Positions 1 to 64,000 of a stretch of 64,000 bases of DNA are shown here, in pieces. The notes under the pieces were generated by a model. The model worked only from the letters and a program-made list of their open reading frames with translations, did no database searches and was not told the DNA's origin. The DNA is taken from NCBI GenBank assembly GCA_963781705.1, contig CAWAGP010000010.1, positions 746,767 through 810,766 of the forward strand, read 5' to 3'. Position 1 is the stretch's first letter; the number at the start of each line of letters is the position of its first letter. The stretch comes from an uncultured Chloroflexia bacterium (GTDB taxonomy: Bacteria; Chloroflexota; Limnocylindria; Limnocylindrales; CSP1-4). Position numbers and translations under genes: made by a program.

Positions 1-77
1 TGGCCACCTACACCGGGCTATTGCAGTTACGCGCCGCGCTGGTCGAGCGCGGCGCGCTGTCGCGCATGCCGGTCTAG
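1..77 (+). CDS. murT: 3' end of lipid II isoglutaminyl synthase Mur-ligase subunit MurT (partial; starts upstream of the window)
   Basis: Frame 3 reads ...ATYTGLLQLRAALVERGALSRMPV* with TAG at 75-77, directly abutting the gatD ATG at 78. MurT and GatD are normally adjacent. Only 25 codons are visible. Confidence 0.5.
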   Translation, partial: ATYTGLLQLRAALVERGALSRMPV

Positions 78-917
78 ATGCCGCGCCGTACGACGGCCGC
101 AGTCCGGCTGGCGCACCTGTTCCCCGATCGCCTCAACCTGTATGGCGATCGCGGCAACGTCGCCACGCTCGTACGCCGCGCCGGCTGGCGCGGCATACCG
201 GTCGAGGTCAGCCAGGTCCTGCGCGCCGCGGATGGCATCCCTGACGACGCAACCGTCCTGTTCATCGGCGGCGGCGCCGACCGCGACCAGGCGGCCATCA
301 CCGACGACCTGGTCGCCATCACGCCACAGATCGAGGCGCGCGTCGCGGACGGTGCCGTTCTGCTGGCGGTGTGCGGCGGCTACCAGAACCTGGGTCGTGA
401 ATACCGTTCGGCGCATGCCGGAACGATGCCGGGCGCCGGCTTTTTCGACGCCTGGACGGAGGCGCCCGGCAGCGGCGCGCGGCTGGTCGGTGGCTGCGTC
501 GTATCGGTCGGCGACGACTCGCCGATCGCGGCCGCGGGCCGAGAGTCGGCCGAGCGGGCCGGTTTCGCCGGCCAGGAACAGACGGTCGTCGGCTTCGAGA
601 ACCACGGCGGTCGGACCTACCTGGGGGAGGGCCGGCAACCGCTGGGCGAGGTTGTCGCCGGCTTCGGCAACAACGGCGAGGATGGCGTCGAGGGTTTCAT
701 GGCGCTGCCCGGCGACGGCAACCGTCCCGGCCTGCGCATAGGCACGTACCTGCACGGCCCGCTGCTGCCGCGCAATCCCCATCTGGCCGACTACATCCTG
801 TTATGTGCGCTCGCGCCGGCCGGGATAACCCGCCTGGACGCGCTCGACGATACCGATGAATGGGCTGCGCACGCCTCGTTCGCGCAGCGCTGGCTACAGG
901 CGCGGCCGCGTCACTGA
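78..917 (+). CDS. gatD: Glutamine amidotransferase GatD (CobB/CobQ-like GATase; lipid II isoglutamine synthase subunit)
   Basis: 279-aa ORF. N-terminus LAHLFPDRLNLYGDRGNV and the CGGYQNLG nucleophile-Cys motif are typical of GatD/CobQ-type GATase domains. It follows a MurT-like C-terminus. Confidence 0.85.
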   Translation: MPRRTTAAVRLAHLFPDRLNLYGDRGNVATLVRRAGWRGIPVEVSQVLRAADGIPDDATVLFIGGGADRDQAAITDDLVAITPQIEARVADGAVLLAVCGGYQNLGREYRSAHAGTMPGAGFFDAWTEAPGSGARLVGGCVVSVGDDSPIAAAGRESAERAGFAGQEQTVVGFENHGGRTYLGEGRQPLGEVVAGFGNNGEDGVEGFMALPGDGNRPGLRIGTYLHGPLLPRNPHLADYILLCALAPAGITRLDALDDTDEWAAHASFAQRWLQARPRH

Positions 918-1579
918 CTCGGCCGGCTCGCACGGGCGATGGCGGGCAGCGTCGCCAGCGCGCCCAGCCCGATGCCGGCCAGCAGCAGCGGCCAGCCGTT
1001 CCACGGACCCAGGTCGCCGGCCAGCACGCGCGGGCCGTCGACGAGAAAGCTGATGACCACGAGTGGCGCGCCGGCCACCGCCGTCGCGAGCTGCACAGGC
1101 CGCACCACGATGCGGTAGCCGGCGCGCAGGCGGTACGCCGCGAACAGTCCGCCGCCGATCAACGCGATGCTCACCGACACCGGCGCCCACACCGGGCCGA
1201 CCCAGGTCAGCGGCACGAGGAAGAGCACGTCCCAGGTCAGCAGTGATGGGGGCCAGCCGATGATCGCGAACAGGCCGACGTAGTAGACGATGTCCCACGT
1301 CCCGAAGACGACGGCCGTCCATGCGAACTTTTCCAGGCCCGACCCACCGGCCAGCCAGCCCACCGCGGCGATCATCACCAGCGTCGCCAGTTCACGGACC
1401 GCCTCGGTGGCAAGGAGCTGGTCGAGGTCGCCGACCACACCGGTTGGGACAGCCGAAACGCCGATGCCCAGCGCCCCGCGCAGGTAGACGACGACGGCCG
1501 CCTCGAGATAACCCATGGCGACCGAGTAGGCGATCACGCCAACGGCGACCGAGCGGAAGGAGGCCTGTCGCGTCAGCAT
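911..1579 (-). CDS. Integral membrane protein, function unknown (about 6 TM segments)
   Basis: Internal ATG at 1579 (MLTRQASFRS...) precedes repeated hydrophobic segments. The part of the ORF upstream of this ATG is Pro/Ser/Arg-rich and overlaps the next gene. It converges on gatD with a 7-nt overlap. Confidence 0.6.
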   Translation of the reverse strand: MLTRQASFRSVAVGVIAYSVAMGYLEAAVVVYLRGALGIGVSAVPTGVVGDLDQLLATEAVRELATLVMIAAVGWLAGGSGLEKFAWTAVVFGTWDIVYYVGLFAIIGWPPSLLTWDVLFLVPLTWVGPVWAPVSVSIALIGGGLFAAYRLRAGYRIVVRPVQLATAVAGAPLVVISFLVDGPRVLAGDLGPWNGWPLLLAGIGLGALATLPAIARASRPSQ

Positions 1580-1640
1580 GGACGCGCCAATTGTCGCTGC
1601 CGCACGCTGCGCGCGGCGCAGAACTGGCCGGTGGTCGACG

Positions 1641-1898
1641 CTAGGTTGGCTCGTCGACGTCGATGGCGACCACGCGGCACGCCCAGGGATCGTCGTCGAC
1701 CGGGGTGAATAGGAGTCGAGCACCCTCGGCTGGGGTGCCGCGGGAGAGTTCGGGCCAGTAGAAGTTGACCGATTCGGGCGCCACGTCCGATTCATCGCCC
1801 AGCTCCAGGTGGACGGCCGAGACGCGCCGCGCGCCGGCGGCCGTGGCGCGCTCGATGACCACCTCGAGGAGCTGCCGCGTCACGCCCGCTTCGTGCAT
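1641..1898 (-). CDS. hypA: HypA-like hydrogenase nickel-insertion protein lacking the zinc-ribbon domain (85 aa)
   Basis: Starts MHEAGVTRQLLEVVIERA..., matching the HypA MHE nickel-binding N-terminus and first helix. Ends ...ARLLFTPVDDDPWACRVVAIDVDEPT, with only one Cys and no CxxC...CxxC. Its ATG overlaps the protease stop (TGATG). Confidence 0.7.
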   Translation of the reverse strand: MHEAGVTRQLLEVVIERATAAGARRVSAVHLELGDESDVAPESVNFYWPELSRGTPAEGARLLFTPVDDDPWACRVVAIDVDEPT

Positions 1899-2440
1899 CA
1901 GTACTCGCGGTGAGGCCGTCGAGAGAGCACGCGGACGATCTGCTCGACGGCCGGCCCCACGGCCGCCTCGACCGGCGGCGACATCGCCTCGCCGAATTCG
2001 TCGACCTTTGACACGCTGATGCCGACCACGGTCAGTTGTCCGGGCAGCTCGGCGCCGAGCCCGCGCCCGGCCGCGATGGCAGCCGCGAGCGTGGCGTCGT
2101 GGGCAGAATCGAGGTGACCGGCCAGCCGGCTGTCGACACTGGCGAATGGCCTTGCCCAAACGGTGCCCGGGGCCTGGCCGTCGAGACTCGCGTCGGCGAG
2201 CACGGCGCGCTGGTAGCCGATCAGTCGTTCCATCAGCCGTAGGCCGCCGACCGACAGCTCGTCGATTTCCACCGGTCCGACCGCGCTCCGAATCTCTGCG
2301 TCGTTTGCCAGGAGGTGCTCGAGTTCGTGAGCAACGCGCCAGCCGACACCATCGTCACCCATGATCGGGTTGCCCAGGCCGATGACGAGCGTGCGCGGCG
2401 CCACGGCCGACGGTCCGCTAGACGCCTCGGCGTACAACAT
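1898..2440 (-). CDS. Hydrogenase maturation endopeptidase (HycI/HoxW/FrhD family)
   Basis: LVIGLGNPIMGDDGVGWRVAHEL and the later GHLDSAHD motif match the [NiFe]-hydrogenase C-terminal protease family. ATG at 2440 was chosen. It lies directly downstream of the large subunit. Confidence 0.85.
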   Translation of the reverse strand: MLYAEASSGPSAVAPRTLVIGLGNPIMGDDGVGWRVAHELEHLLANDAEIRSAVGPVEIDELSVGGLRLMERLIGYQRAVLADASLDGQAPGTVWARPFASVDSRLAGHLDSAHDATLAAAIAAGRGLGAELPGQLTVVGISVSKVDEFGEAMSPPVEAAVGPAVEQIVRVLSRRPHREY

Positions 2441-3900
2441 CGATCGTCTCGCCCGCTCTGTTGCGCAGGGTGACCTCGAGCGGCATCTGTCCCGGCAGGC
2501 TGTGCGTCGCGCAGCCGAAAGCACGGGTCATAGGCGCGGAAGGCCATCTCGATCCGGTCGAGCAGGCCGTGGTCGACGACCACGCCGTGGTGGATCAGGC
2601 CACGTGCCGCGCGGTCGATCGACATCGCGATCGGGGCGTGGTTGTTGGTCGTGCCGACGATCAGGTTGACGCGCGTGATCAGTCCGTTCTCGTCGGTCCA
2701 ATAGTGGTGGGTCAGCGAGCCGCGCGGCGCCTCGACCGTGCCCACGCCTTCTCCCGGCGCCTGTGTCGGCAGTGCCCGGACGTCGGTGGAGGTGATGTCT
2801 GGGTCGGCCAACAACTCTTGCATGCGCTCGGCCGCATAGAGCATCTCGATCAGGCGCGCCCAATGCGTTGCGCCGCGCTGGTGGACCGGCTGACGGTGGC
2901 CGTTGATCGCCGGCGCAAGGGTGGCGAAGAAGCGTTCGTACTCCGCCTGGGCGCGCGGCGTCGCCATACCGGTGGCCGCGTTGAGCCGGCCCAGCGGACC
3001 GACGCAGTAGACGCCCGAGTCGCGCCCGTCGACGAAGCCCTTCCAGCCGACCTTGCGCAGGTATGGGAACTTGAGGAATGTCCACGGCTCGACGTGCTCA
3101 GCGATCCATTCCTGGTAATCGGCCGGCGCATAGGTGCCGAACTCACTGCCATCGGGCGCGACCACGCGCATGCGACCGTCGTAGAACGCGACGCGGCCGC
3201 CCTCGTCGACTAACCCGGCGTAGTAGGTCTCGTGGCGGAACAGGTCACCCAGCAGGAGGTCGTGCATCTCGCTGTTGCTGATCAGCTTGCCGAACAGGTC
3301 GAGGCTGAAACCTGCGAAATCGACCATCGCCGCAGCGATCTCGGAGATCTCGTCACGCTCGGCGACGGTGATGCCCTTGGTCAGCCCACCGGGCACCGAC
3401 GTGCACGGGTGGATGCGCCGGCCGCCGATCAGCTCGACCACCCGGTGGCCGCCGCGGCGCGTCTCGATCACCCGGCCGCCGACTTCCAGCCCGACCTTGC
3501 GAATTACGCCCAACAGATTGCGCTCGGCCGGCGGAGTGTCGGGACCCAGGATCACGTCGGGTCCGCCCAGCACGTAGAAGTGGGTCGCGTGGTCGGTCAC
3601 GTAGAAGGCGCTGAACATCAGTTCGCGCAGCAGCCGCGCCGGCCGCGGCGGCTCGATGCCGTAGACGGCGTCGGCCGCCTTGGCCGCGGCCAGGTGGTGC
3701 GCCTCCGGGCACACGCCGCAGATGCGGTTGGTTAGGACCGGCATCTCCTCGACCGGCCGGCCGATGCAGAACGACTCGAACCCGCGCAGCTCGGGCACCT
3801 GGAAGTAGGTGCGCTCGACGTCGCCCTGATCGTCAAGGAAGATCTCGATCTTGCCGTGTCCCTCGAGGCGCGTGATGGGGTCGATCGTCAGGCGCGTCAT
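2418..3900 (-). CDS. mvhA: [NiFe]-hydrogenase large subunit, group 3c MvhA-like; interrupted as assembled by a 1-nt frameshift at 2518-2520 within the C-terminal DPCxxCxxH motif
   Basis: N-terminal MTRLTIDPITRLEGHGK and RICGVCPEAHH (the N-terminal Ni-binding CxxC). The frame reads ...AFRAYDPCF, then runs out of frame to a stop at 2233. Removing one T of the TTT run (plus-strand AAA 2518-2520) gives DPCFGCATHSLPGQMPLEVTLRNRAGETIDVVRRGV*, with the stop at 2418-2420. Confidence 0.85.
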
Positions 3901-4913
3901 GACGTGCGGCTCTCGGTCGTCGCGGCCACTCGCGCGGATCTCGCGCCGCGCAGCAGCGAGCCGGCCAGGCTGAATCGATAGAACTGACCGACCGGATCGG
4001 GCAGGCCGTCGAGGATGCGATCGATGTCGTCGGGCTCGCTGGCGTCGATCGGCGAAGCGAAGGCCGAGAGGAGGCGGGCGCCGAAGTCCGTTACGCCGTC
4101 GGCCGGGCCGTAGCAGCCAATGCACGGCGCGCCGGCGAGCGGGCACTTCGCGCCGCAGCCATCGCGGGTGGCTGGGCCGTTGCACGGGAGGCCCTGCTCG
4201 AGCAGGCATGCGTCCGCGTCGATCGAGGCCAATTGCTGGACGCGGCTGAACTGCTCGAGTCGCTTGGTCGAACGGTCGCGCCGACATTCGTCGCACACGG
4301 TCGAGTGGCCCGCTCCCAGCACGGCGCCATGCGGCGGCAGCGGAGCCGCACCATCAAGGGCGGCACCCAGCAGGCCCAGCACGTCGGCGATTCGTTCCGT
4401 CTCCGGCGGACAGCCGGGTACGCGATAGTCGACCTCGACGACCTGATCGAGGGTCTGCAGCAGCGGCTCCAGCGTGGGCAGCTCGAGTTCGCCGCTGGGC
4501 GCGTCGAACCGGCTCGTCGGGCGGACGTGATCGGGGTTGTCGGTGCTCGGCGTTTCGAAGACGACATCGAGCATGGACTCGGTGGGAGCGAGGTTGGCCA
4601 GTCCCGGAATGCAGCCTTCGTTGGCGCACGAGCCGAACGCGACGAGGATGGCCGACTTCTGGCGCAGCAGGCGGGCCAGATGCGCGTTCTCGCTGGTGCG
4701 GATGCCGCCCGAGAACAGGGTCACGTCGATCGAGGCGTCCGGCATGGCCTCCAGATCAGCGTACTTGGTGTCCATGACCGCCGGCCAGAAAACCGGTTCG
4801 AAGTGCTCAACAAAGTCGAGGATCGCCTCGTGGAGGTTGAGCACAGCCACGTCGCAGCCGCCGCAAGCGGACGCCCAGTACATCGCGAAACGGTGGCGAC
4901 GCTGCTCGCTCAC
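3897..4913 (-). CDS. mvhG: [NiFe]-hydrogenase small subunit, group 3c MvhG-like
   Basis: AMYWASACGGCDVAVL, FGSCANEGCIPG and the distal cluster Cys motifs (GCPPE; CNGPATRDGCGAKCP; PCIGCYGP) match small subunits. Has GTGA and ATGA overlaps with its neighbours. Confidence 0.9.
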   Translation of the reverse strand: MSEQRRHRFAMYWASACGGCDVAVLNLHEAILDFVEHFEPVFWPAVMDTKYADLEAMPDASIDVTLFSGGIRTSENAHLARLLRQKSAILVAFGSCANEGCIPGLANLAPTESMLDVVFETPSTDNPDHVRPTSRFDAPSGELELPTLEPLLQTLDQVVEVDYRVPGCPPETERIADVLGLLGAALDGAAPLPPHGAVLGAGHSTVCDECRRDRSTKRLEQFSRVQQLASIDADACLLEQGLPCNGPATRDGCGAKCPLAGAPCIGCYGPADGVTDFGARLLSAFASPIDASEPDDIDRILDGLPDPVGQFYRFSLAGSLLRGARSARVAATTESRTS

Positions 4914-5440
4914 GCGGGCACCTCCTCGAGCGCCGCCACCTGCCCGGGCAGATCCGCTGCGGCCGGCTCGGCAGCGGCCTCGCCGGCCTCGGTCAGTTTC
5001 GCCAGGCCGGCGCGCCGGTCCCAGTCGAGCGGTCCGAGGGCGCGCACCTCATCCACGATGCGCGTGAACGCGTCGGCCAGTTGCTGACCCTCGGCGGCGC
5101 TGGCGTAGACGCGTTGGAAGCGCTCTGGCTCGAGACCCAGGCCGGTGAGCACGCGCCGCATGAGCTGGAAGCGCCGCAGTGCCTTCACGTTCTGGATCCG
5201 ATAGTGGCAGTCGGCAGGCCAGCAGCCGGTCATCACCACGCCGTCCGCGCCGCTGGCGATGGCCTTCAGCACGAAGAGCGGATCGAGCCTGCCCGAGCAC
5301 ATCAGCCGGATCAGCCGAACGTTCGGCGGGTACTTGATGCGGGCCGTACCGGCCAGGTCGGCCGCACGGTAGCTGCACCAGTTACAGGTGAAGGCGATGA
5401 TCACCGGTTCATAGGCGACGACCGCCGACGATTCGCTCAC
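4910..5440 (-). CDS. mvhD: Methyl-viologen-reducing hydrogenase delta subunit MvhD-like protein
   Basis: IIAFTCNWCSYRAADLAG...IRLMCSGRLDP...GADGVVMTGCWPADCHY is the MvhD/FlpD signature. A GTG start at 5440 overlaps the hdrA stop (GTGA). Confidence 0.88.
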   Translation of the reverse strand: MSESSAVVAYEPVIIAFTCNWCSYRAADLAGTARIKYPPNVRLIRLMCSGRLDPLFVLKAIASGADGVVMTGCWPADCHYRIQNVKALRRFQLMRRVLTGLGLEPERFQRVYASAAEGQQLADAFTRIVDEVRALGPLDWDRRAGLAKLTEAGEAAAEPAAADLPGQVAALEEVPA

Positions 5441-7455
5441 GCGGCCACCGGCGATCGGTCCGATAGCAGACCAGCGATCTGGCCGAGGATCATGTCGTTG
5501 GTGAAGCCGGTGGCACTGATCGCGTTCGCCGGGCAGGCCGCGGCACAAACGCCGCAGCCCTGGCAGAGCGCCGCATTCACCTCGGTGACCGATCGGTCCT
5601 CGTCGAAGGTGATGGCACTGAACGGGCACAGGTCGTTACAGATGCGGCAGCCGGAGCACTTGTCTGCGTCCACCACCGCCGCGAGCGGCTCGAGGGCCAT
5701 CTCGCGCTGCTGGATGCGGCCCAGGATGCGCGCGGCCGCGGCCGCACCGCTCGACACGCTCGCCGGAATGTCGCGCGGACCGAGCGCGCAGCCCGCCGCA
5801 AAGACGCCGTCGGTCATCGTCGCGACGGGGTCGAGCTTGGGGTGGCGCTCGATGATCCAACCGTCGGAGCTGCAGGTGATGCCAAACCGGCGGGCGACCT
5901 CGTGCGCATCCGGCTGCGGCTGCAGGCCGACCGAGAGCACGACCATGTCGACCGGGATGCGTCGCTGACGGCCGGCCAGCGTGTCTTCCGCCTGGACGAT
6001 CAGGCGGCCATCCTGGGCCGCCTCGTCCGGCCAGCGCAACACGTCGGTGACCTCGGCCACGCGACCGCGGATGAACTGGGTGCCCTCTGCCTGGACGCGC
6101 TGGTAGAACTCGTCGAACGCCTTCCCCGGCGCGCGGATGTCGATGTAGAACTCGTACACCGTCGCGTCAGTGTGCTCGCGCACCAGGTGGGCGAACTTCA
6201 TGCTCTGCATGCAGCAGATCGCCGAGCAGTAGTTGTTGTAGTTCTGGTCGCGGCTGCCGACGCAGTGGACGATGGCCACCGCGCTTGGCTCGGTCACGCC
6301 GTCGCGCAGCACGATCCTGCCGCCGGTCGGTCCGCTGGCATTACTCATCCGCTCGAACTCGAGGCTGGTGAAGACGTTTGCCAGGCGGCCGTAGCCGTAC
6401 TGCTCGATGCGCCGCGCGTCGAATGTCTCGAAGCCCGTGGCGAGGACGATGTTGCCCACATTCAAGGTGATCTCTTCGGGCTGCTGGTCCAGCCTGATCG
6501 CCTGGGGCGGGCAAAGCTTTTCGCACGCCTTGCACTTGCCGTTCTCGAAGTAGATGCACGCCTGCGGATCAAGTACCGGGTACTTGGGCACGGCCTGCGG
6601 GAACGGCCGATAGATTGCCTTGCGATAGCCGATGCCGGCCTGGTAGGCGTTGTCGACGACGACCGCCGGGCACTTCTCCTCGCAGATGCCGCAGCCGGTG
6701 CACGTGTCCGTGTCGACGTAGCGCGGCCGGTGGAGCACCTTGACCTCGAAGTTGCCGACGTAGCCCGAAACCTCGGTGACCTCGCTCCAGGTGTGCAGGG
6801 TGATGTTCGGGTGAGCGCCGGCGGTGACCATGCGCGGCGTCAGGATGCACGCGGCGCAGTCGAGCGTCGGGAAGGTCTTGTCGAACTGCGCCATGTGGCC
6901 GCCGATCGACGGCTCGCGCTCGACCAGGTGCACCGGGAAGCCGGCGTCAGCGATCTCCAGCGCAGCGGAGATGCCGGCGATACCGCCGCCGACGACGAGT
7001 GTGGCGTCGTTGATCGGCACCCTGAGTGGCTCCAGCGGGACCTGCTCACGCACCCGCAGCACGCCGCCGGCGACGATCGCCTTGGCCTTGGCCGTGGCCG
7101 CGACCTTGTCGGTGTGGACCCACGAGTCCTGCTCGCGGATGGACACCAGGTCACACAGGTACGGGTTGAGGCCGGCCTGCTCGCACGCCCCGCGGAACGT
7201 CTTCTCGTGCATGTGCGGCGAGCAGGCCGCCACGACGACGCGCTCCAGGCCCAGCTCGTGGATGTCGTTCTCGATCAGTTCCTGGCCGAGGCTCGAGCAC
7301 ATGAACGGGTAGTCGCGGGCTACCACGACGCCCTGACCGGCGAGATGTTCGGCGGCCCAGTCACGCACCTCTGCGACGTCGACCGTGCCGGCGATGTTCG
7401 TGCCGCAGTGGCACACATAGACCCCGGTGCGCGGGTTGTCTGCCGCCGCGGTCAT
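5437..7455 (-). CDS. hdrA: Heterodisulfide reductase subunit A-like FAD/FeS protein
   Basis: 672 aa. Contains VYVCHCGTNIAG, the GGGIAGISAAL FAD fold, an inserted ferredoxin domain (CTGCGICEEKCP, CKACEKLCP) and a C-terminal 2x[4Fe-4S] domain (CSGCRICNDLCP, CQGCGVCAAACP). Confidence 0.93.
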   Translation of the reverse strand: MTAAADNPRTGVYVCHCGTNIAGTVDVAEVRDWAAEHLAGQGVVVARDYPFMCSSLGQELIENDIHELGLERVVVAACSPHMHEKTFRGACEQAGLNPYLCDLVSIREQDSWVHTDKVAATAKAKAIVAGGVLRVREQVPLEPLRVPINDATLVVGGGIAGISAALEIADAGFPVHLVEREPSIGGHMAQFDKTFPTLDCAACILTPRMVTAGAHPNITLHTWSEVTEVSGYVGNFEVKVLHRPRYVDTDTCTGCGICEEKCPAVVVDNAYQAGIGYRKAIYRPFPQAVPKYPVLDPQACIYFENGKCKACEKLCPPQAIRLDQQPEEITLNVGNIVLATGFETFDARRIEQYGYGRLANVFTSLEFERMSNASGPTGGRIVLRDGVTEPSAVAIVHCVGSRDQNYNNYCSAICCMQSMKFAHLVREHTDATVYEFYIDIRAPGKAFDEFYQRVQAEGTQFIRGRVAEVTDVLRWPDEAAQDGRLIVQAEDTLAGRQRRIPVDMVVLSVGLQPQPDAHEVARRFGITCSSDGWIIERHPKLDPVATMTDGVFAAGCALGPRDIPASVSSGAAAAARILGRIQQREMALEPLAAVVDADKCSGCRICNDLCPFSAITFDEDRSVTEVNAALCQGCGVCAAACPANAISATGFTNDMILGQIAGLLSDRSPVAA

Positions 7456-9098
7456 CGCTTGACCTCGAGCGCCTGCGGCATGGGCAGCCCCTTTGGCCGC
7501 TTCTGCCGGTGCGTGTCATGGCCGCCGCCCGGCGCGGTCGTTCCGGTCGTCTCCGGCGCCACGTCCAGGCCGATGTGCCGCAGGGCGGCGCCGGCCGACA
7601 CGATCTCGTTGCCGACGCCGACGTCCGCCGGCGGCAGGCCAAAGGCGAGGCCCATCAGCTGGGTGAAGAAGAGGATCGGTACGTGGTAATTCGTCCCGAA
7701 GTGGCGATCCATCTCGCCCTGGTAGGCGTCGACGTTCATCTGGCACATCGGGCACACCGTCGCCAGCAGGTCGGCGCTCTGTCGCTCAGCGCCGTCGACG
7801 ATGCGCCGGATCAGCTCCCACGCAGTGGTCGGGCTGATCTGCGTCATGTGCCCGCCGCAGCACGCCGTGCGCTGCGTGAAGTCGACCACCTCAGCGCCCA
7901 ATGCGGCGAGCAACTGGTCGAGCATGTGCGGCTGCTCGCGCGCCGCCCAGCGGCGGTCGTAATCGGGGCGCGAGACGAGGCAGCCAAGGTAGGGCGCGAC
8001 CCGCAGGCCGTTCAGCGGGCGCGTGACATGGGCGGCAATCTCGTCCAGGCCGACATCCTCGATGAGCACCTCGAGCAGGTGGCGCACCCGGACCGCGCCC
8101 GGCGTGTAGTGCAGCCCGTCGGCCGCAAGGACCGAGTTGAGGCGGTCACGGAAGGCGGGATCGGTACGCGTGTAGCGGTCGGTCTTGGTCAGGTTGACGT
8201 AGCAGGCGCTGCACGGCGCGACGAGCGTCTGCGCGCCATCACGCTGCTGCTCCGCGAGCGCCAGGTTGCGGCCGATCAGCGCATGGCCGCGCAGCGGGCT
8301 GAGCGTCAGGTACTCCGTGGCGCCGCAGCAGTTCCAGTCGTCGATCTCGCGCAGCTGAATGCCGAGCGGCTCGACGATCGCCGCGAGCGACTCAGCGTAG
8401 GCGCGCGCGCTGCCCTCGAGCGAGCAGCCCGGGTAGTAGAGGTACTCGGTCACGCCACTGCGTCCGGATGGGGCGTCGCCAGCCTCGATCTCGCCTGCTC
8501 GGGCGAGGATCGCGCGGACTCCGGCCACGCCGCGGATGCGCTGTGGCATGAAGCCCATGCGGCCCTTGGCCAGCATGGCCATGCCCATCGGCACCAGCCC
8601 GGGCAGGCGCAGCGGATGGTGACGCAGGTAGTGCCGCGCAACCAGGCCCATCTCATAGCTGCGGCCGTAGCGGGCGATGTTGGCCACGAAGGTGTGCGAG
8701 AAGTCGGCGCCGGTCCGCTCCGGTGCTACTCCCTCTCGCTCGGCAATCGACTTGATCGCGTACATCACGTCGGGAATGTGGATCTCCTGCGGGCAGCGGA
8801 TCGCGCAGAAGTAGCACGACAGGCACATCCACGGCGTGTTGCTGCGCAGCACGTCGTCGCGCAGGCCGGCCAGCACCATCGCGAACAACGCGCGCGGAGT
8901 GTGGTCCATGTCCGCGGCCGACGGACACGATCCGCCGCACGTGCCGCATTGGATGCAGCGCTCGAGTCCGGTCTCGACTGCCGCGGCGGCTCTCACTTCG
9001 TCGAGGAAGCGCGGGGCCGGCAGCCCGGGTCGCGTTCCAGGTGCGCCGGTATTCACTGGTGCGCCGGCATTCCCTGCCACTGCGTCCACGGTCGGCAC
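7452..9098 (-). CDS. hdrCB: Fused heterodisulfide reductase HdrC-HdrB-like protein (2x[4Fe-4S] ferredoxin domain plus two CCG domains)
   Basis: CIQCGTCGGSCP and CLSCYFCAIRCP (HdrC-like) are followed in the same uninterrupted frame by YYPGCS...DWNCCGA and TACCGGH (HdrB CCG domains). The start is uncertain: GTG 9098 or 9089, just after the ACT gene stop. An ATGA overlap joins it to hdrA. Confidence 0.85.
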   Translation of the reverse strand: MPTVDAVAGNAGAPVNTGAPGTRPGLPAPRFLDEVRAAAAVETGLERCIQCGTCGGSCPSAADMDHTPRALFAMVLAGLRDDVLRSNTPWMCLSCYFCAIRCPQEIHIPDVMYAIKSIAEREGVAPERTGADFSHTFVANIARYGRSYEMGLVARHYLRHHPLRLPGLVPMGMAMLAKGRMGFMPQRIRGVAGVRAILARAGEIEAGDAPSGRSGVTEYLYYPGCSLEGSARAYAESLAAIVEPLGIQLREIDDWNCCGATEYLTLSPLRGHALIGRNLALAEQQRDGAQTLVAPCSACYVNLTKTDRYTRTDPAFRDRLNSVLAADGLHYTPGAVRVRHLLEVLIEDVGLDEIAAHVTRPLNGLRVAPYLGCLVSRPDYDRRWAAREQPHMLDQLLAALGAEVVDFTQRTACCGGHMTQISPTTAWELIRRIVDGAERQSADLLATVCPMCQMNVDAYQGEMDRHFGTNYHVPILFFTQLMGLAFGLPPADVGVGNEIVSAGAALRHIGLDVAPETTGTTAPGGGHDTHRQKRPKGLPMPQALEVKR

Positions 9099-9103
9099 CT
9101 GGC

Positions 9104-9505
9104 TTACGGCACGCCCGCCAATTGCGCCTGGGTCAGCGCGGCTCTCGCCTGGACCTCGTCGTCGACGGTGAAGGCCATCTCGAGCACGCCTTCGCGCCGG
9201 CCGATGCACATCGTGCCGAGCACGTTCACGCCCGCGTTGGCCAGGCGTTCGGTCACGTCGGCGAGTCCGCCCGGCTGGTCGAGTACATCGACGACGACGG
9301 CGGCGCCCTCGATGAAGTCGTGGCCCAGGCCGCGCAGTACCTCGCGCGCGGCGTCGTCGGACGTCGTCATGAATGCGCAGGCCACGGAACCGGTGCCGGC
9401 ACATGAGATGTGCGTGATGTTGATGCCGCGCGCGCCCATTGATCGGGCAAGGTGGGCGAGCTCGCCGGGCCGGTTGTCGAGTTGAACCACGAACTGGCGC
9501 TGCAT
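9104..9505 (-). CDS. Tandem ACT-domain protein (putative small-molecule-binding regulator)
   Basis: MQRQFVVQLDNRPGELAHLARSMGARGINI and a second VDVLDQPGGLADVTERLANAGVNV repeat are typical ACT folds. A GGAGG lies 8 nt upstream of ATG 9505. First gene of the hdr/mvh operon. Confidence 0.75.
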   Translation of the reverse strand: MQRQFVVQLDNRPGELAHLARSMGARGINITHISCAGTGSVACAFMTTSDDAAREVLRGLGHDFIEGAAVVVDVLDQPGGLADVTERLANAGVNVLGTMCIGRREGVLEMAFTVDDEVQARAALTQAQLAGVP

Positions 9506-9735
9506 CCAAGCCTCCGTCGAACCTGAGAGACTCCGTTCGAATCGGCCGAACAACCGCTGCCGTGACGACACGCACGGTCACCACGTGCAACCGCTGGCAG
9601 CGTCGGCCGAACCGGCCGTGGGCGACTAGGGCCGTAGTGCCCGTCAGGTCGTGCCATTGCTCACGTGCCTCTGGGCCTCCGCGCGAGGCTGGTGGCCCTT
9701 GGGCGTCCTCCGTCGGACACCGATATGCTCGTCGC

Positions 9736-11067
9736 ATGCCCGACGAAGCCGCCCGGACGGGTCTCGCGGTTCTCGACATGGCGCGCGCCGAGCGCTTCGC
9801 CGAGATCGCCGGTATGTTCCTTCCGCAGCTGCGGGCGATGGTCTCGGCCGGAGCCGTCGAGGCCGCGTGGAACGCGGTGGTGAGCGAACTCGGAGCCCTC
9901 AGTTCCGCAGGCACACCGGTCACCGAGGAGAGTGCGGCCGGCGCGACCGTCGTCAAGATCCCGCTGACGTTCGAGCACGGCGCCAGAACACTCGTCGTCA
10001 GCGTGAGCGCGTCGGGTGGCCTGTCTGGCGTCCAGGTCGCTTCGGCCGAGGCCGCCCGGCCGGTTAGCCCGTGGCTGCCGCCCACCTACGCCGATCCGGG
10101 AGCCTTCGACGAGCATGACGTTGTCGTCGGCGATGGCCCGCTGACGGTGCCGGGCACGATGAGCGTGCCCCATGGCGCCGGCCCCTTCGCCGGGATCGTG
10201 TTGCTGTCGGGATCCGGCCCGAACGACCGCGACGGCACGGTCGGGCGCAACAAGCCGCTCAAGGACGTGGCATGGGGCCTTGCCAGCCGTGGCATAGCCG
10301 TACTACGTTTCGACAAGGTCACCCTGGCCCATCCCGCCGAGGTCATGAAGCTCGGCGACATCACGCTGAGTGCCGAGTACGGGCAGGCCGCCGCCGCCGT
10401 CCAGCTCCTCCGGCAGCACGCCGGGGTGGACGGTGAGCACGTCTTTCTCCTTGGTCACAGCCTGGGCGGCACCGTCGCCCCGCGCATCGCCGCCGGCGAC
10501 ACGTCGATTGCCGGACTGGTTCTTTTCGCCGGCGGGGCGGCCCCGCTGCAATGGGTGCTCGTCCGCCAGATGCGCTACCTGGCGTCACTGGATCCCGCGT
10601 CGGCGCCCGCGGCCGAGCCGGCGCTGGCTGCCATGACTGAACGGGCAAAGGCGGTCGACAACCCCGATCTGTCGCCGGCGACGCCGAGCGACCAGCTGCC
10701 CTTCGGCCTGCCGGCCTCATATTGGCTGGACCTGCGCGCATACCGTCCGGCACAGGTTGCCGCTTCGCTGGGCCGCCCGATCCTGCTGCTCCAGGGCGGC
10801 CGCGACTACCAGGCGACCGTTGCTGACGACCTGGCCATTTGGCAGGCCGGGCTCGCCGGCACGCCCGATGTCACGATGCGCATCTACCCGGAGGACAATC
10901 ACTTCTTCTTCGTCGGCAGCGGCAAGTCGTCGCCGGCCGAGCTCGAAGCGGTCCAGCACGTCGATCCGGCGGTCGTCTCCGACATCGCCGGTTGGCTGCT
11001 CGCCACCAGCCGCGCCGAGCGACCCACTCGATCCGAATCACGCGATCCGTCCCGGAGGCAGACATGA
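9736..11067 (+). CDS. Alpha/beta hydrolase with an N-terminal DUF3887-like domain
   Basis: GHSLGG nucleophile elbow (LLGHSLGGTVAP) and a late NHFF region with His. ATG 9736 was chosen; the upstream part of the ORF is Arg-rich and overlaps the divergent promoter region. Confidence 0.75.
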   Translation: MPDEAARTGLAVLDMARAERFAEIAGMFLPQLRAMVSAGAVEAAWNAVVSELGALSSAGTPVTEESAAGATVVKIPLTFEHGARTLVVSVSASGGLSGVQVASAEAARPVSPWLPPTYADPGAFDEHDVVVGDGPLTVPGTMSVPHGAGPFAGIVLLSGSGPNDRDGTVGRNKPLKDVAWGLASRGIAVLRFDKVTLAHPAEVMKLGDITLSAEYGQAAAAVQLLRQHAGVDGEHVFLLGHSLGGTVAPRIAAGDTSIAGLVLFAGGAAPLQWVLVRQMRYLASLDPASAPAAEPALAAMTERAKAVDNPDLSPATPSDQLPFGLPASYWLDLRAYRPAQVAASLGRPILLLQGGRDYQATVADDLAIWQAGLAGTPDVTMRIYPEDNHFFFVGSGKSSPAELEAVQHVDPAVVSDIAGWLLATSRAERPTRSESRDPSRRQT

Positions 11068-11414
11068 CAGATACCGAACCATCCGCAACGCCTGTGTCCT
11101 GGCGCGATGTAACCCACAACATGCCGGTGCTGTCGAGCGACGGCGAGAGCGTCGGCCACGTGACAGAGGTACTCGGATCCCAACAGGAAGACATCTTCCA
11201 TGGCATCGAGGTGCACCTCGGCCGCCTCGGCCATCGCGTGGTGGTACTCGCCGATCAGGTGGCCTCCATCTCAACCGCGTCCGTGGTCCTGTCGCTGACC
11301 AGCGCCGAAGTCGAGGCACTGCCCGAGCACACCGAAGAGCGCGCCTTCGAACTCGGCTGGACCGGGTTACGCAAGCATCTCGGCTGGGTCGAGGAGAAGG
11401 ACTGGAAGCGCTGA
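11064..11414 (+). CDS. PRC-barrel/DUF2171-like small protein
   Basis: 116 aa. The VLSSDGESVGHVTEVLGSQQEDIFHGIEV pattern resembles PRC-barrel/DUF2171 proteins. ATGA-type overlap with the hydrolase stop. Confidence 0.55.
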   Translation: MTDTEPSATPVSWRDVTHNMPVLSSDGESVGHVTEVLGSQQEDIFHGIEVHLGRLGHRVVVLADQVASISTASVVLSLTSAEVEALPEHTEERAFELGWTGLRKHLGWVEEKDWKR

Positions 11415-11439
11415 CGCCAGGCTGTTCCACTCGCCCCTG

Positions 11440-12102
11440 ATGGCGAACAAGACACCTGCCGGCCTGCGCGCCTTCGTCCGCCGGCACACCAGCCTGCAGC
11501 AGACACCCGACCTTCCTGGCGTCAGGCTGCACGTCGGGGGCGACGCGATGGCGCTGTTGCAGGCGGCGGGTGCTGCACTCGGCCAGCCGGATCCGCCGCT
11601 TCCATTCTGGGCCTACCCGTGGTCGGGTGGCCTGGCCATCGCCCGCTACCTGGTCGATCATCCCGAGGTCGTTGTCGACCGGCGCGTCCTTGACGTGGCC
11701 TCCGGCAGCGGGCTATGCGCCATCGTCGCGCTGCAGCAGGGTGCTTCGGAAGCCCTGGCGGTGGATGTCGACCCGCTGGCCGGGGCGGCGATTGCCCTCA
11801 ACGGTCGCGTGAACGGCGTACATCCAGCGTTTACCAGGCGCGATGTGCTGGACCAGCCGCCGGATGGATGGGAGGTCGTGCTGGCCGGCGACATCTGCTA
11901 CGAAGAGGCGATGGCGACTCGCCTGCTCGATTGGCTGAGCGATGCGGCGCGCCACGGCAGTCGCGTCCTGATCGGCGATCCGGGCCGACGTTACCTACCG
12001 GCGGGGCTGCATCGACTGGCCAGCTATCGCGTTCGAACGAGCCGCGAGATCGAGGAGTCGCTGGTCAAGGAGTCGTCGGTCTACTCGTTGGTCCCCAGCT
12101 AG
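11440..12102 (+). CDS. Class I SAM-dependent methyltransferase (Methyltransf_16 / protein-lysine MTase-like)
   Basis: VLDVASGSGLCAIVA (motif I), AVDVDP (motif II) and VVLAGDICYE (post-II) are characteristic. Confidence 0.75.
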   Translation: MANKTPAGLRAFVRRHTSLQQTPDLPGVRLHVGGDAMALLQAAGAALGQPDPPLPFWAYPWSGGLAIARYLVDHPEVVVDRRVLDVASGSGLCAIVALQQGASEALAVDVDPLAGAAIALNGRVNGVHPAFTRRDVLDQPPDGWEVVLAGDICYEEAMATRLLDWLSDAARHGSRVLIGDPGRRYLPAGLHRLASYRVRTSREIEESLVKESSVYSLVPS

Positions 12103-12135
12103 GCGGGTCCCAAGAAGGCAGGCGCTGTTCAGCCG

Positions 12136-12507
12136 GTGCACAGCGGGTTCCCAGCCGTCGCCCCTAACGTCCCACGCATGCCAGTCAACTCGCCGCGCAA
12201 TTCGCGACCTCACCCTGCCGTGGTGGCGCGCGATCGGGCTGTACGCCGTGTTTCGCGGCTGACCGTCGCTACGGCGATCGCCGGCACTGCTGCCGCCGTT
12301 GGATTCGCCGGCCTGGCGGCCGTTACCTATGCCGGCACGACTCCGACGGCGACCACCCAGACAAACCAGGTGCAGTCCGACCAGCTCGCCAACGGTGTGG
12401 CCGCGCCGGCGCCAGCCACGGTCAATTCGCGCAACCGCATCCAGACGGTTCAGCCGCCTGGTTACAGCAGCGGCCGGGCGCGCGTGTCCTCAGGAGGCTC
12501 GGGATGA
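12136..12507 (+). CDS. Small exported or membrane-anchored protein with an RR-containing leader and a C-terminal SSGGSG tail
   Basis: GTG 12136, or alternatively ATG 12178. AVRRVSRL plus the hydrophobic TVATAIAGTAAAVGFAGLAAVTYA resembles a Tat/Sec leader or TM anchor. The rest is low-complexity T/Q/P-rich. Its stop overlaps the apbE ATG (ATGA). Confidence 0.5.
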   Translation: MHSGFPAVAPNVPRMPVNSPRNSRPHPAVVARDRAVRRVSRLTVATAIAGTAAAVGFAGLAAVTYAGTTPTATTQTNQVQSDQLANGVAAPAPATVNSRNRIQTVQPPGYSSGRARVSSGGSG

Positions 12508-13469
12508 CCATCACCTCAGCTCACTGGAACGCGATCGGCACGAACGTCGATCTGCTCGTCTACGACGGTCCGTTGGCACCCGCGCGAGCTGCCCTCGAGG
12601 CGTTGATCGAAGCCGCCGACCGCAGCTATAGCCGATTCCGGCCGGACAGCGAGCTGGCGCGCGTCAATGCTGCCGCCGGCGGCCGCGTCCAGGTCGGCTC
12701 TTTGTTCGCGCAGGCGCTGGAAGCCGGACTGCGCGGCGCCCGCCTGTCGGACGGCCTCGTTGACCCGACGGTCGGTCGGCTGCTCCGACTGGCTGGCTAT
12801 GACGCCGACTTCGCCGAGGTGGCTCGGCGCGGTTCGGCGCCGGTCCTGAAGGTTGAATCGATCGCCGGTTGGTTGGCCATAGATTGGAACTCCCAGGCAA
12901 GCACGGTCCGAGTTCCGGCCGGAGTCGAGCTCGACTTCGGCGCCACCGGCAAGGCGCTGCTGGTCGACCTGGGGGCCGAGGCCGCAATCCACGCACTGCC
13001 CCGTGATGCCGGCGTCCTGGTTGCCATCGGTGGTGACATTCGCATCGCCGGCGCTGTGCCTGCGCAGGGCTGGCGCGTGCGCATGGCCGAGGACAGCCGC
13101 ACGCCATGGCGCGGCGGGGGAGAGGTTGCCGTCCTGCGCCAGGGCGCGCTCGCCACCTCGAGTACCACCGTGCGGCGGTGGGGTGGCCGGGGGGCGGTCA
13201 TGCACCACCTCATCGATCCACGCACTGGTCGGCCGGCCAATGGGCCGTGGCGCACGGTGTCGGTCGCCGCCGCGACCTGCGTCGACGCGAACATCTGTTC
13301 GACGACCGGCGTGATGCTTGGAGAGCACGCCACCGGGTGGCTCAACGAGCGTGCCGTGCCGGCGCGGCTCGTATCGCGCACGGGCGACATCGTGCGTATC
13401 GGGGGATGGGCACCGGTACCGGTGCGTGTGGCGATGGAAGTGCCCAGCTCGGTGAGCGCGGCGGCGTGA
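12504..13469 (+). CDS. apbE: FAD:protein FMN transferase (ApbE family)
   Basis: 321 aa. SRFRPDSELARVN, GLVDPTVG, DFGATGKA and the C-terminal HHLIDPRTGRP are canonical ApbE motifs. No obvious signal peptide or lipobox. Confidence 0.9.
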   Translation: MTITSAHWNAIGTNVDLLVYDGPLAPARAALEALIEAADRSYSRFRPDSELARVNAAAGGRVQVGSLFAQALEAGLRGARLSDGLVDPTVGRLLRLAGYDADFAEVARRGSAPVLKVESIAGWLAIDWNSQASTVRVPAGVELDFGATGKALLVDLGAEAAIHALPRDAGVLVAIGGDIRIAGAVPAQGWRVRMAEDSRTPWRGGGEVAVLRQGALATSSTTVRRWGGRGAVMHHLIDPRTGRPANGPWRTVSVAAATCVDANICSTTGVMLGEHATGWLNERAVPARLVSRTGDIVRIGGWAPVPVRVAMEVPSSVSAAA

Positions 13470-14062
13470 GCGATCAACTGCTGTGGTTCGCCAGCCGCGG
13501 CTCCGGGATCGTGTCGCTCATCCTGCTCACCGCCGTGGGAGTGCTGGGCCTGCTGGCGGTGGCCGGTTGGCAGCGACCAGGTTGGCCGCGCTTCCTGACC
13601 GCTGATCTGCACAACAACCTCGCCCTGCTGGCGGTCGCCTTCGTTGCGGTCCACATCGTGTCTGCCGTGATTGATCCGTTCACCTCGTTGGGCATCTCGG
13701 CGGCAGTCATCCCATTCGCATCGTCGTACCGGCCATTGTGGGTCGGCCTCGGTGTCATCTCGGTCTACCTCGTCATCGCCATGATTGCCACCAGCCTGCT
13801 GCGTGAGCGCATGGGCCAGCGTGCCTGGCGCGCCGTCCACTGGGTCGCGTATGCGGCTTGGCCGCTGGCGGTTGCCCACGCCCTCGGCTCGGGCAGTGAC
13901 GCCTTCTCCGGTTGGTTCATGGCCATCGCCGCCATGTGTGTGCTCGCCATCTCGGCGGCCCTGTCGGCGCGCATCTGGTTGGCCCGCTCCCGACGGGCCG
14001 AGCTTCCCCTGGTCGTCGCCGAGTCCCGCCTACCCACGCCATTCGTCGGGCGCGAGCGCTGA
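13466..14062 (+). CDS. Ferric-reductase-like transmembrane domain protein (bis-heme b type)
   Basis: The GTG start overlaps the apbE stop (GTGA). About 6 TM segments. Two intramembrane His pairs: H-x13-H (LHNNLALLAVAFVAVH) and H-x12-H (HWVAYAAWPLAVAH), the spacing known from NOX/FRE bis-heme domains. Confidence 0.8.
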   Translation: MSDQLLWFASRGSGIVSLILLTAVGVLGLLAVAGWQRPGWPRFLTADLHNNLALLAVAFVAVHIVSAVIDPFTSLGISAAVIPFASSYRPLWVGLGVISVYLVIAMIATSLLRERMGQRAWRAVHWVAYAAWPLAVAHALGSGSDAFSGWFMAIAAMCVLAISAALSARIWLARSRRAELPLVVAESRLPTPFVGRER

Positions 14063-14063
14063 G

Positions 14064-15296
14064 GTGGAGCCTCGCCTGTTTGCCGGGCCACCCCTGGCCG
14101 CCGGCGCCGAGTCGCTGGGCGCCCACCTCGAGCGCCTGGGTCCGTTGCCGGTCGGTCGCCTCGATCTGACGGACGAGCTCGCGGCCAGCGGGCTGCTGGG
14201 ACGGGGCGGCGCGGCCTTTCCCGTCGCGCGCAAGTGGCGCAGTGTGGCCGAGCGCGGCGCCGGCGACGCGCGGCTGCTGGTTAACGGCGCCGAAGGCGAG
14301 CCGCTCAGCGCCAAAGATCGCACGCTGATGGCTCTACGGCCTCAGGTGGTCGTCGACGGAGCGTTGCTGGCAGCGGACGCTGTCGGTGCGCGCGAGATCG
14401 TCTTCTACATCGGTGCTGCGCAGCAGAAGGCGCGCGCGGCCGTCGCCCACGCGCTCGGCGAACGGCGCTCGGCGCGCCGGCGGCCAACGGTCTCGATCAG
14501 GCTGATTGCCGCGCCCGACGCCTACGTCGCGGGCGAAGAATCGGCCGCCGTTCATTTCGTGAACGCGGGCGACGCGCGGCCGACGACCACGCCGCCGCGT
14601 CCCTTCGAGCGCGGTATCGCTGGTCGGCCCACGCTCGTCCAGAATGCCGAGACGCTCGCGCACGTCGCCCTTATCGCCCGCTTCGGCTCGTCGTGGTACC
14701 GCGCACTCGGACGTGGCGCAACGCCTGGTTCAGGCCTGCTGACGCTCCACGGCGTGCGGGCGCGCGGCGTTCGCGAGGTCGAGTTCGGCACAACCGTCGG
14801 CGAACTGGCGGCCGGCGCCGGCCTCGACCAGGATGACATGCACGCCGTGCTCCTCGGCGGTTATTTCGGCGCCTTCGTGACGCCCGAGCGGGCCATGGGG
14901 CTGGCGCTCGACCCCCTCGGCTTACGCGGTGCCGGTCTTGGTCTGGGCAGCGGCGTCGTCGCCTTCCTCGGCCGGTCGGAGTGCGGCGTCAGGACGACGG
15001 CCGGGGTCATCGAATACATGGCCGCGCAGAGCGCCGCGCAGTGCGGTCCGTGTGTCTTCGGACTGCGCGCCATCGCCGATACCGTTGCTGCCGTGGCCAA
15101 CCTCCATGCGATGCCGGCCGACATCGAGCGCCTGCGGCGCTGGAACACGCAGCTCGTGGGACGCGGCGCCTGCCATCATCCCGACGGCGCCGCCAGCCTG
15201 CTGGCCTCTGCGTTCGACGTCTTTGCCACGGAGTTCGCCCTGCACGTCAACCACCGCAGTTGCTCCGCGCCGGCCGATCTACGCCGGGCGGCATGA
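14064..15296 (+). CDS. NuoF-like flavoprotein (Complex1_51K FMN/NADH domain, SLBB, NADH_4Fe-4S domain)
   Basis: GRGGAAFPVARKW, NGAEGEP and the C-terminal QCGPCVFG...GRGACHH cluster motif match NuoF/HoxF-type proteins. GTG 14064 lies 1 nt after the preceding stop. Confidence 0.85.
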   Translation: MEPRLFAGPPLAAGAESLGAHLERLGPLPVGRLDLTDELAASGLLGRGGAAFPVARKWRSVAERGAGDARLLVNGAEGEPLSAKDRTLMALRPQVVVDGALLAADAVGAREIVFYIGAAQQKARAAVAHALGERRSARRRPTVSIRLIAAPDAYVAGEESAAVHFVNAGDARPTTTPPRPFERGIAGRPTLVQNAETLAHVALIARFGSSWYRALGRGATPGSGLLTLHGVRARGVREVEFGTTVGELAAGAGLDQDDMHAVLLGGYFGAFVTPERAMGLALDPLGLRGAGLGLGSGVVAFLGRSECGVRTTAGVIEYMAAQSAAQCGPCVFGLRAIADTVAAVANLHAMPADIERLRRWNTQLVGRGACHHPDGAASLLASAFDVFATEFALHVNHRSCSAPADLRRAA

Positions 15297-15535
15297 GCCA
15301 ACTGCGCGGCGCCTACGCCAGCGTCGGCCGGACCCGACTGGTTGTCGATCGCATAGCCTGCGATGGACGCGGCCTGTGCGCGGAACTGCTTCCCGAACTG
15401 ATCACCCTGGATGAGTGGGGCTATCCCATCGTCGCCCAGGGGGAGGTGCCCGGCGCTCTCGAGCCGCTCGCCAGGCGTGCTGTCGGAGCATGTCCACTCA
15501 TGGCTCTGCGGTCGGAGGTGGCGCCGCCCAGGTAG
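15293..15535 (+). CDS. Small ferredoxin (single-cluster Fer4_15-like)
   Basis: 80 aa. VVDRIACDGRGLCAELLPE...GACP matches the CxxGxC...CP pattern of single-cluster ferredoxins. ATGA overlap with the NuoF-like gene. Confidence 0.7.
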   Translation: MSQLRGAYASVGRTRLVVDRIACDGRGLCAELLPELITLDEWGYPIVAQGEVPGALEPLARRAVGACPLMALRSEVAPPR

Positions 15536-15540
15536 CAGAG

Positions 15541-15577
15541 CACCACTGGCAGTGGTGTCCCAGCTCAGCGGTGCTGG
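15541..15577 (+). terminator. GC-rich stem-loops downstream of the ferredoxin gene (possible operon end)
   Basis: CACCACTG-G-CAGTGGTG (15541-15557) begins 6 nt after the stop and is followed by CCAGC...GCTGG. There is no U-tract, which is common in high-GC genomes. Confidence 0.3.
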
Positions 15578-15621
15578 CGCGCCTTAGCGCCCGCGGCCCG
15601 TGAGATAATCGGAGCCCCGTC

Positions 15622-16005
15622 ATGAAGGAGAGCGCCGCCGTGACCGCCACCGGCCTATCAGCCACCCCGGCCGAATACCGCAAGCGGCTCGCTCAGCAAT
15701 CTGACGAGCAGATCGACTCGTGGGCGGCGGAGCTGATGCGCGACATCTCCATCAGTCACGGCGTCACGCATGTCCTCGACAATCTGCGCTCCGCCTTCTC
15801 TGCTGACGACACCGGTTTGCAGCGGATCTACGCTCGCGGCGGCGGACCGTCGGCCGCAGTCGGCCACACCGAGGATGGCCGCCTGATGGTCCCGGCCATA
15901 TCGCTGCTCTACTTCGTGAGTGGCGCGCGCTTGGTGTTGCCCGACGCGCGGGCCCGGCTCATCAACTACCTGGTCAAGAACTTCGACGAACTGATCTATA
16001 TCTAG
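15622..16005 (+). CDS. Hypothetical protein (127 aa)
   Basis: ATG with GGAG 8 nt upstream. Amino-acid composition is non-repetitive and coding-like, and the 3' end has lower GC. I recognise no family. Confidence 0.5.
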   Translation: MKESAAVTATGLSATPAEYRKRLAQQSDEQIDSWAAELMRDISISHGVTHVLDNLRSAFSADDTGLQRIYARGGGPSAAVGHTEDGRLMVPAISLLYFVSGARLVLPDARARLINYLVKNFDELIYI

Positions 16006-16036
16006 ACCGCGATCCAGCTCGCGCGCGGATCGGCCC

Positions 16037-16891
16037 GTGGGACGCGCGCTCGGAGCCGTCCGCGTTGTCCATCCGGTTCCGTCGCTGGTCAACGCCGCTC
16101 TGGTCGTCGCCCTTGCCATCGTGGCGGCGGCACACGCTGGTGGCGCGCCGTCCAGCCGGGTGGTCGCGGTAGCAGCTCTGGGGCTGGGAATGCTCGGCCT
16201 GCAGTTCTGCATCGGTGCGACAAACGATTACGTCGACGCTCAGTCGGACGCGCGCAGCAAGCCGAGCAAGCCGATACCCAGCGGTCTGATCTCAAGCGGC
16301 GCTGTCCGGATGGTGGCCCTGGCCTGCGGCGGGGAAGCGCTGGTCGTCGCGGGGATGTTCGGTCCGCTTGTTCTGGCCATGGCGGCGGCCATGCTGGCGG
16401 CCGGCCTGACCTACGACCTGTGGCTCAAGCCAACCCCGCTGGCGTGGCTGTGCTTCTCGATTGCGTTCCCAATACTGCCCGTCTATGCCTGGTTCGGAAT
16501 GACCGGCCAGTTGCCGCCGAACTGGGGAATGCTGCTGCCGATGGCCGCTCTGGCCGGCCCGGCCATACAGCTGGCGAACGGCTTGGTCGACCTGGATGCC
16601 GATGAGCGCGCCGGTTTGACGACCCTGGCCGTACGCCTCGGCCGCCGTCGGGTAGTCGCGCTCATGAGCGCGATCCTGATCGTCATCCACGTCCTCGCGT
16701 GGTCAACGCTTGCCCACTCGCCGTCGGCGGTTGCCGTGGCGGCCGTAGCCAGCGGCTCACTGCTGGCGATCACGGGCGTCGCGCTCAGCGCGCGCGTATC
16801 GGCCCCGTGGCGCGAAGCGGGCTGGCAGGCACAGTGCCTGGGCATCGCTGCGCTCGCGACGGGCTGGTTGTTGGCCGCCGCCAGCGCCTGA
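16037..16891 (+). CDS. UbiA-family prenyltransferase
   Basis: Polytopic membrane protein with NDYVDAQSD (NDxxDxxxD) and a second Asp-rich motif (LVDLDADE). Confidence 0.8.
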   Translation: MGRALGAVRVVHPVPSLVNAALVVALAIVAAAHAGGAPSSRVVAVAALGLGMLGLQFCIGATNDYVDAQSDARSKPSKPIPSGLISSGAVRMVALACGGEALVVAGMFGPLVLAMAAAMLAAGLTYDLWLKPTPLAWLCFSIAFPILPVYAWFGMTGQLPPNWGMLLPMAALAGPAIQLANGLVDLDADERAGLTTLAVRLGRRRVVALMSAILIVIHVLAWSTLAHSPSAVAVAAVASGSLLAITGVALSARVSAPWREAGWQAQCLGIAALATGWLLAAASA

Positions 16892-16925
16892 GACCGACCT
16901 GGCGCTGCTTCGGGCGCGCCGGCAG

Positions 16926-17936
16926 CTAGTGTTCGAGCGGTCGGCCGCTGCGGACGACGGTAATTGCGTTCTCGAGCCTGAGCTTGGCGATAGTCAGGTA
17001 TTTGGCCAGGTTGGCGCGGTCGACCTCATTGATGCCGGACAGCAGTTGAGCGGAACCGAGGACGTCGCCGAGCTGCTCGAGTGCCTCGGCCAGGCTGGCC
17101 TTGGCGGCCACCAGTGCGTTGTCGCCGGCGGCCGCCGGTCGTCTGCTGGCGCTGGCCGCGAACTCATCCTCCGCTGTCGCCTGCACGGCCTCCGCGCCCG
17201 GCTCGGCCTGCCCGGACTCCGGCTGGCTGGCCCGGTGGCGCCCCTCGATCTTCTCGCGCAGCTTGACCAGGCTGAGTTCGCCGGCGGCGACCTGCTCGGC
17301 CAGTCGGCGCCGCTTGCGCGGGTCCTCAACCTTGAGCAGTTCATAGGCGTGGGAAAGCGTGTCTTTGCGCAAAGACACAAGCTGCTTGATCTCGGTTGGC
17401 GCGCCCGCCAGTCGCAGGCGGTTCTCGATGTAGCCCTTGTCCTTGCCCATCTTCTGCGCTAGTCGGCGGACGCTGTAGCCATGCTCGGTCGTCATCCGGT
17501 CGTAGATCATCGCTTCTTCGAGCGGCGACAGGTCCTCGCGCTGCAGGTTCTCGATGATGCCGATCTCGAGCGCCGTGTCGTCGTCGAGCTGCTCGATGAG
17601 GGCCGGAATCTCGCTCAGGCCCGCCGCGCGCGCCGCCCGCCAGCGACGTTCGCCGGCGACCAACTGGTACCGATGCGGCTCGCCAACGGGCCGTACGAGG
17701 ACCGGCTGGAGCACGCCGTGCTCGCGGATGGATGCCGCGAGGTCGGCCAGGGCAGCCTCGTCGAAATTCATGCGTGGCTGGTCGGGATTGGGTGTGATCC
17801 GCTCGAGCGCGACGTTGCGCACGCCGGCGGGCCGATCCGTCCCCTCGGGCGTCAGCAGGCTGAGGATGGCCGGCGACAGCTCGCGCTCTTCGGAAAGCCG
17901 GCGGGCAGCCGTACCGCGGAAGTCGGGTCTAGCCAA
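16926..17936 (-). CDS. parB: Chromosome partitioning protein ParB/Spo0J
   Basis: ERITPNPDQPRMNFDE, GVLQPVLVRP and the LVAGERRWRAA arginine patch, followed by an HTH region. The gene overlaps parA by 8 nt. Confidence 0.93.
   Translation of the reverse strand: MARPDFRGTAARRLSEERELSPAILSLLTPEGTDRPAGVRNVALERITPNPDQPRMNFDEAALADLAASIREHGVLQPVLVRPVGEPHRYQLVAGERRWRAARAAGLSEIPALIEQLDDDTALEIGIIENLQREDLSPLEEAMIYDRMTTEHGYSVRRLAQKMGKDKGYIENRLRLAGAPTEIKQLVSLRKDTLSHAYELLKVEDPRKRRRLAEQVAAGELSLVKLREKIEGRHRASQPESGQAEPGAEAVQATAEDEFAASASRRPAAAGDNALVAAKASLAEALEQLGDVLGSAQLLSGINEVDRANLAKYLTIAKLRLENAITVVRSGRPLEH
17359..17378. promoter_or_regulatory. Perfect 20-bp palindrome GTGTCTTTGCGCAAAGACAC inside the parB coding sequence (candidate protein-binding or parS-like site)
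   Basis: Read directly from the sequence. 18 of its 20 nt recur exactly at 20434-20451. Confidence 0.45.
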
Positions 17937-18744
17937 GTTCGATCACCTCCCGTGCCAATCCGCGATAGGCACGTGCTGCGTCGGTGTTGCTCGCGTAGGA
18001 CGTCACCGGCCGACCAACCAGCGGTGCCTCACCGAGGCGCACCGTCTGTTTGATCATGTTCTCGAAGATATGGTGATCGCCCATGTCGCGCAACTCCTGC
18101 AGCATGTCGCGCCCGAGCAGCGTGCGACTGTCGTAGAAGGTGGGCAGCAGGCCGAGTACGCGCAACCTGGGGTTGAGGCCCTTCGAACGGATCTGATTGA
18201 TCACGTTGGTCAGCGCCGAGAAGCCCTTCAGCGCGTAGTACTGCGTCTGCACCGGGATGATCACGCCATCCGCGGCGACGAGTGAGTTCAGGGTTAGTAA
18301 GCCGAGGGTGGGCGGGCAGTCGATCAGCACGTAGTCATAGTCGGTCACGGCGGGGGACTGCAGGACTTCGCGCAGCGCCTGCTCGCGACCGATGCTGCTG
18401 AAGAGCATGTTTTCTGTCGCCGACAGATCGATCGTGGCCGGTGCGACATCGACGCCGGTCGTCTGGGTGGGGAGGATCACGTCCTCGATGTCGACCTTGG
18501 GTTCGACCAGGACGTCTGCCATCGACCGCTCGACGTTGCGCATGTTGATTCCCAGCCCGACGCTCAGGTTGGACTGCGGATCCATGTCAACGCACAGAAC
18601 GCGGTAGCCCTGCTCCGCCAGCGATCCGGCCAGGTTGATGGCCGTGGTTGTCTTGCCTACGCCGCCCTTCTGGTTCGCGATGGCGATGATCCTGGCCAAC
18701 GGTCTGTGACCTCTTCTGTGGTGGGACGCGGGACGCGCCGTCAA
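17929..18744 (-). CDS. parA: Chromosome partitioning ATPase ParA/Soj
   Basis: IIAIANQKGGVGKTTTAINLA (deviant Walker A) and CVDMDPQSN. The exact start is uncertain. Confidence 0.93.
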   Translation of the reverse strand: MTARPASHHRRGHRPLARIIAIANQKGGVGKTTTAINLAGSLAEQGYRVLCVDMDPQSNLSVGLGINMRNVERSMADVLVEPKVDIEDVILPTQTTGVDVAPATIDLSATENMLFSSIGREQALREVLQSPAVTDYDYVLIDCPPTLGLLTLNSLVAADGVIIPVQTQYYALKGFSALTNVINQIRSKGLNPRLRVLGLLPTFYDSRTLLGRDMLQELRDMGDHHIFENMIKQTVRLGEAPLVGRPVTSYASNTDAARAYRGLAREVIELG

Positions 18745-18777
18745 TCTAGCAAGAATGCGGCTGGTCGCGACACTCGG

Positions 18778-18844
18778 TTATCCACAGCTTGGCGTACTTG
18801 TTCACCGAATCTGTGGACATCCGGCATTGCTACGATAGTCCACG
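18778..18844. promoter_or_regulatory. Cluster of DnaA-box-like 9-mers in the parA/pccB divergent intergenic region
   Basis: TTATCCACA (18778-18786) matches the consensus perfectly. The others are TTGTTCACC (18798-18806), TGTGGACAT (18812-18820; reverse complement ATGTCCACA) and TAGTCCACG (18836-18844). Local GC is visibly lower than in the flanks. Confidence 0.5.
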
Positions 18845-18877
18845 TCGCCCTATTAACGGCCCCCGGAGGTTTTCGCC

Positions 18878-20431
18878 GTGTCGTCGCAGCAGCAGGAAAT
18901 CGAGCGGTTGCTCGCGCTGCGCGACCAGGCGCGTGAAGGCGGCGGCGCGGAGCGCATCGCCCAGCAGCACGAGCGCGGCAAGCTCACCGCGCACGAGCGC
19001 GTCGAACTGCTGTTGGATCCGGGCTCCTTCGTCGAGTTCGACGCGTTCGTCACCCACCGCGCGACGGACTTCGGACTCGAGCGGCAGCGCCCGCTGGGCG
19101 ACGGCGTGGTGGTCGGTCATGGAACTGTCGATGGGCGTCTCGTGTTCGTCTTCAGTCAGGACTTCACCGTTTTTGGTGGGTCGCTCTCGGAGGCGCACGC
19201 CGAAAAGATCTGCAAGGTGATGGACCTGGCGGTGAGCGTCGGCGCGCCGATCATCGGCCTCAACGACTCCGGTGGCGCGCGCATCCAGGAGGGCGTGGTC
19301 TCACTCGGCGGCTACGCCGACATATTCCTGCGCAATACGCTTGCCTCGGGTGTGGTGCCGCAGATATCGCTGGTGCTCGGGCCGTGCGCCGGCGGCGCGG
19401 TGTACTCGCCGGCGATCACCGACTTCACGATCATGGTCGAGGGCACCAGCTACATGTTCGTGACCGGCCCCGATGTGGTGCGCAGCGTCACGCACGAGGA
19501 AGTCGATCGCGAGCGGCTGGGCGGTGCATCCGTCCACACGACCATCAGCGGCGTGGCGCACCTGGCCGCGCACGACGAGGCACAGGCGATGGATCTGTGT
19601 CGCGAGTTGCTTGCCCACCTGCCGCAGAACAACCTCGAGCGTGCCCGGCCGCGTGCGACCGATGATCCGGCGGACCGCCAGGACACGCACCTGAATGATG
19701 TCGTGCCCGCCGATCCCGCGCAGCCGTACGACATGCACGAAGTGATCCTGAGCATCATCGACGACGAACGCTTCCTTGAGCTGCAACCGGCGTGGGCGGC
19801 CAACATCATCGTTGGCTTCGCGCACATCGGCGGCCGTAGCGTGGGCGTGGTGGCACACCAGCCGGCGGTGCTGGCCGGCGCGCTGGATATCGATGCGTCG
19901 GACAAGGCCGCGCGTTTCGTGCGAACCTGCGACGCGTTCAATGTGCCGCTGTTGACCCTTGTCGATGTGCCCGGTTTCCTGCCGGGCGTAGCCCAAGAGC
20001 ACGGCGGCATCATTCGCCACGGGGCCAAGCTGTTGTACGCCTACGCCGAGGCGACGGTGCCCAAAGTGACGGTCATCACGCGCAAGGCCTATGGCGGCGC
20101 GTATGACGTCATGAGCAGCAAGCACATCCGCGGCGACGTCAACCTCGCCTGGCCGAGTGCGCGCATCGCGGTGATGGGCATCGAAGGCGCCGTGAACATC
20201 ATCTTCCGCGAGAACCTCGCCACGGCCGACGACCCGCAGGCAGAGCGCGTGCGGCTGGCCGCCGAATACGAGGAACGGTTCGCGAACCCGTACGTCGCCG
20301 CAGGCCGTGGTTACGTGGACGACGTGATCATCCCGGCGGAGACTCGCCCGCGCGTCATCTCGGCGCTACAGATGCTCGACGGTAAGCGCCAGTCGAACCT
20401 GCCGCGCAAACACGGCAACATTCCTCTCTGA
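18878..20431 (+). CDS. pccB: Acyl-CoA (propionyl-CoA/methylmalonyl-CoA) carboxyltransferase beta subunit
   Basis: 517 aa. [29 protein letters not shown] and the second CT domain ([14 protein letters not shown]) are typical PccB/AccD5-type sequences. GTG start. Confidence 0.92.
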
Positions 20432-20433
20432 CG

Positions 20434-20451
20434 GTGTCTTTGCGCAAAGAC
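20434..20451. promoter_or_regulatory. Second copy of the palindrome (GTGTCTTTGCGCAAAGAC; 16-bp perfect core) spanning the biotin carboxylase start
   Basis: Identical over 18 nt to 17359-17376. It sits 2 nt after the pccB stop. Confidence 0.45.
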
Positions 20452-21993
20452 GCTCCCTTCCGGTCGCTGCTGGTCGCCAATCGAGGGGAGATCGCGCTGC
20501 GCATCATCCGCGCCTGCCACGAGCTGGGGATCGAGGCGATCGCCGTGTACTCCGATGCCGATCGCGACGCAGTGCACGTCCGTGCCGCCGACCGGGCGGT
20601 CCACCTGGGCGGTTCCGCGCCGCGCGACAGCTACCTGAATCTCGAAGCGATCATGGCCGCCGCCCGCGCAGTGGACGCCGCGGCGCTTCATCCCGGCTAC
20701 GGCTTCCTGTCTGAGCAACCGGCGCTGGCCGAGGCATGCGCGGCCGCCGGCGTCGTGTTCGTCGGCCCGGCGCCGGAAACCCTGGCGCAGCTGGGTGACA
20801 AGCTCGCCGCGCGGGCGCGGGCACAGGCGGCGGGCGTGCCGGTGGTGCCGGGCACATTTGCGCCGGTGCGGCCAGATGAGTCACAGGCGGCCCTGCTCGC
20901 CGAGGCCGGCCGGATCGGTTTTCCCCTGATGGTCAAGGCGGCGGCCGGCGGTGGCGGCCGCGGCATGCGCCGAGTCGCCGCCGCCACAGACCTGGCCGAG
21001 GCACTGAACTCCGCGGCGCGTGAGGCGGCCGCAGCCTTCGGCGACGGCTCGGTCTACCTCGAGCGCTATGTCGAGAGCGGGCGACACATCGAGGTCCAGT
21101 TGATGGGCGACGCGCAGGGCACCATCGTTGCCCTGGGTGAACGCGACTGCTCGGTGCAACGGCGGCATCAGAAGCTGGTCGAAGAGGCTCCCGCGCCTGG
21201 CCTGGATTCAGTCCAGCGACAGCGCTTGCACCAGCTGGGCGTGCGCGTCGCGCAGACCGTCGGGCTGCGCAATGCCGCCACCGCGGAGTTCCTGATGACC
21301 GCCGATGGTGAGTTCTGGTTCCTTGAGGTCAACGCCCGGCTACAGGTCGAACACGGGGTCACCGAGCTGGTCAGTGGTCTCGACCTGGTGCACGAGCAAC
21401 TGCGGCTCGCCGCCGGTGAGCCGCTTTCAGACCAGGCGCGAGAAGTCGCGGCCACGGCTCATCAGCCGGGTCGCCATGCCATCGAAGTCAGGCTCAGCGC
21501 GGAGGATCCGGCGCGCCAGTTCGCGCCCGCACCGGGCACGGTCACGCGCTGGCGGATGCCGGCCGGACCGGGAGTTCGGATCGACGCGGGAGTGGAGGAG
21601 GGGAGCGTCGTCAGCCCGGACTATGATCCCCTGCTGGGCAAGCTGCTGGTCGTGGCGCGGGACCGGCCGGCCACCATCGCTCGCCTGGCTCGCGCCCTGG
21701 GCGAGGTCGAGGTGGGGGGCCTGCAGACGACCCTGCCGTTCGACCGATGGCTGCTGACGCGGCCCGAGTTCAGCCTGGCGGCCGACCTGGCGACCGATCT
21801 TGTCGATCGTCTGTGGGATCCGGCGCCATTGATCGGCGCGTCGGCACTGCGCGCCGCCGAGCTGGCGGCGCGCGAGGTCCTAGGCCGCGTCGGTCACGGG
21901 GCTACGCCCGCGGACATAGACGGCACCGGCCAGGATGGCGACGCGGCATGGTGGCGTGCCGGCATCGCCGACGCTCTCGAGGCGCCGCGGTGA
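20434..21993 (+). CDS. accC: Biotin carboxylase subunit of acetyl/propionyl-CoA carboxylase
   Basis: LLVANRGEIALRIIRA, an ATP-grasp region (MVKAAAGGGGRGMR) and EVNARLQVEH. The start is GTG 20434 or TTG 20440. Confidence 0.92.
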   Translation: MSLRKDAPFRSLLVANRGEIALRIIRACHELGIEAIAVYSDADRDAVHVRAADRAVHLGGSAPRDSYLNLEAIMAAARAVDAAALHPGYGFLSEQPALAEACAAAGVVFVGPAPETLAQLGDKLAARARAQAAGVPVVPGTFAPVRPDESQAALLAEAGRIGFPLMVKAAAGGGGRGMRRVAAATDLAEALNSAAREAAAAFGDGSVYLERYVESGRHIEVQLMGDAQGTIVALGERDCSVQRRHQKLVEEAPAPGLDSVQRQRLHQLGVRVAQTVGLRNAATAEFLMTADGEFWFLEVNARLQVEHGVTELVSGLDLVHEQLRLAAGEPLSDQAREVAATAHQPGRHAIEVRLSAEDPARQFAPAPGTVTRWRMPAGPGVRIDAGVEEGSVVSPDYDPLLGKLLVVARDRPATIARLARALGEVEVGGLQTTLPFDRWLLTRPEFSLAADLATDLVDRLWDPAPLIGASALRAAELAAREVLGRVGHGATPADIDGTGQDGDAAWWRAGIADALEAPR

Positions 21994-22469
21994 GCGGGCA
22001 CGATGCACTGCGCGTCACGGTGCCGTCCGTGCCGCTGGAGGTCCAGCTCGAGCCCGACCAGATCAGGGCCGTCGTGCCAGCGGGGCACGGCGAGCGGGTC
22101 ACGTCGCTGCCACCGAGTCGATCGTCGCGGCCGGGTGTGCGCCGGCTGTCGGTCGAGGTTGACGGTTGGACATTCGAGGTGCTCATCGAGCCCGCTCGCC
22201 GCGCCGAGCTGCGCGAGCGCGCCGCACGAGCGGCCGCCGCTCACCAGGCCCATACGCGTCTCACCCTGCGGGCGCAGATTCCGGGCCGCATCGTGCGCGT
22301 TTGGGCGGAGCCCGGGCAACACGTCGAGCAGGGCGAGCGGCTACTGGCAATCGAGGCGATGAAGATGGAGAACGAGGTCCGTTCGCCGCGCGCGGGGGTG
22401 GTGGATGTCGTCAACGTCGAGCTGGGCGGGCGGGTCGAGCGCGACGACGAGCTGCTGACTCTGGGCTAG
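21990..22469 (+). CDS. accB: Biotin carboxyl carrier protein (biotinyl domain)
   Basis: C-terminal [21 protein letters not shown] contains the AMKM biotinylation motif. GTGA overlap with accC. Confidence 0.85.
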
Positions 22470-22489
22470 CACTTAGACTCGTTCACGTC

Positions 22490-24088
<1,599 letters not shown>

Positions 24089-24093
24089 GTCAA

Positions 24094-24555
24094 ATGGAAC
24101 TGCCGTTCGATGTTCCGCGACGCGTCCACCACGTTGCCGTGGTGGTGCGCGATCTCGACGTGGCACTGGGCTTCTACAGAGACACACTGCGCTTGCCGGT
24201 AGAGCTGGTCCTGCCGATTCCCGGCGACGGCGTGCGCATCGCCTTCCTGCCGGTCGGTGAGTCCAAGCTCGAACTGGTCGAGCCAACCGATCCGCAGACC
24301 GGCGTGGCGCGCTACCTCGAGTCGCGCGGGGAGGGCTTCCACCACGTCTGCCTGGAGGTTGCCGACCTGGCGGCCGAACTGGACCGGCTCGCGCGAGCCG
24401 CGGTCGAGCTGATCGATCGCGCGCCGCGCGCCGGCGCGGAGGGCCCCGTTGCGTTCCTGCACCCGCGCAGTTGCCACGGCGTGCTGGTCGAGTTGATCGA
24501 GGCGCCCGGCGGACCCGCCTGGACGCGCCTCGGCATCAGGCCGCTCGCCGGCTGA
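24094..24555 (+). CDS. mce: Methylmalonyl-CoA epimerase (VOC/glyoxalase fold)
   Basis: VHHVAVVVRDLDVALGFY..., ESKLELVEP, GEGFHHVCLEV and HGVLVELIE match the epimerase family. Adjacent to mcm. Confidence 0.88.
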   Translation: MELPFDVPRRVHHVAVVVRDLDVALGFYRDTLRLPVELVLPIPGDGVRIAFLPVGESKLELVEPTDPQTGVARYLESRGEGFHHVCLEVADLAAELDRLARAAVELIDRAPRAGAEGPVAFLHPRSCHGVLVELIEAPGGPAWTRLGIRPLAG

Positions 24556-24576
24556 CCGCCGCGTCTGCCAGATCAC

Positions 24577-27180
24577 ATGCGCAGCGACCTGCCGACCGGA
24601 ACGGTCACCTTCCTGTTTAGCGACATCGAGGGTTCGACCAGGCTCCTGACCGACCTCGGCGCGGCGTACACCGGGTTGCTCAGCCGTCATCACGCCATAT
24701 GGCGGGCGGCCATTGCCGCGCACGATGGGGTGGAGGTCAAGACCGAGGGCGACGCCTTCTTCGTCGCTTTCCGCCGTGCGCCGGCTGCGGTCGCCTGTGC
24801 CAGCGACGCTCAGCGGGCCCTGTCGGCGGAGGGGTGGCCGGGCGGCCGCAGCGTGCGCGTGAGGGTCGGCATCCACACCGGTGAGGGCGACCTTTCCGAG
24901 AGTGACTACGTGGGCCTCGACGTCCATCGTGCGGCGCGCATCGCGGCGGCCGCGCACGGCGGTCAGGTCCTCCTGTCGGCGGCGGCTCGCGCGCTTGTCG
25001 CGCATGCGCTGCCCGTCGGCGTGACGCTGCGTGACCTGGGCGAACACCGGCTGAAGGACCTCACCGAACCAGTCGCTTTGTACCAGCTCGAGATCGTCGG
25101 TCTGCCGGCCGATTTCCCGCCACTGCGTGCACTCGGACGCGGCAACCTGCCCGAACAGCTGACGAGTTTCGTGGGGAGGGAGCGTGAGATCGGCGAGGTC
25201 ACCGATCTTCTCCGACATAGCCGGCTGCTGACGCTGACCGGACCCGGCGGCACCGGCAAGACGCGGCTGTCACTGGAGGTTGCCCGACTGGCCGAGGGGG
25301 GGTTCGCCGACGGGGCCTGGTTCGTCCCGTTGGACACCGTCACCGACCCGGCACTCGTGCTGCCGGCCATCGGTCGTGCGCTCGGCGTGCGCGAGGAGGG
25401 CGGTCGGCCGATGGGCGACGCCCTGGTCGATACGATTCGCGAGCGCCACATGCTGTTGGTGCTCGACAACCTCGAGCAGGTCGTTGCCGCGGCGCCGGCC
25501 ATCGCCAGCCTGTTGAGTGGCGCCCCGGCGCCGCGGGTGTTGTGCAGCAGCCGCGAGGCGCTCCGCGTCACGGGCGAACAGGAGTACCCGGTGCCGCCCC
25601 TGGCGCCCGAGCCGGCCACCAGCCTGTTCATCGAGCGCGCCCGCCAGGTGCGCCCCGGGTTTGCGCCGGACGAAAGTGAGCTGGCGGCCATCCGAAGCAT
25701 CTGCGCGGCGCTCGACGACCTGCCCTTGGCGATCGAGCTGGCGGCGGCGCGAACCCGCCTCTTCGCCGTGCCTGCGCTGCTCGAGCGCCTGAGCGATCGG
25801 CTCGCCACGCTCCAGTCGGGAGCGCGCGATCTGCCCGAACGGCAGCGCACGCTGCGCGGTGCGATCGACTGGAGTTACGAGTTGCTCGAACCAATCGAGC
25901 GTGAGGTCTTCGCCCGCCTGGCCGTGTTTGTCGGCAGCTTTGCTCTCGAGGCCGCCGAGGCGATCGTCGATCCACGCGGTGAGTTGGGCCAGGACGTGCT
26001 TGGCGCACTCGGATCGCTCATTGACAAGAGCCTGCTCCGGGCGGAAGAGGGACGCGGTACCGAGCCGCGCTTCGTGATGCTTGAGACGATCCGTGCGTAC
26101 GCCGCCGAGCGACTGGCCGGCGCGACGGTCGAGGGCGACCTACGTGGCCGTCATCTCGCCTACTACCTTGCGCGAGGCGAGACCTTCGAGCCAATGTTCA
26201 CTGGTCGCGACGCCGATCGAACGCTCAACAACGCGCTTGCCGACAACGACAACTTCCGTGCCGCGATCGAGTGGGCACTGGCCGGCGGCGACCTGGCCGC
26301 CGGCCTGCTTATCGGTGGCGCGCTGTGGCGCTACTGGCAGCAGCGCGGCAGGCTGAGCGAAGGGCGGCAGTTGCTGGAGCAACTGCTCGGCTCACCTCAC
26401 TCGGCCGATCATCCCGCGGCCCGGGCCCGAGCCCTGTCCGGCTATGGCGGCGTCGTCTACTGGCAGGGCGAGCACGAACTGGCACGTTCCGTTTACGTCG
26501 AGGCACTCGGTCTCTATCGGGCTGAAGGCGACGAACCGCGGGTGGCCCTGGCACTGTTCGATCTGGCCTTTACCGTCGCCATCGCACGCGAGGTCGACGC
26601 CGCAACGGCGCTGCTCGACGAGGCCTCGGCGATCTATCGTCGACTGGGTGACGAGCGCGGCTGGCTGATGATCGAGCAGGGCAAGGCGGCCGTGGGCATG
26701 ATTGCCGGCGACCTACCTCGGGCGCGCGATGCCGCTGCCGGCCTGGTGCCGGAGTACCGGCGCCTGGGCATGACCTTCCAGGTGGCCGATACGCTCGGAT
26801 TGCTGACCGCGATCGAGGTCCAGCTTGGCAATGTCGAGGGCGCCCGCCGTGCGCTGCAGGAGGCTGGTGAGGTGTTCATGGAAGTCGGCGACGTGTCGTC
26901 GTTCGCGGCGATGTTGCAGTTCGCCGGCAGCGTCGCGCTGCTCGATGGGCGGCCGGCGGACGCAGCGCGGCTGGCTGGCGCGCTGCAGGCCAAGCGCGAC
27001 CGAGGCGGAGCTTTCCTCACGCCGGCCGAAATCATCAACCTGCCTGACCCAGAACATGGCGCGCGCGAGGCCCTGCCGCCAGACGAGTTCGAGGCGGCCT
27101 ACGCCGAGGGCCGGCAGTGGTCGCGCGAGCAGGCCCTTGACTTCGCGATGAACTCAGCCGGGCCGGCTGCCGAACGCTAG
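24577..27180 (+). CDS. Class III adenylate/guanylate cyclase domain fused to a STAND-type ATPase and TPR repeats (no HTH)
   Basis: TVTFLFSDIEGST...KTEGDAFFVAF...RVGIHTGE (cyclase), LTGPGGTGKTRL (Walker A) and a long C-terminal helical repeat region. The architecture resembles the mycobacterial cyclase-ATPase family. Confidence 0.85.
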   Translation: MRSDLPTGTVTFLFSDIEGSTRLLTDLGAAYTGLLSRHHAIWRAAIAAHDGVEVKTEGDAFFVAFRRAPAAVACASDAQRALSAEGWPGGRSVRVRVGIHTGEGDLSESDYVGLDVHRAARIAAAAHGGQVLLSAAARALVAHALPVGVTLRDLGEHRLKDLTEPVALYQLEIVGLPADFPPLRALGRGNLPEQLTSFVGREREIGEVTDLLRHSRLLTLTGPGGTGKTRLSLEVARLAEGGFADGAWFVPLDTVTDPALVLPAIGRALGVREEGGRPMGDALVDTIRERHMLLVLDNLEQVVAAAPAIASLLSGAPAPRVLCSSREALRVTGEQEYPVPPLAPEPATSLFIERARQVRPGFAPDESELAAIRSICAALDDLPLAIELAAARTRLFAVPALLERLSDRLATLQSGARDLPERQRTLRGAIDWSYELLEPIEREVFARLAVFVGSFALEAAEAIVDPRGELGQDVLGALGSLIDKSLLRAEEGRGTEPRFVMLETIRAYAAERLAGATVEGDLRGRHLAYYLARGETFEPMFTGRDADRTLNNALADNDNFRAAIEWALAGGDLAAGLLIGGALWRYWQQRGRLSEGRQLLEQLLGSPHSADHPAARARALSGYGGVVYWQGEHELARSVYVEALGLYRAEGDEPRVALALFDLAFTVAIAREVDAATALLDEASAIYRRLGDERGWLMIEQGKAAVGMIAGDLPRARDAAAGLVPEYRRLGMTFQVADTLGLLTAIEVQLGNVEGARRALQEAGEVFMEVGDVSSFAAMLQFAGSVALLDGRPADAARLAGALQAKRDRGGAFLTPAEIINLPDPEHGAREALPPDEFEAAYAEGRQWSREQALDFAMNSAGPAAER

Positions 27181-28154
27181 AGCTTGTCCCACTCGACCAT
27201 CAGCAGGTCGGGGTTCTCGGCCGCATAGCGCACCGGCACGGTCATGCCCTGGTGCAGCTTGAATGACTGTGTGATCGGCACCATGGCGGCCGATTTGGGC
27301 AGCTTCTTGGGCGCTTGACCTGGGATGTTGAGCGTCATCTCGATCACGTAGACGCGCTCGTCGCCCTGGATCTGGCCGGTGTCCTGCAGCGTGTCAATCG
27401 TGGCTGTCGCCTGCAAGCCGCTCGCACGCAGGTAGGCGCGCAGTTGTTCGACCGTGAAGTTGCCCTGCTGTGCGTTCGCAAACGGGGCCGCAACGCCTTG
27501 CACGCCGCTCGCGGCAAGCGCCGCCTGAACCTGGCTGAGACTCTCGTCGACGGCACCCAGGGCCGGCGGCGCAGCGCTGCCCGGCACGACCCCCATCGCC
27601 GCCACCGGCATGCCCGCGGCCATGGCCGCTATCGCCGGTGCTCCTGTCTGCATAGCCGCCGCCGGCGCTGCGGAGAAGCCAGTCGTTTGCCAATCGATCG
27701 CCAGGCGCTGCGGATTGGACGGATCAACGCGCACGTTCAGTGGCGCACCGGACGACAGCCGGCCGAGCAGCATCAGCGGTACGAACTCGTGGTGCTTGGC
27801 GGCATAAGGCGCCTGGCCGGGTAGGCTGACCATCAGGTCCATCGAGATCTGCGGCTGTTCGTTGAGGTACATGCCGGTCTGGGTCATGCCGGTGATCGTG
27901 GCCTGGCCGGCCGTGCCCGTGCTGAGCAGTTGGTCAGTCGCGGCGGCACGGTTGCCGACGACGATGCCGGCAACGATCAGGATGATGCCGATGAGCGCCA
28001 TGAAGCCGCCCGTCGCCAACATCGCGCCGCCGGCGTAGGGGACCGAGCCGAGGGCGATCGCCATGATCGCGCCGACGATGGCCAGAATGACGCCGGTGAT
28101 GATCAGCCATAGCCTCGAGTAGCGACCAAAGGTCGACCCGCTGAATTGAGACAC
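27177..28154 (-). CDS. Membrane protein with two N-terminal TM helices and two beta-rich (DUF3592-like) modules separated by an Ala/Pro/Met linker
   Basis: GTG start with GGGAGGA 4 nt upstream. Hydrophobic N-terminus. Its stop shares the CTAG tetranucleotide with the convergent cyclase gene. Confidence 0.65.
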   Translation of the reverse strand: MSQFSGSTFGRYSRLWLIITGVILAIVGAIMAIALGSVPYAGGAMLATGGFMALIGIILIVAGIVVGNRAAATDQLLSTGTAGQATITGMTQTGMYLNEQPQISMDLMVSLPGQAPYAAKHHEFVPLMLLGRLSSGAPLNVRVDPSNPQRLAIDWQTTGFSAAPAAAMQTGAPAIAAMAAGMPVAAMGVVPGSAAPPALGAVDESLSQVQAALAASGVQGVAAPFANAQQGNFTVEQLRAYLRASGLQATATIDTLQDTGQIQGDERVYVIEMTLNIPGQAPKKLPKSAAMVPITQSFKLHQGMTVPVRYAAENPDLLMVEWDKL

Positions 28155-28263
28155 GATCCTCCCTCGCGACTCGACCGGTTGTCCGCCGGCCCGCAGCCCT
28201 CTCCAGCCCCCTCAAATGTGATCCGCGGAGGATAGTGTGTCCGCGGCCGTTTGGAGCCGCGTC

Positions 28264-29151
28264 TTACGCTGGCTTGACGCCCGCGTCGATGAGCAGTTGC
28301 GGGATCTGACTTGGCGACTGCGCGACGCGCACGCCAGCCGCCTCGAGCGCCGCGACCTTGCTCTCCGCCGTGCCGCGGCCGCCGCTGATGATCGCTCCGG
28401 CGTGGCCCATCCGCCGCCCGGGCGGTGCCGTCCGGCCGGCGATGAACGCGGCCATCGGGACGCCCTGCATGTTCTTGGCCATCCACTCGGCGGCGCGCTC
28501 CTCGGCGTCGCCGCCGATCTCACCGATGAGCACCACCGCCTCGGTCAGCGGATCGGCGCGGAAGAGCGGCAGGATGTCAATGAAATTCGAGCCCACGATC
28601 GGATCGCCACCGATGCCGACGCATGTTGACTGGCCGATGCCGGCCTCCGTCAGCGCCTCGACCACTTCATAGGTCAGCGTGCCCGAGCGGCTGACCACGC
28701 CCACGCCGCCCTGGCGGTGGATGTTGCCCGGAATGATGCCGACCTTGGCCTGTCCCGGAGAGGTTGCACCCGGGCAGTTCGGCCCGATCAGGCGCGCGCC
28801 GGCCTGCTCGACGACGGGCATCACGCGCAGCATGTCGAGCGCGGGGATGTGCTCGGTGATGCAGAAGATCGTGCCAATGCCCGCGTCGATTGCTTCGAGG
28901 ATGGCGTCCGGGGCGCCCGCCGCGGGCACGTAGATCACGCTCGTATTGGCGCCCGTTTCACGCACGGCCTGGAGACATGTGTCAAACACCGGCACGGGTC
29001 GCTCGAGGGCGAACTGGCCGCCCTTGCCGGGGGTCATGCCGGCAACGATTTGGGTGCCGTAATCCTGCATCTGCTGGGCGTGGAATGCGCCCTCACGGCC
29101 GGTGATGCCCTGAACCAACAGGCGCGTGTCGTTGTTGACAAGGATGCTCAT
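28264..29151 (-). CDS. sucD: Succinyl-CoA synthetase alpha subunit
   Basis: [22 protein letters not shown] and GHAGAII (catalytic His loop). Confidence 0.95.
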
Positions 29152-30338
29152 GCCGGCGCTCCCGCCGTCGCCACGGCCACGGCTTTCGTCACCGCCTCGT
29201 CGAGTGACTCGGCCGTCTGCAGATCGGGATCGCCGGACGCTGCCAGGATGAGCGCTGCCTCGTCCGCGTTGGTGCCCACGATACGCACCACCATGGGTAC
29301 GTGGCGCTCCTGCTGGCCGCGTGCCTCGACCAGGCCGTGGGCAACCTCGTCGCCGCGCGCGATGCCGCCGAAGATATTGACCAGGATCGCTTTCACGTGC
29401 GTGTCGGCCAGGATCAGGCTCATGGCCGCGGCGACCTTGTCGGCCTTCGCGCCGCCGCCGATGTCGAGGAAATTGGCCGGCTCGCCGCCGGCGCGCTTGA
29501 TCAGGTCCATCGTGGTCATCGCCAGCCCGGCACCGTTGACCATGCAGCCGATGTTGCCGTCGAGCCGGATGAACGACAGGCCCTGCTCGCGCGCAGTCAC
29601 GTCGACCGGATCCTCCTCCGCGACATCGCGCATCTCTTCCAGGTTCGGATGCCTGTCGAGCGCTGAGTCGTCGATGGTCACCTTGGCGTCAAGACACTGC
29701 AGCGTCTGGCGGCCGGTGCCATCCGCCGCCGGCTCGTTGACGATCGCGAGCGGATTTATCTCGACCAGGTCGGCGTCGTTATCGACCATCGTCCGAAAGA
29801 GGCCCTTGGCGATCGACACGAACTCGCGCAGGTGCGGCCCGCCCAGGCCCAGTTCGAACGCCAACTGGCGCGCCTGGAAGTCAAGCAGGCCCAGATGTGG
29901 ATGGGCATAAACGTGGCGGATTGCCTCGGGCTTGGTCGCGGCGACCTCCTCGATCTCGACGCCGCCCTCGGCCGAACCCATCAGGCGCACGCGCTTGGCG
30001 CTGCGGTCGAGCACGCACGAGAGGTAGTACTCCTTGACGATGTCGGCCGCCGGCGCGACGAGCACGCGGCGTACCGTCGTGCCCTTGATGTCCATACCCA
30101 GGATCTGGCCGGCAAACTGCTCGGCCTGCTCGGGGCTGCTCGCAAGCTTGACGCCGCCTGCCTTGCCACGGCCGCCGACCAGCACCTGTGCCTTGACGAC
30201 CACCTGCCCGCTACCGGCGGCGATGAACCGCTCGGCTGCGGCGCGCGCGTCGGCGGGGTTGTCTGCGACGGAGTAGTCGGGGACCGGGAGTCCCTGGGCC
30301 AGCAGGAGCCGCTTGGCGTGGTACTCCTGCAACTTCAC
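29148..30338 (-). CDS. sucC: Succinyl-CoA synthetase beta subunit
   Basis: [30 protein letters not shown] and [17 protein letters not shown] overlap with sucD. Confidence 0.95.
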
Positions 30339-30492
30339 CGCCCGATTGTAGCCACCGTGGACGGACGGTCTCCTGGTCGGCTCTGGCGCAGCTTGCGCCT
30401 CGCACTGCGGGGACTGGGCGGCGCTCAGTCGGCGGCCGTCCTACACTGAGTCTCCCGCATCGCAGGCGCTTTGACCTGCGCGAGGAGGAGCC

Positions 30493-31512
30493 GTGACCTA
30501 TTCCGTCACCCTGATCCCCGGCGATGGGATCGGCCCCGAGCTTGCTGACGCGACGGTCGGCGTGCTGGAGGCCACCGGACTCTCATTCGACTGGCACCGC
30601 GTCGACGCCGGTGAGTCGCAGATAGCGACGCAGGGCACGCCGCTACCAGATGCCGTGCTCGACTCGATCCGCGAGACCGGTTTGGCGCTCAAGGGGCCGA
30701 TAACCACGCCGGTAGGCGAGGGCTTTCGCTCCGTCAACGTCACCCTGCGCCAGACGCTCGACCTGTACGCCAACCTCCGCCCGGCGCGCTCGATCAAGGG
30801 CGTCCTGTCGCGCTACGACGATGTCGATCTGGTCATCGTGCGCGAGAACACGGAAGACCTGTACGCCGGCATCGAGCATCGCGTCGGCAAGGACGCCGCC
30901 GAAAGCATCAAGATCATCACCCGCGGCGCCTCAGAGCGCATTGCCCGCTACGCCTTCGAGTACGCCCTTGCCAATCGGCGGCACAAGGTGACCGCCGTTC
31001 ACAAGGCGAACATCATGAAGCTGTCGGATGGCCTGTTCCTCGAGAGCTGCCGGACGGTCGCCGCCGACTACGACGGCCGGATTGAGTTCGAGGATCGCAT
31101 CGTCGACAACATGTGCATGCAGCTGGTCCAGAAGCCCGAGCTGTACGACGTGCTCGTGCTGCCCAACCTGTACGGCGACATCATCAGCGACCTGTGCGCG
31201 GGACTCGTCGGCGGCCTGGGCGTGGCGCCCGGCGCGAACATCGGCGAGAAGGCCGCCGTCTTCGAGGCGGTTCACGGCTCGGCGCCGAAGTACGCGGGCA
31301 AGGATGTGGCCAATCCGACGGCGCTCATCCTGTCGGGCGCGCTCATGCTCCGCCACGTGGGTGAGACGGACGCTGCCGAGCGGGTCGAGCAGGCGGTGCG
31401 CGACGTGATCGGCGAAGGGCGGACCGTGCCGCGCGACCTTGGTGGCAACGCTGGAACGCGCGCCTTCGGTGAGGCGGTCGCCGAGCGTGTCGCGGCGGTG
31501 CCCGCCCGTTGA
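30493..31512 (+). CDS. icd: NAD-dependent isocitrate dehydrogenase (isocitrate/isopropylmalate dehydrogenase family)
   Basis: LIPGDGIGPE, NLRP, VRENTEDLYAG and NLYGDIISDL. The TCA gene context favours isocitrate over isopropylmalate. GTG start preceded by GAGGAGGAG. Confidence 0.85.
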   Translation: MTYSVTLIPGDGIGPELADATVGVLEATGLSFDWHRVDAGESQIATQGTPLPDAVLDSIRETGLALKGPITTPVGEGFRSVNVTLRQTLDLYANLRPARSIKGVLSRYDDVDLVIVRENTEDLYAGIEHRVGKDAAESIKIITRGASERIARYAFEYALANRRHKVTAVHKANIMKLSDGLFLESCRTVAADYDGRIEFEDRIVDNMCMQLVQKPELYDVLVLPNLYGDIISDLCAGLVGGLGVAPGANIGEKAAVFEAVHGSAPKYAGKDVANPTALILSGALMLRHVGETDAAERVEQAVRDVIGEGRTVPRDLGGNAGTRAFGEAVAERVAAVPAR

Positions 31513-31910
31513 GTCGGCTGCCGATGCTGCTGCGCTATCGCGGCCGCGAGGGAATGATCGCGTGGGCCTTCCACCGCATCAGCGGCGTTGCGATATTCGC
31601 GTTCGTGGTCCTGCACATCGTCGACATCTACCTCGTGGGCGGTGACCCGACCCTGTACAACGACGTGCTCACTTTCTACGCGAGCCTGCCCGGCCGCATC
31701 CTCGAGGTATTGCTCGGCGCGGCGCTGCTGTACCACGCGCTGAACGGCCTGCGCATCATCATCATCGACCTGTGGCCGGCCATGACCGTCTACCACCGCA
31801 TCTTGTGGTGGGGCTGCTGGGTCATCTTCATCTCGCTCGGCGTCCCCGGCGCGCTGATCATCATGCGGCCGGTGTGGCTGCCGTTGCTGCAGCAGTTGGG
31901 CCTCGCCTGA
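31509..31910 (+). CDS. sdhC: Succinate dehydrogenase cytochrome b subunit
   Basis: 3-TM protein with HRISGVAIFAFVVLH. TTG 31509 overlaps the icd stop; ATG 31524 is an alternative start. First gene of sdhCDAB. Confidence 0.8.
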   Translation: MSRLPMLLRYRGREGMIAWAFHRISGVAIFAFVVLHIVDIYLVGGDPTLYNDVLTFYASLPGRILEVLLGAALLYHALNGLRIIIIDLWPAMTVYHRILWWGCWVIFISLGVPGALIIMRPVWLPLLQQLGLA

Positions 31911-32350
31911 TGACCGACTCGACTGTGGCCAAGACGCCGCCGCCTGCGTCGCCGTCGCCGCAGATTTCGCCGATCAGCCGTGCGCGCGCGCGGCCCACCG
32001 GTTCGCGCCGGGAGATCCTCATCTGGTACCTGATGCGCGTCAGCGGGGTGGGCCTGTTCGTGCTCGCCCTGGCCCACTTCAGCATCCAGCACTTCATCTG
32101 GGATCCAGCCTCGGAGACGGCCGACTTCATCGCCAACCAGCGCTGGAACAACATCTTCTGGCGCGGTTTCGATTGGTTGCTGCTGATGCTCGTGCTGTTC
32201 CACGCTTTCATGGGCGTACGCACCGTCGTGCTCGACTACGTTCGCTCGCCCGAGTGGCGACCGGTCGTCTTGTGGGCGCTGTACATCCTGGGTGCGGTGC
32301 TGTTCGTCTTCGGCACCAGCGTCGTGCTGACACTGCCGTCCCCGATGTGA
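31910..32350 (+). CDS. sdhD: Succinate dehydrogenase hydrophobic membrane anchor subunit
   Basis: ATG 31910 overlaps the sdhC stop (TGATG). [16 protein letters not shown] and [14 protein letters not shown] are typical of SdhD. Confidence 0.8.
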
Positions 32351-32363
32351 TGCGGGTGCCCAC

Positions 32364-34106
32364 GTGAACGTCACCGTGCATGAATACCCGGCCGTCATCG
32401 TCGGCGCGGGCGGTGCCGGGCTGTGGGCCGCCCTCGAACTGGCGCGCAACCACGTCAAGACCGCCGTGCTGACCAAGCTCTACCCGACCCGCTCGCATAC
32501 CGGCGCGGCTCAGGGCGGCATCTGCGCCGCGTTGGGCAACCTCGAAGAGGACAAGCCCGAGTGGCACATGTACGACACGGTCAAGGGCGGCGACTACCTG
32601 GTCGACCAGGACGCGGCCGAGATCCTGGCCAACGAGGCAATCGAGACGGTGATCGAGCTCGAGCACATGGGCCTGCCGTTCAACCGGACGCCGGAAGGCA
32701 AGATCGACCAGCGCCGTTTCGGCGGCCATACGCGCAACTTTGGCGAGGCGCCCGTACGTCGCGCCTGCTTCGCCGCCGACCGCACCGGCCACATGATCCT
32801 GCAGACGCTCTATCAGCAGTGCATCAAGCACGACGTGGAGTTCTTCGACGAATACCACGTGGTCGACGTCATCGTCGAGGACGGCGTGACGCGCGGCGTG
32901 GTCGCGTATCGCATCGCCGACGGCGAAATCCACATTTTCCGCAGCGCAGCCGTGATGTTTGCCACGGGCGGCTTTGGGCGGATGTTCCGCATCACATCGA
33001 ACGCCTACTCACTTACCGGTGACGGCGTCGCGCTCGCCTATCGCCGCGGCGTGCCGCTGGAGGACATGGAGTTCTTCCAGTTCCACCCGACCGGCATCGT
33101 GGGCATAGGCATCCTGCTGTCGGAGGCGGCGCGCGGCGAGGGCGGGATCCTGCGCAACGACCTTGGCGAGCGGTTCATGGAGCGTTATGCGCCGACGATG
33201 CTCGACCTTGCCCCGCGCGATGTCGTCAGCCGCGCCATCTACCGCGAGATCCGCGCGGGACGCGGCATCGGCGGTAAGGACTACGTCTACCTCGACCTGA
33301 CCCACCTGGGCAAGAAGGTCATCGACGAGAAGTTGCCCGACATAACCGAGTTCGCCCGTGTCTACCAGGGCGTCGAGCCGATCACCCAGCCAATCCCGAT
33401 CACGCCGACCGCGCACTATGCCATGGGCGGTATTCCCACCAACGTCGAGTCGCGCGTGGTGATCGACGAGCAGAACACGGTCCTGCCGGGAATGTATGCG
33501 GCCGGCGAGTGCGCCTGCGTGAGCGTCCACGGCGGCAATCGCCTGGGCACCAACTCGCTGCTCGACATCCTCGTCTACGGCCGGCGTGCCGGACGCTCGA
33601 TGGCTGCCGACGTGAAGGCTGCCGGCGGCGCCCTGCCCGAGGTGGCCGTCGATGCTGCCGACGAGGTGGCCGGCGAACTGGAGGCGGTGCGCACTCGCTC
33701 GCGTGGCGAGAGCGTGCATCACATCCAGGCCGAGCTGGCGACGGCGATGATGGATCACTGCGGTGTTTTTCGCACCCAGGAGAGCCTCGAAACCTTGACG
33801 CACGAGCTGCGCGAGCTGCGCGAGCGCTACCGCCGGGTGCGCATCAACGACACCGGCGCCGTGTTCAACACGGATCTGCTCGAGGCGCGCGAACTGGGCT
33901 ATCTGCTCGACTGCGCCGAGGCGACGGTGGCCGGCGCCCTGGCCCGCCAGGAGAGCCGCGGAGCGCATTACCGGGAAGACTTTCCCGAGCGCAACGACAC
34001 CGACTGGCTGAAGCACACGCTGATCTACCGCCACGAAGGTGGGCCCGACCTGCGCTACAAGCCGGTCACCATCACCAAGTTCCAGCCCAAGCCGCGGACC
34101 TACTGA
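32364..34106 (+). CDS. sdhA: Succinate dehydrogenase flavoprotein subunit
   Basis: [24 protein letters not shown] (FAD-linking His), HPTG and the C-terminal [10 protein letters not shown]. Confidence 0.96.
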
Positions 34107-34135
34107 AGTGGCGTTTGGGTACGATCGGCTGACCC

Positions 34136-34834
34136 ATGCAAGTTGACCTGCGCATCCTGCGCTATGACCCGGAGAACGATCTCAAGGCGCATTGGGAGCG
34201 CTACTCCGTCCAGTCGGAGCCCATGGATCGTGTGCTCGATCTACTCCACCGCGTCAAGTGGGAGCACGACGGCCGGCTGACTTTCCGCCGCTCGTGCGCG
34301 CACGGCGTATGCGGCTCGGACGCGATGCTCATCAACGGCCGCAACCGGCTGGCCTGCAAGATCCGCGTCGACCAACTGGGTCGCAAGATCTCCGTCGCGC
34401 CACTGCCGGGCCTGCCGGTGATCAAGGACCTCGTGGTCGACATGGACGACTTCTTCGCCAAGTACCGCAGCGTGACGCCCTACCTCGTCAACGACGACCC
34501 GCCGCCCGAGCGCGAGCGGTTGCAGTCGCAGGCCGACCGCGAGCGCTACGACGACACCACCAAGTGCATCCTGTGCGGCGCGTGCACGTCATCCTGTCCT
34601 TCGTTCTGGGCGCAGCCGTCGTACGTCGGCCCGGCGGCCATCGTCAACGCCCATCGCTTCATCTTCGACACGCGCGATCACGGCGCGGACGAGCGCCTCG
34701 ATGTCCTTGCCAACGAGGAGGGCGTGTGGCGCTGCCGCACGATCTTCAACTGCACCGACGCGTGTCCGCGCGGCATCAACATCACGGAGGCCATCCTGCA
34801 GGTGTCGGGCGCCATCGTGGGACGGACCGTCTGA
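34136..34834 (+). CDS. sdhB: Succinate dehydrogenase iron-sulfur subunit
   Basis: FRRSCAHGVCGSDAMLING (2Fe-2S), CILCGACTSSCP (4Fe-4S) and CRTIFNCTDACP (3Fe-4S). Confidence 0.95.
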   Translation: MQVDLRILRYDPENDLKAHWERYSVQSEPMDRVLDLLHRVKWEHDGRLTFRRSCAHGVCGSDAMLINGRNRLACKIRVDQLGRKISVAPLPGLPVIKDLVVDMDDFFAKYRSVTPYLVNDDPPPERERLQSQADRERYDDTTKCILCGACTSSCPSFWAQPSYVGPAAIVNAHRFIFDTRDHGADERLDVLANEEGVWRCRTIFNCTDACPRGINITEAILQVSGAIVGRTV

Positions 34835-34851
34835 ACGAGGCTGGCACCATC

Positions 34852-35769
34852 GTGCCGCGCATCCTGATCCGGGCCGACGGTGCGGCACGCGGCAACCCCG
34901 GGCCGGCCGCCTCGGGTGCCGTCTTGATCGACTTGGCGCGCCCTGACGCGCACGACCCCGACTGTCCGCCGGTTGCCGTCATCGCCCGCCCGCTGGGCAC
35001 GCAGACCAACAACTTCGCCGAGTACACGGGCGTGATCCTGGCCCTCGAGCGCGCCCGGGATCTCGGCGCGCGCGAGGTCGAGCTGATCTTGGATTCGCAG
35101 CTGGTCGTCGAGCAGTTGTCCGGCCGCTGGAAGGTTCGCCACCCGCAGATCAAGCCACTCGCCGATCGCGCGCACCAGTTGCTGGCCGGCTTCGACAGGT
35201 GGTCGATCCAGCACGAGCGACGTGCCTCGAACCGTGCTGCTGACGCGCTGGCCAACCTCGCGCTGGACGATCCGGCGGCTGCGGCCCGCGCTGAGGCCGG
35301 CGAGCTGCCGGCATGGCAGGCGGACGGCCCGGGGCCGATCGGTAGCGCGATCCTCGGCGCCGCTTGCGCGATCTTCGATGCGCGCGGCCGCGCGCTCCTG
35401 GTGCGGCACACGTACGGCCGCCACGAATGGTCCTTGCCGGGCGGCCTGGTCGAGCCGAATGAGTCGCCGGCCGCCGCCGCTGAACGTGAACTACACGAGG
35501 AGACCGGCCTCGCACTATCGGTCGGGCCGCTGACCGGCGTCTACTTCGAGCCCGGCCACGAGTTCGGGCCTATGTTGCACTTCGTCTTCCGCTGCGACGC
35601 CAGCGGGGCACCGGCGCCGGCCGCCCAACCACCGGAGATCGATGTCCTGGGTTGGTACTTACTGGACGAGTTGCCTGCGCCCATCTCCGACTTCACCGAG
35701 CGCCGGATTCGCGACGCACTGGACGGGCGGGCGGCGTTCGCGCTGATCGAGGCGCGGAGTTGGCGCTGA
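34852..35769 (+). CDS. RNase H (type 1) domain fused to a NUDIX hydrolase domain
   Basis: N-terminal half: ADGAARGNPGPA, NNFAEY, DSQLVV and NRAADALAN, i.e. RNase HI DEDD residues. C-terminal half: GGLVEPNESPAAAAERELHEETGL, a perfect GX5EX7REUXEEXGU Nudix box. GTG 34852 was chosen as the start. Confidence 0.8.
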   Translation: MPRILIRADGAARGNPGPAASGAVLIDLARPDAHDPDCPPVAVIARPLGTQTNNFAEYTGVILALERARDLGAREVELILDSQLVVEQLSGRWKVRHPQIKPLADRAHQLLAGFDRWSIQHERRASNRAADALANLALDDPAAAARAEAGELPAWQADGPGPIGSAILGAACAIFDARGRALLVRHTYGRHEWSLPGGLVEPNESPAAAAERELHEETGLALSVGPLTGVYFEPGHEFGPMLHFVFRCDASGAPAPAAQPPEIDVLGWYLLDELPAPISDFTERRIRDALDGRAAFALIEARSWR

Positions 35770-36279
35770 CCAAGACATACGTGCACCTGGAGCCGTGGGG
35801 CGTCAACGACCTGCCGTTGCTGGGAGCGCCTGCTGGGCGTGCCGTCGATGACCGAGCACGTGGGTGGTCCGGAGAGTCCGGCCAAGTTGGCTGAGCGACA
35901 GGCCCGCTACGAGAAGGAGGGCTCGCGCCAGTTCAAGATCGTCATCGACGAGACGGGCGAAGCGGTCGGCTGGGTGGGCTATTGGTCGCGCGAATGGCGC
36001 TCCGGCCGCGCCTGGGAGATGGGCTGGTTCGTCGTACCGGAACAGCAGGGGCGCGGCATCGCCGCCACCGCGAGCAGCCAATTGATCGAGCTCGCCCGGG
36101 CCGAGGGAAGCCGCCGCTACATGCTCGCCTATCCGTCGGTGGACAACGGACCTTCGAACGCCATCGCGCGCAAGCTTGGGTTCGAGCAGCTCGGCCAGAG
36201 CGAATTCGAGTATCCGCCGGGCCACATGCTGCGCTGCAACGAGTGGCGCCTGGATCTGGGGCCGCAGACCGGGCAGTAG
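35760..36279 (+). CDS. GNAT family N-acetyltransferase, interrupted as assembled by a 1-nt frameshift at the GGG run 35822-35824
   Basis: The first frame reads (L)ALTKTYVHLEPWGVNDLPLL. The next frame continues ERLLGVPSMTEHVGGPESPAKL...GWFVVPEQQGRGIA (the Q/RxxGxG/A acetyl-CoA motif). Deleting one G joins the two. The six-frame track shows only the 3' part (35839-36279). Confidence 0.75.
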
Positions 36280-36403
36280 CGATCCACCAGGGAGACGATT
36301 GCGCACCTGTGTCGCCCAACGGTGCTCGGGCTTGTGCACGCCTTCGCTGGGTTGGTTCTGGTTTCCGATTGGCGCATAGTGCCGATGGTCGTACGCTGCG
36401 GCC

Positions 36404-39154
36404 ATGGAAAGGCCCACCCGGGAGATCATCGGGCGGCAGGACGAGCTCGCAGCGATAACGAGGTTCGTCTCGGACTCGGCTGCGTTTCCGTCTGCCCTGG
36501 TGCTCGAGGGCGAAGCTGGAATTGGCAAGACGACGCTCTGGGAGCGCGGGGTCGAACTCGCCCGCGACGGTGGGCTCAGGGTATTGGCTGCCAGGCCGAC
36601 GCAGGCCGAGCTGGAGCTGCCATACGCCTCCCTGGCCGATCTCCTCGAGGCCGTGTCAGACGACGACCTCCAACCGCTGCCGGGTCCCCAGCGCGCCTCG
36701 ATCGAATCCGTCCTCGCGCGGGCGTCGTCCGGCAGGCCCGTACATTGGCAAGCGCTCTCGAGAGGGGTCTTAGAGCTCGTGCGCAGCGCGGCGCACGACG
36801 GGCGCTTGCTCGTTGCGGTGGACGAAGCCCAATGGCTCGACCGCCCGACTGCAGCCATCCTCGCCTTCGCCCTGAGACGGGTGCCCCCCCAGCCAATACG
36901 CGTGTTCGTCACGGCCCGTTTCGACAGTCAGCCCGATGCCGTTCGGCCCGCTGTGCTCGACGAATGGAGCCCGCCAATCGAGCGCCTCCACATCAAAGCA
37001 CTCTCGACGACGGAGCTGGGCGGCCTTCTCATGTCTGCGCTCGGCGAGCATATATCTCGACCGCACCTTGAGACGCTCGCCTCCGTGTCGGGCGGCAACC
37101 CGATGTTCGCGCTTGAGCTGGCGCGCACGAGAGCGTTTGATGGCGCGACGGTAACTCTTCCATCCACGCTGGCGCGCGTCCTGATGGACCGCGTCGAGGC
37201 GCTCGACCCGCCGGCCCGACTGGCCGTGCAGGTCGCGGCGACCGCCCTGCATCCCTCCGTCGAGCTCCTGCTGCGCGCTGGCGTCGACGCGGAGGGGCTG
37301 AAATCGGCACGCCGCGCCGGCATTCTCGATTTCGATGGGTCGCGCGTTTCGTTCACCCATCCATTGCTTTCGACCGCCGCCTACGAGACCCTCTTACCGC
37401 ACGAGCGAATTGAGACGCACAGTAGGCTCGCAGCAGCGAGCGAGAACGGAATCGAGCGAGGCCATCACGTGGCCCGCTGTACAACGGCGCCCAGTGAGGG
37501 AGCCGCGCTCGTCTTGGACGAGGCGGGCGCGGAGGCCAGCGCCTTGGGCGACCATGGGGGCGCCGCGAGGTTTTTCGTGCGAGCCGCTGAGCTAACGCCT
37601 GCCCGCGACGGACCCATCGCCGCTGGGCGCGAGATTCGCGGAGCTGCAGCGCTGTCGATGGCGGGCGACACTGAAGCAGCCGCCACGCTCGCACGCGCGC
37701 TCGTCACCCGGCTGCCTCCCGGGCCTGCGCGAGCAAGAGCACGTTTGACACTGGCCTCCTCGACAGTCGGCTCGTCCCTCAGCGTGGGCGGTTTCGTCGA
37801 CGAGATTGAGCGCGCCCTAGACGATGCTGAAGGGGACGACGAGCTCATCGCCTCGCTCCACCTCGTGATCGCGGACGCACTGTCGGTCATGTTCCGACTG
37901 GAAGATGCCCGAGAACACGTGTGGGCGGCGGCCGAGCTGGCCGAACGAGATGGGCTGAATCAAATCGTCATTGCCGCCCTGGCCGAGGCCGGTTTCGAGG
38001 ACTCGATGCTCGGATATGGGGTTTCCGACAGCGCGTTGCGTGCCTTTGAGCGGTGGGACAAGACTCCCGCCTCAGCGACCGTCTACTCGCCGGGCATGGT
38101 GCTCGGCTGCGCGCGACTGCACGCGTCCGACCTCGAGGAAGCCGCCCGCCTGTTCGTCGAAGAGATTGACATTGCCGACAGACACGGGCTCGAGGCGATC
38201 GAGGCGGCCGCGCGCGCCCATCTCGCCGAGGCCCAGTTGCGATCCGGCCAGAGCGCAGCCGCACTGGCCAACGCGCGCCTTGCACTCGGGCACGCTCAGC
38301 AGGCTGCGCAACCCCAGGAGATCGGCGGCACGGCGTTCACGCTTGCCCTCGTGTATGCGGTGCTTGGAGACCACAGCGCCGCCCTTTCTCTCTCGCGCCA
38401 GTCACTCGCCACAGCCGAGGCGTCGGGCGACACCTGGTACACGATCTCACACCGCGCCGTGCTCGGGCTGGTCGCCCTGGCCGAGGGCGACGCGGCGGCG
38501 GTGATCGATGCACTCGAGCCGGCGTGGACGCTCATGCGCCAAGGCGGGCTGGGCAACCTATCGATCTTTCCCGTTCCGCACGTCCTTGCGGAGGCTTACG
38601 CCGCCGCCGGCCGGCTCGATGAGGCAAAGGCGGTGGTGCAGACGCTGCGCAACTCAAGGGCCGGCGACCGCCCTTGGTCCGTAGCCATGGCTGCGCGATG
38701 CGGGGCGCTGATCGCATCGGCCGAGGGCGACCCGGAGTCGGCCGACCGCTTGATCGAGACCGCCCTGGCGGCGCACGAGAATCTGCACGAGCCATTCGAG
38801 CTCGCACGCACGCTGCTCGTCAAAGGACAGCTTGCCCGACGTGCCAAACGCCGGGCGAATGCCCGCGACGCACTGACCAAGGCGCTCGAGATCTTCGACG
38901 CGCTCGGTGCGGCCAGATGGGCTGAGCGAGCAGCGGCCGACCTGGCGCGCGTGTCGGGCAGGGCGGCCGCGACGGGTGGTCTGACAGAGACCGAACGCCG
39001 TGTCGCCGAATGCGTCGCCGAGGGCTTATCGAACAAGGAAGTCGCTGCCCGGCTGTTCGTCAGCGTTCGCGCCGTCGAGGCCAACCTGTCGAAGATCTAC
39101 GTCAAGTTGGGCGTCCGTTCGCGAACGCAGCTCGCGAGGCGCCTGCGTAGCTGA
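36404..39154 (+). CDS. Large ATP-binding LuxR-family (LAL/MalT-like) transcriptional regulator: AAA/STAND ATPase, TPR-like repeats and a C-terminal GerE/LuxR HTH
   Basis: Walker A LEGEAGIGKTTL, a long helical repeat region, and C-terminal LTETERRVAECVAEGLSNKEVAARLFVSVRAVEANLSKIYVKLGV. Confidence 0.9.
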   Translation: MERPTREIIGRQDELAAITRFVSDSAAFPSALVLEGEAGIGKTTLWERGVELARDGGLRVLAARPTQAELELPYASLADLLEAVSDDDLQPLPGPQRASIESVLARASSGRPVHWQALSRGVLELVRSAAHDGRLLVAVDEAQWLDRPTAAILAFALRRVPPQPIRVFVTARFDSQPDAVRPAVLDEWSPPIERLHIKALSTTELGGLLMSALGEHISRPHLETLASVSGGNPMFALELARTRAFDGATVTLPSTLARVLMDRVEALDPPARLAVQVAATALHPSVELLLRAGVDAEGLKSARRAGILDFDGSRVSFTHPLLSTAAYETLLPHERIETHSRLAAASENGIERGHHVARCTTAPSEGAALVLDEAGAEASALGDHGGAARFFVRAAELTPARDGPIAAGREIRGAAALSMAGDTEAAATLARALVTRLPPGPARARARLTLASSTVGSSLSVGGFVDEIERALDDAEGDDELIASLHLVIADALSVMFRLEDAREHVWAAAELAERDGLNQIVIAALAEAGFEDSMLGYGVSDSALRAFERWDKTPASATVYSPGMVLGCARLHASDLEEAARLFVEEIDIADRHGLEAIEAAARAHLAEAQLRSGQSAAALANARLALGHAQQAAQPQEIGGTAFTLALVYAVLGDHSAALSLSRQSLATAEASGDTWYTISHRAVLGLVALAEGDAAAVIDALEPAWTLMRQGGLGNLSIFPVPHVLAEAYAAAGRLDEAKAVVQTLRNSRAGDRPWSVAMAARCGALIASAEGDPESADRLIETALAAHENLHEPFELARTLLVKGQLARRAKRRANARDALTKALEIFDALGAARWAERAAADLARVSGRAAATGGLTETERRVAECVAEGLSNKEVAARLFVSVRAVEANLSKIYVKLGVRSRTQLARRLRS

Positions 39155-39161
39155 AGCCAAT

Positions 39162-39181
39162 AAGTGTGGATCTCCACACTT
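39162..39181. promoter_or_regulatory. 20-bp inverted repeat AAGTGTGGA-TC-TCCACACTT between the LAL regulator and the downstream operon (candidate operator)
   Basis: Two perfect 9-bp arms with a 2-nt spacer, starting 8 nt after the regulator stop and about 35 nt before the next ATG. The size and symmetry resemble lux-box-type operators. Confidence 0.4.
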
Positions 39182-39216
39182 TCGCGCCCGGTCAGCACGG
39201 GCCTACGGTCGTCCCG

Positions 39217-39492
39217 ATGCATGCGCTCGCGCGGTACATGGTCGAGCTTCGACGTCCTGAAAGGGGATGGCGGGATCTTCAGCAGGCCACCGCCCGTGCC
39301 CGAAAGGTCACCGATGACATGCGCCGTGACGGGGCCCAGCTGCGCTTCCTGCGTGCGATTTTCGTGCCGGAGGACGAGGCCTGCTTCTTTCTCTTCGAAG
39401 GCCCCAGCGCCGCCGCCGTGCGCGATGCCGCCAGCCGGGCCCAACTCGGGCCACTGGTGGTTAGGAAGACGATCAGGGAGGTCGAGGAATGA
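39217..39492 (+). CDS. Small DUF4242-like alpha/beta protein (91 aa)
   Basis: RYMVELRRPE...LRFLRAIFVPEDEACFFLFEGPSAAAVRDA resembles the DUF4242 (SCO4226-like) family. The alternative GTG 39166 lies inside the palindrome. The stop overlaps the next ATG (ATGA). Confidence 0.55.
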   Translation: MHALARYMVELRRPERGWRDLQQATARARKVTDDMRRDGAQLRFLRAIFVPEDEACFFLFEGPSAAAVRDAASRAQLGPLVVRKTIREVEE

Positions 39493-42428
39493 GTAAGCGA
39501 TTGGCGCTCAGCGCACTGGTCGTCAGCCTGGTGTTCACTCCGTTTGTGGGCACTCCGGCCCAGGCGTCATACCCGGGCGCAAACGGAAAGATTGCATTCA
39601 TGAGCTACGCCGCCGGCACAGCTGATATCTGGGTGATGAGTGCCGATGGCTCGGATGCGACCAACCTCACGAGCAACGTCGGAGGCGAAGAGCCCGCCTG
39701 GTCGCCCGATGGGCAGACCATAGCGTTCACCGCGTCGACGGGGCCGGCGACCACGGCGATCTACTCCATGAATGCGGACGGCTCCGGTCGGACGCAGCTG
39801 ACCAGCAGCACTGGACGCGCGATGAGCCCCAGCTGGTCGCCCGACGGACAACAGCTTGCCTTTTCAGGAGGGCCGACTGGCGCAGGCCCAGAAAACATCT
39901 ACGTCATGCAGGCAGACGGTAGCGGCGTAACCGCGCTGACCCAGGGCGGTATCGGCATTGGGAACAGTGACCCACGGTGGTCCCCTGATGGACAGCGGAT
40001 CGCTTTCGACAGGGTGGACGTATTCAACGGCGACGATCCCTTCGGCGAGGTCTACGTGATGGACGCCGACGGATCCAACCTCACCCAAATCACGTTCCCG
40101 GGCAGCGACGCGACGGTCTTCGATCGCAGCCATCCCGCGTGGTCGCCGGACGGCTCGCGGATCGTGTTCGCCGGCGACGGAAACATCTTTTCCATCGATC
40201 CCTCCGGCGCCAATGAGACTCAACTGACCTTCGACGCGGCTTCGGGCGCCTACTACGACTACCCGGCCTGGTCGCCCGACGGGCTGCAGATCGTATTCAT
40301 GGCGCAAGCACCCTTCTGTTGCGCACCGCCGAGTGGCGACGGGGAGATCTTCGTCATGAACTCGGACGGGACGGCGATCACGCCGCTCACTGATGATGCC
40401 TACAACGAGACCACGCCCGATTGGCAGCCCCTGACGGCGTCTCCAAGCGGTGATGTCATCGTCCACGATTGCACCGACCCGCAACTCGTCGAGCTGACCG
40501 TGATTAGTGGCAATCTGATCATCGACAACGTCGCCAATTGCGTTGAGATTTCGCTACCCAACCTCCAGCACGTGGGCGGCAGCGTCCGTATCACGGGCGA
40601 CACGTCAGCTACGGCCATCAATCTGGCCTCCCTCGCCACGACCGGCGGCAGCATCGACATCTCGGGTAACGCCAGTACGACCGTTATCGACCTCTCCTCG
40701 CTCACGAACGCCGGCGGCGCCATCAATATCGCCGACAACGCCAGCACGAGTGTGATCGACCTCTCCTCGCTCACGACCGCCGCCGGCGCAATCGACATCT
40801 CGGATAACGCCAGTACGACCGTTATCGACCTCTCCTCGCTCACGACCGCCGGCGGGGCCATCAATATCGCCGACAACGCCAGCACGAGTGTGATCGACCT
40901 CTCCTCGCTCACGACCGCCGCCGGCGCCATCAACATCGGCGACAACGCCACCACGACCGTGGTCGACCTCTCCTCCCTCACGACAGCGAGCGGCGACATC
41001 AACCTCGAGACCGCCGGCGACGTCGATCTGAGCGGCGTCATGGTGGGCGGCGACGAGACGATTACGGGCAACGGATCGGACTCGGTGTCCGCGCAGACGG
41101 GCGACGGCACTACCGACGTCAGCATTCTGGGCGGGACGGCCTCGATGCAGGTGGTTCTACCGCACGATGCGTTCGTTGAGCCTGTTACGTTCACGATCGA
41201 ACGCCAAAGCGATACCGGCGCGGAACCCGGCAGCGCTGCGGACGGAGGCGCTGCGCAGATCGATCCGGTCGCCGGCTATCAGTTCTCGTTCGCTGTGCCG
41301 ACGCTGAACGTGGACGCGCAGCTCACCTTCACGGTCGATCTCACCCAGCTCGACCACAACACTTCGGTGGCCCTGCTCGCTGGGGTCGAGAATGGCAGTG
41401 CAACAGTCGCCGTCAAAGGTGACGCGCCAGATGCAACGTATCAGGCACTCGCGGTCTGCACTGTTAGCCAATCTCCGGATACGGACGGATGCGTGAAGCG
41501 CGACCTCCTGGGCTCGGATGGCCAGCCAGTCTCAAATCCAACGGATGCCCAGTCAATTCGCTTCCGCGGCGTAGCAGGACACTTCTCTGACTACGTCGTA
41601 GCCCTCGTTTCTTCGACCGACCTGGCGCCACCCTCAATATCGATCACGCTGGATGCGCCGAACGCGGGAACACCAGACGGCCAGAATGGCTGGTTCGTGT
41701 CCGCTCCCGTCCAGGGCACCGTGTCGGCGACCGATGTCAGCACGGGTCTAAGCGCGGTAGTCTCGATCGGCTGCGGATCGCTGGCCTTGGACAAGTCCGG
41801 GATCGGGACCCCGTCAGCGTCGGGAGCCTTCTCCATCCTCACCGATGGGATCGCCCACATATCGTGTGTTGCCACGGACGCCGGAGGCAACTCCACCTCT
41901 CCAGTAACGGCGGAGGTGAAGCTCGACGCCACTGCTCCGACCGTGAGTTTCGTCGGCAATGCCGGCAGCTACGAGCTGCTGGACGACGTTGCGATCGATT
42001 GCGATGCGGAAGACGCAACATCGGGCGTCGCCGCAAGCACCTGCACGTCCATCGCCGCTCCGGCATGGACCTTTGGGGCCGGATCGCACACGGTGCAGGC
42101 TCAGGCTACGGACAGGGCGGGAAACGGCGGCTCGGCATCGGCCACCTTCAGCGTCCACGTTGCCGTCGGTGATCTATGTCAACTGACAAAGCAGTTCGTC
42201 GAGAGTTCGCACAGATATCTGTCGCTCGGGCGGATTGCGCGCCATGTGGTTGATCGAGTGAGCAATGCTGCGTGTGCAACTTTGCGGGCCATCTTTCCGC
42301 ATATGCGATCAACGGCCAGAAACAGGCTGATTGAAGCGTACGAAGCCGGTGTGTCCGCATGGGTCAAACCCGGCTGGTTGACGCCCGATCAGGCTGACAT
42401 CCTGCGCGACCTCGCGCAGGCGATGTAG
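39489..42428 (+). CDS. Large secreted multidomain protein: signal peptide, TolB-like PD40 beta-propeller, 23-residue LRR-like repeat array, Ig-like domains and a helical C-terminal domain
   Basis: MSKRLALSALVVSLVFTPFVGTPAQA (signal peptide). Repeated WSPDGQ(T/Q/R)IAF / WSPDGSRIVF / WSPDGLQIVF blades. Six units of VIDLSSLTTAGGAINIADNASTS. Later beta-rich segments resemble Ig-like/bacterial adhesin domains (weaker call). Confidence 0.8.
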   Translation: MSKRLALSALVVSLVFTPFVGTPAQASYPGANGKIAFMSYAAGTADIWVMSADGSDATNLTSNVGGEEPAWSPDGQTIAFTASTGPATTAIYSMNADGSGRTQLTSSTGRAMSPSWSPDGQQLAFSGGPTGAGPENIYVMQADGSGVTALTQGGIGIGNSDPRWSPDGQRIAFDRVDVFNGDDPFGEVYVMDADGSNLTQITFPGSDATVFDRSHPAWSPDGSRIVFAGDGNIFSIDPSGANETQLTFDAASGAYYDYPAWSPDGLQIVFMAQAPFCCAPPSGDGEIFVMNSDGTAITPLTDDAYNETTPDWQPLTASPSGDVIVHDCTDPQLVELTVISGNLIIDNVANCVEISLPNLQHVGGSVRITGDTSATAINLASLATTGGSIDISGNASTTVIDLSSLTNAGGAINIADNASTSVIDLSSLTTAAGAIDISDNASTTVIDLSSLTTAGGAINIADNASTSVIDLSSLTTAAGAINIGDNATTTVVDLSSLTTASGDINLETAGDVDLSGVMVGGDETITGNGSDSVSAQTGDGTTDVSILGGTASMQVVLPHDAFVEPVTFTIERQSDTGAEPGSAADGGAAQIDPVAGYQFSFAVPTLNVDAQLTFTVDLTQLDHNTSVALLAGVENGSATVAVKGDAPDATYQALAVCTVSQSPDTDGCVKRDLLGSDGQPVSNPTDAQSIRFRGVAGHFSDYVVALVSSTDLAPPSISITLDAPNAGTPDGQNGWFVSAPVQGTVSATDVSTGLSAVVSIGCGSLALDKSGIGTPSASGAFSILTDGIAHISCVATDAGGNSTSPVTAEVKLDATAPTVSFVGNAGSYELLDDVAIDCDAEDATSGVAASTCTSIAAPAWTFGAGSHTVQAQATDRAGNGGSASATFSVHVAVGDLCQLTKQFVESSHRYLSLGRIARHVVDRVSNAACATLRAIFPHMRSTARNRLIEAYEAGVSAWVKPGWLTPDQADILRDLAQAM
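40614..41027 (+). repeat. In-frame tandem repeat array, 6 x 69 bp (23 aa), with a 138-bp higher-order unit nearly identical at the DNA level
   Basis: Unit starts are at 40614, 40683, 40752, 40821, 40890 and 40959. Units 2/4 and 3/5 are almost identical in nucleotide sequence. Confidence 0.9.
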
Positions 42429-42461
42429 CAGGCTGAGTAGGCGCGCAGGCTGAGCAGGCGC
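42428..42461 (+). repeat. Tandem duplication of the 17-nt unit GCAGGCTGAG(T/C)AGGCGC just upstream of rnpB
   Basis: The two copies (42428-42444 and 42445-42461) differ at one position. The first copy overlaps the stop codon of the secreted-protein gene. Confidence 0.7.
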
Positions 42462-42471
42462 GACGCCACGG

Positions 42472-42477
42472 TAGAAT
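42472..42477 (+). promoter_or_regulatory. Putative -10 element (TAGAAT) for rnpB
   Basis: TAGAAT lies 6-8 nt upstream of the predicted 5' end of the P1 helix. No convincing -35 element. Confidence 0.35.
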
Positions 42478-42482
42478 CTCGA

Positions 42483-42840
42483 GGCCAGCGAGACGATTGG
42501 ACGGTCGCGTGTCCCGTCGGCGCAAGCCGTTACCGACACGAGGAAAGTCCGAGCTCCGCGACGCAGGGTAGCGGGTAACTCCCGTCCGCCGAGAGGCGAG
42601 GACCAGCGCCACAGAGACGAGCCGGCAGACCGGGCAACCGGTTGGGCTGGGTGAAACGGGCAAGCTCTACCTGGAGCAAGGCCAAATAGGAAAGCGCGCC
42701 AGGCGCAAGCCTGGCAGGGGTGCGTCGCCTCGCTTTCGGGTCGGCCGCTAGAGGCGTCGGGCAACCGCCGCCGTAGATGGATGACCGTCCCCGCGCTTAG
42801 CGCGGGACAGAACTCGGCTTACAGATCGTCTCGCTGGCTC
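42483..42840 (+). ncRNA. rnpB: RNase P RNA, bacterial type A
   Basis: Contains GAGGAAAGTCCGAGCTCC (CR-I) and GGGACAGAACTCGGCTTACAG (CR-V). The terminal P1 helix pairs CCAGCGAGACGAT (42485-42497) with ATCGTCTCGCTGG (42825-42837). Ends are approximate, to within a few nt. Confidence 0.93.
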
Positions 42841-42865
42841 ATCTTGCCGGCCGGCCTGGGCGGGC

Positions 42866-43111
42866 TCAGTCGGAGTCGGGCCGGAACAGGCCGTTGAAGG
42901 TGCACGCCTCGCATATCGAGCGCGCCGAGTCGAGGTCGCCCAGCGTGGCCGGCGCGCGGCGATCGGGGAAGGTGCACACAGCCTCATACACGGGCAGGCT
43001 GCGCGCTCGCGCGAGCGTCGTGATCTTGCGGAACGTGCAGCGACGCAGCGGCGCAGCCGGACCTGCCGGCGGGCGCTCACCAATGGCGATACTGCGGGCC
43101 ATGATTGCCAT
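42866..43111 (-). CDS. Small Cys-containing hypothetical protein (81 aa)
   Basis: MAIMARSIAIGERPP...CTFRKITT...CTFPDRR...ICEACTFNGLFRPDSD has four Cys, three of them in a recurring CTF context. I recognise no family and there is no strong RBS. Confidence 0.4.
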   Translation of the reverse strand: MAIMARSIAIGERPPAGPAAPLRRCTFRKITTLARARSLPVYEAVCTFPDRRAPATLGDLDSARSICEACTFNGLFRPDSD

Positions 43112-43171
43112 GGGTGGCAGGTTAGGCCTGGAAGGCTGGTGCGCCAAGGCAACCAGCAGTACTAAGAGCGC

Positions 43172-43867
43172 GTGACAGTCGGTAGCATCCGCCCCGTGGA
43201 CCTGGTCGACACCGAGCATCGGCAGCCCGGCGTGGTGGATGCCGTCGTCTACCTCGTGGGGGTCGTGGGCGCGGTCGCGAGCCTGGCCATCATCTTCCTG
43301 TCCATGCGTGCGGTCATGGACGTTGGCGGCTTCTGCGCTGAAGGCGGGCCGTATCAGATCCAGACGCCATGCCCTGACGGTATCGCCTTGCTGCTACCGC
43401 TGGCCATCTTCGGCCTGATCGGCTCCGGCGCCGTGGTCGCCGCCAAGGGCACCACGCTGGGTCCGCCGTACGCCGCGCTGGTCGGCTTGCTGTGGCCCGG
43501 CCTGTTCCTGAGCCTGGGTTGGAACTTCCTGCAGTACGGAGTGTTCGATGCGACCGACGGGGTGGTGTGGGGCTGGCTCATCCCGGGTGTGCTGTTCGTG
43601 CTGATGGGTCTCGGGCCGCTCGCCCTGGGTTCACCCTTCGGCCACACCGGGCGGATGGGTTCCGCGCGCAACAGCCTGGCCGGCCACGTCGGGCCACGGC
43701 CCGGCGATTCGGGCTGGACCATATGGCCCGGCGAGACACCCGCAACCGCCACGGCGGATCTCGTGTCGCAGCTAGAGCGCCTGGCGCGGCTTCACCAGAG
43801 CGGCGCGCTCGACGATCACGAATACCAGCGCGCCAAACAGGTGCTGCTCGACCGGACCCAGTCGTGA
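43172..43867 (+). CDS. Membrane protein with a C-terminal SHOCT domain
   Basis: Four hydrophobic segments followed by LVSQLERLARLHQSGALDDHEYQRAKQVLL, the SHOCT short C-terminal motif. GTG start. Confidence 0.7.
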   Translation: MTVGSIRPVDLVDTEHRQPGVVDAVVYLVGVVGAVASLAIIFLSMRAVMDVGGFCAEGGPYQIQTPCPDGIALLLPLAIFGLIGSGAVVAAKGTTLGPPYAALVGLLWPGLFLSLGWNFLQYGVFDATDGVVWGWLIPGVLFVLMGLGPLALGSPFGHTGRMGSARNSLAGHVGPRPGDSGWTIWPGETPATATADLVSQLERLARLHQSGALDDHEYQRAKQVLLDRTQS

Positions 43868-43893
43868 GCTTTCTCCGGACGCCGGGCGGGAGG

Positions 43894-43980
43894 ATGTCGG
43901 TGCTCATGGCCGGGTTGATCGTGGCGGCCGTCGTCGTCGGCGTAGCCGCCGGAGTCTGGATCTTCGTCGCGCTGACCTAG
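43894..43980 (+). CDS. Possible 24-28-aa single-TM micropeptide
   Basis: MSVLMAGLIVAAVVVGVAAGVWIFVALT. GGGAGG sits immediately upstream, and the spacing suits GTG 43900 or ATG 43906 better than ATG 43894. Followed by the hairpin CCGGCC...GGCCGG. Confidence 0.25.
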   Translation: MSVLMAGLIVAAVVVGVAAGVWIFVALT

Positions 43981-44121
43981 CCGGCCTGCAGGCGGCCGGC
44001 CGTCCCACTCGTCCTCGATCGCGACGCCGCGCTCACAGGCGCATGTCCGCACGCGGCTACGAGCGCCCGCCCGCGTAGGCGGCAACGCCAGCCAAGCGGT
44101 GACCAGTGTGCCGATTGGGGC

Positions 44122-44150
44122 TTGACGTGGCGGCACAGCCCACTATCATG
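44122..44150 (+). promoter_or_regulatory. Sigma-70-type promoter of the dcw cluster (Pmra): -35 TTGACG, 17-bp spacer, -10 TATCAT
   Basis: TTGACG at 44122-44127 and TATCAT at 44145-44150, about 140 nt upstream of the mraZ GTG. Confidence 0.6.
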
Positions 44151-44154
44151 CGGC

Positions 44155-44181
44155 GAAGTGGTCCAAAGTGGATCAAAGTGG
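44155..44181 (+). promoter_or_regulatory. Three direct repeats (G/A)AAGTGG at 10-bp periodicity: putative MraZ operator
   Basis: GAAGTGG (44155-44161), AAAGTGG (44165-44171) and AAAGTGG (44175-44181), immediately downstream of the -10 element. Confidence 0.6.
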
Positions 44182-44289
44182 GGAGACAGGGTGGAAGTCG
44201 CTCGATCACCCGGGGGCAAAGATCGCCGTGGGTGGTGAGGACGACTGCTTACTCCGAGTCCAGGGCAGTGGCCGGTCAGAGGTAATCGC

Positions 44290-44718
44290 GTGTTCACCGG
44301 TGAGTACCGTCACACGATCGACTCGAAGGGGCGCGTAGCCGTGCCCGCGCGGTTCCGCGCCGAGCTCGACGCCGGTGCCCACGTCAGCCGCTGGATCGAC
44401 AACTGCCTGGCCATATTTCCCGATGCCGAGTGGCAGAAGCTGGCCGGCGGCGTTTCCGGGTTGCGGTTTGCCGACGCCAGCGCCCGCGCGTTCTCGCGCT
44501 TCGTCTTCTCCGGTGCCTATGAGGTCGAACTCGACAAGCAGGGCCGGCTGGTGCTGCCGGGCGCGTTGCGCGAATTCGCCGGTCTGGGGTCGGAGGTCGT
44601 CGTAGCCGGGGCAGGCGAGCACGTCGAGCTCTGGCCGCCCGAGCGCTGGGCGGAGTACAGCGCTGACCTGGCCAACCCCGAGACGTTCGCCGCGCGCATC
44701 GGCGACCTGGGCATATAG
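44290..44718 (+). CDS. mraZ: Transcriptional regulator MraZ
   Basis: MFTGEYRHTIDSKGRVAVPARFR and a second DKQGRLVLPGALREFA (duplicated SpoVT/AbrB-like DxxxR motifs). Confidence 0.93.
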   Translation: MFTGEYRHTIDSKGRVAVPARFRAELDAGAHVSRWIDNCLAIFPDAEWQKLAGGVSGLRFADASARAFSRFVFSGAYEVELDKQGRLVLPGALREFAGLGSEVVVAGAGEHVELWPPERWAEYSADLANPETFAARIGDLGI

Positions 44719-44729
44719 GGCCCCACTAG

Positions 44730-45719
44730 ATGAGCCTTCAGGGTTCGCAGGAGCCACAGCCGACGGCAGTTGACGTGGAGGAAGGGCACCTGCCGGTGAT
44801 GGTGGAAGAGGTGTTGGAATCCCTTTCACCCACTCCCGGCAGTCTCCAGATAGATGCAACCGTCGGCGGTGGTGGGCACGCCTTGCGGATCCTGAAGGCC
44901 AACCAACCTGATGGCCGCCTGCTCGGTCTCGACGCCGATCAGGCGGCCATCGCCAGATCGCGCACCCGGCTGGCCGGCTTCGGCGATCGCGTGACGCTCC
45001 GCCAGGCCAATTTCGAGGAGCTCGGCCCGGTGGCCGGCGCGACAGGCTTCAGACCCGCCGACGGGGTGCTGTTCGACCTCGGCCTCAGCTCGTACCAGCT
45101 AGCCGACGAGACGCGCTCGTTCAGTTTCCGATCCGAAGGCGCCCTCGATATGCGCTTCGACACAAGCCGGGGCGTGCCCGCCAGTTCGCTGGTGAATGAA
45201 CTCGACGAGGACCAGCTGGCCGACATCTTTCGGCGCTACGGCGAGGAGCCGCAGGCACGCCGGATCGCCCGTGCGATCGTGGTCCGGCGCGGCCGACAAC
45301 AGATCATGACCGGCAGACAGCTCGCTGATGTGGTGGCCGCCGTCGCTCCCGTTCCTCCTCGCGGTCGACGGCGCGTCCACCCTGCCACGCGCGTGTTCCA
45401 GGCGCTGCGCATCGCGGTCAACCGTGAGCTCGAGACGTTGCCGGTGGCCCTCGCCGCGGCGGTCGACGTGCTGCGCGGCGACGGCCGGCTGGCGGTCATC
45501 AGCTACCACTCGCTGGAGGACCGCATCGTCAAGCGCTTCATCGCCGCGGAACGCAAGGGCTGCATCTGTCCACCGCAGGCGCCGGTGTGCGTGTGCGGGC
45601 GTTCGCCGCGTCTCGCACCCGTGGGGATCCAGCCACGCCGCCCACAGCCGCAGGAAGTGGCGCGTAACCCGCGCTCGCGCAGCGCGCTGCTGCGCGCTGC
45701 GCGACGGCTGGCGGCGTAG
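44730..45719 (+). CDS. rsmH: 16S rRNA (cytosine1402-N4)-methyltransferase RsmH
   Basis: HLPVMVEEVLESL, DATVGGGGHA, GVLFDLGLSSYQL, ISYHSLEDRIVK and NPRSRSA. Confidence 0.93.
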   Translation: MSLQGSQEPQPTAVDVEEGHLPVMVEEVLESLSPTPGSLQIDATVGGGGHALRILKANQPDGRLLGLDADQAAIARSRTRLAGFGDRVTLRQANFEELGPVAGATGFRPADGVLFDLGLSSYQLADETRSFSFRSEGALDMRFDTSRGVPASSLVNELDEDQLADIFRRYGEEPQARRIARAIVVRRGRQQIMTGRQLADVVAAVAPVPPRGRRRVHPATRVFQALRIAVNRELETLPVALAAAVDVLRGDGRLAVISYHSLEDRIVKRFIAAERKGCICPPQAPVCVCGRSPRLAPVGIQPRRPQPQEVARNPRSRSALLRAARRLAA

Positions 45720-45750
45720 GGCAGCGGCGAGCAGAGGAGGGCGGCGCGGG

Positions 45751-45942
45751 ATGGGCCACCGGCACCAGGGCCAGCGGCGGCGCAACTATGGCCGCCGACA
45801 GCATGAGCTGCGCGAGCGCCGGCCCGACTCAGCCGGCCGAGGCGAATGGCCGGTCAATGAAAACACCCTCGAATGGGGCTTGATCAATCTCGACGCTGAA
45901 GATCGACATTTGGATGGTCGGCTGGGCGGCCAAACCAGATGA
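45751..45942 (+). CDS. Possible small ORF (63 aa) between rsmH and ftsL
   Basis: ATG preceded by GAGGAGG (45734-45740). Its stop overlaps the annotated ftsL ATG (ATGA). Basic N-terminus, with a lower-GC patch at 45851-45915. No family recognised. It could instead be the 5' part of ftsL, separated by an indel. Confidence 0.25.
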   Translation: MGHRHQGQRRRNYGRRQHELRERRPDSAGRGEWPVNENTLEWGLINLDAEDRHLDGRLGGQTR

Positions 45943-46394
45943 CGGTCCTTGGCGGCGCGCGCCCGCTACCAGGCGCGGTACGGTTTCCCGAATCCGCCCG
46001 ACGGGCGGCCGGGCGACCGGCGGGCGCGCGCCCTTCCCCTCCTGTGCGCCCAGGGGCGGTGCCGGCCGGTCGCGTCGGCGTCGGCGCCGTCCCGCGCCGG
46101 CGCCTGTCCAGCCCGTCACGCGCCGGGAACCGGCGCAACCCGGTGGCAATCCTGATGGCGGTCGTTCTGGTCGTATTTCTGGTCAGCCTCGTCTACCTCG
46201 CGCAGGCGGTTCAGCTGGCAGCCACCAACCTCTCGATAGACCAGCTCGTCAGCCAGCGCGACGATCTGCATCGCCAGGTACAGAACCTCGAAACCAACGT
46301 GCTGACGTGGGGCGCGGAGGCGAATGTGCTCGCCCAGGCCCAGCGGTCGGGCCTAGACCAACTGGGCCCAGGGGTCCGGTTGCCGGCGCGCTGA
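45939..46394 (+). CDS. ftsL: Cell division protein FtsL-like (single TM plus coiled coil)
   Basis: NPVAILMAVVLVVFLVSLVYLAQAV (TM) is followed by the heptad-like LSIDQLVSQRDDLHRQVQNLETNV. It sits between rsmH and ftsI. The N-terminal boundary is uncertain. Confidence 0.65.
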   Translation: MTVLGGARPLPGAVRFPESARRAAGRPAGARPSPPVRPGAVPAGRVGVGAVPRRRLSSPSRAGNRRNPVAILMAVVLVVFLVSLVYLAQAVQLAATNLSIDQLVSQRDDLHRQVQNLETNVLTWGAEANVLAQAQRSGLDQLGPGVRLPAR

Positions 46395-46397
46395 CCG

Positions 46398-48200
46398 ATG
46401 CTCGGTCGGACGGATGGCCGGCTGCGGCTGCTGGCGCTGCTGTGCGCCCTGGTGCTGGTCGCGTCGGCGCTCGTGCTGCGACTTGCATACTGGCAAATCG
46501 GCCAGGCCGCCGAGCTGCAGCAGCGAGCCGATGCCGAACTAGCCACCTCGACCGAGGCCCAGGTCCAGCGCGGCGACATCTTGGACCGCAACGGCAACAT
46601 CCTCGCCACCACCGCCTACCGTGACCTGCTGGCCGCCTACCCGGACATGCTCGCCGAGGGTGACCGCGCTCCCGTCGCGCGGCGAGTGGCGCAGATCCTC
46701 GGCTTCTCGCAGCAGCAGACCGACAGCCTCGTCGCCAGTTTCACCGCCCCGGAACCGCCTCCTTACCTGGTCGTCGCCCACCAGCTGACCGAAGATCAGA
46801 GCCAACTCATTCGCGCCGGACTCGAGGCCGGACTCGAAAACGATGGGCTGAGCGAGCTGGGCCTGCAACCTGAGCCGGTGCGTGTCTATCCCGACCCCGG
46901 CGGAGCCCCCGACACGACGCTGGCCAGTCAACTGCTCGGGTTCGTGACCAACGACGGCCAGGGTCGTTATGGCGTCGAGGAGGCCAGCCAGGCGCTGCTC
47001 GCCGGCGCGCCGCCGCTGACCGCCGATGCCTCGGCCAATCCGCCGCTGCCGCAGACTGGCGGCAATGTCGAGCTGACCATCGACTCCGGCCTGCAGCTGC
47101 GCTTGGAGAAGGAACTCTACGCAGCATGGGTGGCGGACCGTGCGCCGCGGGTGACCGGTCTGGTCATGGATCCGTACACCGGCGCGATCCTGGCCTACGG
47201 TTCCGTGCCCGGCTACGACGAGAACAGCTACGCCAGCGTTGCGCAGTCCGACCCGACGCTCTTCGATGACCCGATCATCGGCGAGGTCTACGAGCCGGGC
47301 TCGGTGATGAAGATGTTCACTTCTGCCGCGGCGCTCGAAGAAGGCGTGGTCAACATGTACACGCCCGTGCTCGACAGCCAGGCGCTGCACATCGGGCCCG
47401 ATACGGTGCACGACGGCGACCTGCACGGCATGGGCTGGATTTCATTCCAGGACGTAATTGCGCACTCGCGCAACGTGGCCACCGGTCGCGTGGCGATGAT
47501 GCTCGGCCCGACCACCGCCACGGCATCCGAGGTGCTCTACCAGATGTGGCAGCGCTTTGGCATCGGCGTGCCGACCGGGATCGAGCTGGGTGGCGAGCTG
47601 TCCGGGCTCGTGACCGATCCGTCGGTCACGCCGTGGCAGACGATCGACCTGGTCAACCACGCCTTCGGCCAGGGCGTGGCGATCACGCCGCTGCAACTGG
47701 CGACGGCGTATGCCGCGATGGTCAACGGCGGCTACCTGCCCCAGCCGCATGTCTACGCCTCGCTCGACGGCCAGCCGGAAGCAGTTGCCGCCGCGCACCA
47801 GGTCATCAGCAACGATCTATCGGATCAGTTGCGCCAGCTGATGATCCATGTCGTCGATGCCGGTCCGGGCTACGCTCCGCAGACGAAGATCGACGGCTAC
47901 GTGGTGGGCGGCAAGACGGGCACCGCCCAGATCTGGGATACGGCCTCGGGCGAATGGCTACCCGACACCTACAACCACACCTTCGTGGGCTTCATCGGCA
48001 ACCCGGATCCGCAGGCGATCATCCTGGTGCGCATTCACGACACCGAGCCGCACGTCAAGGTCAGCTGGGGCATGACGCTGCAGGAGACCTCCAACGAGCT
48101 TTTCCGTCATGTCGGGCTGGATACCATCGCCGCGCTCGACATTCCGGCCCTGCCCGGCTACGTACAGCCGACTTCCAGCGACCAGCCGAGCGTGCAATAG
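46398..48200 (+). CDS. ftsI: Penicillin-binding protein 2B/FtsI-type transpeptidase
   Basis: N-terminal TM, PBP dimerisation domain, then SVMK (SxxK), SRN (SxN) and KTGTA motifs. Confidence 0.92.
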   Translation: MLGRTDGRLRLLALLCALVLVASALVLRLAYWQIGQAAELQQRADAELATSTEAQVQRGDILDRNGNILATTAYRDLLAAYPDMLAEGDRAPVARRVAQILGFSQQQTDSLVASFTAPEPPPYLVVAHQLTEDQSQLIRAGLEAGLENDGLSELGLQPEPVRVYPDPGGAPDTTLASQLLGFVTNDGQGRYGVEEASQALLAGAPPLTADASANPPLPQTGGNVELTIDSGLQLRLEKELYAAWVADRAPRVTGLVMDPYTGAILAYGSVPGYDENSYASVAQSDPTLFDDPIIGEVYEPGSVMKMFTSAAALEEGVVNMYTPVLDSQALHIGPDTVHDGDLHGMGWISFQDVIAHSRNVATGRVAMMLGPTTATASEVLYQMWQRFGIGVPTGIELGGELSGLVTDPSVTPWQTIDLVNHAFGQGVAITPLQLATAYAAMVNGGYLPQPHVYASLDGQPEAVAAAHQVISNDLSDQLRQLMIHVVDAGPGYAPQTKIDGYVVGGKTGTAQIWDTASGEWLPDTYNHTFVGFIGNPDPQAIILVRIHDTEPHVKVSWGMTLQETSNELFRHVGLDTIAALDIPALPGYVQPTSSDQPSVQ

Positions 48201-48208
48201 GCCGGCCG

Positions 48209-49678
48209 ATGCGAGAATGGCCAGCCTTGATTGAGCGCAGCCCAGATCCCGACGGCGGCTTCGAGTTGGACGAGTTTGCCGACGCGGTGGCAGGCGAGGT
48301 CATCCAGTCGGGCAGCGCGGCCATCCACGGCGGCGCGGTCGATTCACGCCGGGTCGAACCCGGGAACGCCTTCTTCGCGTTGCCCGGCGAGCACGCCGAC
48401 GGTCACCGCTTCCTGGCTGACGCTGCGCACCGCGGAGCCGCCGCGCTGGTCGTCAGCAGCCGTCCGGCCGGCGCCGATATGGAAGCACTTGCCGCCGCCG
48501 GCCCGTCGCCGGCAATCGTCCTTGTCAACGACGGCGGCGCGGCGCTGCGCCGAGCGGCGGCGGCATGGCGCGCCCGCTTCAGCCCGCTCGTCGTAGGTAT
48601 CACCGGGTCGCTGGCCAAGACGTCGACCAAGGAGCAGACGGCGGAGGTGCTGGCGGAACGCTGGACGGTGCTGCGCAACGCGGGCAACGAGAACAACGAG
48701 ATCGGCCTGCCGCTGACCTTGCTGAACCTGGGCCCGCAGCACGAGGCCGCGGTTCTCGAGATGGGCATGTACACGCCTGGCGACATTGCCGAGCTGGCGG
48801 CCATCGCGCGACCGTCGATCGGCGTGGTGACCGCGGTGCGCAACACGCACCTCTCGCGCGCCGGCTCGCTCGAAGCGATCGAGCGCGGCAAGCGTGAACT
48901 GGTCGAGGCGTTGCCCGCCGGCGGCACGGCCGTGCTCAACGCGGACGATGAGCGCGTCGGACGCATGGCCGCTCGAGCGCCTGCCGGTGTGGCAGTCTTG
49001 ACTTACGGCTTTGACCGGTCCGCCGATGTCCGTGCCATCGACGTCCGGTCGGGGGGCGAGAGCGGTATGCGCTTCACGCTGGTCACGTCGGCCGGCCGCC
49101 GCGAAGCCGCGATTCGCGGGCTCGGCCGGCACAGCGTGCACAACGCCCTGGCGGCGGCCGCAGTGGCCATCGCCGCCGGTCTCAGCGTGCCGCTCATCGT
49201 GCGCGGCCTCGCCCGGCCATGGGGTGCGCCGCACAGAACGGCGCTGGTCGATGCCGGCGGCTGGCGCCTGCTCGACGACAGCTACAACGCCGCGCCTGAC
49301 TCGATGCTCGCCGCGCTCGATACGCTGGCCAGTCTGCCCGGCCGCCACGTCGCAGTGCTGGGCGAGATGCTCGAGCTGGGCGACGCCAGCGCGGAGGCGC
49401 ACGAGCGGGTGGGCCGGTACGCCGCCCAGACCGCCGACGTGCTGCTGGGGATCGGGGCGGAAGCCGATGTCTATGCCGCAGCCGCGCGCCAGGCGGGCAT
49501 GGCCGCCGACGTCGTGCTGGCCGTGGGTGATCGTGGCGCGGCGCTCGACCTGTTGCGCGAGGTTATCCAGGCCGGCGATGTGGTGCTGGTCAAGGCGTCG
49601 CGCGGCGCGGAGCTCGACCTACTGGTGGACGACCTGCTCGTCGACGACCTGCTGAGCACCGGCGGACCGGCGCGATGA
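48209..49678 (+). CDS. murF: UDP-N-acetylmuramoyl-tripeptide--D-alanyl-D-alanine ligase
   Basis: DSRRVEPGNAFFALPGEHADGHRF, GITGSLAKTSTKE, NNEIGLP and DDSYNA. Confidence 0.92.
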   Translation: MREWPALIERSPDPDGGFELDEFADAVAGEVIQSGSAAIHGGAVDSRRVEPGNAFFALPGEHADGHRFLADAAHRGAAALVVSSRPAGADMEALAAAGPSPAIVLVNDGGAALRRAAAAWRARFSPLVVGITGSLAKTSTKEQTAEVLAERWTVLRNAGNENNEIGLPLTLLNLGPQHEAAVLEMGMYTPGDIAELAAIARPSIGVVTAVRNTHLSRAGSLEAIERGKRELVEALPAGGTAVLNADDERVGRMAARAPAGVAVLTYGFDRSADVRAIDVRSGGESGMRFTLVTSAGRREAAIRGLGRHSVHNALAAAAVAIAAGLSVPLIVRGLARPWGAPHRTALVDAGGWRLLDDSYNAAPDSMLAALDTLASLPGRHVAVLGEMLELGDASAEAHERVGRYAAQTADVLLGIGAEADVYAAAARQAGMAADVVLAVGDRGAALDLLREVIQAGDVVLVKASRGAELDLLVDDLLVDDLLSTGGPAR

Positions 49679-50667
49679 ACGTCGCCGCCTCGCTCGTCCA
49701 GGCCATCCTGCTCACCTTCGCCCTGGTCGTGATCCTGATGCCGCCGTTCATCCTGCTGCTGCGTCGGCTGGGCTTCGGCAAGCGCATCCGCGTCGAAGGC
49801 CCGGACTCACACCTGGTCAAGGAGGGCACGCCGTCGATGGGCGGCGTGCTGATGATCGTGGTCGTGGCGGTGTCGGCGCTGCTCTTCCATGTCGTGGGTC
49901 ACGACGAGTTCCTTGGTCCGCAGACGATCGCGCCGATCCTGACGCTGCTCGTGGTGGGCTTCCTGGGCACCGCTGACGACTACCTCAACGCGACGACTGG
50001 TGAGGGCATTCGCATCCGGCAGAAGCTGCTCTGGCAGGTGGTCGTGTCGGGCGCCATCGCCTTCCAGATCCAGCGCACGTACGACGTCCAGGCGCTGACC
50101 GTGCCGTTCATCGGCGACGTCTTGATCCAGCCGTGGGTGTACATCCTTTTCGCCGCCCTCGCCATCGTGGCCACGACCAACGGCGTTAACTTCACCGATG
50201 GCCTCGACGGCCTGGCCGGCGGCACGCTCATCTTTGCCTTCGTGGCGTACCTGATCATCGCCCTGCTCGGTGGGCAGCAGAACCTCGCCGTCCTGTGTGC
50301 GCTGCTGATCGGCGCCCTGCTCGGCTTCCTGTGGTTCAACGTCCACCCGGCGCAGGTGTTCATGGGGGACTCGGGCTCGCTGGCCATGGGCGCGACCCTG
50401 GCCGTGATCGGGCTGATCACCGGCCAGATCCTGCTGCTGCCGCTGGTCGGCATCATCTTCGTGCTCGAGGCCGGCTCGGACATCCTCCAGATCGCCAGCT
50501 TCAAGCTGACCGGCCGGCGCATCTTCCGCATGGCGCCGTTGCACCACCACTTCGAACTGGCCGGCTGGGACGAAGAAAAGATCACCATGCGTTTCTGGAT
50601 AGTCGGCGTGCTGGCAGCGATGCTCGGCGTGACCTTCTTCTTCTCGACGTTCGTGCCGGCGACGTGA
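49675..50667 (+). CDS. mraY: Phospho-N-acetylmuramoyl-pentapeptide transferase
   Basis: PSMGG, GTADDYLN, NGVNFTDGLDGLA, VFMGDSGSLAMG and APLHHHFE. Confidence 0.96.
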   Translation: MNVAASLVQAILLTFALVVILMPPFILLLRRLGFGKRIRVEGPDSHLVKEGTPSMGGVLMIVVVAVSALLFHVVGHDEFLGPQTIAPILTLLVVGFLGTADDYLNATTGEGIRIRQKLLWQVVVSGAIAFQIQRTYDVQALTVPFIGDVLIQPWVYILFAALAIVATTNGVNFTDGLDGLAGGTLIFAFVAYLIIALLGGQQNLAVLCALLIGALLGFLWFNVHPAQVFMGDSGSLAMGATLAVIGLITGQILLLPLVGIIFVLEAGSDILQIASFKLTGRRIFRMAPLHHHFELAGWDEEKITMRFWIVGVLAAMLGVTFFFSTFVPAT

Positions 50668-52172
50668 GCGGCGTGGCGGAGCACCCCACGCCGATCGCGC
50701 TGGACGGCCTCGATCTCGACGCCTTCGCCGGCCATCCGGTGGCGGTCCTTGGCCTGGCGCGCAGTGGCGTGGCGTTGTGCCGCTTCCTGGTCGATCGCGG
50801 CGCCGTCGTGACCGGGTACGACGCTCGCACGGCCGACCAACTGGCCGATCAGATCGACTCGCTCGACGGGCGGCCGGTGCGCCTGCTGCTCGGCCCGAAC
50901 GTCGACCCCGCCGCGGCGCTGTCCGGCCAGGCGCTGGTGTGCACCTCACCGTCCATCAACAGCCGCTACCCGACGACCGAGCCACGGCTGCGCGCCGCGC
51001 TGGTCGAACTCGAGGCGCGGGCGCGCGTGCCCGTGGTCAGCGAGGTCGACCTCTTCCTGCGCCTATGTCCGTCACTGACGGTGGGCGTGACCGGCACCAA
51101 GGGCAAGACGACGACCAGCTCGCTGGTGGCCGCGGTCCTTGGGGCGGCAGGCGCTCCGGTCGTGCTGGGCGGGAACATCGGTACGCCCCTGATCGAGCGA
51201 CTTCCGGAATTGACGGCCCAGCACCGGGTCGTGCTCGAGCTGTCCGAATTGCAGTTGCCGACCCTCTGGCGCGGCACTCTGGTCGCGGTGTACACGCATG
51301 TCACCAGCGATCACCTGGACCGCCACGGCACCCTCGACGCCTATCGCGCGGTTAAGCGCCGGCTGGCCGAGTTGCTGCCCGCCGACGGGCGGCTGGTGCT
51401 CAATGCCGAGGATCCGGTCAGCCGTGCCTTCGCCGAGCACAGCGCGGCCCCGGCGGTGCGGTACACGCGGCGCGCCCCCGCGCCGGGCGGTGTGGGCGTG
51501 CGCGACGGTTGGGTGGTGAGCGACGGCGTCGAGCGGCTTGCCGCCGCCGGCGGTGGCACCGCCATGACCGGGCCGTCCGGCCGCGTGCTGCCGCTGGAGG
51601 ACATCGCGCTGCCCGGCGCGCATAACGTCAGCAACGTCCTTGCCGCGGTCGCAGCCGGGCTGCTCTTCGGTGTCGCGCCCGACGCCATGCGGGCGGCCGT
51701 TGCCGACTTTCGCGGCGTCGAGCATCGCCTCGAGCTGGTGACGACCATCGATGGCGTCACCTTCGTCAACGATTCGCAGGGCACTCAGCCGGACGCGGTC
51801 ATCGCCGCGCTGCGCAGCTTCGAGCAGCCGCTCGTGCTCATCGCCGGCGGCCAGGGCAAGAACCTCGACCTGACCGAGTTGGCGACCGAAGTCGCTGAGC
51901 GGGCGACGGCGGTCGTGCTGCTGGGCGCCACGGCCGACGAGTTCGAGCGGCTCTTCCGGACGGCCGGCGCGGGCCTCATCCAGCGCGCCTCATCGATGCC
52001 GGACGCGGTCCGTCAGGCCGACGCGCTGGCGCGTCAGCTGGCCGGCTCCGGCGATCGTGCCACGGTGCTGCTCAGTCCCGCTGCGACCAGCTTCGACATG
52101 TTCGTCGACTATGCCGATCGGGGCCGGGCGTTCAAGGCGGCCGTGGCCGCGTTGGCGGGCATAGGACGATGA
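50664..52172 (+). CDS. murD: UDP-N-acetylmuramoylalanine--D-glutamate ligase
   Basis: GVTGTKGKTTTSS, a VEHRLE-type motif and NDSQGTQPDA. The GTG start overlaps the mraY stop (GTGA). Confidence 0.92.
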   Translation: MSGVAEHPTPIALDGLDLDAFAGHPVAVLGLARSGVALCRFLVDRGAVVTGYDARTADQLADQIDSLDGRPVRLLLGPNVDPAAALSGQALVCTSPSINSRYPTTEPRLRAALVELEARARVPVVSEVDLFLRLCPSLTVGVTGTKGKTTTSSLVAAVLGAAGAPVVLGGNIGTPLIERLPELTAQHRVVLELSELQLPTLWRGTLVAVYTHVTSDHLDRHGTLDAYRAVKRRLAELLPADGRLVLNAEDPVSRAFAEHSAAPAVRYTRRAPAPGGVGVRDGWVVSDGVERLAAAGGGTAMTGPSGRVLPLEDIALPGAHNVSNVLAAVAAGLLFGVAPDAMRAAVADFRGVEHRLELVTTIDGVTFVNDSQGTQPDAVIAALRSFEQPLVLIAGGQGKNLDLTELATEVAERATAVVLLGATADEFERLFRTAGAGLIQRASSMPDAVRQADALARQLAGSGDRATVLLSPAATSFDMFVDYADRGRAFKAAVAALAGIGR

Positions 52173-53467
52173 GCCGCGTCACCGGCCGTCAGGCGCAGGC
52201 CACCCGGCGCGTGGCGCAGCCGGCCACGCCGGCCACTTTGCGCGGGCCGCAACGAGAGCGCCACGAGCCCGATTACGTGCTTCTGTTCGCCGTCATGGCG
52301 CTGGCGGCGCTGGGCATCCTGATGGTCTATTCGAGTTCGGGCGTTGCTTCGCTGATAGACCAGCACGACCCGTTCGCGGTGGTCGGCCCGCAGGCGATGT
52401 GGGGCGTGCTCGGCGCCACCCTGATGGTCGTCATGACGCGCATCGACTTCCGTTACCTGCGCCTCGTGTCGATTCCGGCATTCGCGGTGGCGCTCGGGCT
52501 ACTGGTCGTCGTGCTGCTGCCGGCAATCGGGCCGCTCAAGCCGGTAGTGCTGAACGGCTCGGCGCGCTGGCTGCAGATCGGTCCGCTGCCATACATGCAC
52601 CCGGGCGAGTTCGCCAAGCTGGCGCTGGTCGTCTACCTCGCCCATTGGCTGGCGCGCAACGAGCGCAACGTGGGCTCATTCGTGCACGGGATGCTGCCCT
52701 TCCTGTTGATCGTCGGTCCTTTGCTCGCCCTCGTGCTGGTCGAACCCGACTTGGGCACGAGCGGCGTCCTGGCGCTGACGGCTTTCACCATGTTCTTCGT
52801 CGCCGGCGCGAGCGTGGTGCAGCTGGCCGCCATTGTCCCGGTTGGCTCGGCGGCTTTGTGGGTGGTCATGACCCACTTTGGTTACCCGCTATCACGCCTG
52901 CAAACTCTCCTCGATCCGTGGGCGGATCCGCAGGGCAACGGCTATCACACGGTCCAGGGCCTGCTCGCGCTGGGCACCGGCGGCGTGCTGGGCATCGGCC
53001 TGGGCCAGAGCAACCAGCCCGGCACCGTGATCCTGCCGGCCGCCAACAACGACTTCGTCTTCGCACTGATCGGCCAGGAGTTGGGCTTCTTTGGCGCCGT
53101 TGCCGTGATTGGCCTGTACGTGCTGCTCGCCTGGCGCGGCCTGCGCATCGCGCTCAACACGCCCGACAAGTTCGGCCGCCTGCTGGCGACCGGCATCACC
53201 GCCTGGCTGACGCTGCAGGCGTTCATCAACATCGCCGTGGTGGTCGTCCTGTTGCCCGTCACCGGCATCACCCTGCCGTTCGTGTCGCTCGGCGGTTCAT
53301 CACTGGCGGTCAGCTTCGTGGCCGTCGGTATCCTGCTCTCGATCTCGCGCGAGACACTGCCCAGAGGAAATTGGAACCATGCGGATTCTGATCGCCGCCG
53401 GTGGTACAGGCGGGCACGTGTATCCCGCGCTGGCCGTCGCGCGCTCCCTGCGCGATCGGGCGCCTGA
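52169..53467 (+). CDS. ftsW: SEDS-family peptidoglycan polymerase FtsW
   Basis: 10-TM SEDS protein with PGEFAKLALVVYLA, LEPDLGT and NDFVFALIGQELGFFG. The 3' tail (Arg-rich) overlaps murG by 89 nt. Confidence 0.9.
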   Translation: MSRVTGRQAQATRRVAQPATPATLRGPQRERHEPDYVLLFAVMALAALGILMVYSSSGVASLIDQHDPFAVVGPQAMWGVLGATLMVVMTRIDFRYLRLVSIPAFAVALGLLVVVLLPAIGPLKPVVLNGSARWLQIGPLPYMHPGEFAKLALVVYLAHWLARNERNVGSFVHGMLPFLLIVGPLLALVLVEPDLGTSGVLALTAFTMFFVAGASVVQLAAIVPVGSAALWVVMTHFGYPLSRLQTLLDPWADPQGNGYHTVQGLLALGTGGVLGIGLGQSNQPGTVILPAANNDFVFALIGQELGFFGAVAVIGLYVLLAWRGLRIALNTPDKFGRLLATGITAWLTLQAFINIAVVVVLLPVTGITLPFVSLGGSSLAVSFVAVGILLSISRETLPRGNWNHADSDRRRWYRRARVSRAGRRALPARSGA

Positions 53468-54524
53468 CAGCGAGTTCCTGTGGCTTGGTGGTCACCGCGG
53501 GCTCGAGTCGACGATCGTGCCGGGGGAGGGCTACCGGCTGCGGCTGCTATGGCTGCGCTCGCTGCGGACGACCGATCGCTCGATCCACACCGTGCTCGAT
53601 CCGCTCCGGCTGGCCGCGTCGTACGGTCAGGCGCTGGGGATCCTTGCCCGCTACCGACCGCGCGCGATCTTCACCACCGGCGGTTTCCTGGCCGTGCCGG
53701 TGATCGCGGCGGCGGCAACGCTGCGCATCCCGAGCGTCATCTGGGAGGGCAACCTGATCGCCGGGCGCAGCGTGCGCGCCAGCGCCCGATTGGCCAGCGC
53801 GGCCGCGGTGTCTTTTGCCGACACGTGCGCCGACCTGGGCGCCCGGCTGTGTTTCGTAACCGGCACTCCAATTCGCTCTTTCGCCGGCCATGACCGAGCT
53901 GGCGCGCGGCAGGCCTTGCACCTCGACGAGGACCTGCCCTGCCTGCTCATCTTCGGTGGTTCGCAGGCCGTGCGCCGGCTGAACCGGGCCGTGGCCGAGG
54001 CGCTGCCGAGCCTCGTTGAGCGAGCGTACGTCGTGCACTTGACCGGCCAGCCCGCGTATGCCGACGCACTGCGCCGCCGCGAAGCGCTGCCGGTCGCGGT
54101 CCGCGGTCGGTACCGGCCCTTCGCCTTCCTGCGCGCGGAAATGACCGACGCCCTGCTGGCGGCCGACCTACTGGTCGGCCGGGCGGGCTCGTCGACGCTG
54201 GCCGAGGCAACCGCCGTGGGTCTGCCCATGGTGGTGGTGCCATATCCGTGGGCCGACGCACACCAGTCGGCGAACGCCCGGGCGCTGGCCGAAGCCGGCG
54301 CCGCCCGCCTGGTGCCCGACGAGGAGTTCGACGCCGACGCGCTGGCTGATGCGGCCTCCCTGCTTTCGAAACCGATCGAGCTCGAGGCGATGCGCAAGGC
54401 CGCGCGCGGGCTGGGTCGCCCGGGTGCCGCTGACGCGGCAGCTGAGCTCGTGCTGGCCCTCGCCGAGCGCGCCGCGCTGCCCAGTCCGCAGACCATCGAA
54501 AGACTGTCGCGGGCGGCCGCGTGA
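53379..54524 (+). CDS. murG: UDP-N-acetylglucosamine--N-acetylmuramyl-(pentapeptide) pyrophosphoryl-undecaprenol GlcNAc transferase
   Basis: MRILIAAGGTGGHVYPALAVA, GRAGSSTLAE, and AGAGGAAA as an RBS region upstream. Confidence 0.94.
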   Translation: MRILIAAGGTGGHVYPALAVARSLRDRAPDSEFLWLGGHRGLESTIVPGEGYRLRLLWLRSLRTTDRSIHTVLDPLRLAASYGQALGILARYRPRAIFTTGGFLAVPVIAAAATLRIPSVIWEGNLIAGRSVRASARLASAAAVSFADTCADLGARLCFVTGTPIRSFAGHDRAGARQALHLDEDLPCLLIFGGSQAVRRLNRAVAEALPSLVERAYVVHLTGQPAYADALRRREALPVAVRGRYRPFAFLRAEMTDALLAADLLVGRAGSSTLAEATAVGLPMVVVPYPWADAHQSANARALAEAGAARLVPDEEFDADALADAASLLSKPIELEAMRKAARGLGRPGAADAAAELVLALAERAALPSPQTIERLSRAAA

Positions 54525-55486
54525 CGGCCGCCGTCGTGGGCAGCGACGAATCCGAGCTCGCCCGGCTGGGCACCGAGATACAGCGCCGCATTGGCGTCAA
54601 GACCTCGCGCCACGAGCCGCTGGCGCGCTTCACGACCATGCGCGTTGGTGGCCCGGCGGACCTGTTCGCCGAGGTGCACAACCTGTTCGAGCTGCGCGCC
54701 ATCGTTCGTTTCGCCCGGTCGCGCGACCTGCCGTACTTCCTGCTCGGCCGCGGTTCCGACCTGGTCATCAGCGACGCCGGCATGCGTGGCCTGGTCATCT
54801 ACAACCGTGCCCAACAGGTGCGTTTCGAGGGGCGCCGCCTGATCGCCGACTCGGGTCTGCCGATGGCGCGCGCCGCCACCCTGTGCCGAGGTGAAGGCCT
54901 GTCCGGGCTCGAGTTCGGCCTGGCCATCCCCGGCACGCTCGGTGGGGCGGTGTGGGCCAATGCCGGCGCCCATGAATCTGATGTGGCGCACGTGCTGGCC
55001 GAGGCCGGCGTCCTGCGCGCCGACGGCGATGAGGTCGCGCTCGACCGCAGCGGGCTTCAGCTGGCGTATCGCGACAGCATCCTCAAGCACAGCCCAGCCG
55101 GGTCGCCCGAGGTCGTCACCTGGGCCGCCTTCGAGCTGACGCCGGCCGAGCCGGCCGACATCGACACGCGGCTCGACGAGATCCGCCGCTGGCGCCAGCA
55201 GCACCAACCGCTCGGCCTGCCCTCGGCCGGCAGTGTCTTTCGCAACCCGGCCGGCGACTCGGCCGGCGCGATCATCGATCGACTCGGGCTCAAGGGCATG
55301 CGCGTGGGTGGCGCGGTGGTCAGCCACAAGCATGCCAACTTCATCGTCAACGATCAGGCGGGCACGGCCACTGATGTGCGTTCTCTGGCTGAGCAGGTGC
55401 GTGAGACGGTCAGGCGCGAGACCGGCCTCGAACTCGTGTTCGAGATCGTTTTCGCCGGTGACTGGTCGGGGTGGGCGCCGGAGTGA
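54521..55486 (+). CDS. murB: UDP-N-acetylenolpyruvoylglucosamine reductase
   Basis: FTTMRVGGPADLF, LLGRGSDLVISD, GSVFRNP and HANFIVN. Confidence 0.93.
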   Translation: MTAAVVGSDESELARLGTEIQRRIGVKTSRHEPLARFTTMRVGGPADLFAEVHNLFELRAIVRFARSRDLPYFLLGRGSDLVISDAGMRGLVIYNRAQQVRFEGRRLIADSGLPMARAATLCRGEGLSGLEFGLAIPGTLGGAVWANAGAHESDVAHVLAEAGVLRADGDEVALDRSGLQLAYRDSILKHSPAGSPEVVTWAAFELTPAEPADIDTRLDEIRRWRQQHQPLGLPSAGSVFRNPAGDSAGAIIDRLGLKGMRVGGAVVSHKHANFIVNDQAGTATDVRSLAEQVRETVRRETGLELVFEIVFAGDWSGWAPE

Positions 55487-56625
55487 AGCGGCCGCACGGC
55501 ATGCCGCCGACCAGCATCGCCGTCGTCCTCGGGGGAACATCGGCGGAGCACGACGTGTCGCTCGTCTCCGGCCGCGCCATCGCGGCTGCCCTGGCCGAGC
55601 GTGGCCACGCGGTCGAGGGCTGGCTGGTCGATCTCGATGGGCACTGGTGGCAACTGCCCGCGGCAGCGATGGACGCACGCCACCCGGCGACCGCCTACGA
55701 CCAGCCGCCGGAGCTGGGTGCGAGCGGGCCGTCGAGTGCTGCTGCCGCCCTCGAAATGCTTGCTGCGCGGGAGCGGCCGCCGGTCGTGTTCATCGCCCTC
55801 CACGGTCCGTTCGGCGAGGACGGCACGCTCCAGGCGCTGTGCGAGACAGCCGGTCTCATCTACACCGGCGCGGGCGTCGCGGCGTCGGCGCTGGGCATGG
55901 ACAAGGTCCTGTTCAAGCGCCTGGTCGAGGCGCTGGGCATGCCCGTGGCGGCGTGGACAGAGGTGTCGGCCACGGAATGGGCGGCCGACGCGACTGGCGT
56001 GCAGCGCCGCCTGCTCGAGTTCGCGCGCGGGTTGCCCGACGCAAGACTGCTGGTCAAACCAGCCCGGCTGGGCTCGTCCGTGGGCATCGCCATCGTCCAC
56101 CATCCCGACGATCCGGAATACCTGGGCAGCGCGTTGACCGATGCGCTCGGATACGGCGACAGCGTGCTCGTCGAGGAGTACGTCGATCACCCGCGCGAAT
56201 TCGAGATGAGCATCGTGGGTAACTCGGCGGCCGATCTCGAGAGCTATGGCCCGGGCGAGATCTTTCCCGGCCACGAGTTCTACGACTACGCCGCCAAGTA
56301 CAGCGAGGGCGTGTCGCGGACGACCGACCAGCCCGAGGTTGCGCCCGAGCTGCGCGCACGCATGCACGACATCGCCCGGCGCGCCTATCTGGCCATCGGG
56401 GCGACGGGCTTCGCGCGGGTCGACTTCATGCTCGACCGCGGCGGCCAGCTCTACCTGAATGAGATCAACACCATCCCCGGCTTCACGCCGATCAGCCTCT
56501 TCCCGGTGCTGTGCCGGGCGGGTGGCTATGACTTCGCCGCGATCAGCGAGCGGATCATCGAGCTGGCACTCGAGCGAGCGGCGCTGCAACCGCATCGCGC
56601 GCTGACGCGCGCCGACCTGCCTTAG
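55483..56625 (+). CDS. ddl: D-alanine--D-alanine ligase
   Basis: VVLGGTSAEHDVSLVSG, ALHGPFGEDGTLQ, GSSVGI and EINTIPGFT. GTG 55483 overlaps the murB stop (GTGA); ATG 55501 is an alternative start. Confidence 0.92.
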   Translation: MKRPHGMPPTSIAVVLGGTSAEHDVSLVSGRAIAAALAERGHAVEGWLVDLDGHWWQLPAAAMDARHPATAYDQPPELGASGPSSAAAALEMLAARERPPVVFIALHGPFGEDGTLQALCETAGLIYTGAGVAASALGMDKVLFKRLVEALGMPVAAWTEVSATEWAADATGVQRRLLEFARGLPDARLLVKPARLGSSVGIAIVHHPDDPEYLGSALTDALGYGDSVLVEEYVDHPREFEMSIVGNSAADLESYGPGEIFPGHEFYDYAAKYSEGVSRTTDQPEVAPELRARMHDIARRAYLAIGATGFARVDFMLDRGGQLYLNEINTIPGFTPISLFPVLCRAGGYDFAAISERIIELALERAALQPHRALTRADLP

Positions 56626-56626
56626 C

Positions 56627-57481
56627 GTGCATCTTGTTGGACGTCAGCCGGTCGCCGGCGGTCGCCGGCGCCGGAGGGGCTGGGTGGGGCGCATCAACTG
56701 GGCGCGCTTCTGGGGCGCGGCGCTGATGGGCGCGACGCTGGGCGCTGGCCTATGGCTGCTGACCAGCGATCGCTTCGACCTGGGCCCCGACCAGCCCAGC
56801 GTTTCCGGCGTCCACTACACCAATGCCGCGGCCGTCAACGCGGCAATCGGCATCGGTAACGGCAGTCACACGAGCGTATTCATCGTGGACACGCAGTCGA
56901 TCGAGCGGGCGCTGTTGGCGCTGCCATCGGTTGCCTCTGCCGATGTCGAGGTTGGCTTGCCCGCACAACTGACCATATCGATCAGGGAACGTGCGCCGGT
57001 GATGGTCATCGATCGGCCGGACGGCGCCTACCTCTTGGACGAGACCGGCGTGGTCCTGCAGCGGCTGGTCGCTGGTCAGGCGCCTCCCACGGAGTTACCG
57101 GCGGTCGACGACGAGCGCCAGGCGTGGGCGCCCGAGCTGACCGTCGGCCAGCGCATCGACGATGTCGATTTGAGCGCCATGCTCCAGTTGGCCGCCCTCG
57201 GCCCGGCCGAGGTCGGCAGCAGCGCAGCCGCCCTGACGGTCAGCGCCGACGACACCGACGGCTACGTTGTCCGTCCGGTGTCGGGTGACTGGCGTGCCGT
57301 CTTCGGCGAGTACACCGCCAATCTGCGCCCGCCGGGAGTCATCGCCCTCCAGGTGCAATGCCTGCGCTCGTTGTTGGCGGCCGATGAGCTCGAGGTCGCG
57401 ACGATCTACCTCTCGCCACTCGATGATCGCTGCGGAACATTCGTACCGCGCGCCACGCCGTCCCCGGTTCCGTCCGCTTAG
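56627..57481 (+). CDS. ftsQ: Cell division protein FtsQ/DivIB (TM plus POTRA)
   Basis: Basic N-terminus, the TM FWGAALMGATLGAGLWLL, and a POTRA-like ALPSVASADVEVGLPAQLTISIRERAP. Located between ddl and ftsA. Confidence 0.8.
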   Translation: MHLVGRQPVAGGRRRRRGWVGRINWARFWGAALMGATLGAGLWLLTSDRFDLGPDQPSVSGVHYTNAAAVNAAIGIGNGSHTSVFIVDTQSIERALLALPSVASADVEVGLPAQLTISIRERAPVMVIDRPDGAYLLDETGVVLQRLVAGQAPPTELPAVDDERQAWAPELTVGQRIDDVDLSAMLQLAALGPAEVGSSAAALTVSADDTDGYVVRPVSGDWRAVFGEYTANLRPPGVIALQVQCLRSLLAADELEVATIYLSPLDDRCGTFVPRATPSPVPSA

Positions 57482-57495
57482 GCCAGAATGTAGAC

Positions 57496-58734
57496 GTGGA
57501 CCGCGAAGCCGTTCTCGTATCGCTCGACGTCGGGACGAGCAAGGTCGTGGCGCTCATCGGTGAGGTTACCCGCGACGGCGCGGTGACGGTCATCGGCAAG
57601 GGCGCCGCGAGCTCGTCTGGACTCAAGAAGGGCGTCGTCATCAACATCGACCAGACCGTCAACTCGATCCGCGCCGCGCGCGAGGCCGCGGAGCGGCTGT
57701 CCGGCTACCGCATCGAGTCGGCGATCGTGGCCGTCGGCGGCAATCTCGTCGAGAGCCAGAACTCGCGCGGCGCGGTAGCCGTCAGTGGCGCGCGCCGCGA
57801 GGTCACGCGCGAGGACATCGACCGGGCCACGGAGGTCGCCCGGGCGGTCACCATCCCATCCAACCGCGAGGTCCTGCACGTACTGCCGCGCGGCTTCGTG
57901 GTCGACGGACAGGAGGGCGTCAAGGACCCGCAGGGCATGAGCGCGGTACGCCTCGAGGTCGAGACGCTCATCGTCCACGCTTCGGCGACCGGCGTTCAGA
58001 ACCTGTCCAAGTGCGTCCAGCACGCCGACGTGCGCATCGATGAACTGGTGTGCGCATCGCTTGCCTCGGCCGATGCGGTGCTGACCGAAACCGAGCGCGA
58101 GCTGGGCGTGGCGGTCGCCGACTTCGGTGCGGGGACGCTCGACCTTGCCCTGCTCATGGATGGTTCGCCATTCCACACCGCAGTGTTGCCGCTGGGCGGC
58201 AACAACGTCACTAACGATGTGGCCATCGGGCTCAAGACGAGCCTCAACTCGGCCGAGGAGCTGAAGATCCACTACGGCACAGCCGACCCGGCGGCCGTCG
58301 GTGAGGACGAGCAGGTAGAAATCGACGCGATCGGCGACGGTGGCGAAGGCGAGACCGCCTCGCGCCGCGAACTGGCGATGATCATCGAGGCGCGCATGCG
58401 CGAGGTATTCGAGAAGGTTGGCGACGAGATCGAGCGCGCTGGCTCGCGCGGCATGCTGCCCGCCGGGCTGGTGCTCACCGGTGGCGCAGCGCAGCTTGCC
58501 GGCTCGGCGCGCCTCGCCCGCGAGGTGCTGGGTATGCCCGTCCGCGTCGCCGGTCCGACGGGCGTCGACGGGCTGACCGACCACCTGCTCACGCCCGCCT
58601 TCAGCACGTCGCTCGGGCTGCTCATGTGGGGCGCGCGCGCCGTGCACGGTTATGAGCCCGCGCGTTACGAGAGCGCGCCAGCGCCGGGCGTCTTCGGGCG
58701 CATGCGTGACTGGGCGCGCGGCCTGCTGCCGTAG
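57496..58734 (+). CDS. ftsA: Cell division protein FtsA
   Basis: LVSLDVGTSKVVALIGE, DFGAGTLDLALL and LTGGAAQLAG (actin-fold motifs). Confidence 0.93.
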   Translation: MDREAVLVSLDVGTSKVVALIGEVTRDGAVTVIGKGAASSSGLKKGVVINIDQTVNSIRAAREAAERLSGYRIESAIVAVGGNLVESQNSRGAVAVSGARREVTREDIDRATEVARAVTIPSNREVLHVLPRGFVVDGQEGVKDPQGMSAVRLEVETLIVHASATGVQNLSKCVQHADVRIDELVCASLASADAVLTETERELGVAVADFGAGTLDLALLMDGSPFHTAVLPLGGNNVTNDVAIGLKTSLNSAEELKIHYGTADPAAVGEDEQVEIDAIGDGGEGETASRRELAMIIEARMREVFEKVGDEIERAGSRGMLPAGLVLTGGAAQLAGSARLAREVLGMPVRVAGPTGVDGLTDHLLTPAFSTSLGLLMWGARAVHGYEPARYESAPAPGVFGRMRDWARGLLP

Positions 58735-58750
58735 GTCGCAGCGACAACGG

Positions 58751-59155
58751 GTGAAGCATCGCGAAGTCACCGTCCATAGCGCTGATCGGCGTGGCCTGTT
58801 CGACCTGACCGGGGCGTGCGCCGAGTTCGTCGCCGGGGAGGGGGACGGGATACTGGTCGTCTTCGTGCCGCACGCCACCGCGGGCGTTGTGGTTGTCGAG
58901 CTGGGCGCCGGCTCGGACATCGACCTGATGGCGGCCCTCGACCGGTTGCTGCCGCGTGACGACCGCTGGCGCCACCGGCACGGCTCTGCCGGCCACGGTG
59001 CGGATCACGTGCTGCCGCTGTTGGCTCCGCCATCGCTGTCGGTGCCGGTCGTCGACGGCAGCCTGCAACTGGGCACCTGGCAGTCGATCGCGTTGCTCGA
59101 CGGCAACCCGGACAACCAGGCTCGCCGCGTCCTGTTGAGCTTCATCGGCGGCTGA
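58751..59155 (+). CDS. yjbQ: YjbQ/UPF0047 family protein (secondary thiamine-phosphate synthase-like)
   Basis: [29 protein letters not shown] and [16 protein letters not shown] are family hallmarks. GTG 58751. Confidence 0.8.
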
Positions 59156-59161
59156 CCGGGC

Positions 59162-59184
59162 GCTCGTCAATCGAGTGTTGACGA
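59162..59184 (+). terminator. Hairpin CTCGTCAA-tcgagtg-TTGACGAG after yjbQ (terminator/attenuator candidate; also contains a TTGACG -35-like hexamer)
   Basis: Perfect 8-bp stem starting 7 nt after the yjbQ stop. No U-tract. Confidence 0.3.
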
Positions 59185-59375
59185 GAGCCCGTAACTTTCC
59201 ACATTGCGTCCACAATTCAGCGTCACCCGCTGTCGAAATAGTGGACGGCGGCGGGCAAAGTCGTCCTGTCCGCGGGGGGTGCGCGACTATACTCGGCCGA
59301 ACTGCTGATCCTGCGCGATGCGCCCCGCCAGGACCGGGCAATCATCTTTTTCGTGCTTGGTGGAGGGGTTTGAAC

Positions 59376-60611
59376 ATGCCGCTGCGATCGGACTCGGAGA
59401 ACTTTGCGCTGATCCGAGTCATTGGGGTCGGCGGCGGCGGCAGCAACGCCGTCAACCGCATGATTCGCGCCGAGCTGATGGGCGTCGAGTTCATCGCCGT
59501 CAACACCGATGCCCAGGCGCTGCTCCAGTCGGACGCACCGCACAAGATCCGCATCGGCGACAAGATCACCCGCGGCCTGGGCGCCGGCGGTGACCCCGGC
59601 ATCGGCCAGCGCGCCGCCGAGGAGGACGCCGAGAAGATCTACGAGGCGCTCAAGGATTCGGACATGGTCTTCATCACCTGCGGCATGGGCGGCGGCACCG
59701 GTTCAGGCGCGACGCCGGTCATTGCCGAGGTCGCCCGTGACCTGGGCGCACTGACCATCGGCGTGGTGACCAAGCCGTTCTCGTTCGAAGGGGCTCGCCG
59801 CCGGCTCAACGCCGAGAAGGCCGCCGAGTTGCTGCGCGATAAGGTCGACACCCTGATCACGATTCCCAACGACCGCCTCAAGGACGTGGTCCAGAAGGAA
59901 ACGTCGATCCTCGACGCGTTCCGCGTCGTCGACGACGTGCTGCGCCAGGGCGTGCAGGGCATCAGCGACCTGATCACGGTGCCCGGGCTGATCAACCTCG
60001 ACTTCGCCGATGTGCGCACGGTCATGAAGGACGCCGGCTCGGCGCTGATGGGTATCGGCCGCGCGAGCGGCGAGGGCCGCGCGGCGAATGCCGCCAAGGA
60101 GGCCATCTCCAGCCCGCTGCTGGAGGTCAACATCTCCGGCGCCCAGGGCGTGCTGTTCAACATCACCGGCGGCCCCAGCCTGGCCCTGTACGAGGTCGAC
60201 GAAGCGGCCGAGATCATCAAGAGCACGGCCGACCCGGAGGCGAACATCATCTTCGGGACGGTCATCGACGAGCGCATGGGCGACGAGATCGCCATCACCG
60301 TCATCGCCACCGGCTTTGACGCCTCGCGCAAGCGCGACGCGGTGCGGACATTCGCGCCGGCTTCGGTCGACGTGGCCGGGTCGCTACGTGCCGCACGCGA
60401 CCATGACCTGGTGGATGTATCGGTGCGCCAGCCGACCGCGATCCCGGTCGGTGCGGAGAGCGCGTCTGCGCCGGCGGCCATGTCTGCCGCAGCAACACCC
60501 TCCGGCGCTCCCGGCACCGGCCAGCCGCGTGCCGGCATGGAGCCGCGCCGCGGGCCGCAGGTGGAAGTCGAGGATCTCGACATTCCCGCCTTCCTGCGGC
60601 GGCATCGCTGA
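59376..60611 (+). CDS. ftsZ: Cell division GTPase FtsZ
   Basis: [17 protein letters not shown], the [15 protein letters not shown] tubulin signature, NTDAQAL, and the C-terminal [10 protein letters not shown] peptide. GGAGGGG lies 8 nt upstream of ATG 59376. Confidence 0.96.
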
Positions 60612-60638
60612 CCTGGAGCGCGCCGCTCGATCGGCGCG

Positions 60639-61364
60639 CTGAGCGGCACGAAAGCGGATCCGCGCAGCCCTGAAGCGGCCGCGCTGCGCGCGACGGCGGC
60701 GCAACTGGAGAGTCGCATCGGGCGCGCCTGTGACCGTGTGCGCCGTGATCCGGCGAGCGTGGCGCTGTTGCCGGTCAGCAAGTCGGTCGGCGTCGCACGG
60801 CTGCAAGCGGCGATGGCCGCGGGTTTGGCCACCTTTGCCGAGAACCGCGTGCAGGAGGCGCAGGCCAAACAGTCCGACCTCCACGGCGCCAGCTGGCACA
60901 TGGTCGGCCACCTGCAGTCGAACAAGGCCGGCGTGGCGGTCGGGCTTTTCAGCGCCATTCACTCGGTCGACTCGCTGTCGTTGGCGGAACGGCTCGGCCG
61001 GCTGGCCACGATGGAGGGGCGGATGCTGCCGGTCTACCTCGAGACCAATGTCGACCGCGACCCCGACAAGTTCGGCTTCGGTCCCGAGGAGCTCGTCGCC
61101 GGCGCGGCGCGGCTGTTGAGCATCGGCGGTCTGGAGGTGCGCGGCCTGATGACCGTCGGCCGGCGAGTCGCCCGGGCCGAGGACGCGCGCAGGACATTCC
61201 GGTCGCTGCGGGAGCTGAGCGAACGATTGCGCGCCGTCGACGCGCGCCTCGGACCAGGCCTGTCGATGGGCATGAGTGATGACTTCGAGGTCGCGGTGGA
61301 GGAGGGAGCCACCGTCGTACGCATCGGACGCGCGCTGTTCGGCGAGCGCTTGGCCCAACCGTGA
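60639..61364 (+). CDS. yggS: YggS/YlmE-family pyridoxal-phosphate homeostasis protein (start codon uncertain)
   Basis: LLPVSKSV (PLP Lys), [20 protein letters not shown] and [22 protein letters not shown]. The conserved N-terminal helix ([15 protein letters not shown]) lies upstream of the first GTG (60738), where only CTG codons (60639, 60684) are available in frame. Confidence 0.8.
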
Positions 61365-61684
61365 GGGAACGGCTGCGCTTCCGCGTGCGCGTCACGCCGC
61401 GTGCCGGTGTTGATGCCGTCGACGGTACGGACGAACTCGGGCGGCTGCATGTCCGGGTGCGCGCTGTGCCGGCCGACGGCGCTGCCAACACGGCCGTCCT
61501 GGTCACCGTGGCCCGCGCGCTGGACCTGGCTCCCTCGCGGTTACGGCTCGTGGCCGGCACCGGCGGGCGCCTCAAACTCATCGAAATCGTGGACACTCCC
61601 GCCAGCGCGCTCCTCCAGCACTGGCCGCAGCTCACGCTCCTGCCGGCCGGAAGCGCTCGGCAAGGGCGGGGGCTGGCGCGATGA
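61361..61684 (+). CDS. DUF167 (YggU) family protein
   Basis: RVRVTPRAGVDAVDG...LHVRVRAVPADGAANTAVL resembles the YggU fold signature. GTGA overlap with yggS, a common gene pairing. Confidence 0.7.
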   Translation: MRERLRFRVRVTPRAGVDAVDGTDELGRLHVRVRAVPADGAANTAVLVTVARALDLAPSRLRLVAGTGGRLKLIEIVDTPASALLQHWPQLTLLPAGSARQGRGLAR

Positions 61685-61730
61685 GCCGCAACCGCGATAA
61701 TGGGTGGTAGGTCCGCTGAGGACCGCTCGG

Positions 61731-61805
61731 GGGCGATTGGCTCAGTGGTAGAGCACGCGGTTCACATCCGCGGGGTCACTGGTTCGAATCCAGTATCGCC
61801 CACCA
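61731..61805 (+). tRNA. tRNA-Val (anticodon CAC), CCA encoded
   Basis: Acceptor stem GGGCGAT/ATCGCCC, D arm GCTCAGTGGTAGAGC, anticodon stem CGCGG/CCGCG with loop TTCACAT, T arm ACTGG-TTCGAAT-CCAGT, discriminator A, then CCA. Confidence 0.93.
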
Positions 61806-61828
61806 ATCCCTACCGGAGGGGGGCCGCG

Positions 61829-63145
61829 ATGATTCGCATGCTCGCTCGCTTGGCGACCGCCGTGGTATTGCTGGCCAGCTCCGCGGCGGGCGCCGCCGCC
61901 TACCCTCAACCGGTCGCCGGGGCCAGCCAGAGCAGCCTCGACCTCAGCGCGACGTACCGGGTCGACGCTAACTTCAGCTGGAACACGCGCAGCGCCGCTG
62001 TGGACACCATCGCCACCGTGCGCAACACGAGCAGTAGCTCGGTCGACAGCCTGGTGTTCAACCTCGCGCCGCTGTATCTGGGCGGCGCGCACATCGGTAG
62101 CGTGCTCGTCGACGGCCACAGCGCCGGCCACAGCACCAGCGACCAGACGCTTTTCGTTACGCTGCCGTCGGCCCTGGCCCACGGCGCATCGACAAGCGTC
62201 CAGATCGACTACACGGCCACCCTCAACGCGAACTCGAAAGGCGACCGCTGGCTGTTCGCGCGCACGTCGGTGATGACCGCCTACCGCTGGATACCGTGGC
62301 TCAGCCGGCCGGTCAGCTTTGAGGCCAATCGCCAGGGCGACCCGTGGGTGACGCCCATCAGTCCGCAGGTCAACGTCACCATCACCAGCGATCGGCGACT
62401 CAAGATCGCGTCCACCGGCCAGCGCACCGCGACGTCGAGCAACGGCCTCGTCCAGTCTTTCGTCGCCTACAACGTGCGCGACTTCAACTTCACCGCCGCG
62501 CCCAACTACCGGACCCGCACGCGCACCGTCAGTGTCGCTGGTAAGACGGTGCGCGTGACCTTCTACTACCGGACCCTGTCGCCCAACAGGGTGCTCAAGT
62601 GGGCGATTGCCGCCCTGCGCGATTACTCGAGCAAGATCGGTACGTACGCGTATTCACAGCTGAACATCGGCGAGATCGATCGCCATGGGGCGCCCATGGA
62701 GTCGCCCGAGCACTTCTGGCTCCCGGCCGGCACGTCCGCGCGCCTGCTGCCGTGGACCGTCACCCACGAGACCGGCCACCAGTGGTTCTACGCGGTCGTC
62801 GGCAACGACCAGCCCGCCCAGCCGTTCGCCGACGAGGCGGTCGTCGACTTCATGGCGCGCAACCTGGTCAACCTGTGGGCCAGGCCGCGCTGCCCCGAAG
62901 AGAACCTCGACCAGTCAGTCGCCCAGGCGGGCAACTGCTATCCGTGGGTTATCTACGTCGAGGGCAACCTCTACCTGCGCGACTACTACAACTACGTGGG
63001 CGCCTCCGATTACTGGCGCGGCCTGGCCAACTACTACGCCGCGTACAAGTGGAGCTTTGGCGGGACGCGCCAGGTGCTCGACGCCCTGGACGCCGCGGCG
63101 GGCATCCACTACCCGCACTACCTGCGTTTCCCGACGCTCTACTGA
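61829..63145 (+). CDS. Secreted M1-family (gluzincin) metallopeptidase
   Basis: Signal peptide MIRMLARLATAVVLLASSAAGAAA. HETGHQWFY...(x18)...E is the HEXXH-X18-E zinc site. GGAGGGGGG lies upstream of ATG 61829. The ORF-track start at 61700 would run through the tRNA. Confidence 0.8.
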   Translation: MIRMLARLATAVVLLASSAAGAAAYPQPVAGASQSSLDLSATYRVDANFSWNTRSAAVDTIATVRNTSSSSVDSLVFNLAPLYLGGAHIGSVLVDGHSAGHSTSDQTLFVTLPSALAHGASTSVQIDYTATLNANSKGDRWLFARTSVMTAYRWIPWLSRPVSFEANRQGDPWVTPISPQVNVTITSDRRLKIASTGQRTATSSNGLVQSFVAYNVRDFNFTAAPNYRTRTRTVSVAGKTVRVTFYYRTLSPNRVLKWAIAALRDYSSKIGTYAYSQLNIGEIDRHGAPMESPEHFWLPAGTSARLLPWTVTHETGHQWFYAVVGNDQPAQPFADEAVVDFMARNLVNLWARPRCPEENLDQSVAQAGNCYPWVIYVEGNLYLRDYYNYVGASDYWRGLANYYAAYKWSFGGTRQVLDALDAAAGIHYPHYLRFPTLY

Positions 63146-63205
63146 GCGGCCTGCGGTGCGCGATGATGCGCGCGCACTTCGCACCCATCAGCAGGGAGAT
63201 GATTC

Positions 63206-63709
63206 GTGGACGTAACGGCCGCCAAACCTCGCCGACACCGCCATCCGGTCAACGTGGCCCACTATGACCATGCCACGCGCGGCGAGCGCATCGCCGACGG
63301 TGTCACCGGCTTCATGGGCAGCTGGCTGTTCATCATCATCCAGTCGATCATCGTGGTCATCTGGGTGGGCGGCAACATCTGGCTGCTGAGCCAACCCTTC
63401 GACCCGTACCCGTTCATCCTGCTCAACCTGGCCTTCTCCACGCAGGCCGCCTACGCCGCACCGCTGATCCTGCTGGCCGGCAATCGTGCGGCGATACGCG
63501 ATCGGATGACACTCGAACATGCGGCGTCTGAGGCCGACCTCGAGGAGCAGCAGAACGAGCAGTTGCTGCTCGGCAACCGCGAGATCCTGAAGCGGGTGGA
63601 AGCAATGGAGCAGCGCATCCTGCACATGGAGCAGACCATCCTCGCCGTCGTCCGCGCGGCCCCGGTCGACGCTCCCGACAATGCCGCCGGTCAGGGCTCC
63701 GCTAGCTGA
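63206..63709 (+). CDS. DUF1003 domain membrane protein
   Basis: RIADGVTGFMGSWLFIIIQSIIVVIWV, DPYPFILLNLAFSTQAAYAAPLILLAGNR and a C-terminal coiled coil are typical of DUF1003. Confidence 0.8.
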   Translation: MDVTAAKPRRHRHPVNVAHYDHATRGERIADGVTGFMGSWLFIIIQSIIVVIWVGGNIWLLSQPFDPYPFILLNLAFSTQAAYAAPLILLAGNRAAIRDRMTLEHAASEADLEEQQNEQLLLGNREILKRVEAMEQRILHMEQTILAVVRAAPVDAPDNAAGQGSAS

Positions 63710-63733
63710 CCGACGCGCTACGCGAAGGGGCCG

Positions 63734-64000
63734 CTAAGGCGCCGACGAGGCGGCCAGCCGGCGCAGCACCGCCGGCAGGATGCCGCCCTGGCGGTAGTAC
63801 TCCAACTCGACCGGACCGTCGAGGCGCGAGATGACCTCGATGGTGCGCTCGGTGCCGTCGTCTGCGTGCACCCGCAGGCGCAGCGTCTGGTGTTGCGCGA
63901 GGCCGCCGTCGAGGCCCTCCAGGTCGTAGCGCTCGTGGCCGGTCAGGCCCAGGCTCGCGGCGTTCTGACCCGGCTGGAACTGGAGCGGCAGCACGCCCAT
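63734..64000 (-). CDS. acnA: Aconitate hydratase, C-terminal (swivel domain) fragment; the gene continues beyond the window
   Basis: GVLPLQFQPGQNAASLGLTGHERYDL...YYRQGGILPAVLRRL matches the conserved AcnA C-terminus. Confidence 0.88.
   Translation of the reverse strand: MGVLPLQFQPGQNAASLGLTGHERYDLEGLDGGLAQHQTLRLRVHADDGTERTIEVISRLDGPVELEYYRQGGILPAVLRRLAASSAP

Follow-up and report, generated by a model that had tools for sequence, protein, structure and literature searches.

The question raised by this locus is whether a Chloroflexota genome of aerobic character encodes a complete Mvh-type hydrogenase coupled to an Hdr-like complex in which HdrC and HdrB have become one polypeptide, or whether that polypeptide is a product of the assembly. 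The window, by which we mean the whole 64,000-nucleotide stretch that was analyzed, belongs to assembly G000, and all genes of the operon lie on its minus strand. The gene set proposed in the first-pass annotation was borne out: genes for an ACT protein, HdrC, HdrB, HdrA, MvhD, MvhG, MvhA, an endopeptidase, and a short HypA are all present with their domains. The locus is best explained as an orthodox operon of Chloroflexota (class Limnocylindria-type) with the order hdrC-hdrB-hdrA-mvhD-mvhG-mvhA-protease, which in this lineage also has a 5′ tandem-ACT gene and a 3′ gene for a zinc-less HypA. We consider it probable (roughly 80%) that both the single HdrC-HdrB frame and a frameshift in mvhA are indel errors of the assembly, each a one-base excess in an underlying orthodox operon. 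In the organism, hdrC and hdrB would be separate, translationally coupled genes, and mvhA would be intact.

The hydrogenase genes comprise mvhD (4910 to 5440; 176 aa), which matched FlpD from Pfam (E value, 4.9e-45) and VhuD (5e-35); mvhG, the small subunit (3897 to 4913; 338 aa), which matched Oxidored_q6 and, over positions 6 to 281 of 286, VhuG (1.1e-60); mvhA, the large subunit (2418 to 3900), which matched VhuA (1.6e-113) and the MvhA chain 5odc_F (1.5e-108); and a maturation endopeptidase gene (1898 to 2404; 168 aa), which matched TIGR00072 (3.9e-27) and HycI from Pfam. Among NCBIfam models, the large subunit scored 379.5 bits against VhuA versus 150 against ShyA (group 3b) and 145 against FrhA (group 3a). 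Among solved structures, 5odc_F scored 366.7 bits, the NAD-reducing enzyme 5xf9 (group 3d) 315, and group 1 enzymes at most 125, the margin over group 3d being modest. In addition, mvhG and mvhD adjoin mvhA and are linked to hdrA by 4-nucleotide overlaps, the genomic context of group 3c. The assignment of the operon to the Mvh/Hdr type stands on these matches and neighbors, and the closest matches of the large subunit suggest group 3c (Mvh/Vhu).

The operon had also been described as complete, which does not hold for mvhA as assembled. The N-terminal nickel-binding L1 motif, RICGVCPEAH, is present. Reading of the DNA in three frames placed one extra base at 2518 to 2520 (TTT), which puts the C-terminal DPCxxCxxH motif out of frame partway through, such that DPCFRLRDAQ... 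is read in place of DPCFGCATH, a 27-aa tail, and a stop codon at 2420 to 2418. The full motif can be read only by skipping one base at this site. In the MvhA proteins of three other genomes of the genus (G006, G013, and G001), AYDPCFGCATH and the tail that follows it are in frame.

For the Hdr subunits, the assembled sequence contains one open frame from 9098 to 7452 encoding 548 aa, in which a Fer4 dicluster domain is followed by two CCG domains. The hdrC portion (8450 to 9098) carries two [4Fe-4S] ferredoxin motifs of the form CxxCxxCxxxCP, detected as Fer4_8/17 matches, and resembles HdrC (TIGR03290, 1e-22; PDB chain 8rvv_C, 2.8e-18 over residues 30 to 126). The hdrB portion (7452 to 8453) retains a GTG start codon at 8453, and HdrB is matched along its entire length (8rvu_b, 2.3e-40) by residues 218 to 506 of the fused frame. 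Both CCG motifs are present (Pfam CCG, 2e-23, in two stretches), with all 10 cysteines in register with 8rvu_b and invariant in the comparative alignment. The third subunit gene, hdrA (5437 to 7455; 672 aa), encodes an FAD and Fe-S protein that matched NCBIfam HdrA2 (1.5e-243) along with Pyr_redox_2, NAD_binding_8, and Fer4 from Pfam. An HdrABC set is identifiable by its motifs, with scores below the equivalog cutoffs for subunits of CoB-CoM reductases.

The claim that HdrC and HdrB form a fusion protein did not survive comparison with relatives, although the open frame is real in the sequence; this is an outcome that the first-pass annotation had itself listed as refuting the claim. In G006, G013, and G001 (3/3), hdrC and hdrB are in different frames and the hdrC stop codon overlaps the hdrB start codon. 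A separate hdrC stop was likewise present in 78 of the 79 other Chloroflexota loci, mostly in a 4- or 7-nucleotide overlap, and in the remaining one (L055) the read-through is out of frame; a conserved single HdrCB polypeptide was therefore found in none of the three congeners and in none of the 79 loci. Alignment of the junction with the congeners showed that the native hdrC stop, the TGA of GTGA at 8452 to 8450, is out of frame in the window because of a one-base excess (an indel not divisible by three) in the variable tail of hdrC, somewhere between approximately 8454 and 8500. The GTGA is still present at 8453 to 8450 but is read through. The ∼120 best matches in the database are HdrB alone, with a length of ∼334 aa, and the exact fused protein occurs on a single contig, that of the window. 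Apart from it, just one protein appeared "fused": P0006, in which homology to HdrC stops at approximately residue 144 and which is, judging by its sequence, itself a frameshift product.

To place these lesions in context, frame switches across the assembly were surveyed by synteny-guided three-frame alignment of G000 with G006, using a relaxed setting that recovered the mvhA lesion as a positive control; a stricter setting missed this control. In ∼97,000 aligned codons, ∼10 mid-gene switches were detected, or about one per 27 kb, and the assembly should be treated as frameshift-prone at this rate. Affected genes include ffh, purL, purH (two switches), acnA, and cydB, the G006 counterparts of the switched genes being full length against curated models. 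On G000:C10, the sites in ffh, purL, purH, and acnA lie at approximately 999295, 845792, 851006, and 812188, respectively. G000 carried one additional nucleotide at six of seven inspected sites, the same sign as both operon lesions. Since switches of this kind occur throughout the assembly in genes such as ffh, purL, purH, and acnA, both operon lesions are most likely indel errors. Several observations count against this reading: two lesions fall within 7.9 kb where ∼0.28 would be expected at the genome-wide rate (Poisson P of two or more, ∼0.03), no further mid-gene switch was detected in the rest of the 64-kb window, the indel sites lack long homopolymers, and hypD, hypE, and hypF were not found (see below).

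In one alternative, both lesions are real mutations, the strain having lately lost mvhA function and joined hdrC to hdrB at the very start of decay of an operon that is patchy within the genus. In its favor, two lesions cluster in one operon of an otherwise unaffected window; the orthologous operon was found in just 4 of 25 genus genomes searched, and the failure to find HypD, HypE, and HypF (see below) suggests that the enzyme may be dispensable. We nevertheless regard this history as unlikely. The operon bears no further damage, having no stop codons and all other motifs intact, and dN/dS between the window copy and G006 is 0.095 for mvhA and 0.089 for hdrA. Moreover, like +1 switches occur in the essential or core genes ffh, purL, purH, and acnA, and these cannot all be real. 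In the comparison of four genomes, dN/dS for ACT, hdrC, hdrA, mvhG, and mvhA ranged from 0.07 to 0.17, which shows, at the level of sequence divergence, that the operon has been under purifying selection; together with the absence of further lesions, these values rule out long-standing decay.

Could the HdrC-HdrB frame alone be genuine, as a very recent fusion yielding an HdrD-like polypeptide, with only the mvhA frameshift an error? Real gene fusions also arise through one-base changes just upstream of a GTGA overlap, and HdrD-type proteins tolerate the C-to-B order of domains. The frame is indeed open across the junction, its order is that of HdrD-type proteins, and it retains all cluster-binding cysteines. 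Relative to HdrD/GlcF/GlpC-type proteins, the assembled 548-aa frame shares the order of a Fer4 dicluster followed by two CCG domains; its orthologues, however, are two genes, its halves are closest to HdrC and HdrB rather than HdrD, and the join falls within a nonconserved tail, just ahead of an hdrB start codon that is itself intact. With the frame unique among congeners, other loci, and database relatives, and P0006 explained by read-through, we rejected an HdrD-like fusion as quite improbable. A programmed +1/−1 ribosomal frameshift in mvhA would account for a shift within a short T run and for a conserved motif encoded by the downstream frame. The congeners encode the motif without any shift, and their sequences are explained without a conserved slippery site or structure; the in-frame congeners rule this alternative out for practical purposes. 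Assembly indels remain our preferred reading of both lesions.

The genes were originally described as linked throughout by overlaps. This is correct for hdrB through mvhA, where 4-nucleotide ATGA/GTGA overlaps occur at the hdrB/hdrA (ATGA), hdrA/mvhD, mvhD/mvhG, and mvhG/mvhA junctions, and for the protease/hypA junction, which is a 1-nucleotide TGATG overlap; the ACT gene and hdrC are instead separated by a 5-nucleotide gap. A scan of positions 1400 to 10000 for consensus promoters and terminators gave nothing exceeding shuffled sequences. A 222-aa membrane ORF at 911 to 1579 was left outside the operon, as it has no family match and the synteny alignment with G006 stops just past hypA, at window position 1651.

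The first gene of the operon (9104 to 9505; 133 aa), preceded by GGAGG upstream of its ATG, encodes a tandem-ACT protein with ACT stretches at residues 4 to 67 and 69 to 125 (Pfam ACT, 2.3e-14, in two stretches; an ACT_8 pair). Comparison with solved structures gave generic similarity only. It lies directly upstream of hdrC at 82 to 92% identity in G006, G013, and G001 and upstream of hdrC at 66 to 67% in L039, L044, and L047, so that an upstream ACT gene is found in the three congeners and 3 of 80 loci; three more loci have an ACT gene on the downstream side of hypA. By this distribution, and with a dN/dS of 0.07 to 0.12, the gene is apparently a lineage-restricted accessory that is conserved within the lineage. 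At the other end of the operon, the short HypA (1641 to 1898; 85 aa) begins with the MHE nickel site and matched Pfam HypA (2.5e-13) over only positions 1 to 67 of 112. The Zn(Cys)4 ribbon (CxxC...CxxC) is absent from this protein, which contains a single cysteine. HypA of G006, G001, L051, L081, and L065 is equally short and likewise has a single cysteine and no ribbon, and L058 and L099 have the canonical CxxC...CxxC type.

The operon encodes every one of the six subunit types of the MvhADG-HdrABC complex of Methanothermococcus thermolithotrophicus (PDB entry 5ODC) and of similar complexes in methanogens, each alignable from end to end. Matches to the 5ODC chains had E values of 1.5e-108 for MvhA, 8.8e-37 for HdrB, and 2.8e-16 for HdrC; MvhD, MvhG, and HdrA have the expected domains, and the 10 CCG cysteines and the L1 motif are shared. 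By homology to this complex, H2 would be split at the NiFe site of MvhA and electrons would reach the FAD of HdrA by way of the clusters of MvhG and the [2Fe-2S] cluster of MvhD. Bifurcation at HdrA would deliver electrons to a low-potential acceptor (ferredoxin) and, via HdrC, to the noncubane clusters of HdrB, which would reduce a putative disulfide; the reverse direction would also be possible. Unlike the methanogen systems, the window operon includes two further genes (for the ACT protein and the short HypA), the searches of its genome recovered no hypDEF, and the host is a bacterium with aerobic respiration and a TCA cycle, in which CoM-S-S-CoB is not expected. The proposed aerobic background is supported by the window, which encodes SdhAB, Icd, and SucCD, and by the genome, which encodes COX1. 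An acceptor other than CoM-S-S-CoB is a reasonable proposal.

With respect to the HdrA2B2C2 complex of Methanosarcina acetivorans, HdrA and MvhD of the window together span the entire HdrA2 model (810 bits over 1 to 643 and 160 bits over 645 to 774) but are separate genes, and electron input would come from a NiFe hydrogenase rather than from F420H2 or ferredoxin alone. A group 3c NiFe hydrogenase preceded by HdrA2B2C2 has been described in Chloroflexi, and as abundant in the phylum (West-Roberts et al. 2021, bioRxiv 10.1101/2021.08.23.457424). The same gene order is common to at least 60 of the 80 Chloroflexota loci examined; relative to the described loci, the window lineage adds the upstream tandem-ACT gene and zinc-less HypA, and the window locus lacks ETF genes. 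Reports of hdrCBA-mvhDGA operons in Chloroflexi already exist. The operon represents one more lineage, with its ACT and HypA accessories, among many bacteria carrying Mvh-Hdr complexes, and the HdrCB frame is best read as an indel error rather than as a new kind of subunit in an aerobe.

A search of the genome for hypBCDEF recovered only part of this set. A hypC-like gene is present (G000:C1:554227-554427); in G000, which is 90.9% complete, neither HMM searches nor tblastn with Chloroflexota HypD and HypF found hypD or hypF, and the searches for hypE and hypB gave only weak PurM-like and weak GTPase matches, respectively. In none of eight genus genomes was hypD found. The HypD/E/F machinery is generally regarded as universal in the assembly of the Fe(CN)2CO site. 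At a site other than that of the window operon (G000:C1), hypC and a group 3b hydrogenase are directly followed by a gene for a DUF6390 protein, which consists of an N-terminal helical domain and a HypC-like domain; in the latter, Cys162 is invariant and aligns with Cys2 of HypC. This link to HypC comes from profile and fold comparisons only; BLASTP of the C-terminal domain against the genome's own HypC gave no match, and the N-terminal domain had no convincing fold match. In two other genomes (G054 and G116), the neighbors of DUF6390 encode an EamA transporter, 2-oxoacid:ferredoxin oxidoreductases, a Lon-like protease, and an amylase, with no obvious candidate for a HypE or HypF substitute.

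Across 401 Chloroflexota genomes, HypD was detected in 171, HypF in 171, and DUF6390 in 43, and DUF6390 never co-occurred with HypD or HypF; the HypD and HypF counts take in three unpublished genomes (G432, G342, and G213), on which the conclusion does not depend. Within the order, HypD (42 genomes) and DUF6390 (44 genomes) had no overlap, and between them the two sets cover almost every one of the 88 genomes that carry a NiFe large subunit. On the basis of this mutual exclusion, the position of DUF6390 beside hypC and the group 3b hydrogenase, and purifying selection on the window operon, we tentatively suggest that the hydrogenases of this lineage, both the Mvh-type enzyme of the window and the group 3b enzyme, might be matured without HypD/E/F by a route involving the uncharacterized DUF6390. 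A well-sampled Chloroflexota group in which HypD/E/F were not found has retained group 3 [NiFe]-hydrogenase genes that are apparently functional, and always has DUF6390 instead. Should this hold, it would point to a new maturation route or an altered cofactor.

The locus is a real operon of a known kind (Mvh/Hdr), lying on the minus strand of a window with a G+C content of ~69%. Nine minus-strand coding units were called by ORF listing and start-codon inspection. The operon begins with an ACT gene (9505-9104; two ACT domains in Pfam/NCBIfam), followed by a single open frame of 548 aa (9098-7452; a Fer4 dicluster and two CCG domains in Pfam/NCBIfam), hdrA (7455-5437; HdrA2, 1.5e-243), mvhD (5440-4910; FlpD, 4.9e-45), mvhG (4913-3897; VhuG, 1.1e-60), mvhA (from 3900; VhuA, 1.6e-113), an endopeptidase gene (2404-1898; TIGR00072, 3.9e-27), and a HypA-like gene of 85 aa (1898-1641), which matches the HypA model at positions 1-67 of 112 only. 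The first-pass annotation had described eight genes linked by overlaps. This holds from hdrB through mvhA, with 4-base overlaps at the hdrB/hdrA, hdrA/mvhD, mvhD/mvhG, and mvhG/mvhA junctions, and for the protease and hypA, whose stop and start have a single base in common; between ACT and hdrC there is a 5-nt gap.

Among proteins of solved structure, the large subunit matches MvhA from the Mvh-Hdr complex best (5odc_F, 1.5e-108). Further Mvh/Vhu chains come next, ahead of the NAD-reducing group 3d enzyme 5xf9 (6.6e-93); matches to groups 1, 3a, and 3b were much weaker. Residues 218-506 of the 548-aa frame align to the whole of HdrB and residues 30-128 to the cluster-binding part of HdrC. Because of these matches and the adjoining mvhG, mvhD, and hdrA, the locus is classified from sequence as Mvh/Hdr, group 3c type, as first annotated. 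Group 3c hydrogenases preceded by hdrA2B2C2 are reported in a preprint (10.1101/2021.08.23.457424) to rank with the most common hydrogenases in the Chloroflexi supergroup. Source names attached to relatives (Chloroflexota, Candidatus Limnocylindria/Limnocylindrales) fit a placement of this genome in Limnocylindria. For a wider comparison, we used 80 further loci from a species-representative genome collection, mostly from Anaerolineales and other Chloroflexota; at least 60 of these have the order hdrC-hdrB-hdrA-mvhD-mvhG-mvhA(-protease).

The same comparison bears on the 548-aa frame, which had been read as an HdrC-HdrB fusion. Three same-genus genomes with an orthologous operon (G006, G013, and G001) encode hdrC and hdrB in different frames, the hdrC stop overlapping the hdrB start as GTGA or ATGA. 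That GTGA is still present in the window at 8453-8450, and a length difference in the poorly conserved hdrC tail that is not a multiple of three places hdrC in the hdrB frame; one base fewer in this tail would bring the TGA back. A separate hdrC stop was found in 78 of 79 adjacent hdrC/hdrB pairs from the 80 loci, with overlaps of 4 nt (n = 36), 7 nt (n = 24), or 1 nt (n = 6); the remaining pair is an out-of-frame read-through. Among 5.8 billion proteins searched, ~120 top relatives were obtained at ≤80% identity, and the matches listed are stand-alone HdrB proteins (~334 aa, ~61% query coverage) with one other "fused" match. This database protein, P0006, has no HdrC homology beyond about residue 144 and is therefore itself an out-of-frame read-through. 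Among these congeners, pairs, and listed relatives, the fusion is confined to the assembly under study (G000).

The operon had also been described as complete, a claim contradicted by mvhA. As assembled, its frame reads ...AYDPCFRLRDAQ... and then continues through the protease gene. If one base is left out of the TTT at 2520-2518, the frame continues through DPCFGCATH and a tail of 27 residues to a stop at 2420-2418. All three same-genus orthologues, whose MvhA proteins are 91% (G006), 89% (G013), and 85% (G001) identical to the window copy, encode AYDPCFGCATHSLPG.MPLEV... in frame; at the lesion, the window has TGCTTTCGGCTGC, compared with TGCTTCGGTTGC or TGCTTTGGTTGT in the congeners.

Both lesions can be set against the general quality of G000 (2.67 Mb, 10 contigs, 90.9% complete). 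We took 466 kb of G006 contig 3, 279 kb of which aligns to G000 contig C10, and compared high-GC3 stop-to-stop ORFs of G006 with the syntenic G000 DNA read in all three frames; the mvhA lesion, used as positive control, was recovered. The scan found ~10 mid-gene frame switches in G000 per ~97,000 aligned codons, or about one per 27 kb, and ~5 in G006 per ~76,000 codons. Relative to intact G006 orthologues, the broken genes on C10 include ffh (SRP54; ~999295), purL (~845792), purH (two sites, ~851006), acnA (~812188, ~1.4 kb beyond the window end), cydB (~1059768), an MFS transporter gene (~997678), and an F420-dependent LLM oxidoreductase gene (~1058565), with a further switch at ~1085223. In G006, these genes fit curated models over the full length. 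Since essential and core genes are broken, not all of these switches are biologically possible, and the G000 assembly therefore carries indel errors. G000 has a one-base excess at six of the seven inspected sites, and both operon lesions (mvhA and the hdrC tail) share this sign. At the observed rate, ~0.28 switches would be expected in 7.9 kb, so two events are somewhat unlikely (Poisson probability, ~0.03), and no further mid-gene switch was seen within the 64-kb window. We consider it improbable, though worth some weight, that one or both operon lesions are real; most likely, both the fusion and the implied completeness arose as assembly artefacts in G000. A possible frame switch lies at window position ~100 (C10:746868), where a 389-aa stop-to-stop ORF of G006 aligns in one frame over 0-120 and in another over 118-389; it may be no more than the boundary of two adjacent genes. 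In G013, another few-contig assembly, the operon endopeptidase gene (positions 9764-10241 of locus L012, contig C2) has a frame switch of its own, with residues 3-35 in one frame and 38-161 in another.

Pairwise Nei-Gojobori comparison of four genomes, including the window copy, gave dN/dS values of 0.07-0.17 and dS of ~0.5-1.2 for ACT, hdrC, hdrA, mvhG, and mvhA; judged by these substitution patterns, the operon stayed functional all the while the four species diverged. The ACT gene heads the operon as annotated, directly 5' of hdrC, in all three congeners and in 3 of the 80 loci. Three operons from more distant Chloroflexota (L073, L076, and L078) have an ACT gene of 42-44% identity 3' of hypA, at ~17.1-17.7 kb of the fetched locus, so that the ACT-operon association exists in two arrangements. 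The ACT gene is a conserved, lineage-restricted accessory. Likewise conserved in the lineage is a zinc-less HypA of 82-96 aa that keeps the MHE nickel site (window 1641-1898; loci L011, L013, L051, L065, and L081); other Chloroflexota loci (L058 and L099) have the canonical zinc ribbon CxxC...CxxC. Together, the ACT and short-HypA genes make the operon a lineage variant. The proposed aerobic, TCA-type background was borne out: genes for SdhA (forward type), SdhB, isocitrate dehydrogenase, and SucCD lie in the window, a heme-copper oxidase is encoded in the genome, and the G006 syntenic region includes the cytochrome bd subunit gene cydB, which is frameshifted in G000.

What merits follow-up is the lineage's combination of missing HypDEF with the presence of DUF6390. 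Of the hypBCDEF maturation set, G000 yielded a canonical hypC. Neither hypD nor hypF was found in this 90.9% complete assembly by HMM or by tblastn with Chloroflexota HypD and HypF, and hypE and hypB gave weak paralogue matches only. None of eight genus genomes searched yielded hypD, which is present in other Chloroflexota with the same operon. G000 carries two NiFe hydrogenase operons, the second of group 3b (sulfhydrogenase) type on contig C1 (~553400-559250; L121:8444-14250). It encodes a fused HydB/HydG-like subunit, small and large subunits, a protease, the canonical HypC (starting MC...), and a 254-aa protein of the family DUF6390 (PF19927; C1:553443-554208, minus strand; L121:8444-9208), whose gene begins one base past the hypC stop codon. 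Among 151 genomes of the order, HypD occurs in 42 and DUF6390 in 44 with no overlap, and the two sets combined account for almost every one of the 88 genomes that have a NiFe large subunit. Phylum-wide, HypD and HypF each occur in 171 of 401 genomes and DUF6390 in 43, again with no genome combining DUF6390 with either; by chance, ~18 such genomes would be expected, with the caveat that kin are not independent. Three unpublished genomes (G432, G342, and G213) enter into the HypD and HypF counts and into no other result. The exclusion between DUF6390 and the two Hyp proteins spans at least 17 families, several of which hold both kinds.

DUF6390 was not mentioned in the literature searched. In its AlphaFold model (pLDDT 82, pTM 0.84), the N-terminal domain is helical, and the C-terminal one is formed by a beta-barrel and a helix. 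For the modelled C-terminal domain, HypC was the best structural match in two aligners (top PDB fold matches, 2z1c and 3vyr), with a Foldseek probability of 1.00 (E = 7e-3) and a VIA Z score of 5.2 (rmsd, 2.1 Å over 71/71 residues). The invariant Cys162 aligns to HypC Cys2 in a weak profile alignment (E = 0.063); C30, H133, H136, H223, and C228 are also invariant. With these modest scores, we offer as a lead that DUF6390 may combine a new helical domain with a HypC-like beta-barrel/helix. In a genome of genus g8 (L122; G054:C7:66500-86499), 10-20 kb separate the DUF6390 gene from that of the 3b large subunit, and the intervening genes encode two sets of 2-oxoacid:ferredoxin oxidoreductase, a Lon-like protease, and an amylase. 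There and in G116, an EamA transporter gene stands directly 5' of DUF6390.

Follow-up and report, generated by a model that had tools for sequence, protein, structure and literature searches.

The five genes at positions 12136-15535 form a real operon and one conserved module, which is widespread among soil bacteria and most likely transfers NAD(P)H-derived electrons through the cell membrane. The source DNA belongs to an uncultured Chloroflexia bacterium (Limnocylindrales, CSP1-4; assembly GCA_963781705.1, contig CAWAGP010000010.1, positions 746,767-810,766); this whole stretch of 64,000 nt is herein referred to as the window. The open reading frames (ORFs), all on the plus strand and overlapping or abutting, encode in this order a small single-pass membrane protein, an ApbE-family protein, a ferric-reductase-type cytochrome, a NuoF-like flavoprotein, and a ferredoxin. 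The small gene joins apbE by ATGA at 12504-12507, apbE joins the cytochrome gene by GTGA at 13466-13469, and the NuoF-like gene joins the ferredoxin gene by ATGA at 15293-15296. The cytochrome stop codon (14060-14062) is followed by one base (14063) and then by the GTG of the NuoF-like gene at 14064. All these ORFs and junctions are present as claimed in the original prediction.

Conservation of the gene neighborhood, set beforehand as the refuting test for that prediction, was analyzed in 88 related loci from MAGs of Chloroflexota, Dormibacterota, and Actinomycetota and from soil metagenomes. The module is syntenic, far above chance. The ferredoxin gene lies directly downstream of the NuoF-like gene in 77/77 loci, and the cytochrome gene lies upstream of it in 53/56 loci. 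ApbE was found in 26/31 loci and the small protein in about 28/31; the lack of apbE within 5-8 kb in 5/31 loci counts against the explanation preferred below. No conserved gene for an electron acceptor was found in the annotated neighborhoods.

The cytochrome (198 aa, 13466-14062) is an 'MsrQ-like' protein with a ferric-reductase domain (Ferric_reduct, PF01794, 5.4e-9). Its histidines H49 (13610-13612) and H63 (13652-13654) are spaced as H-x13-H, and H125 (13838-13840) and H138 (13877-13879) as H-x12-H; this spacing, noticed originally, is real, and all four residues are invariant in 34 homologs. The protein is predicted to be a bis-heme b cytochrome with these histidines as ligands. Its AF2 model (pLDDT 80) contains five long helices, and the top Foldseek matches are SpNOX (8qq7), STEAP2 (7tai), and the NOX5 TM domain (5o0t), all with weak E-values of 0.1-0.5. 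With the MsrQ equivalog model the protein reaches 16 bits, far short of the cut-off of 130, and a weak Ni_hydr_CYTB/cytochrome b561 signal (6e-4) was also detected. The Pfam assignment, the His alignment, and the fold matches bear out the predicted absence of a fused FAD/NADPH domain and support a NOX/FRE-type four-His protein without a fused dehydrogenase domain.

The stand-alone NuoF-like flavoprotein (410 aa, 14064-15296; Complex1_51K, PF01512, 8.9e-33; NADH_4Fe-4S, PF10589, 1.5e-14) keeps the FMN-site and NADH-site motifs, including the FMN loop GRGGAAFP (residues 46-53, 14199-14222) that had been recognized earlier. The C-terminal 4Fe-4S motif claimed together with this loop is not canonical: in the alignment to NDUFV1, SCGxCxPC is replaced by SAAQCGPC, so that the first N3 cluster Cys is Ala. 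Judged from this replacement, the Fe-S site is non-canonical. Invariant Cys residues in 32 sequences are C307 (14982), C327 (15042), C330 (15051), C370 (15171), and C400 (15261). The AF2 model (pLDDT 82) gives Foldseek TM-scores of 0.75-0.83 to HydB, NfnB, and NuoF, and the NuoF equivalog TIGR01959 scores 193 bits with a cut-off of 558. NuoF usually requires a NuoE partner and four Cys. Against an input role of the NuoF-like protein, neither the partner (Pfam scan) nor the four-Cys motif (NDUFV1 alignment) is present.

The last gene encodes a single-cluster ferredoxin (80 aa, 15293-15535; Fer4_15, PF13459, 2.1e-12). It has only three Cys, C23 (15359), C29 (15377), and C67 (15491), the last followed by P68, in the motif C-x2-R-x2-C...CP. 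Each of these Cys is found in 81/81 orthologs, and the middle motif position is mostly H (48 orthologs), with R and Y in 12 each. The cluster is probably of the [3Fe-4S] type; the nearest PDB entries are the Mycobacterium tuberculosis ferredoxins 8amq (solved fused to cytochrome P450 143) and 8amp, as well as 4id8. One locus (L007) has a paralogous module, consisting of a leaderless ApbE, a Ferric_reduct protein, a Pyr_redox_2/Reductase_C protein, and a ferredoxin. Thus the reductase can be swapped, with the ferredoxin and the cytochrome as the fixed pair. The replacement of the NuoF-like protein by a ferredoxin reductase supports the order proposed originally, from NAD(P)H through flavoprotein and ferredoxin to heme.

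The second gene encodes an ApbE-family FAD:protein FMN transferase (321 aa, 12504-13469; PF02424, 2.4e-46). The best PDB match, TM1553 (1vrm, 6e-23), aligns over the motifs GATGKA and HHLIDPRTG. The domain starts at residue 10-12, the reading frame opens at 12504 in the ORF list, and neither a signal peptide nor a lipobox was found in this protein or in any of its 41 orthologs. The earlier assignment as an extracytosolic flavin transferase was therefore not upheld. Characterized leaderless ApbEs act on cytoplasmic proteins (PMC12052999).

The small protein (12136-12507; maximal ORF 123 aa) has no Pfam or NCBIfam family match. The gene caller starts it at GTG 12220, giving 95 aa, and this is the probable true start. 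Its N-terminus is basic (RDRAVRRVSRL) and is followed by one predicted TM/signal-anchor helix (L42-G67, 12259-12336, LTVATAIAGTAAAVGFAGLAAVTYAG) and a low-complexity tail of ~55-58 aa, rich in S/G/A/T/P and ending in RARVSSGGSG. The 'RR leader' (VRRVSRL) proposed for this protein does not hold, since the twin arginine is not conserved across orthologs. In 43 orthologs, the mean net charge is +3.5 over the 20 residues before the helix and about 0 over the 20 after it; by the positive-inside rule, this asymmetry suggests an N-in, C-out topology. The protein, a fold-less, disordered tail behind a single TM helix, looks like a new kind of carrier that would bear a flavin at the tail's end.

The tails end exactly in [ST]-G-G-S, which resembles the ApbE motif [ST]-G-A-[ST] and makes the small protein the likely flavinylation substrate. 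The candidate site is S119-S122 (12490-12501), with one Gly between S122 and the stop codon, and S122 would carry the FMN. Among the ORFs of 50 or more codons in all frames of the window, only this one ends in [ST]G[AG][ST]x0-2. The window contains no D..[ST]G[AG][ST], no FMN_bind-type acceptor gene, and no other candidate ApbE substrate; no conserved [ST]G[AG][ST] site was found in the alignments of the NuoF-like protein, cytochrome, or ferredoxin. Of the module's components, the small protein is the best candidate for being flavinylated. The original prediction had left it without a defined role.

An exhaustive HMM search gave 57 cluster representatives of the small protein, and orthologs adjoin the module in about 45 loci. 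The gene keeps its association although its position varies: it lies upstream of apbE or of the cytochrome gene, downstream of the ferredoxin gene, or divergently. Motif counts in the 43 orthologs (G 43/43; G 41/43 or A 2/43; S 41/43 or T 2/43) result from the motif-based selection of this set; the stop codon directly follows the motif Ser in 35/43, and conservation extends to the flanking residues on the upstream side. Some tails end in SGAT, SGAS, or TGAS, the canonical ApbE motif. Support independent of motif selection comes from a motif-free HMM, which found 13 further members, 10 of them ending in [ST]G[GA]S (x0-2) and the remaining ones in ATGSS (one, two loci), VSGSS (one), and TTGTS (one). 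In the background, no more than about 11-14 of 7774 ORFs end in this way. The motif codons differ synonymously among orthologs, showing that selection acts on the protein. Against flavinylation of the tail, all proven ApbE substrates have Ala where this motif has Gly, the conserved Asp of the ApbE motif is missing, and no fold-less flavinylated tail is documented in the literature searched. In favor of it, ApbE can flavinylate terminal tags of 7 residues and tolerates replacement of the D and of the A (PMC12052999).

We give about an even chance to the operon being a split, NOX-like transmembrane electron exporter of five components, with the flavinylated tail as the outer acceptor. The cytoplasmic NuoF-like protein would oxidize NAD(P)H at a non-covalent FMN and send single electrons on via its one Fe-S cluster. 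The three-Cys ferredoxin would deliver them to the inner heme b (H49/H125), from which they would traverse the membrane to the outer heme (H63/H138). The FMN put by ApbE on the last Ser of the helix-anchored small protein would accept them and pass them to an external acceptor. Candidates for this acceptor are O2, metals such as Fe(III), quinones or humic compounds, and redox enzymes not linked to the module. A leaderless ApbE in every ortholog stands against an exported flavin, whereas the flank charges place the tail outside; we infer that the tail would receive its FMN in the cytoplasm, the compartment with FAD at hand, and that this short unfolded segment would be translocated afterwards. 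Observed are the gene order, the domain identities, the invariant ligands, the conserved C-terminal motif, and the conservation of each of the five genes, whereas all cofactors, the direction of electron flow, the flavinylation of the tail and its outside location, and the acceptor are inferred. Of the original interpretation, the conserved module, the NOX/FRE-type cytochrome, and its obligate NuoF-like and ferredoxin neighbors stand, while the novelty, the extracytosolic ApbE, and the 4Fe-4S motif have to be dropped or revised.

The same chain up to cytochrome b could instead end in the quinone pool or in an unlinked extracytoplasmic enzyme, in the way that MsrQ serves MsrP, the tail motif not being a redox site. 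This reading is rather unlikely. In its favor, the E. coli relative MsrQ binds ubiquinone and passes electrons to a periplasmic protein whose gene is close by (PMC12525009), the b561 signal fits it, and the NuoF-like-ferredoxin-cytochrome trio is linked more tightly than ApbE. However, no MsrP/Oxidored_molyb gene was found in the window or in three annotated neighborhoods, the MsrQ equivalog score is far under the cut-off, and the cytochrome has four His where MsrQ has one heme and FMN (PMC12525009). It also leaves unexplained why ApbE and the tail protein stay with the module through changes of gene order.

Somewhat less probable still is a purely cytoplasmic ApbE, supplying flavin for the cytoplasmic face (e.g., under the inner heme) or modifying a target encoded elsewhere, with SGGS being cytoplasmic owing to an inverted topology, or else a flavin-independent sorting or processing signal. 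The 41/41 orthologs without signal peptides and the cytosolic substrates of known leaderless ApbEs favor it, as does the role of flavin as heme donor in FRD-superfamily members (PMC12525009), NOX, STEAP, and MsrQ placing flavin under the inner heme. The cytochrome, however, already has an inner heme pair at the place of the flavin in MsrQ and STEAP, the charge asymmetry argues strongly for an N-in, C-out tail, the partner proteins have no conserved [ST]G[AG][ST], and the window has no FMN_bind gene. Least probable, and improbable in itself, is a dedicated O2-reducing NADPH-oxidase analog whose outer heme would form superoxide directly for signaling or defense, with ApbE and the tail as accessories. 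The NOX-type His spacing, SpNOX and NOX5 as best structural matches, soil hosts from mostly oxic samples, and two-component and PspC/LiaF-type envelope-stress genes adjoining some loci agree with it; yet the Foldseek E-values are weak, nothing in the sequence addresses O2 reactivity, and the conserved transferase/tail pair is given no role.

The module resembles NOX5/SpNOX and fungal FRE ferric reductases in its two His pairs (x13 and x12) on two helices, in a similar TM fold, and in the proposed outward movement of electrons from a nicotinamide cofactor in the cytosol. It differs in having five helices instead of six, no fused FAD/NADPH dehydrogenase domain, and a separate FMN/Fe-S protein with a ferredoxin as input. 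In the Listeria type of flavin-based extracellular electron transfer, PplA has folded FMN_bind domains, FmnB is an exported lipoprotein, and electrons come from the quinone pool via Ndh2 and EetA/B, not from a cytochrome b with NuoF-like input. Common to FmnB/PplA and the proposed system is an ApbE-family enzyme putting FMN on a membrane-tethered surface protein, from which electrons reach external acceptors (PMC8238504; PMC9973259). As in E. coli MsrPQ, where the cytosolic flavin reductase Fre feeds MsrQ, a soluble NAD(P)H oxidoreductase serves a ferric-reductase-domain membrane protein (PMC12525009); MsrQ, however, has one heme and FMN and serves the molybdoenzyme MsrP, while the module has four His and no MsrP. 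The engineered 'flavin-tag' (Tong et al., 2021, reviewed in PMC12052999) shows that a short fold-less terminal peptide suffices for ApbE, best at the protein terminus; that artificial sequence retains D-x-x-[ST]-G-A-[ST], whereas the natural candidate tail ends in [VA]-[VST]-[ST]-G-G-S. Actinobacterial P450 reductase/3Fe-4S ferredoxin pairs share the Fer4_15 C-x2-H/X-x2-C...CP ferredoxin type and, with the paralogous module, the Pyr_redox_2/Reductase_C reductase, but here the acceptor would be a membrane cytochrome b instead of a P450, and the reductase in the window is NuoF-like.

The gene combination, thought unrecognized in the original prediction, had already been catalogued: 31 flavinylation clusters of the 'MsrQ-like' kind that contain a NuoF-like gene, mostly from Actinobacteria-type lineages and experimentally uncharacterized, were described in eLife (Meheust et al., 2021; PMC8238504). 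They share the PF01794 membrane protein, apbE, the PF10589 NuoF-like gene, and NAD(P)H-driven electron export as the proposed role. The published clusters, however, 'typically include an FMN-binding domain gene', and only those in which a signal peptide or lipobox was predicted for ApbE or its substrate passed the pipeline (PMC8238504); the present module has no FMN_bind, DUF2271, or DUF3570, a leaderless ApbE, and a fold-less candidate substrate tail. It also has a ferredoxin, a partner without mention in the 'MsrQ-like' section of that paper. New here are the fold-less tail with the [ST]-G-G-S end, the leaderless ApbE, the three-Cys ferredoxin, the missing first N3 Cys, and the ferredoxin-reductase paralog.

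Five ORFs on the plus strand (12136-15535) encode, in this order, a small membrane protein with a long tail, ApbE, a Ferric_reduct cytochrome, a NuoF-like protein and a ferredoxin. The genes are joined exactly as originally predicted: by ATGA at 12504, by GTGA at 13466, where apbE and the PF01794 gene overlap, by a TGA and a GTG separated by one base (14063), and by ATGA at 15293. The G+C content of the window is about 69%. No promoters were found by the promoter scan, and the terminator scan returned two terminator-like sites, both intragenic and at the level of shuffled sequence. A perfect 8+8 inverted repeat (CACCACTG G CAGTGGTG) is located at 15541-15557, 6 nt past the ferredoxin stop codon. 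This repeat has no T-run and was not reported by the terminator scan; it may be an operon-end hairpin.

In total, 88 loci with the same NuoF-like subfamily were collected: one by exact-protein look-up (L001), seven from species genomes and 80 from metagenomes. The metagenomic loci were retrieved via two subfamily-specific peptides, SAAQCGPC and GAC[RH]HPDG, and the first 600 peptide matches yielded at least 502 confirmed loci. The exact-sequence look-up for the NuoF-like protein of the window itself returned no record. The closest relatives of the module belong to MAGs labelled as Chloroflexia/Ca. Limnocylindrales, Dormibacterota and Solirubrobacteraceae. Searches with the window proteins (tblastn) showed synteny of the module genes across related loci. 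The ferredoxin gene is located immediately 3' of the NuoF-like gene in all 77 loci with room for it, and the cytochrome gene immediately 5' of it in 53 of 56 loci. The apbE gene was found within 26 of the 31 loci with enough flanking sequence, either 5' of the cytochrome gene or 3' of the ferredoxin gene, and the small protein was found in about 28 of 31 complete loci, relaxed endings being counted. This five-gene system is real, widespread and uncharacterised.

Genes for a methyltransferase, a 127-aa protein and UbiA flank the module only in its closest relatives and lie outside it. In the window, the 127-aa ORF, which has no family, and the UbiA-type prenyltransferase gene are located 3' of the module (15622-16891); their synteny was found only in six related loci (L001, L002, L004, L006, L016, and L098), upstream of parB-parA and propionyl-CoA carboxylase genes. 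Genes for an OmpR-type response regulator and a HisKA kinase directly adjoin the module in several lineages (L096:11620-13509, L097:11560-13511, L029:2931-4907, L086:641-2763, and L007:9494-10999), and in L096 and L097 this two-component pair is followed by PspC/LiaF-like envelope-stress genes. Such a pair is absent from the window. A public protein, P0012 (605 aa), combines Ferric_reduct and NuoF-like parts and was considered as a Rosetta-stone fusion. This candidate was rejected as an artefact of assembly frameshifts, because in L001 the cytochrome match is divided between two reading frames, with asd and apbE broken up as well; the long-read MAG contig concerned (L001:4342-9818) carries several split genes (asd, apbE) together with the artificial cytochrome-NuoF-like fusion.

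The cytochrome of the window matches PF01794 (Ferric_reduct, E-value 5.4e-9). The predicted H-x13-H and H-x12-H pairs were recovered as H49, H63, H125 and H138, which are invariant in 34 sequences. An AF2 model (pLDDT 80) has five long helices, with the histidine pairs in helices 42-69 and 118-141. The nearest structures are SpNOX, STEAP2 and the NOX5 membrane domain, with high Foldseek probabilities and weak E-values. Loop charges fit an N-out, C-in topology, which would place one histidine of each pair near each membrane face, as in the bis-haem arrangement of NOX; from its sequence, the protein is predicted to bind two haem b. As also anticipated, the 198-aa protein has PF01794 only and no fused C-terminal FAD/NAD(P)H dehydrogenase domain. 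Among 1393 homologues found, all 120 listed are of 180-224 aa. In more distant (Actinomycetota-like) loci (L031:4405-4963, L036:1180-1756, L074:4476-4941, and about 25 others), the cytochrome has an extra transmembrane helix, a conserved GPLQPGWARRAGTP segment and a beta-rich C-terminal domain of about 130 aa belonging to no Pfam family. This extension, which is not present in the window protein, could be an outward docking domain. The extension also accounts for a "gap" of about 500-600 nt that in many loci separates the NuoF-like gene from that of the cytochrome, and an additional gene at this position was ruled out.

The NuoF-like protein (14064-15296) contains Complex1_51K (8.9e-33) and NADH_4Fe-4S (PF10589, 1.5e-14) domains. 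The FMN/NADH-site motifs GRGGAAFP, NGAEGEP and YVAGEES are kept and align to NDUFV1, and the fold agrees with those of HydB, NfnB and NuoF (TM-score 0.75-0.83). The C-terminal 4Fe-4S motif claimed for this protein is altered: the first cysteine of the N3 site is replaced by alanine (SAAQCGPC) in all 32 aligned members, corresponding to A324 in the window protein. Two additional cysteines, C307 and C400, are invariant and may supply the fourth cluster ligand. No gene for a NuoE-like protein (2Fe-2S_thioredx) was found among the neighbours scanned in the window and in three related loci (L096-L098). This subfamily is an unusual stand-alone NuoF.

The ferredoxin belongs to the Fer4_15 family (PF13459, 2.1e-12). 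Exactly three cysteines, C23, C29 and C67, are conserved, each in 81 of 81 orthologues, and the slot of the second cysteine of a 4Fe-4S site is occupied by H (48), R (12) or Y (12). The C-x2-H-x2-C...CP pattern is what we take to be the [3Fe-4S] ferredoxin type of actinobacterial P450 systems. The nearest PDB relatives include two ferredoxins of M. tuberculosis, one of them solved as a P450 fusion.

For these cytoplasmic components, a second, paralogous module on the same contig as one of the related modules (L007:11444-14664) is informative. This paralogous module encodes a small TM protein (ending in LTTKSS), a leaderless ApbE, a Ferric_reduct cytochrome, a Pyr_redox_2/Reductase_C reductase and a C-x2-H-x2-C ferredoxin, so that a P450-type ferredoxin reductase takes the place of the NuoF-like input. 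The exchange of the reductase, with ferredoxin and cytochrome kept together, argues for the order of the cytoplasmic steps. Electrons would pass from NAD(P)H to the FMN of the NuoF-like protein and its Fe-S cluster, then through the ferredoxin to the inner and the outer haem of the cytochrome, and from the outer haem to FMN on the tail of the small protein and on to some external acceptor. The chain from NAD(P)H through the NuoF-like protein, the ferredoxin and the haems to the tail FMN is the best-supported one. The original prediction of a split, NOX-like electron conduit stands in part: one conserved module and the order from NAD(P)H to the cytochrome were supported, the Fe-S site is different from the one proposed, and the candidate for flavinylation is the small protein.

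The ApbE protein of the module has a strong domain match (2.4e-46; 158.9 bits against the Pfam cut-off of 25.6), and its GATGKA, ATS and HHLIDPRTG motifs align to the solved structures 1vrm and 4xdt. It has no lipoprotein or secretion signal, the domain beginning at residue ~10 of an ORF whose frame opens at 12504. The same leaderless form was found in all 41 orthologues. Exported ApbE is the typical form, the leaderless one being the rarer, cytosolic type (PMC12052999). As for recognised substrates, no Pfam matches to FMN_bind, DUF2271 or DUF3570 were found in the five module proteins or three flanking proteins, and the pattern D..[ST]G[AG][ST] is absent from all frames of the 64-kb window.

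The candidate substrate is the small protein encoded by the first ORF, which matches no Pfam family. Its orthologues are basic at the N-terminus (consensus R-D-x-A-L-x-R-L-R-R-L-T). A single hydrophobic helix in the N-terminal part may serve either as an anchor or as a signal, and the tail, whose median length is 58 residues, consists of S (20%), G (15%), A (14%), T (12%), P (12%) and other residues. The RR leader noted earlier was considered as a Tat signal and rejected, since no more than about half of the orthologues have a twin arginine. The C-terminus is [VA]-[VST]-[ST]-G-G-S, with the stop codon straight after the serine in 35 of 43 proteins and one extra residue in the others. Compared with the motif D-x-x-[S/T]-G-A-[S/T], the window tail, R-V-S-S-G-G-S, matches at S, G and the final S, has G for A and lacks D; several members of the family end in SGAT, SGAS or TGAS, that is, in the canonical ApbE motif [S/T]-G-A-[S/T]. 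The position of the small gene is variable yet linked to the module: it was found 5' of apbE, 5' of the cytochrome gene, 3' of the ferredoxin gene, or divergent.

Because the first collection of orthologues had been chosen by this motif, two checks against circularity were run. An HMM of only the N-terminal and helix part retrieved 13 further ORFs, 10 of which end in [ST]G[GA]S (x0-2); the other endings obtained with this motif-free HMM were ATGSS (one, two loci), VSGSS, TTGTS and one that differs. An exhaustive profile search retrieved 57 of 1.84 billion representatives, and nearly all the full-length ones share the ending. Of the 56 ORFs with this ending, out of 7774 stop-to-stop ORFs in the loci, about 42 are small-protein genes. 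In the 64-kb window, the small protein is the sole ORF with such an ending. Two divergently transcribed members carry the motif twice, as an internal VTGGST and a C-terminal VTGGS (L046:2582-2920 and L058:887-1459, both on the minus strand), which suggests two modification sites. In several genomes, the tail protein is encoded a second time a few kb away from the module, again with an [ST]GGS ending (L096:13799-14392, L097:13300-13923, L005:11400-11858, L032:9527-9904, and L020:7870-8901).

In the window, a strong ribosome-binding site, AGGAGG, is located at 12492-12497, 6 nt before the ATG of apbE. It is built from the S-G-G codons (tca gga ggc), so that motif and translational coupling signal overlap in this genome, and SGGS could be a by-product of the Shine-Dalgarno sequence of apbE. 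This explanation was ruled out as the sole cause. The Gly-Gly codons vary among orthologues (GGC GGC, 14; GGC GGA, 9; GGA GGC, 5; and others), the serine at -3 is encoded by both TCN and AGC codons, and the motif is retained where the small gene precedes other genes or is divergent. Such synonymous variation argues for conservation at the protein level and not only of a ribosome-binding site. ApbE modifies 7-residue tags, best at protein termini, and mutagenesis indicates that its motif tolerates changes at the D and A positions (PMC12052999). The proposed flavinylation of the tail is based on the motif, its linkage to apbE and this published evidence on ApbE tags.

The main conflict concerns location. 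The mean net charge of the small-protein orthologues is +3.5 before the helix versus about 0 after it, a distribution that places the tail outside the membrane, whereas the transferase has no export signal and characterised leaderless ApbEs modify cytosolic proteins (PMC12052999). The reading favoured here is flavinylation in the cytoplasm followed by translocation. The small protein would leave the ribosome before its membrane insertion is complete and would be flavinylated while still in the cytoplasm with its supply of FAD, the unfolded tail being translocated afterwards. Cytoplasmic loading before translocation would explain the lack of a folded FMN-binding domain, and with a leaderless cytoplasmic ApbE no FAD exporter would be needed. 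In its complete form, the proposal is that the small protein represents a new class of ApbE substrate: an anchored, disordered tail that carries FMN on its last serine, is loaded in the cytoplasm by a leaderless ApbE, is threaded outward and, still tethered, uses its one flavin to ferry electrons from the outer haem across the cell envelope in soil members of the Chloroflexota, Dormibacterota and Actinomycetota. We put this forward as a tentative proposal that is rather doubtful as a whole. No conserved acceptor gene was found, and MsrP, VIT1 and FMN_bind are absent from the annotated neighbourhoods of L096-L098.

The module is common in uncultured soil lineages, and the energy metabolism of its hosts, Limnocylindria-type Chloroflexota and Dormibacterota, is poorly understood. 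If the model holds, the module would stand between fused NADPH oxidases and multi-subunit respiratory complexes, combining an NADH input as in complex I with a ferredoxin of the P450 type and a cytochrome of the NOX type. The tail protein would then be the smallest natural flavin carrier known and a naturally evolved C-terminal flavin-tag with the sequence G-G-S, and part of the "orphan apbE" problem (Meheust et al., PMC8238504) would be explained. It would also raise the question of whether an unfolded tail bearing a cofactor can be exported.

Among known systems, the closest are the 1797 "MsrQ-like" flavinylation clusters, found mostly in Actinobacteria (Meheust et al., 2021, PMC8238504). 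A NuoF-like protein was found in 31 of these clusters and taken as the NAD(P)H electron supply (PMC8238504); the central idea of the original prediction was thus already in print as a bioinformatic prediction. Like them, the window module combines PF01794 and apbE in one cluster with a PF10589 NuoF-like gene, but it has no recognised substrate gene, which is expected in such clusters. For a cluster to be retained in that survey, either ApbE or a known substrate had to carry a signal peptide or lipobox (PMC8238504), and the leaderless type without FMN_bind was probably filtered out of it; among the rows listed in the eLife supplement, the sole PF10589 entry is an ordinary nuoEF operon. In PMC8238504, its 2024 follow-up, the 2025 ApbE review and full-text searches, no mention was found of a flavinylation tail at the C-terminus that lacks a fold, of the ferredoxin partner, or of the change at the N3 site.

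None of the module proteins falls in a characterised NCBIfam equivalog. The cytochrome scores 16.3 bits against the cut-off of 130 for MsrQ (YedZ; NF003831), and no gene for the MsrP molybdoenzyme was found among the neighbours scanned in the window and L096-L098. Since MsrQ of E. coli binds one haem plus FMN (PMC12525009), "MsrQ-like" is a loose name for the window cytochrome. With the NOX/FRE domain it shares the H-x13-H and H-x12-H pairs on two helices but not the fused dehydrogenase domain. The NuoF-like protein has both domains and the FMN loop of NuoF, the 51-kDa subunit of complex I, but differs in the four-cysteine N3 motif (C-x2-C-x2-C...C), the NuoE/nuo context and the equivalog score (TIGR01959, 193 bits against 558.65). 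The ferredoxin shares the Pfam match and three conserved cysteines with the 3Fe-4S type of Fer4_15 (C-x2-X-x2-C...CP). The system is therefore not MsrQ, NuoF or NOX proper, as it lacks at least one of the tested defining features of each, and its most interesting element is the candidate fold-less tail substrate with a leaderless transferase.

Follow-up and report, generated by a model that had tools for sequence, protein, structure and literature searches.

Two copies of a palindromic motif beside the parAB genes of the window (the whole 64-kb stretch of DNA that was analysed) are probably centromere-like parS sites of a non-canonical class; one of them lies inside the gene for the divergent ParB that putatively recognises both. 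The motif had the consensus YGTC(T/C)(T/G)TGCGCA(A/C)(A/G)GACR. A lineage-specific centromere variant was one of the readings proposed in a first-pass annotation of this DNA, and it was favoured by synonymous and non-coding conservation, confinement of the motif to parAB, co-occurrence with a changed ParB and the lack of canonical parS. The motif was not found in a bacterial context in the literature, nor was any report joining Limnocylindria with chromosome segregation.

Genes and palindromes of the parAB locus

The parB gene (16926..17936, minus strand) was assigned to the ParB/Spo0J family by Pfam, NCBIfam and alignment to solved ParB/Noc structures. It overlapped by 8 nt with parA (17929..18744, minus strand), which encodes a Walker-type partition ATPase; as the ParA proteins of relatives have 255-256 aa, translation of parA may in fact begin downstream of the TTG at 18744. 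The parA-pccB intergenic region (18745..18877) contained DnaA boxes and was followed on the plus strand by genes for a pccB-like acyl-CoA carboxyltransferase (18878..20431) and an accC-like biotin carboxylase (20434..21993), both identified with Pfam and NCBIfam. The only conserved neighbour gene of unassigned function encoded 127 aa (15622-16005); its structure model was confident (pLDDT 89) but matched no solved structure (best E = 2.5), and Pfam and NCBIfam gave no hits. A STAND/HTH_77 gene was located at 24577-27180 and was missing from relatives L002 and L003.

Site C, inside parB at 17359-17378, was a perfect 20-bp palindrome, GTGTCTTTGCGCAAAGACAC, with the 16-bp core GTCTTTGCGCAAAGAC at 17361-17376. 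It was the sole perfect 20-bp palindrome of the window, in which base composition predicted about 0.22. Site A (20434-20451), at the junction of the pccB stop and the accC start, was an exact 18-nt copy, GTGTCTTTGCGCAAAGAC, with its 16-bp core at 20436-20451. It began at the GTG start codon of the accC-like gene, 2 nt past the pccB stop, so that its first codons overlapped the site; GC follows site A, which is therefore palindromic at 18 of 20 positions. The perfect palindrome and its exact repeat, both described in the first-pass annotation, were thus confirmed, and the further remark that both genes read the motif as V-S-L-R-K-D agreed with the translations, V187-S-L-R-K-D-T193 in the DNA-binding domain of ParB and (M)SLRKDA at the accC start. 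No third copy was present in the 64 kb when up to four mismatches were allowed. A chance origin of the pair was rejected, given that the expectation for a second exact 18-mer copy in the window was 5e-7 and that the motif was conserved across genomes. Its layout, GTCTT-TGCGCA-AAGAC, was a 16-bp inverted repeat with T-rich arms, a 6-bp core (2C, 2G, 1A, 1T) and a central CG, which follows the parS grammar of the chromosomal/Bsr type (PMC5450999).

The "DnaA-box cluster" reported earlier between the two sites proved weaker than described: one perfect box, TTATCCACA at 18778-18786, was the only box in the window with at most one mismatch, and the second, TGTGGACAT at 18812-18820, was inverted and degenerate. 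These two intergenic boxes were conserved in relatives, where they adjoined the sites. No DnaA signature peptide was encoded in the 64-kb window, GC skew across it was uninformative about an origin, and no dnaA or oriC was identified in the approximately 8-64 kb read per genome.

Conservation of the motif at the DNA level

The 16-bp core was kept at both positions in more than 100 relatives (Ca. Limnocylindria, a class of Chloroflexota, across which the palindromes were conserved), and both sites were retained in orthologous loci with a ParB identity of 77-85%. In 66 family parB genes, site C fell on identical codons and showed 0-2 mismatches. Most relatives carried a third copy, site B, in the parA-pccB intergenic region, 24-99 bp upstream of pccB, so that pccB was flanked by sites B and A; site B was missing in the window's own subclade. 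Some relatives had a further copy, site D, at the accC/BCCP junction. The number of copies ranged from one to four per locus, at fixed positions near parAB.

An exact 16-mer scan with one genome per species returned at least 119 blocks, selected on the exact motif. Among the matches listed, 94 of 119 blocks were of the Limnocylindria type (92 labelled Chloroflexota, and 2 contigs labelled as other phyla that carried the family's genes). The exact sites listed for these 94 blocks numbered 105: the pccB/accC junction accounted for 73 and parB for 11, about 14 more belonged to other parts of the par/pcc/acc/mcm neighbourhood, and about 7 lay outside it; about 93% of the exact copies among the matches listed sat within about 5 kb of parAB. 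Random scatter of copies around the chromosome, named in the first-pass annotation as evidence against a centromere, was not observed within the DNA near parAB and the motif matches, where copies were confined to the parAB neighbourhood. Extra sites were found at the 3' ends of distant unrelated genes in four loci (L082, L097, L031 and L081). When pccB/accC were missing and mcm faced parA (L011, L073, L095, L118 and L132), one or more sites were still found upstream of parA. parAB adjoined pccB or mcm in 40/40 loci examined, and because this synteny was unbroken the sites could not be separated from the propionate-pathway operon. A divergent ParB subgroup (GKDKGY signature, with VAKRYDT, VAERSDT or VAARRDT replacing VSLRKDT) had no recognisable motif copy in its short loci, and no shared variant palindrome was found in its loci L142-146, L149-151 and L153.

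Conservation of the motif acts at the DNA level. At the accC start the motif occurred in all three reading frames, being translated as xSLRKDx, VFAQRR or RLCAKT depending on the genome, showing that protein-coding constraint is not what maintains it there. Within parB, site C depended on TCT, TTG and AAA, AT-ending codons that are rare in these genomes, whose GC3 is about 85%. Codon use was counted in 47 parB genes with 49-100% amino acid identity, and these statistics ignore shared ancestry: GTG was used in 46/47 genes (background 0.28), TCT in 28/44 (0.058), TTG in 31/36 (0.076), CGC in 45/47 (0.50) and AAA in 34/44 (0.089). Beside the site, K202 was AAG in 47/47 genes and L186/L200 were CTG/CTC. 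AAA was also used in 22 of the 23 motif-bearing family loci of a metagenome sample selected on ParB. The synonymous-site conservation that the first-pass annotation had suggested looking for in parB orthologues was thus present, with rare codons maintained across the 47 genes.

Site type and the DNA contacts of ParB

Judged by its sequence, the adjacent protein is a bona fide ParB in which the GERRWRA and ENLQRE motifs are intact. Pfam identified ParB_N (PF02195) and HTH_ParB (PF17762) domains, and the protein scored 165 bits against NCBIfam TIGR00180 (cut-off 58). Its top NCBIfam score was to the Noc model at 190 bits, far under the cut-off of 315. The CTP-binding segments G95-A101 and E129-D135 were invariant; CTP motifs in ParB_N, a helix-turn-helix domain and an adjoining ParA, the marks of a partition protein, were all found. 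By contrast with these intact motifs, the DNA-binding signature was divergent, GKDKGYIENRLRL...VSLRKDTLSHAYELL, and was invariant in 120 homologues. Contact residues were placed by ungapped alignment to solved ParB/Noc structures and are given in Caulobacter numbering. Caulobacter ParB contacts parS through Q162, S172, R173, G201 and R204, of which R173 is invariant for parS binding (PMC7383237). The window ParB had V, D, K, S and Y at these positions, again invariant in the 120 homologues. Discrimination between parS and NBS depends on the bases at positions 1 and 6 (PMC7383237); direct comparison showed that the motif differed from parS at both, with G replaced by T and A by G.

The canonical parS, TGTTNCACGTGAAACA, was absent from the window with up to three mismatches, bearing out the earlier inspection by eye, and had 0 matches with up to two mismatches in 1.01 Mb of family DNA (130 loci), indicating that the motif is not canonical parS. 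The same 130 loci held 225 new-motif sites. The pattern was reversed in 0.45 Mb of control loci, with 66 canonical parS and 0 new-motif sites; canonical parS was found in 31 of the 48 control loci with canonical ParB. In the metagenome sample selected on ParB (80 loci, 32 family and 48 canonical-ParB), the new motif with up to two mismatches was present in 23/32 family loci versus 0/48 canonical-ParB loci (Fisher p = 4e-13), and canonical parS with up to one mismatch in 0/32 versus 28/48 (p = 6e-9). Positions 173/201/204 were K/S/Y in the family ParBs versus R/G/R(K) in most controls, and R173 was invariant in all 47 control ParBs with a readable signature. The site type therefore co-varied with the ParB DNA-contact residues: the motif was found only together with the ParB variant, and the family DNA examined contained no canonical parS. 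Canonical sites elsewhere near the origin would have spoken against a new centromere class, and none were seen in the DNA near parAB and the motif matches.

We infer from these sequence patterns that ParB binds the palindromes, loads as a clamp and serves in segregation. Each palindrome would be a nucleation point for a ParB dimer, which would engage it with the helix-turn-helix and the helix after that, and CTP binding at the GERRWRA/ENLQRE domain would close the clamp, allowing ParB to slide to flanking DNA. A single partition complex would then form over about 3-5 kb of parB-parA-pccB-accC; ParA would act on this complex, which would probably autoregulate the parAB promoter as well.

The sites might instead be operators of a different dimeric regulator of the pccB-accC-BCCP-mcm operon (propionyl-CoA to succinyl-CoA), with the parB copy secondary or co-opted, which we consider rather improbable. 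Sites A, C and D were intragenic or at junctions and site B was promoter-proximal; three of the four site positions (B, A and D) were at 5' ends, those of pccB, accC and the BCCP gene respectively, as would suit an operon regulator, and without pcc/acc the site fell in the mcm-parA intergenic region. This explanation keeps its small probability because every parAB locus examined in the lineage was accompanied by pcc/acc/mcm genes. However, no conserved regulator gene was found in the neighbourhood: the model of the 127-aa protein matched no solved structure and so no known DNA-binding protein, a result that speaks neither for nor against it as the binder, and the STAND/HTH_77 gene was not shared by all relatives. 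An operator would also leave unexplained the strong synonymous-site selection inside parB, the replaced ParB contact residues, the missing canonical parS and the extra sites at distant 3' gene ends.

A further alternative is an RNA hairpin that controls, for example, translation initiation or processing at cistron junctions. The sequence can fold into a stem of 9 bp, to which the core contributes 7 bp, capped by a 4-nt loop, and this structure overlaps the accC start codon; several copies did lie at cistron starts. However, the primary sequence was conserved and not the pairing. The common variants GTCCTTGC..., GTCTGTGC... and ...CAAGGAC were single-sided and broke pairs without compensation, which argues against a hairpin; the local fold was not stabler than shuffles (z = 0.45), an Rfam scan gave no match, and copies occurred on both transcription polarities and also at 3' ends or in intergenic DNA, leaving this explanation extremely unlikely. 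It is also very unlikely that the sites are recombination sites or are bound by another chromosome-organising factor (Noc/SlmA-like, SMC loader or Xer-type) and not by ParB. They were palindromic, few and locus-restricted, and Noc was the best-scoring NCBIfam model for the ParB. However, that score was well short of its cut-off, and NBS-type sites occur genome-wide (PMC7383237), whereas the present sites clustered at parAB. Three to four tandemly placed copies in an essential-looking gene cluster were unlike a dif-type site, and no candidate gene for such a factor was found in the neighbourhood.

Comparison with known partition and repressor systems

Few DNA-protein recognition pairs in bacteria are as conserved as chromosomal parS-ParB, and to our knowledge Noc-NBS is the only well-studied natural specificity switch. 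If the parS reading is true, a class-wide swap of site and contacts (R173K, G201S and R204Y) on the main chromosome would amount to an independent natural experiment on the evolution of this code. Pipelines that seek the canonical motif for origin or parS would report 'no parS' in these abundant soil and freshwater Chloroflexota, and an orthogonal ParB/parS pair would serve for DNA-locus labelling.

The system shared with canonical ParB-parS (Bacillus subtilis Spo0J, Caulobacter ParB) the ParB_N CTPase motifs, the helix-turn-helix, a C-terminal dimerisation region and a parA-parB operon, together with a few 16-bp palindromes clustered at parAB, one of them within parB, with T-rich arms and a central CG. 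However, the canonical half-site TGTTTCAC and the present GTCTTTGC matched in register at only 3/8 positions and differed at specificity positions 1 and 6, and canonical R173, G201, R204 and Q162 were replaced by K, S, Y and V. The position of the site within parB differed too: it lay in the segment encoding the DNA-binding domain, whereas in the canonical system it lies in the linker or 3' region. Noc, a Firmicutes ParB paralogue that recognises NBS (TATTNCCCGGGAAATA), owes its naturally switched specificity to residues 173, 179, 184 and 201. Of these, 173 and 201 also differed in the present ParB, and 179 was basic (R173 in window numbering). However, NBS sites are many and dispersed, and Noc works without a partner ParA and targets the membrane with its N-terminus, whereas here the sites were few and at parAB, and parA adjoined parB.

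The palindrome layout was the same as that of the Bsr partition systems of Burkholderiales secondary replicons and Vibrio chromosome 2, whose 16-bp palindromes have a T-rich 5' arm, a 6-bp core (2C, 2G, 1A, 1T) and a central CG, each with its own ParB (PMC5450999). Bsr systems serve secondary replicons beside a canonical main-chromosome system, whereas the present one was on 1.2-3.1 Mb contigs across the class with no canonical sites nearby.

KorB-OB of plasmid RK2, a ParB-family CTPase and transcriptional repressor, shared a palindrome with a T-tract, GC core and A-tract, and shows that clamps of the ParB family can regulate promoters in their vicinity. By analogy, KorB-like regulation could account for site B, which is close to the pccB and parA promoters. 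A wider proposal is that Ca. Limnocylindria rewired the main-chromosome ParB-parS code, with one site within the codons of ParB's own DNA-binding domain, and that the ParB complex beside the DnaA boxes also regulates, in the manner of KorB, the divergent propionyl-CoA carboxylase/methylmalonyl-CoA mutase operon, coupling replication initiation, segregation and central carbon metabolism; as a whole we regard this as unlikely. KorB itself acts in a plasmid system and its DNA-binding domain is a different one; it matched only the N-terminal part of the present ParB (E = 6e-15).

Palindromic sites in the window and their distribution

The sequence at 17359-17378 (GTGTCTTTGCGCAAAGACAC) was a perfect 20-bp palindrome, the only one of that length in the window. 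It lay within parB (16926-17936, minus strand), where it coded V187-S-L-R-K-D-T193. Its first 18 nt were repeated at 20434-20451, confirming both sites described in the first-pass annotation; the chance expectation of a second exact 18-mer copy was 5e-7. The second site began at the GTG start of the biotin carboxylase gene (accC), 2 bases past the stop of the PccB-like carboxyltransferase gene, and coded (M)SLRKDA. No further copies with up to 4 mismatches were found in the 64-kb window. A full canonical parS, which the annotation had not seen by eye, was likewise absent from the window with up to 3 mismatches allowed.

ParB homologues placed the window, which comes from a 1.22-Mb contig, in Chloroflexota, Candidatus Limnocylindria. 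Both sites and the gene order ubiA < parB < parA <> pccB > accC > BCCP > mcm were kept in three orthologous loci (ParB 77-85% identical; contigs of 0.3-2.4 Mb). When one genome per species (596 Gb) was scanned for the exact 16-bp core, at least 119 8-kb blocks were matched. Among the blocks listed, 92 were labelled Chloroflexota, and two with Methylomirabilota and Verrucomicrobiia labels encoded PccB/AccC of the family (57-72% identity) and were counted with it. The remaining 25 listed blocks, all from unrelated phyla, contained one match each and lacked a degenerate second copy, as chance predicts for 596 Gb. The 94 Limnocylindria-type blocks listed contained 105 sites: 73 at the pccB/accC junction, 11 inside parB, approximately 14 elsewhere in the par neighbourhood (parA-pccB or parA-mcm intergenic, accC/BCCP junction, downstream of sucD) and approximately 7 in other places (3' ends or insides of unrelated genes, intergenic regions). 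If the sample is unordered, as it appears to be, these proportions mean that the motif is concentrated at the par locus; the random scatter that, according to the annotation, would count against its proposal was not seen among the matches listed.

With up to 2 mismatches, most relatives had a fixed layout: site A marked the accC start, site B (absent from the window's subclade) lay upstream of pccB by 24-99 bp, site C was in parB and, in occasional cases, a site D stood at the start of BCCP. Exact copies of D, between the accC end and the BCCP start and approximately 4 kb upstream of parB, occurred as a fourth site in comparison loci L015 (7833), L035 (7095), L052 (2771), L096 (4960) and L098 (486). 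L082 (1955-1978) and L097 (1003-1024) had extra copies, extended to 22-24-bp palindromes, far from parAB and at the 3' ends of orthologous genes for a thiamine-diphosphate enzyme; the L097 copy was approximately 360 kb from par locus L022 on one contig. These two copies are candidate distal sites.

Constraint on the motif and its association with ParB type

Synonymous-site conservation, proposed earlier as a check on the motif, was found in parB orthologues. In 47 parB genes (49-100% protein identity), among which synonymous sites should be saturated, the motif was maintained by codons rare in these GC3-rich genes: GTG in 46/47 (background 0.28), TCT in 28/44 (0.058), TTG in 31/36 (0.076), CGC in 45/47 (0.50) and AAA in 34/44 (0.089); the relatedness of the sequences makes binomial p-values for such counts look more significant than they are. 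Nearby invariant residues took common codons (K202, AAG in 47/47; L186/L200, CTG/CTC). AAA was also used in 22/23 genes of the metagenome sample, which was picked by ParB and is thus unbiased. At the accC junction, the motif occurred in all three reading frames across different genomes, overlapping the start codon or lying approximately 24-56 nt upstream (estimated by extrapolating protein alignments). Judged from these sequences, the constraint acts on DNA. An RNA hairpin is very unlikely: variants clustered at positions 4 and 5 of the half-site and were one-sided, so that potential RNA pairs were broken and not preserved, the local RNA fold was unremarkable, and no Rfam match was found at the site. 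In L001, a G to A change that breaks the palindrome (GTCTTTACGCAAAGAC) was shared by the sites at 7489-7504 and 10564-10579, on the same strand and synonymous in both genes; this single case could reflect gene conversion between sites, or coincidence.

A ParB-profile search of metagenomes recovered 32 loci of the Limnocylindria-type ParB family and 48 canonical-ParB loci from other phyla. The new motif (up to 2 mismatches) was present in 23/32 family loci and 0/48 canonical-ParB loci (Fisher p = 4e-13), whereas canonical parS (up to 1 mismatch) was present in 0/32 and 28/48, respectively (p = 6e-9). Across the loci examined, control DNA (0.45 Mb) contained 66 canonical parS and no new-motif sites; family DNA contained 225 new-motif sites. 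Canonical parS elsewhere near the origin, regarded earlier as evidence against the proposal, was looked for in the family loci, with 0 found in 1.01 Mb.

ParB contact residues and the reading of the sites

The window ParB carried Pfam ParB_N and HTH_ParB domains and scored 165 bits against TIGR00180 (cut-off 58) while falling under the Noc cut-off. GERRWRA and ENLQRED motifs were invariant in family ParB, and parA overlapped parB. By these features, the protein is a genuine ParB. Caulobacter ParB contacts parS through Q162, G170, K171, S172, R173, N178, G201 and R204, of which R173 does not vary between parS binders (PMC7383237). Limnocylindria ParB was aligned without gaps, by HMMER, to solved structures of ParB and Noc; read against this contact map, its residues in the eight positions were V, G, K, D, K, N, S and Y. 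The segment GKDKGYIENRLRLAGAPTEIKQLVSLRKDTLSHAYELL was essentially invariant in 120 homologues. The R173 equivalent was kept in 47/47 control ParBs with a readable signature, and most control ParBs had GHA[RK] at 201-204. In register with parS, the new half-site was changed at position 1 (G to T) and position 6 (A to G), the two positions that tell parS from NBS. In a divergent ParB subgroup, no recognisable site was found in the short loci examined, which weakens the case for parS.

Chromosomal and Bsr parS are 16-bp palindromes with a T-rich 5' arm and a 6-bp core (2C, 2G, 1A, 1T) with central CG (PMC5450999), and GTCTT-TGCGCA-AAGAC shows all of these features. The conservation of the motif, its localisation at the par locus and its association with ParB type, all observed here, favour the lineage-specific centromere variant suggested in the first-pass annotation. 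The most economical reading, and probably the correct one, is that the palindromes are a lineage-specific parS read by a ParB whose contact residues co-evolved. A separate regulator of the pcc/acc/mcm operon is an unlikely user of the sites. A, B and D each sit at the 5' end of an operon gene, which on position alone leaves room for one, and parAB was never apart from pcc/acc/mcm (ParB in 40/40 loci reaching far enough). However, an operon regulator accounts neither for the selection on codons within parB, nor for an altered ParB interface together with missing canonical sites, nor for the distant sites at unrelated genes, and no conserved regulator gene was found near the sites. If the palindromes are parS, the stretch from parB to accC would offer ParB two to four nucleation sites, after which it would load as a CTP clamp and spread across the parAB promoter region; we infer binding, clamp loading and a role in segregation. 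In the literature searched, no paper was found that gives the motif for bacteria or treats segregation in Limnocylindria.

DnaA boxes and neighbouring genes

The DnaA-box cluster reported between the sites held up as one perfect box (18778-18786) and otherwise consisted of one degenerate inverted box (18812-18820). The perfect box TTATCCACA was present in the parA-pccB intergenic region of 56/64 family loci (62/64 when 1 mismatch was allowed). Usually it had an inverted partner (TGTGGATAT) whose start lay 33-35 bp downstream. This conservation is suggestive of control by DnaA at the parA/pccB promoters, or of a cluster of DnaA boxes. Two boxes, with no AT-rich unwinding element seen, do not establish an origin there; no DnaA signature was found among window-encoded proteins. 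In one sublineage (L014, L061, L072, L087, L109, L122, L136, L137, L141, L147), site B (GTCTTTGTGCAAAGAC or GTCGTTGTGCAAAGAC) started 27 bp after the DnaA-box start, overlapping the place of the inverted box in other lineages.

The sole conserved unknown gene of the neighbourhood (15622-16005, plus strand; 127 aa in the window, 121-127 aa overall) always adjoined parB/ubiA, convergent with parB, including in the divergent ParB subgroup. Its protein was lineage-restricted (637 homologues in 5.8 billion proteins) and matched nothing in Pfam or NCBIfam. The AlphaFold model was confident (pLDDT 89, pTM 0.83) and mostly helical; no solved structure matched it. Downstream of the mcm/epimerase genes, 24577-27180 (plus strand) encoded an 867-aa adenylate/guanylate cyclase, STAND ATPase and TPR protein, whose L001 orthologue also had HTH_77; the gene was present in L001 and not in L002/L003, so it is no conserved partner of the sites.

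Some MAG contigs with other labels carried the motif and Limnocylindria-type ParB/PccB/AccC (55-84% identical): L011, L088 and L103 (Anaerolineaceae), L026 (Methylomirabilota) and L121 (Verrucomicrobiia). Mis-binning or coarse labelling is probably responsible, rather than spread of the system. MAG MFD06742.bin.2.302 contained two different par loci (L018, L052). The window also encoded a bacterial class A RNase P RNA (42489-42837, plus strand; 209 bits) and a tRNA gene (61731-61802, plus strand).
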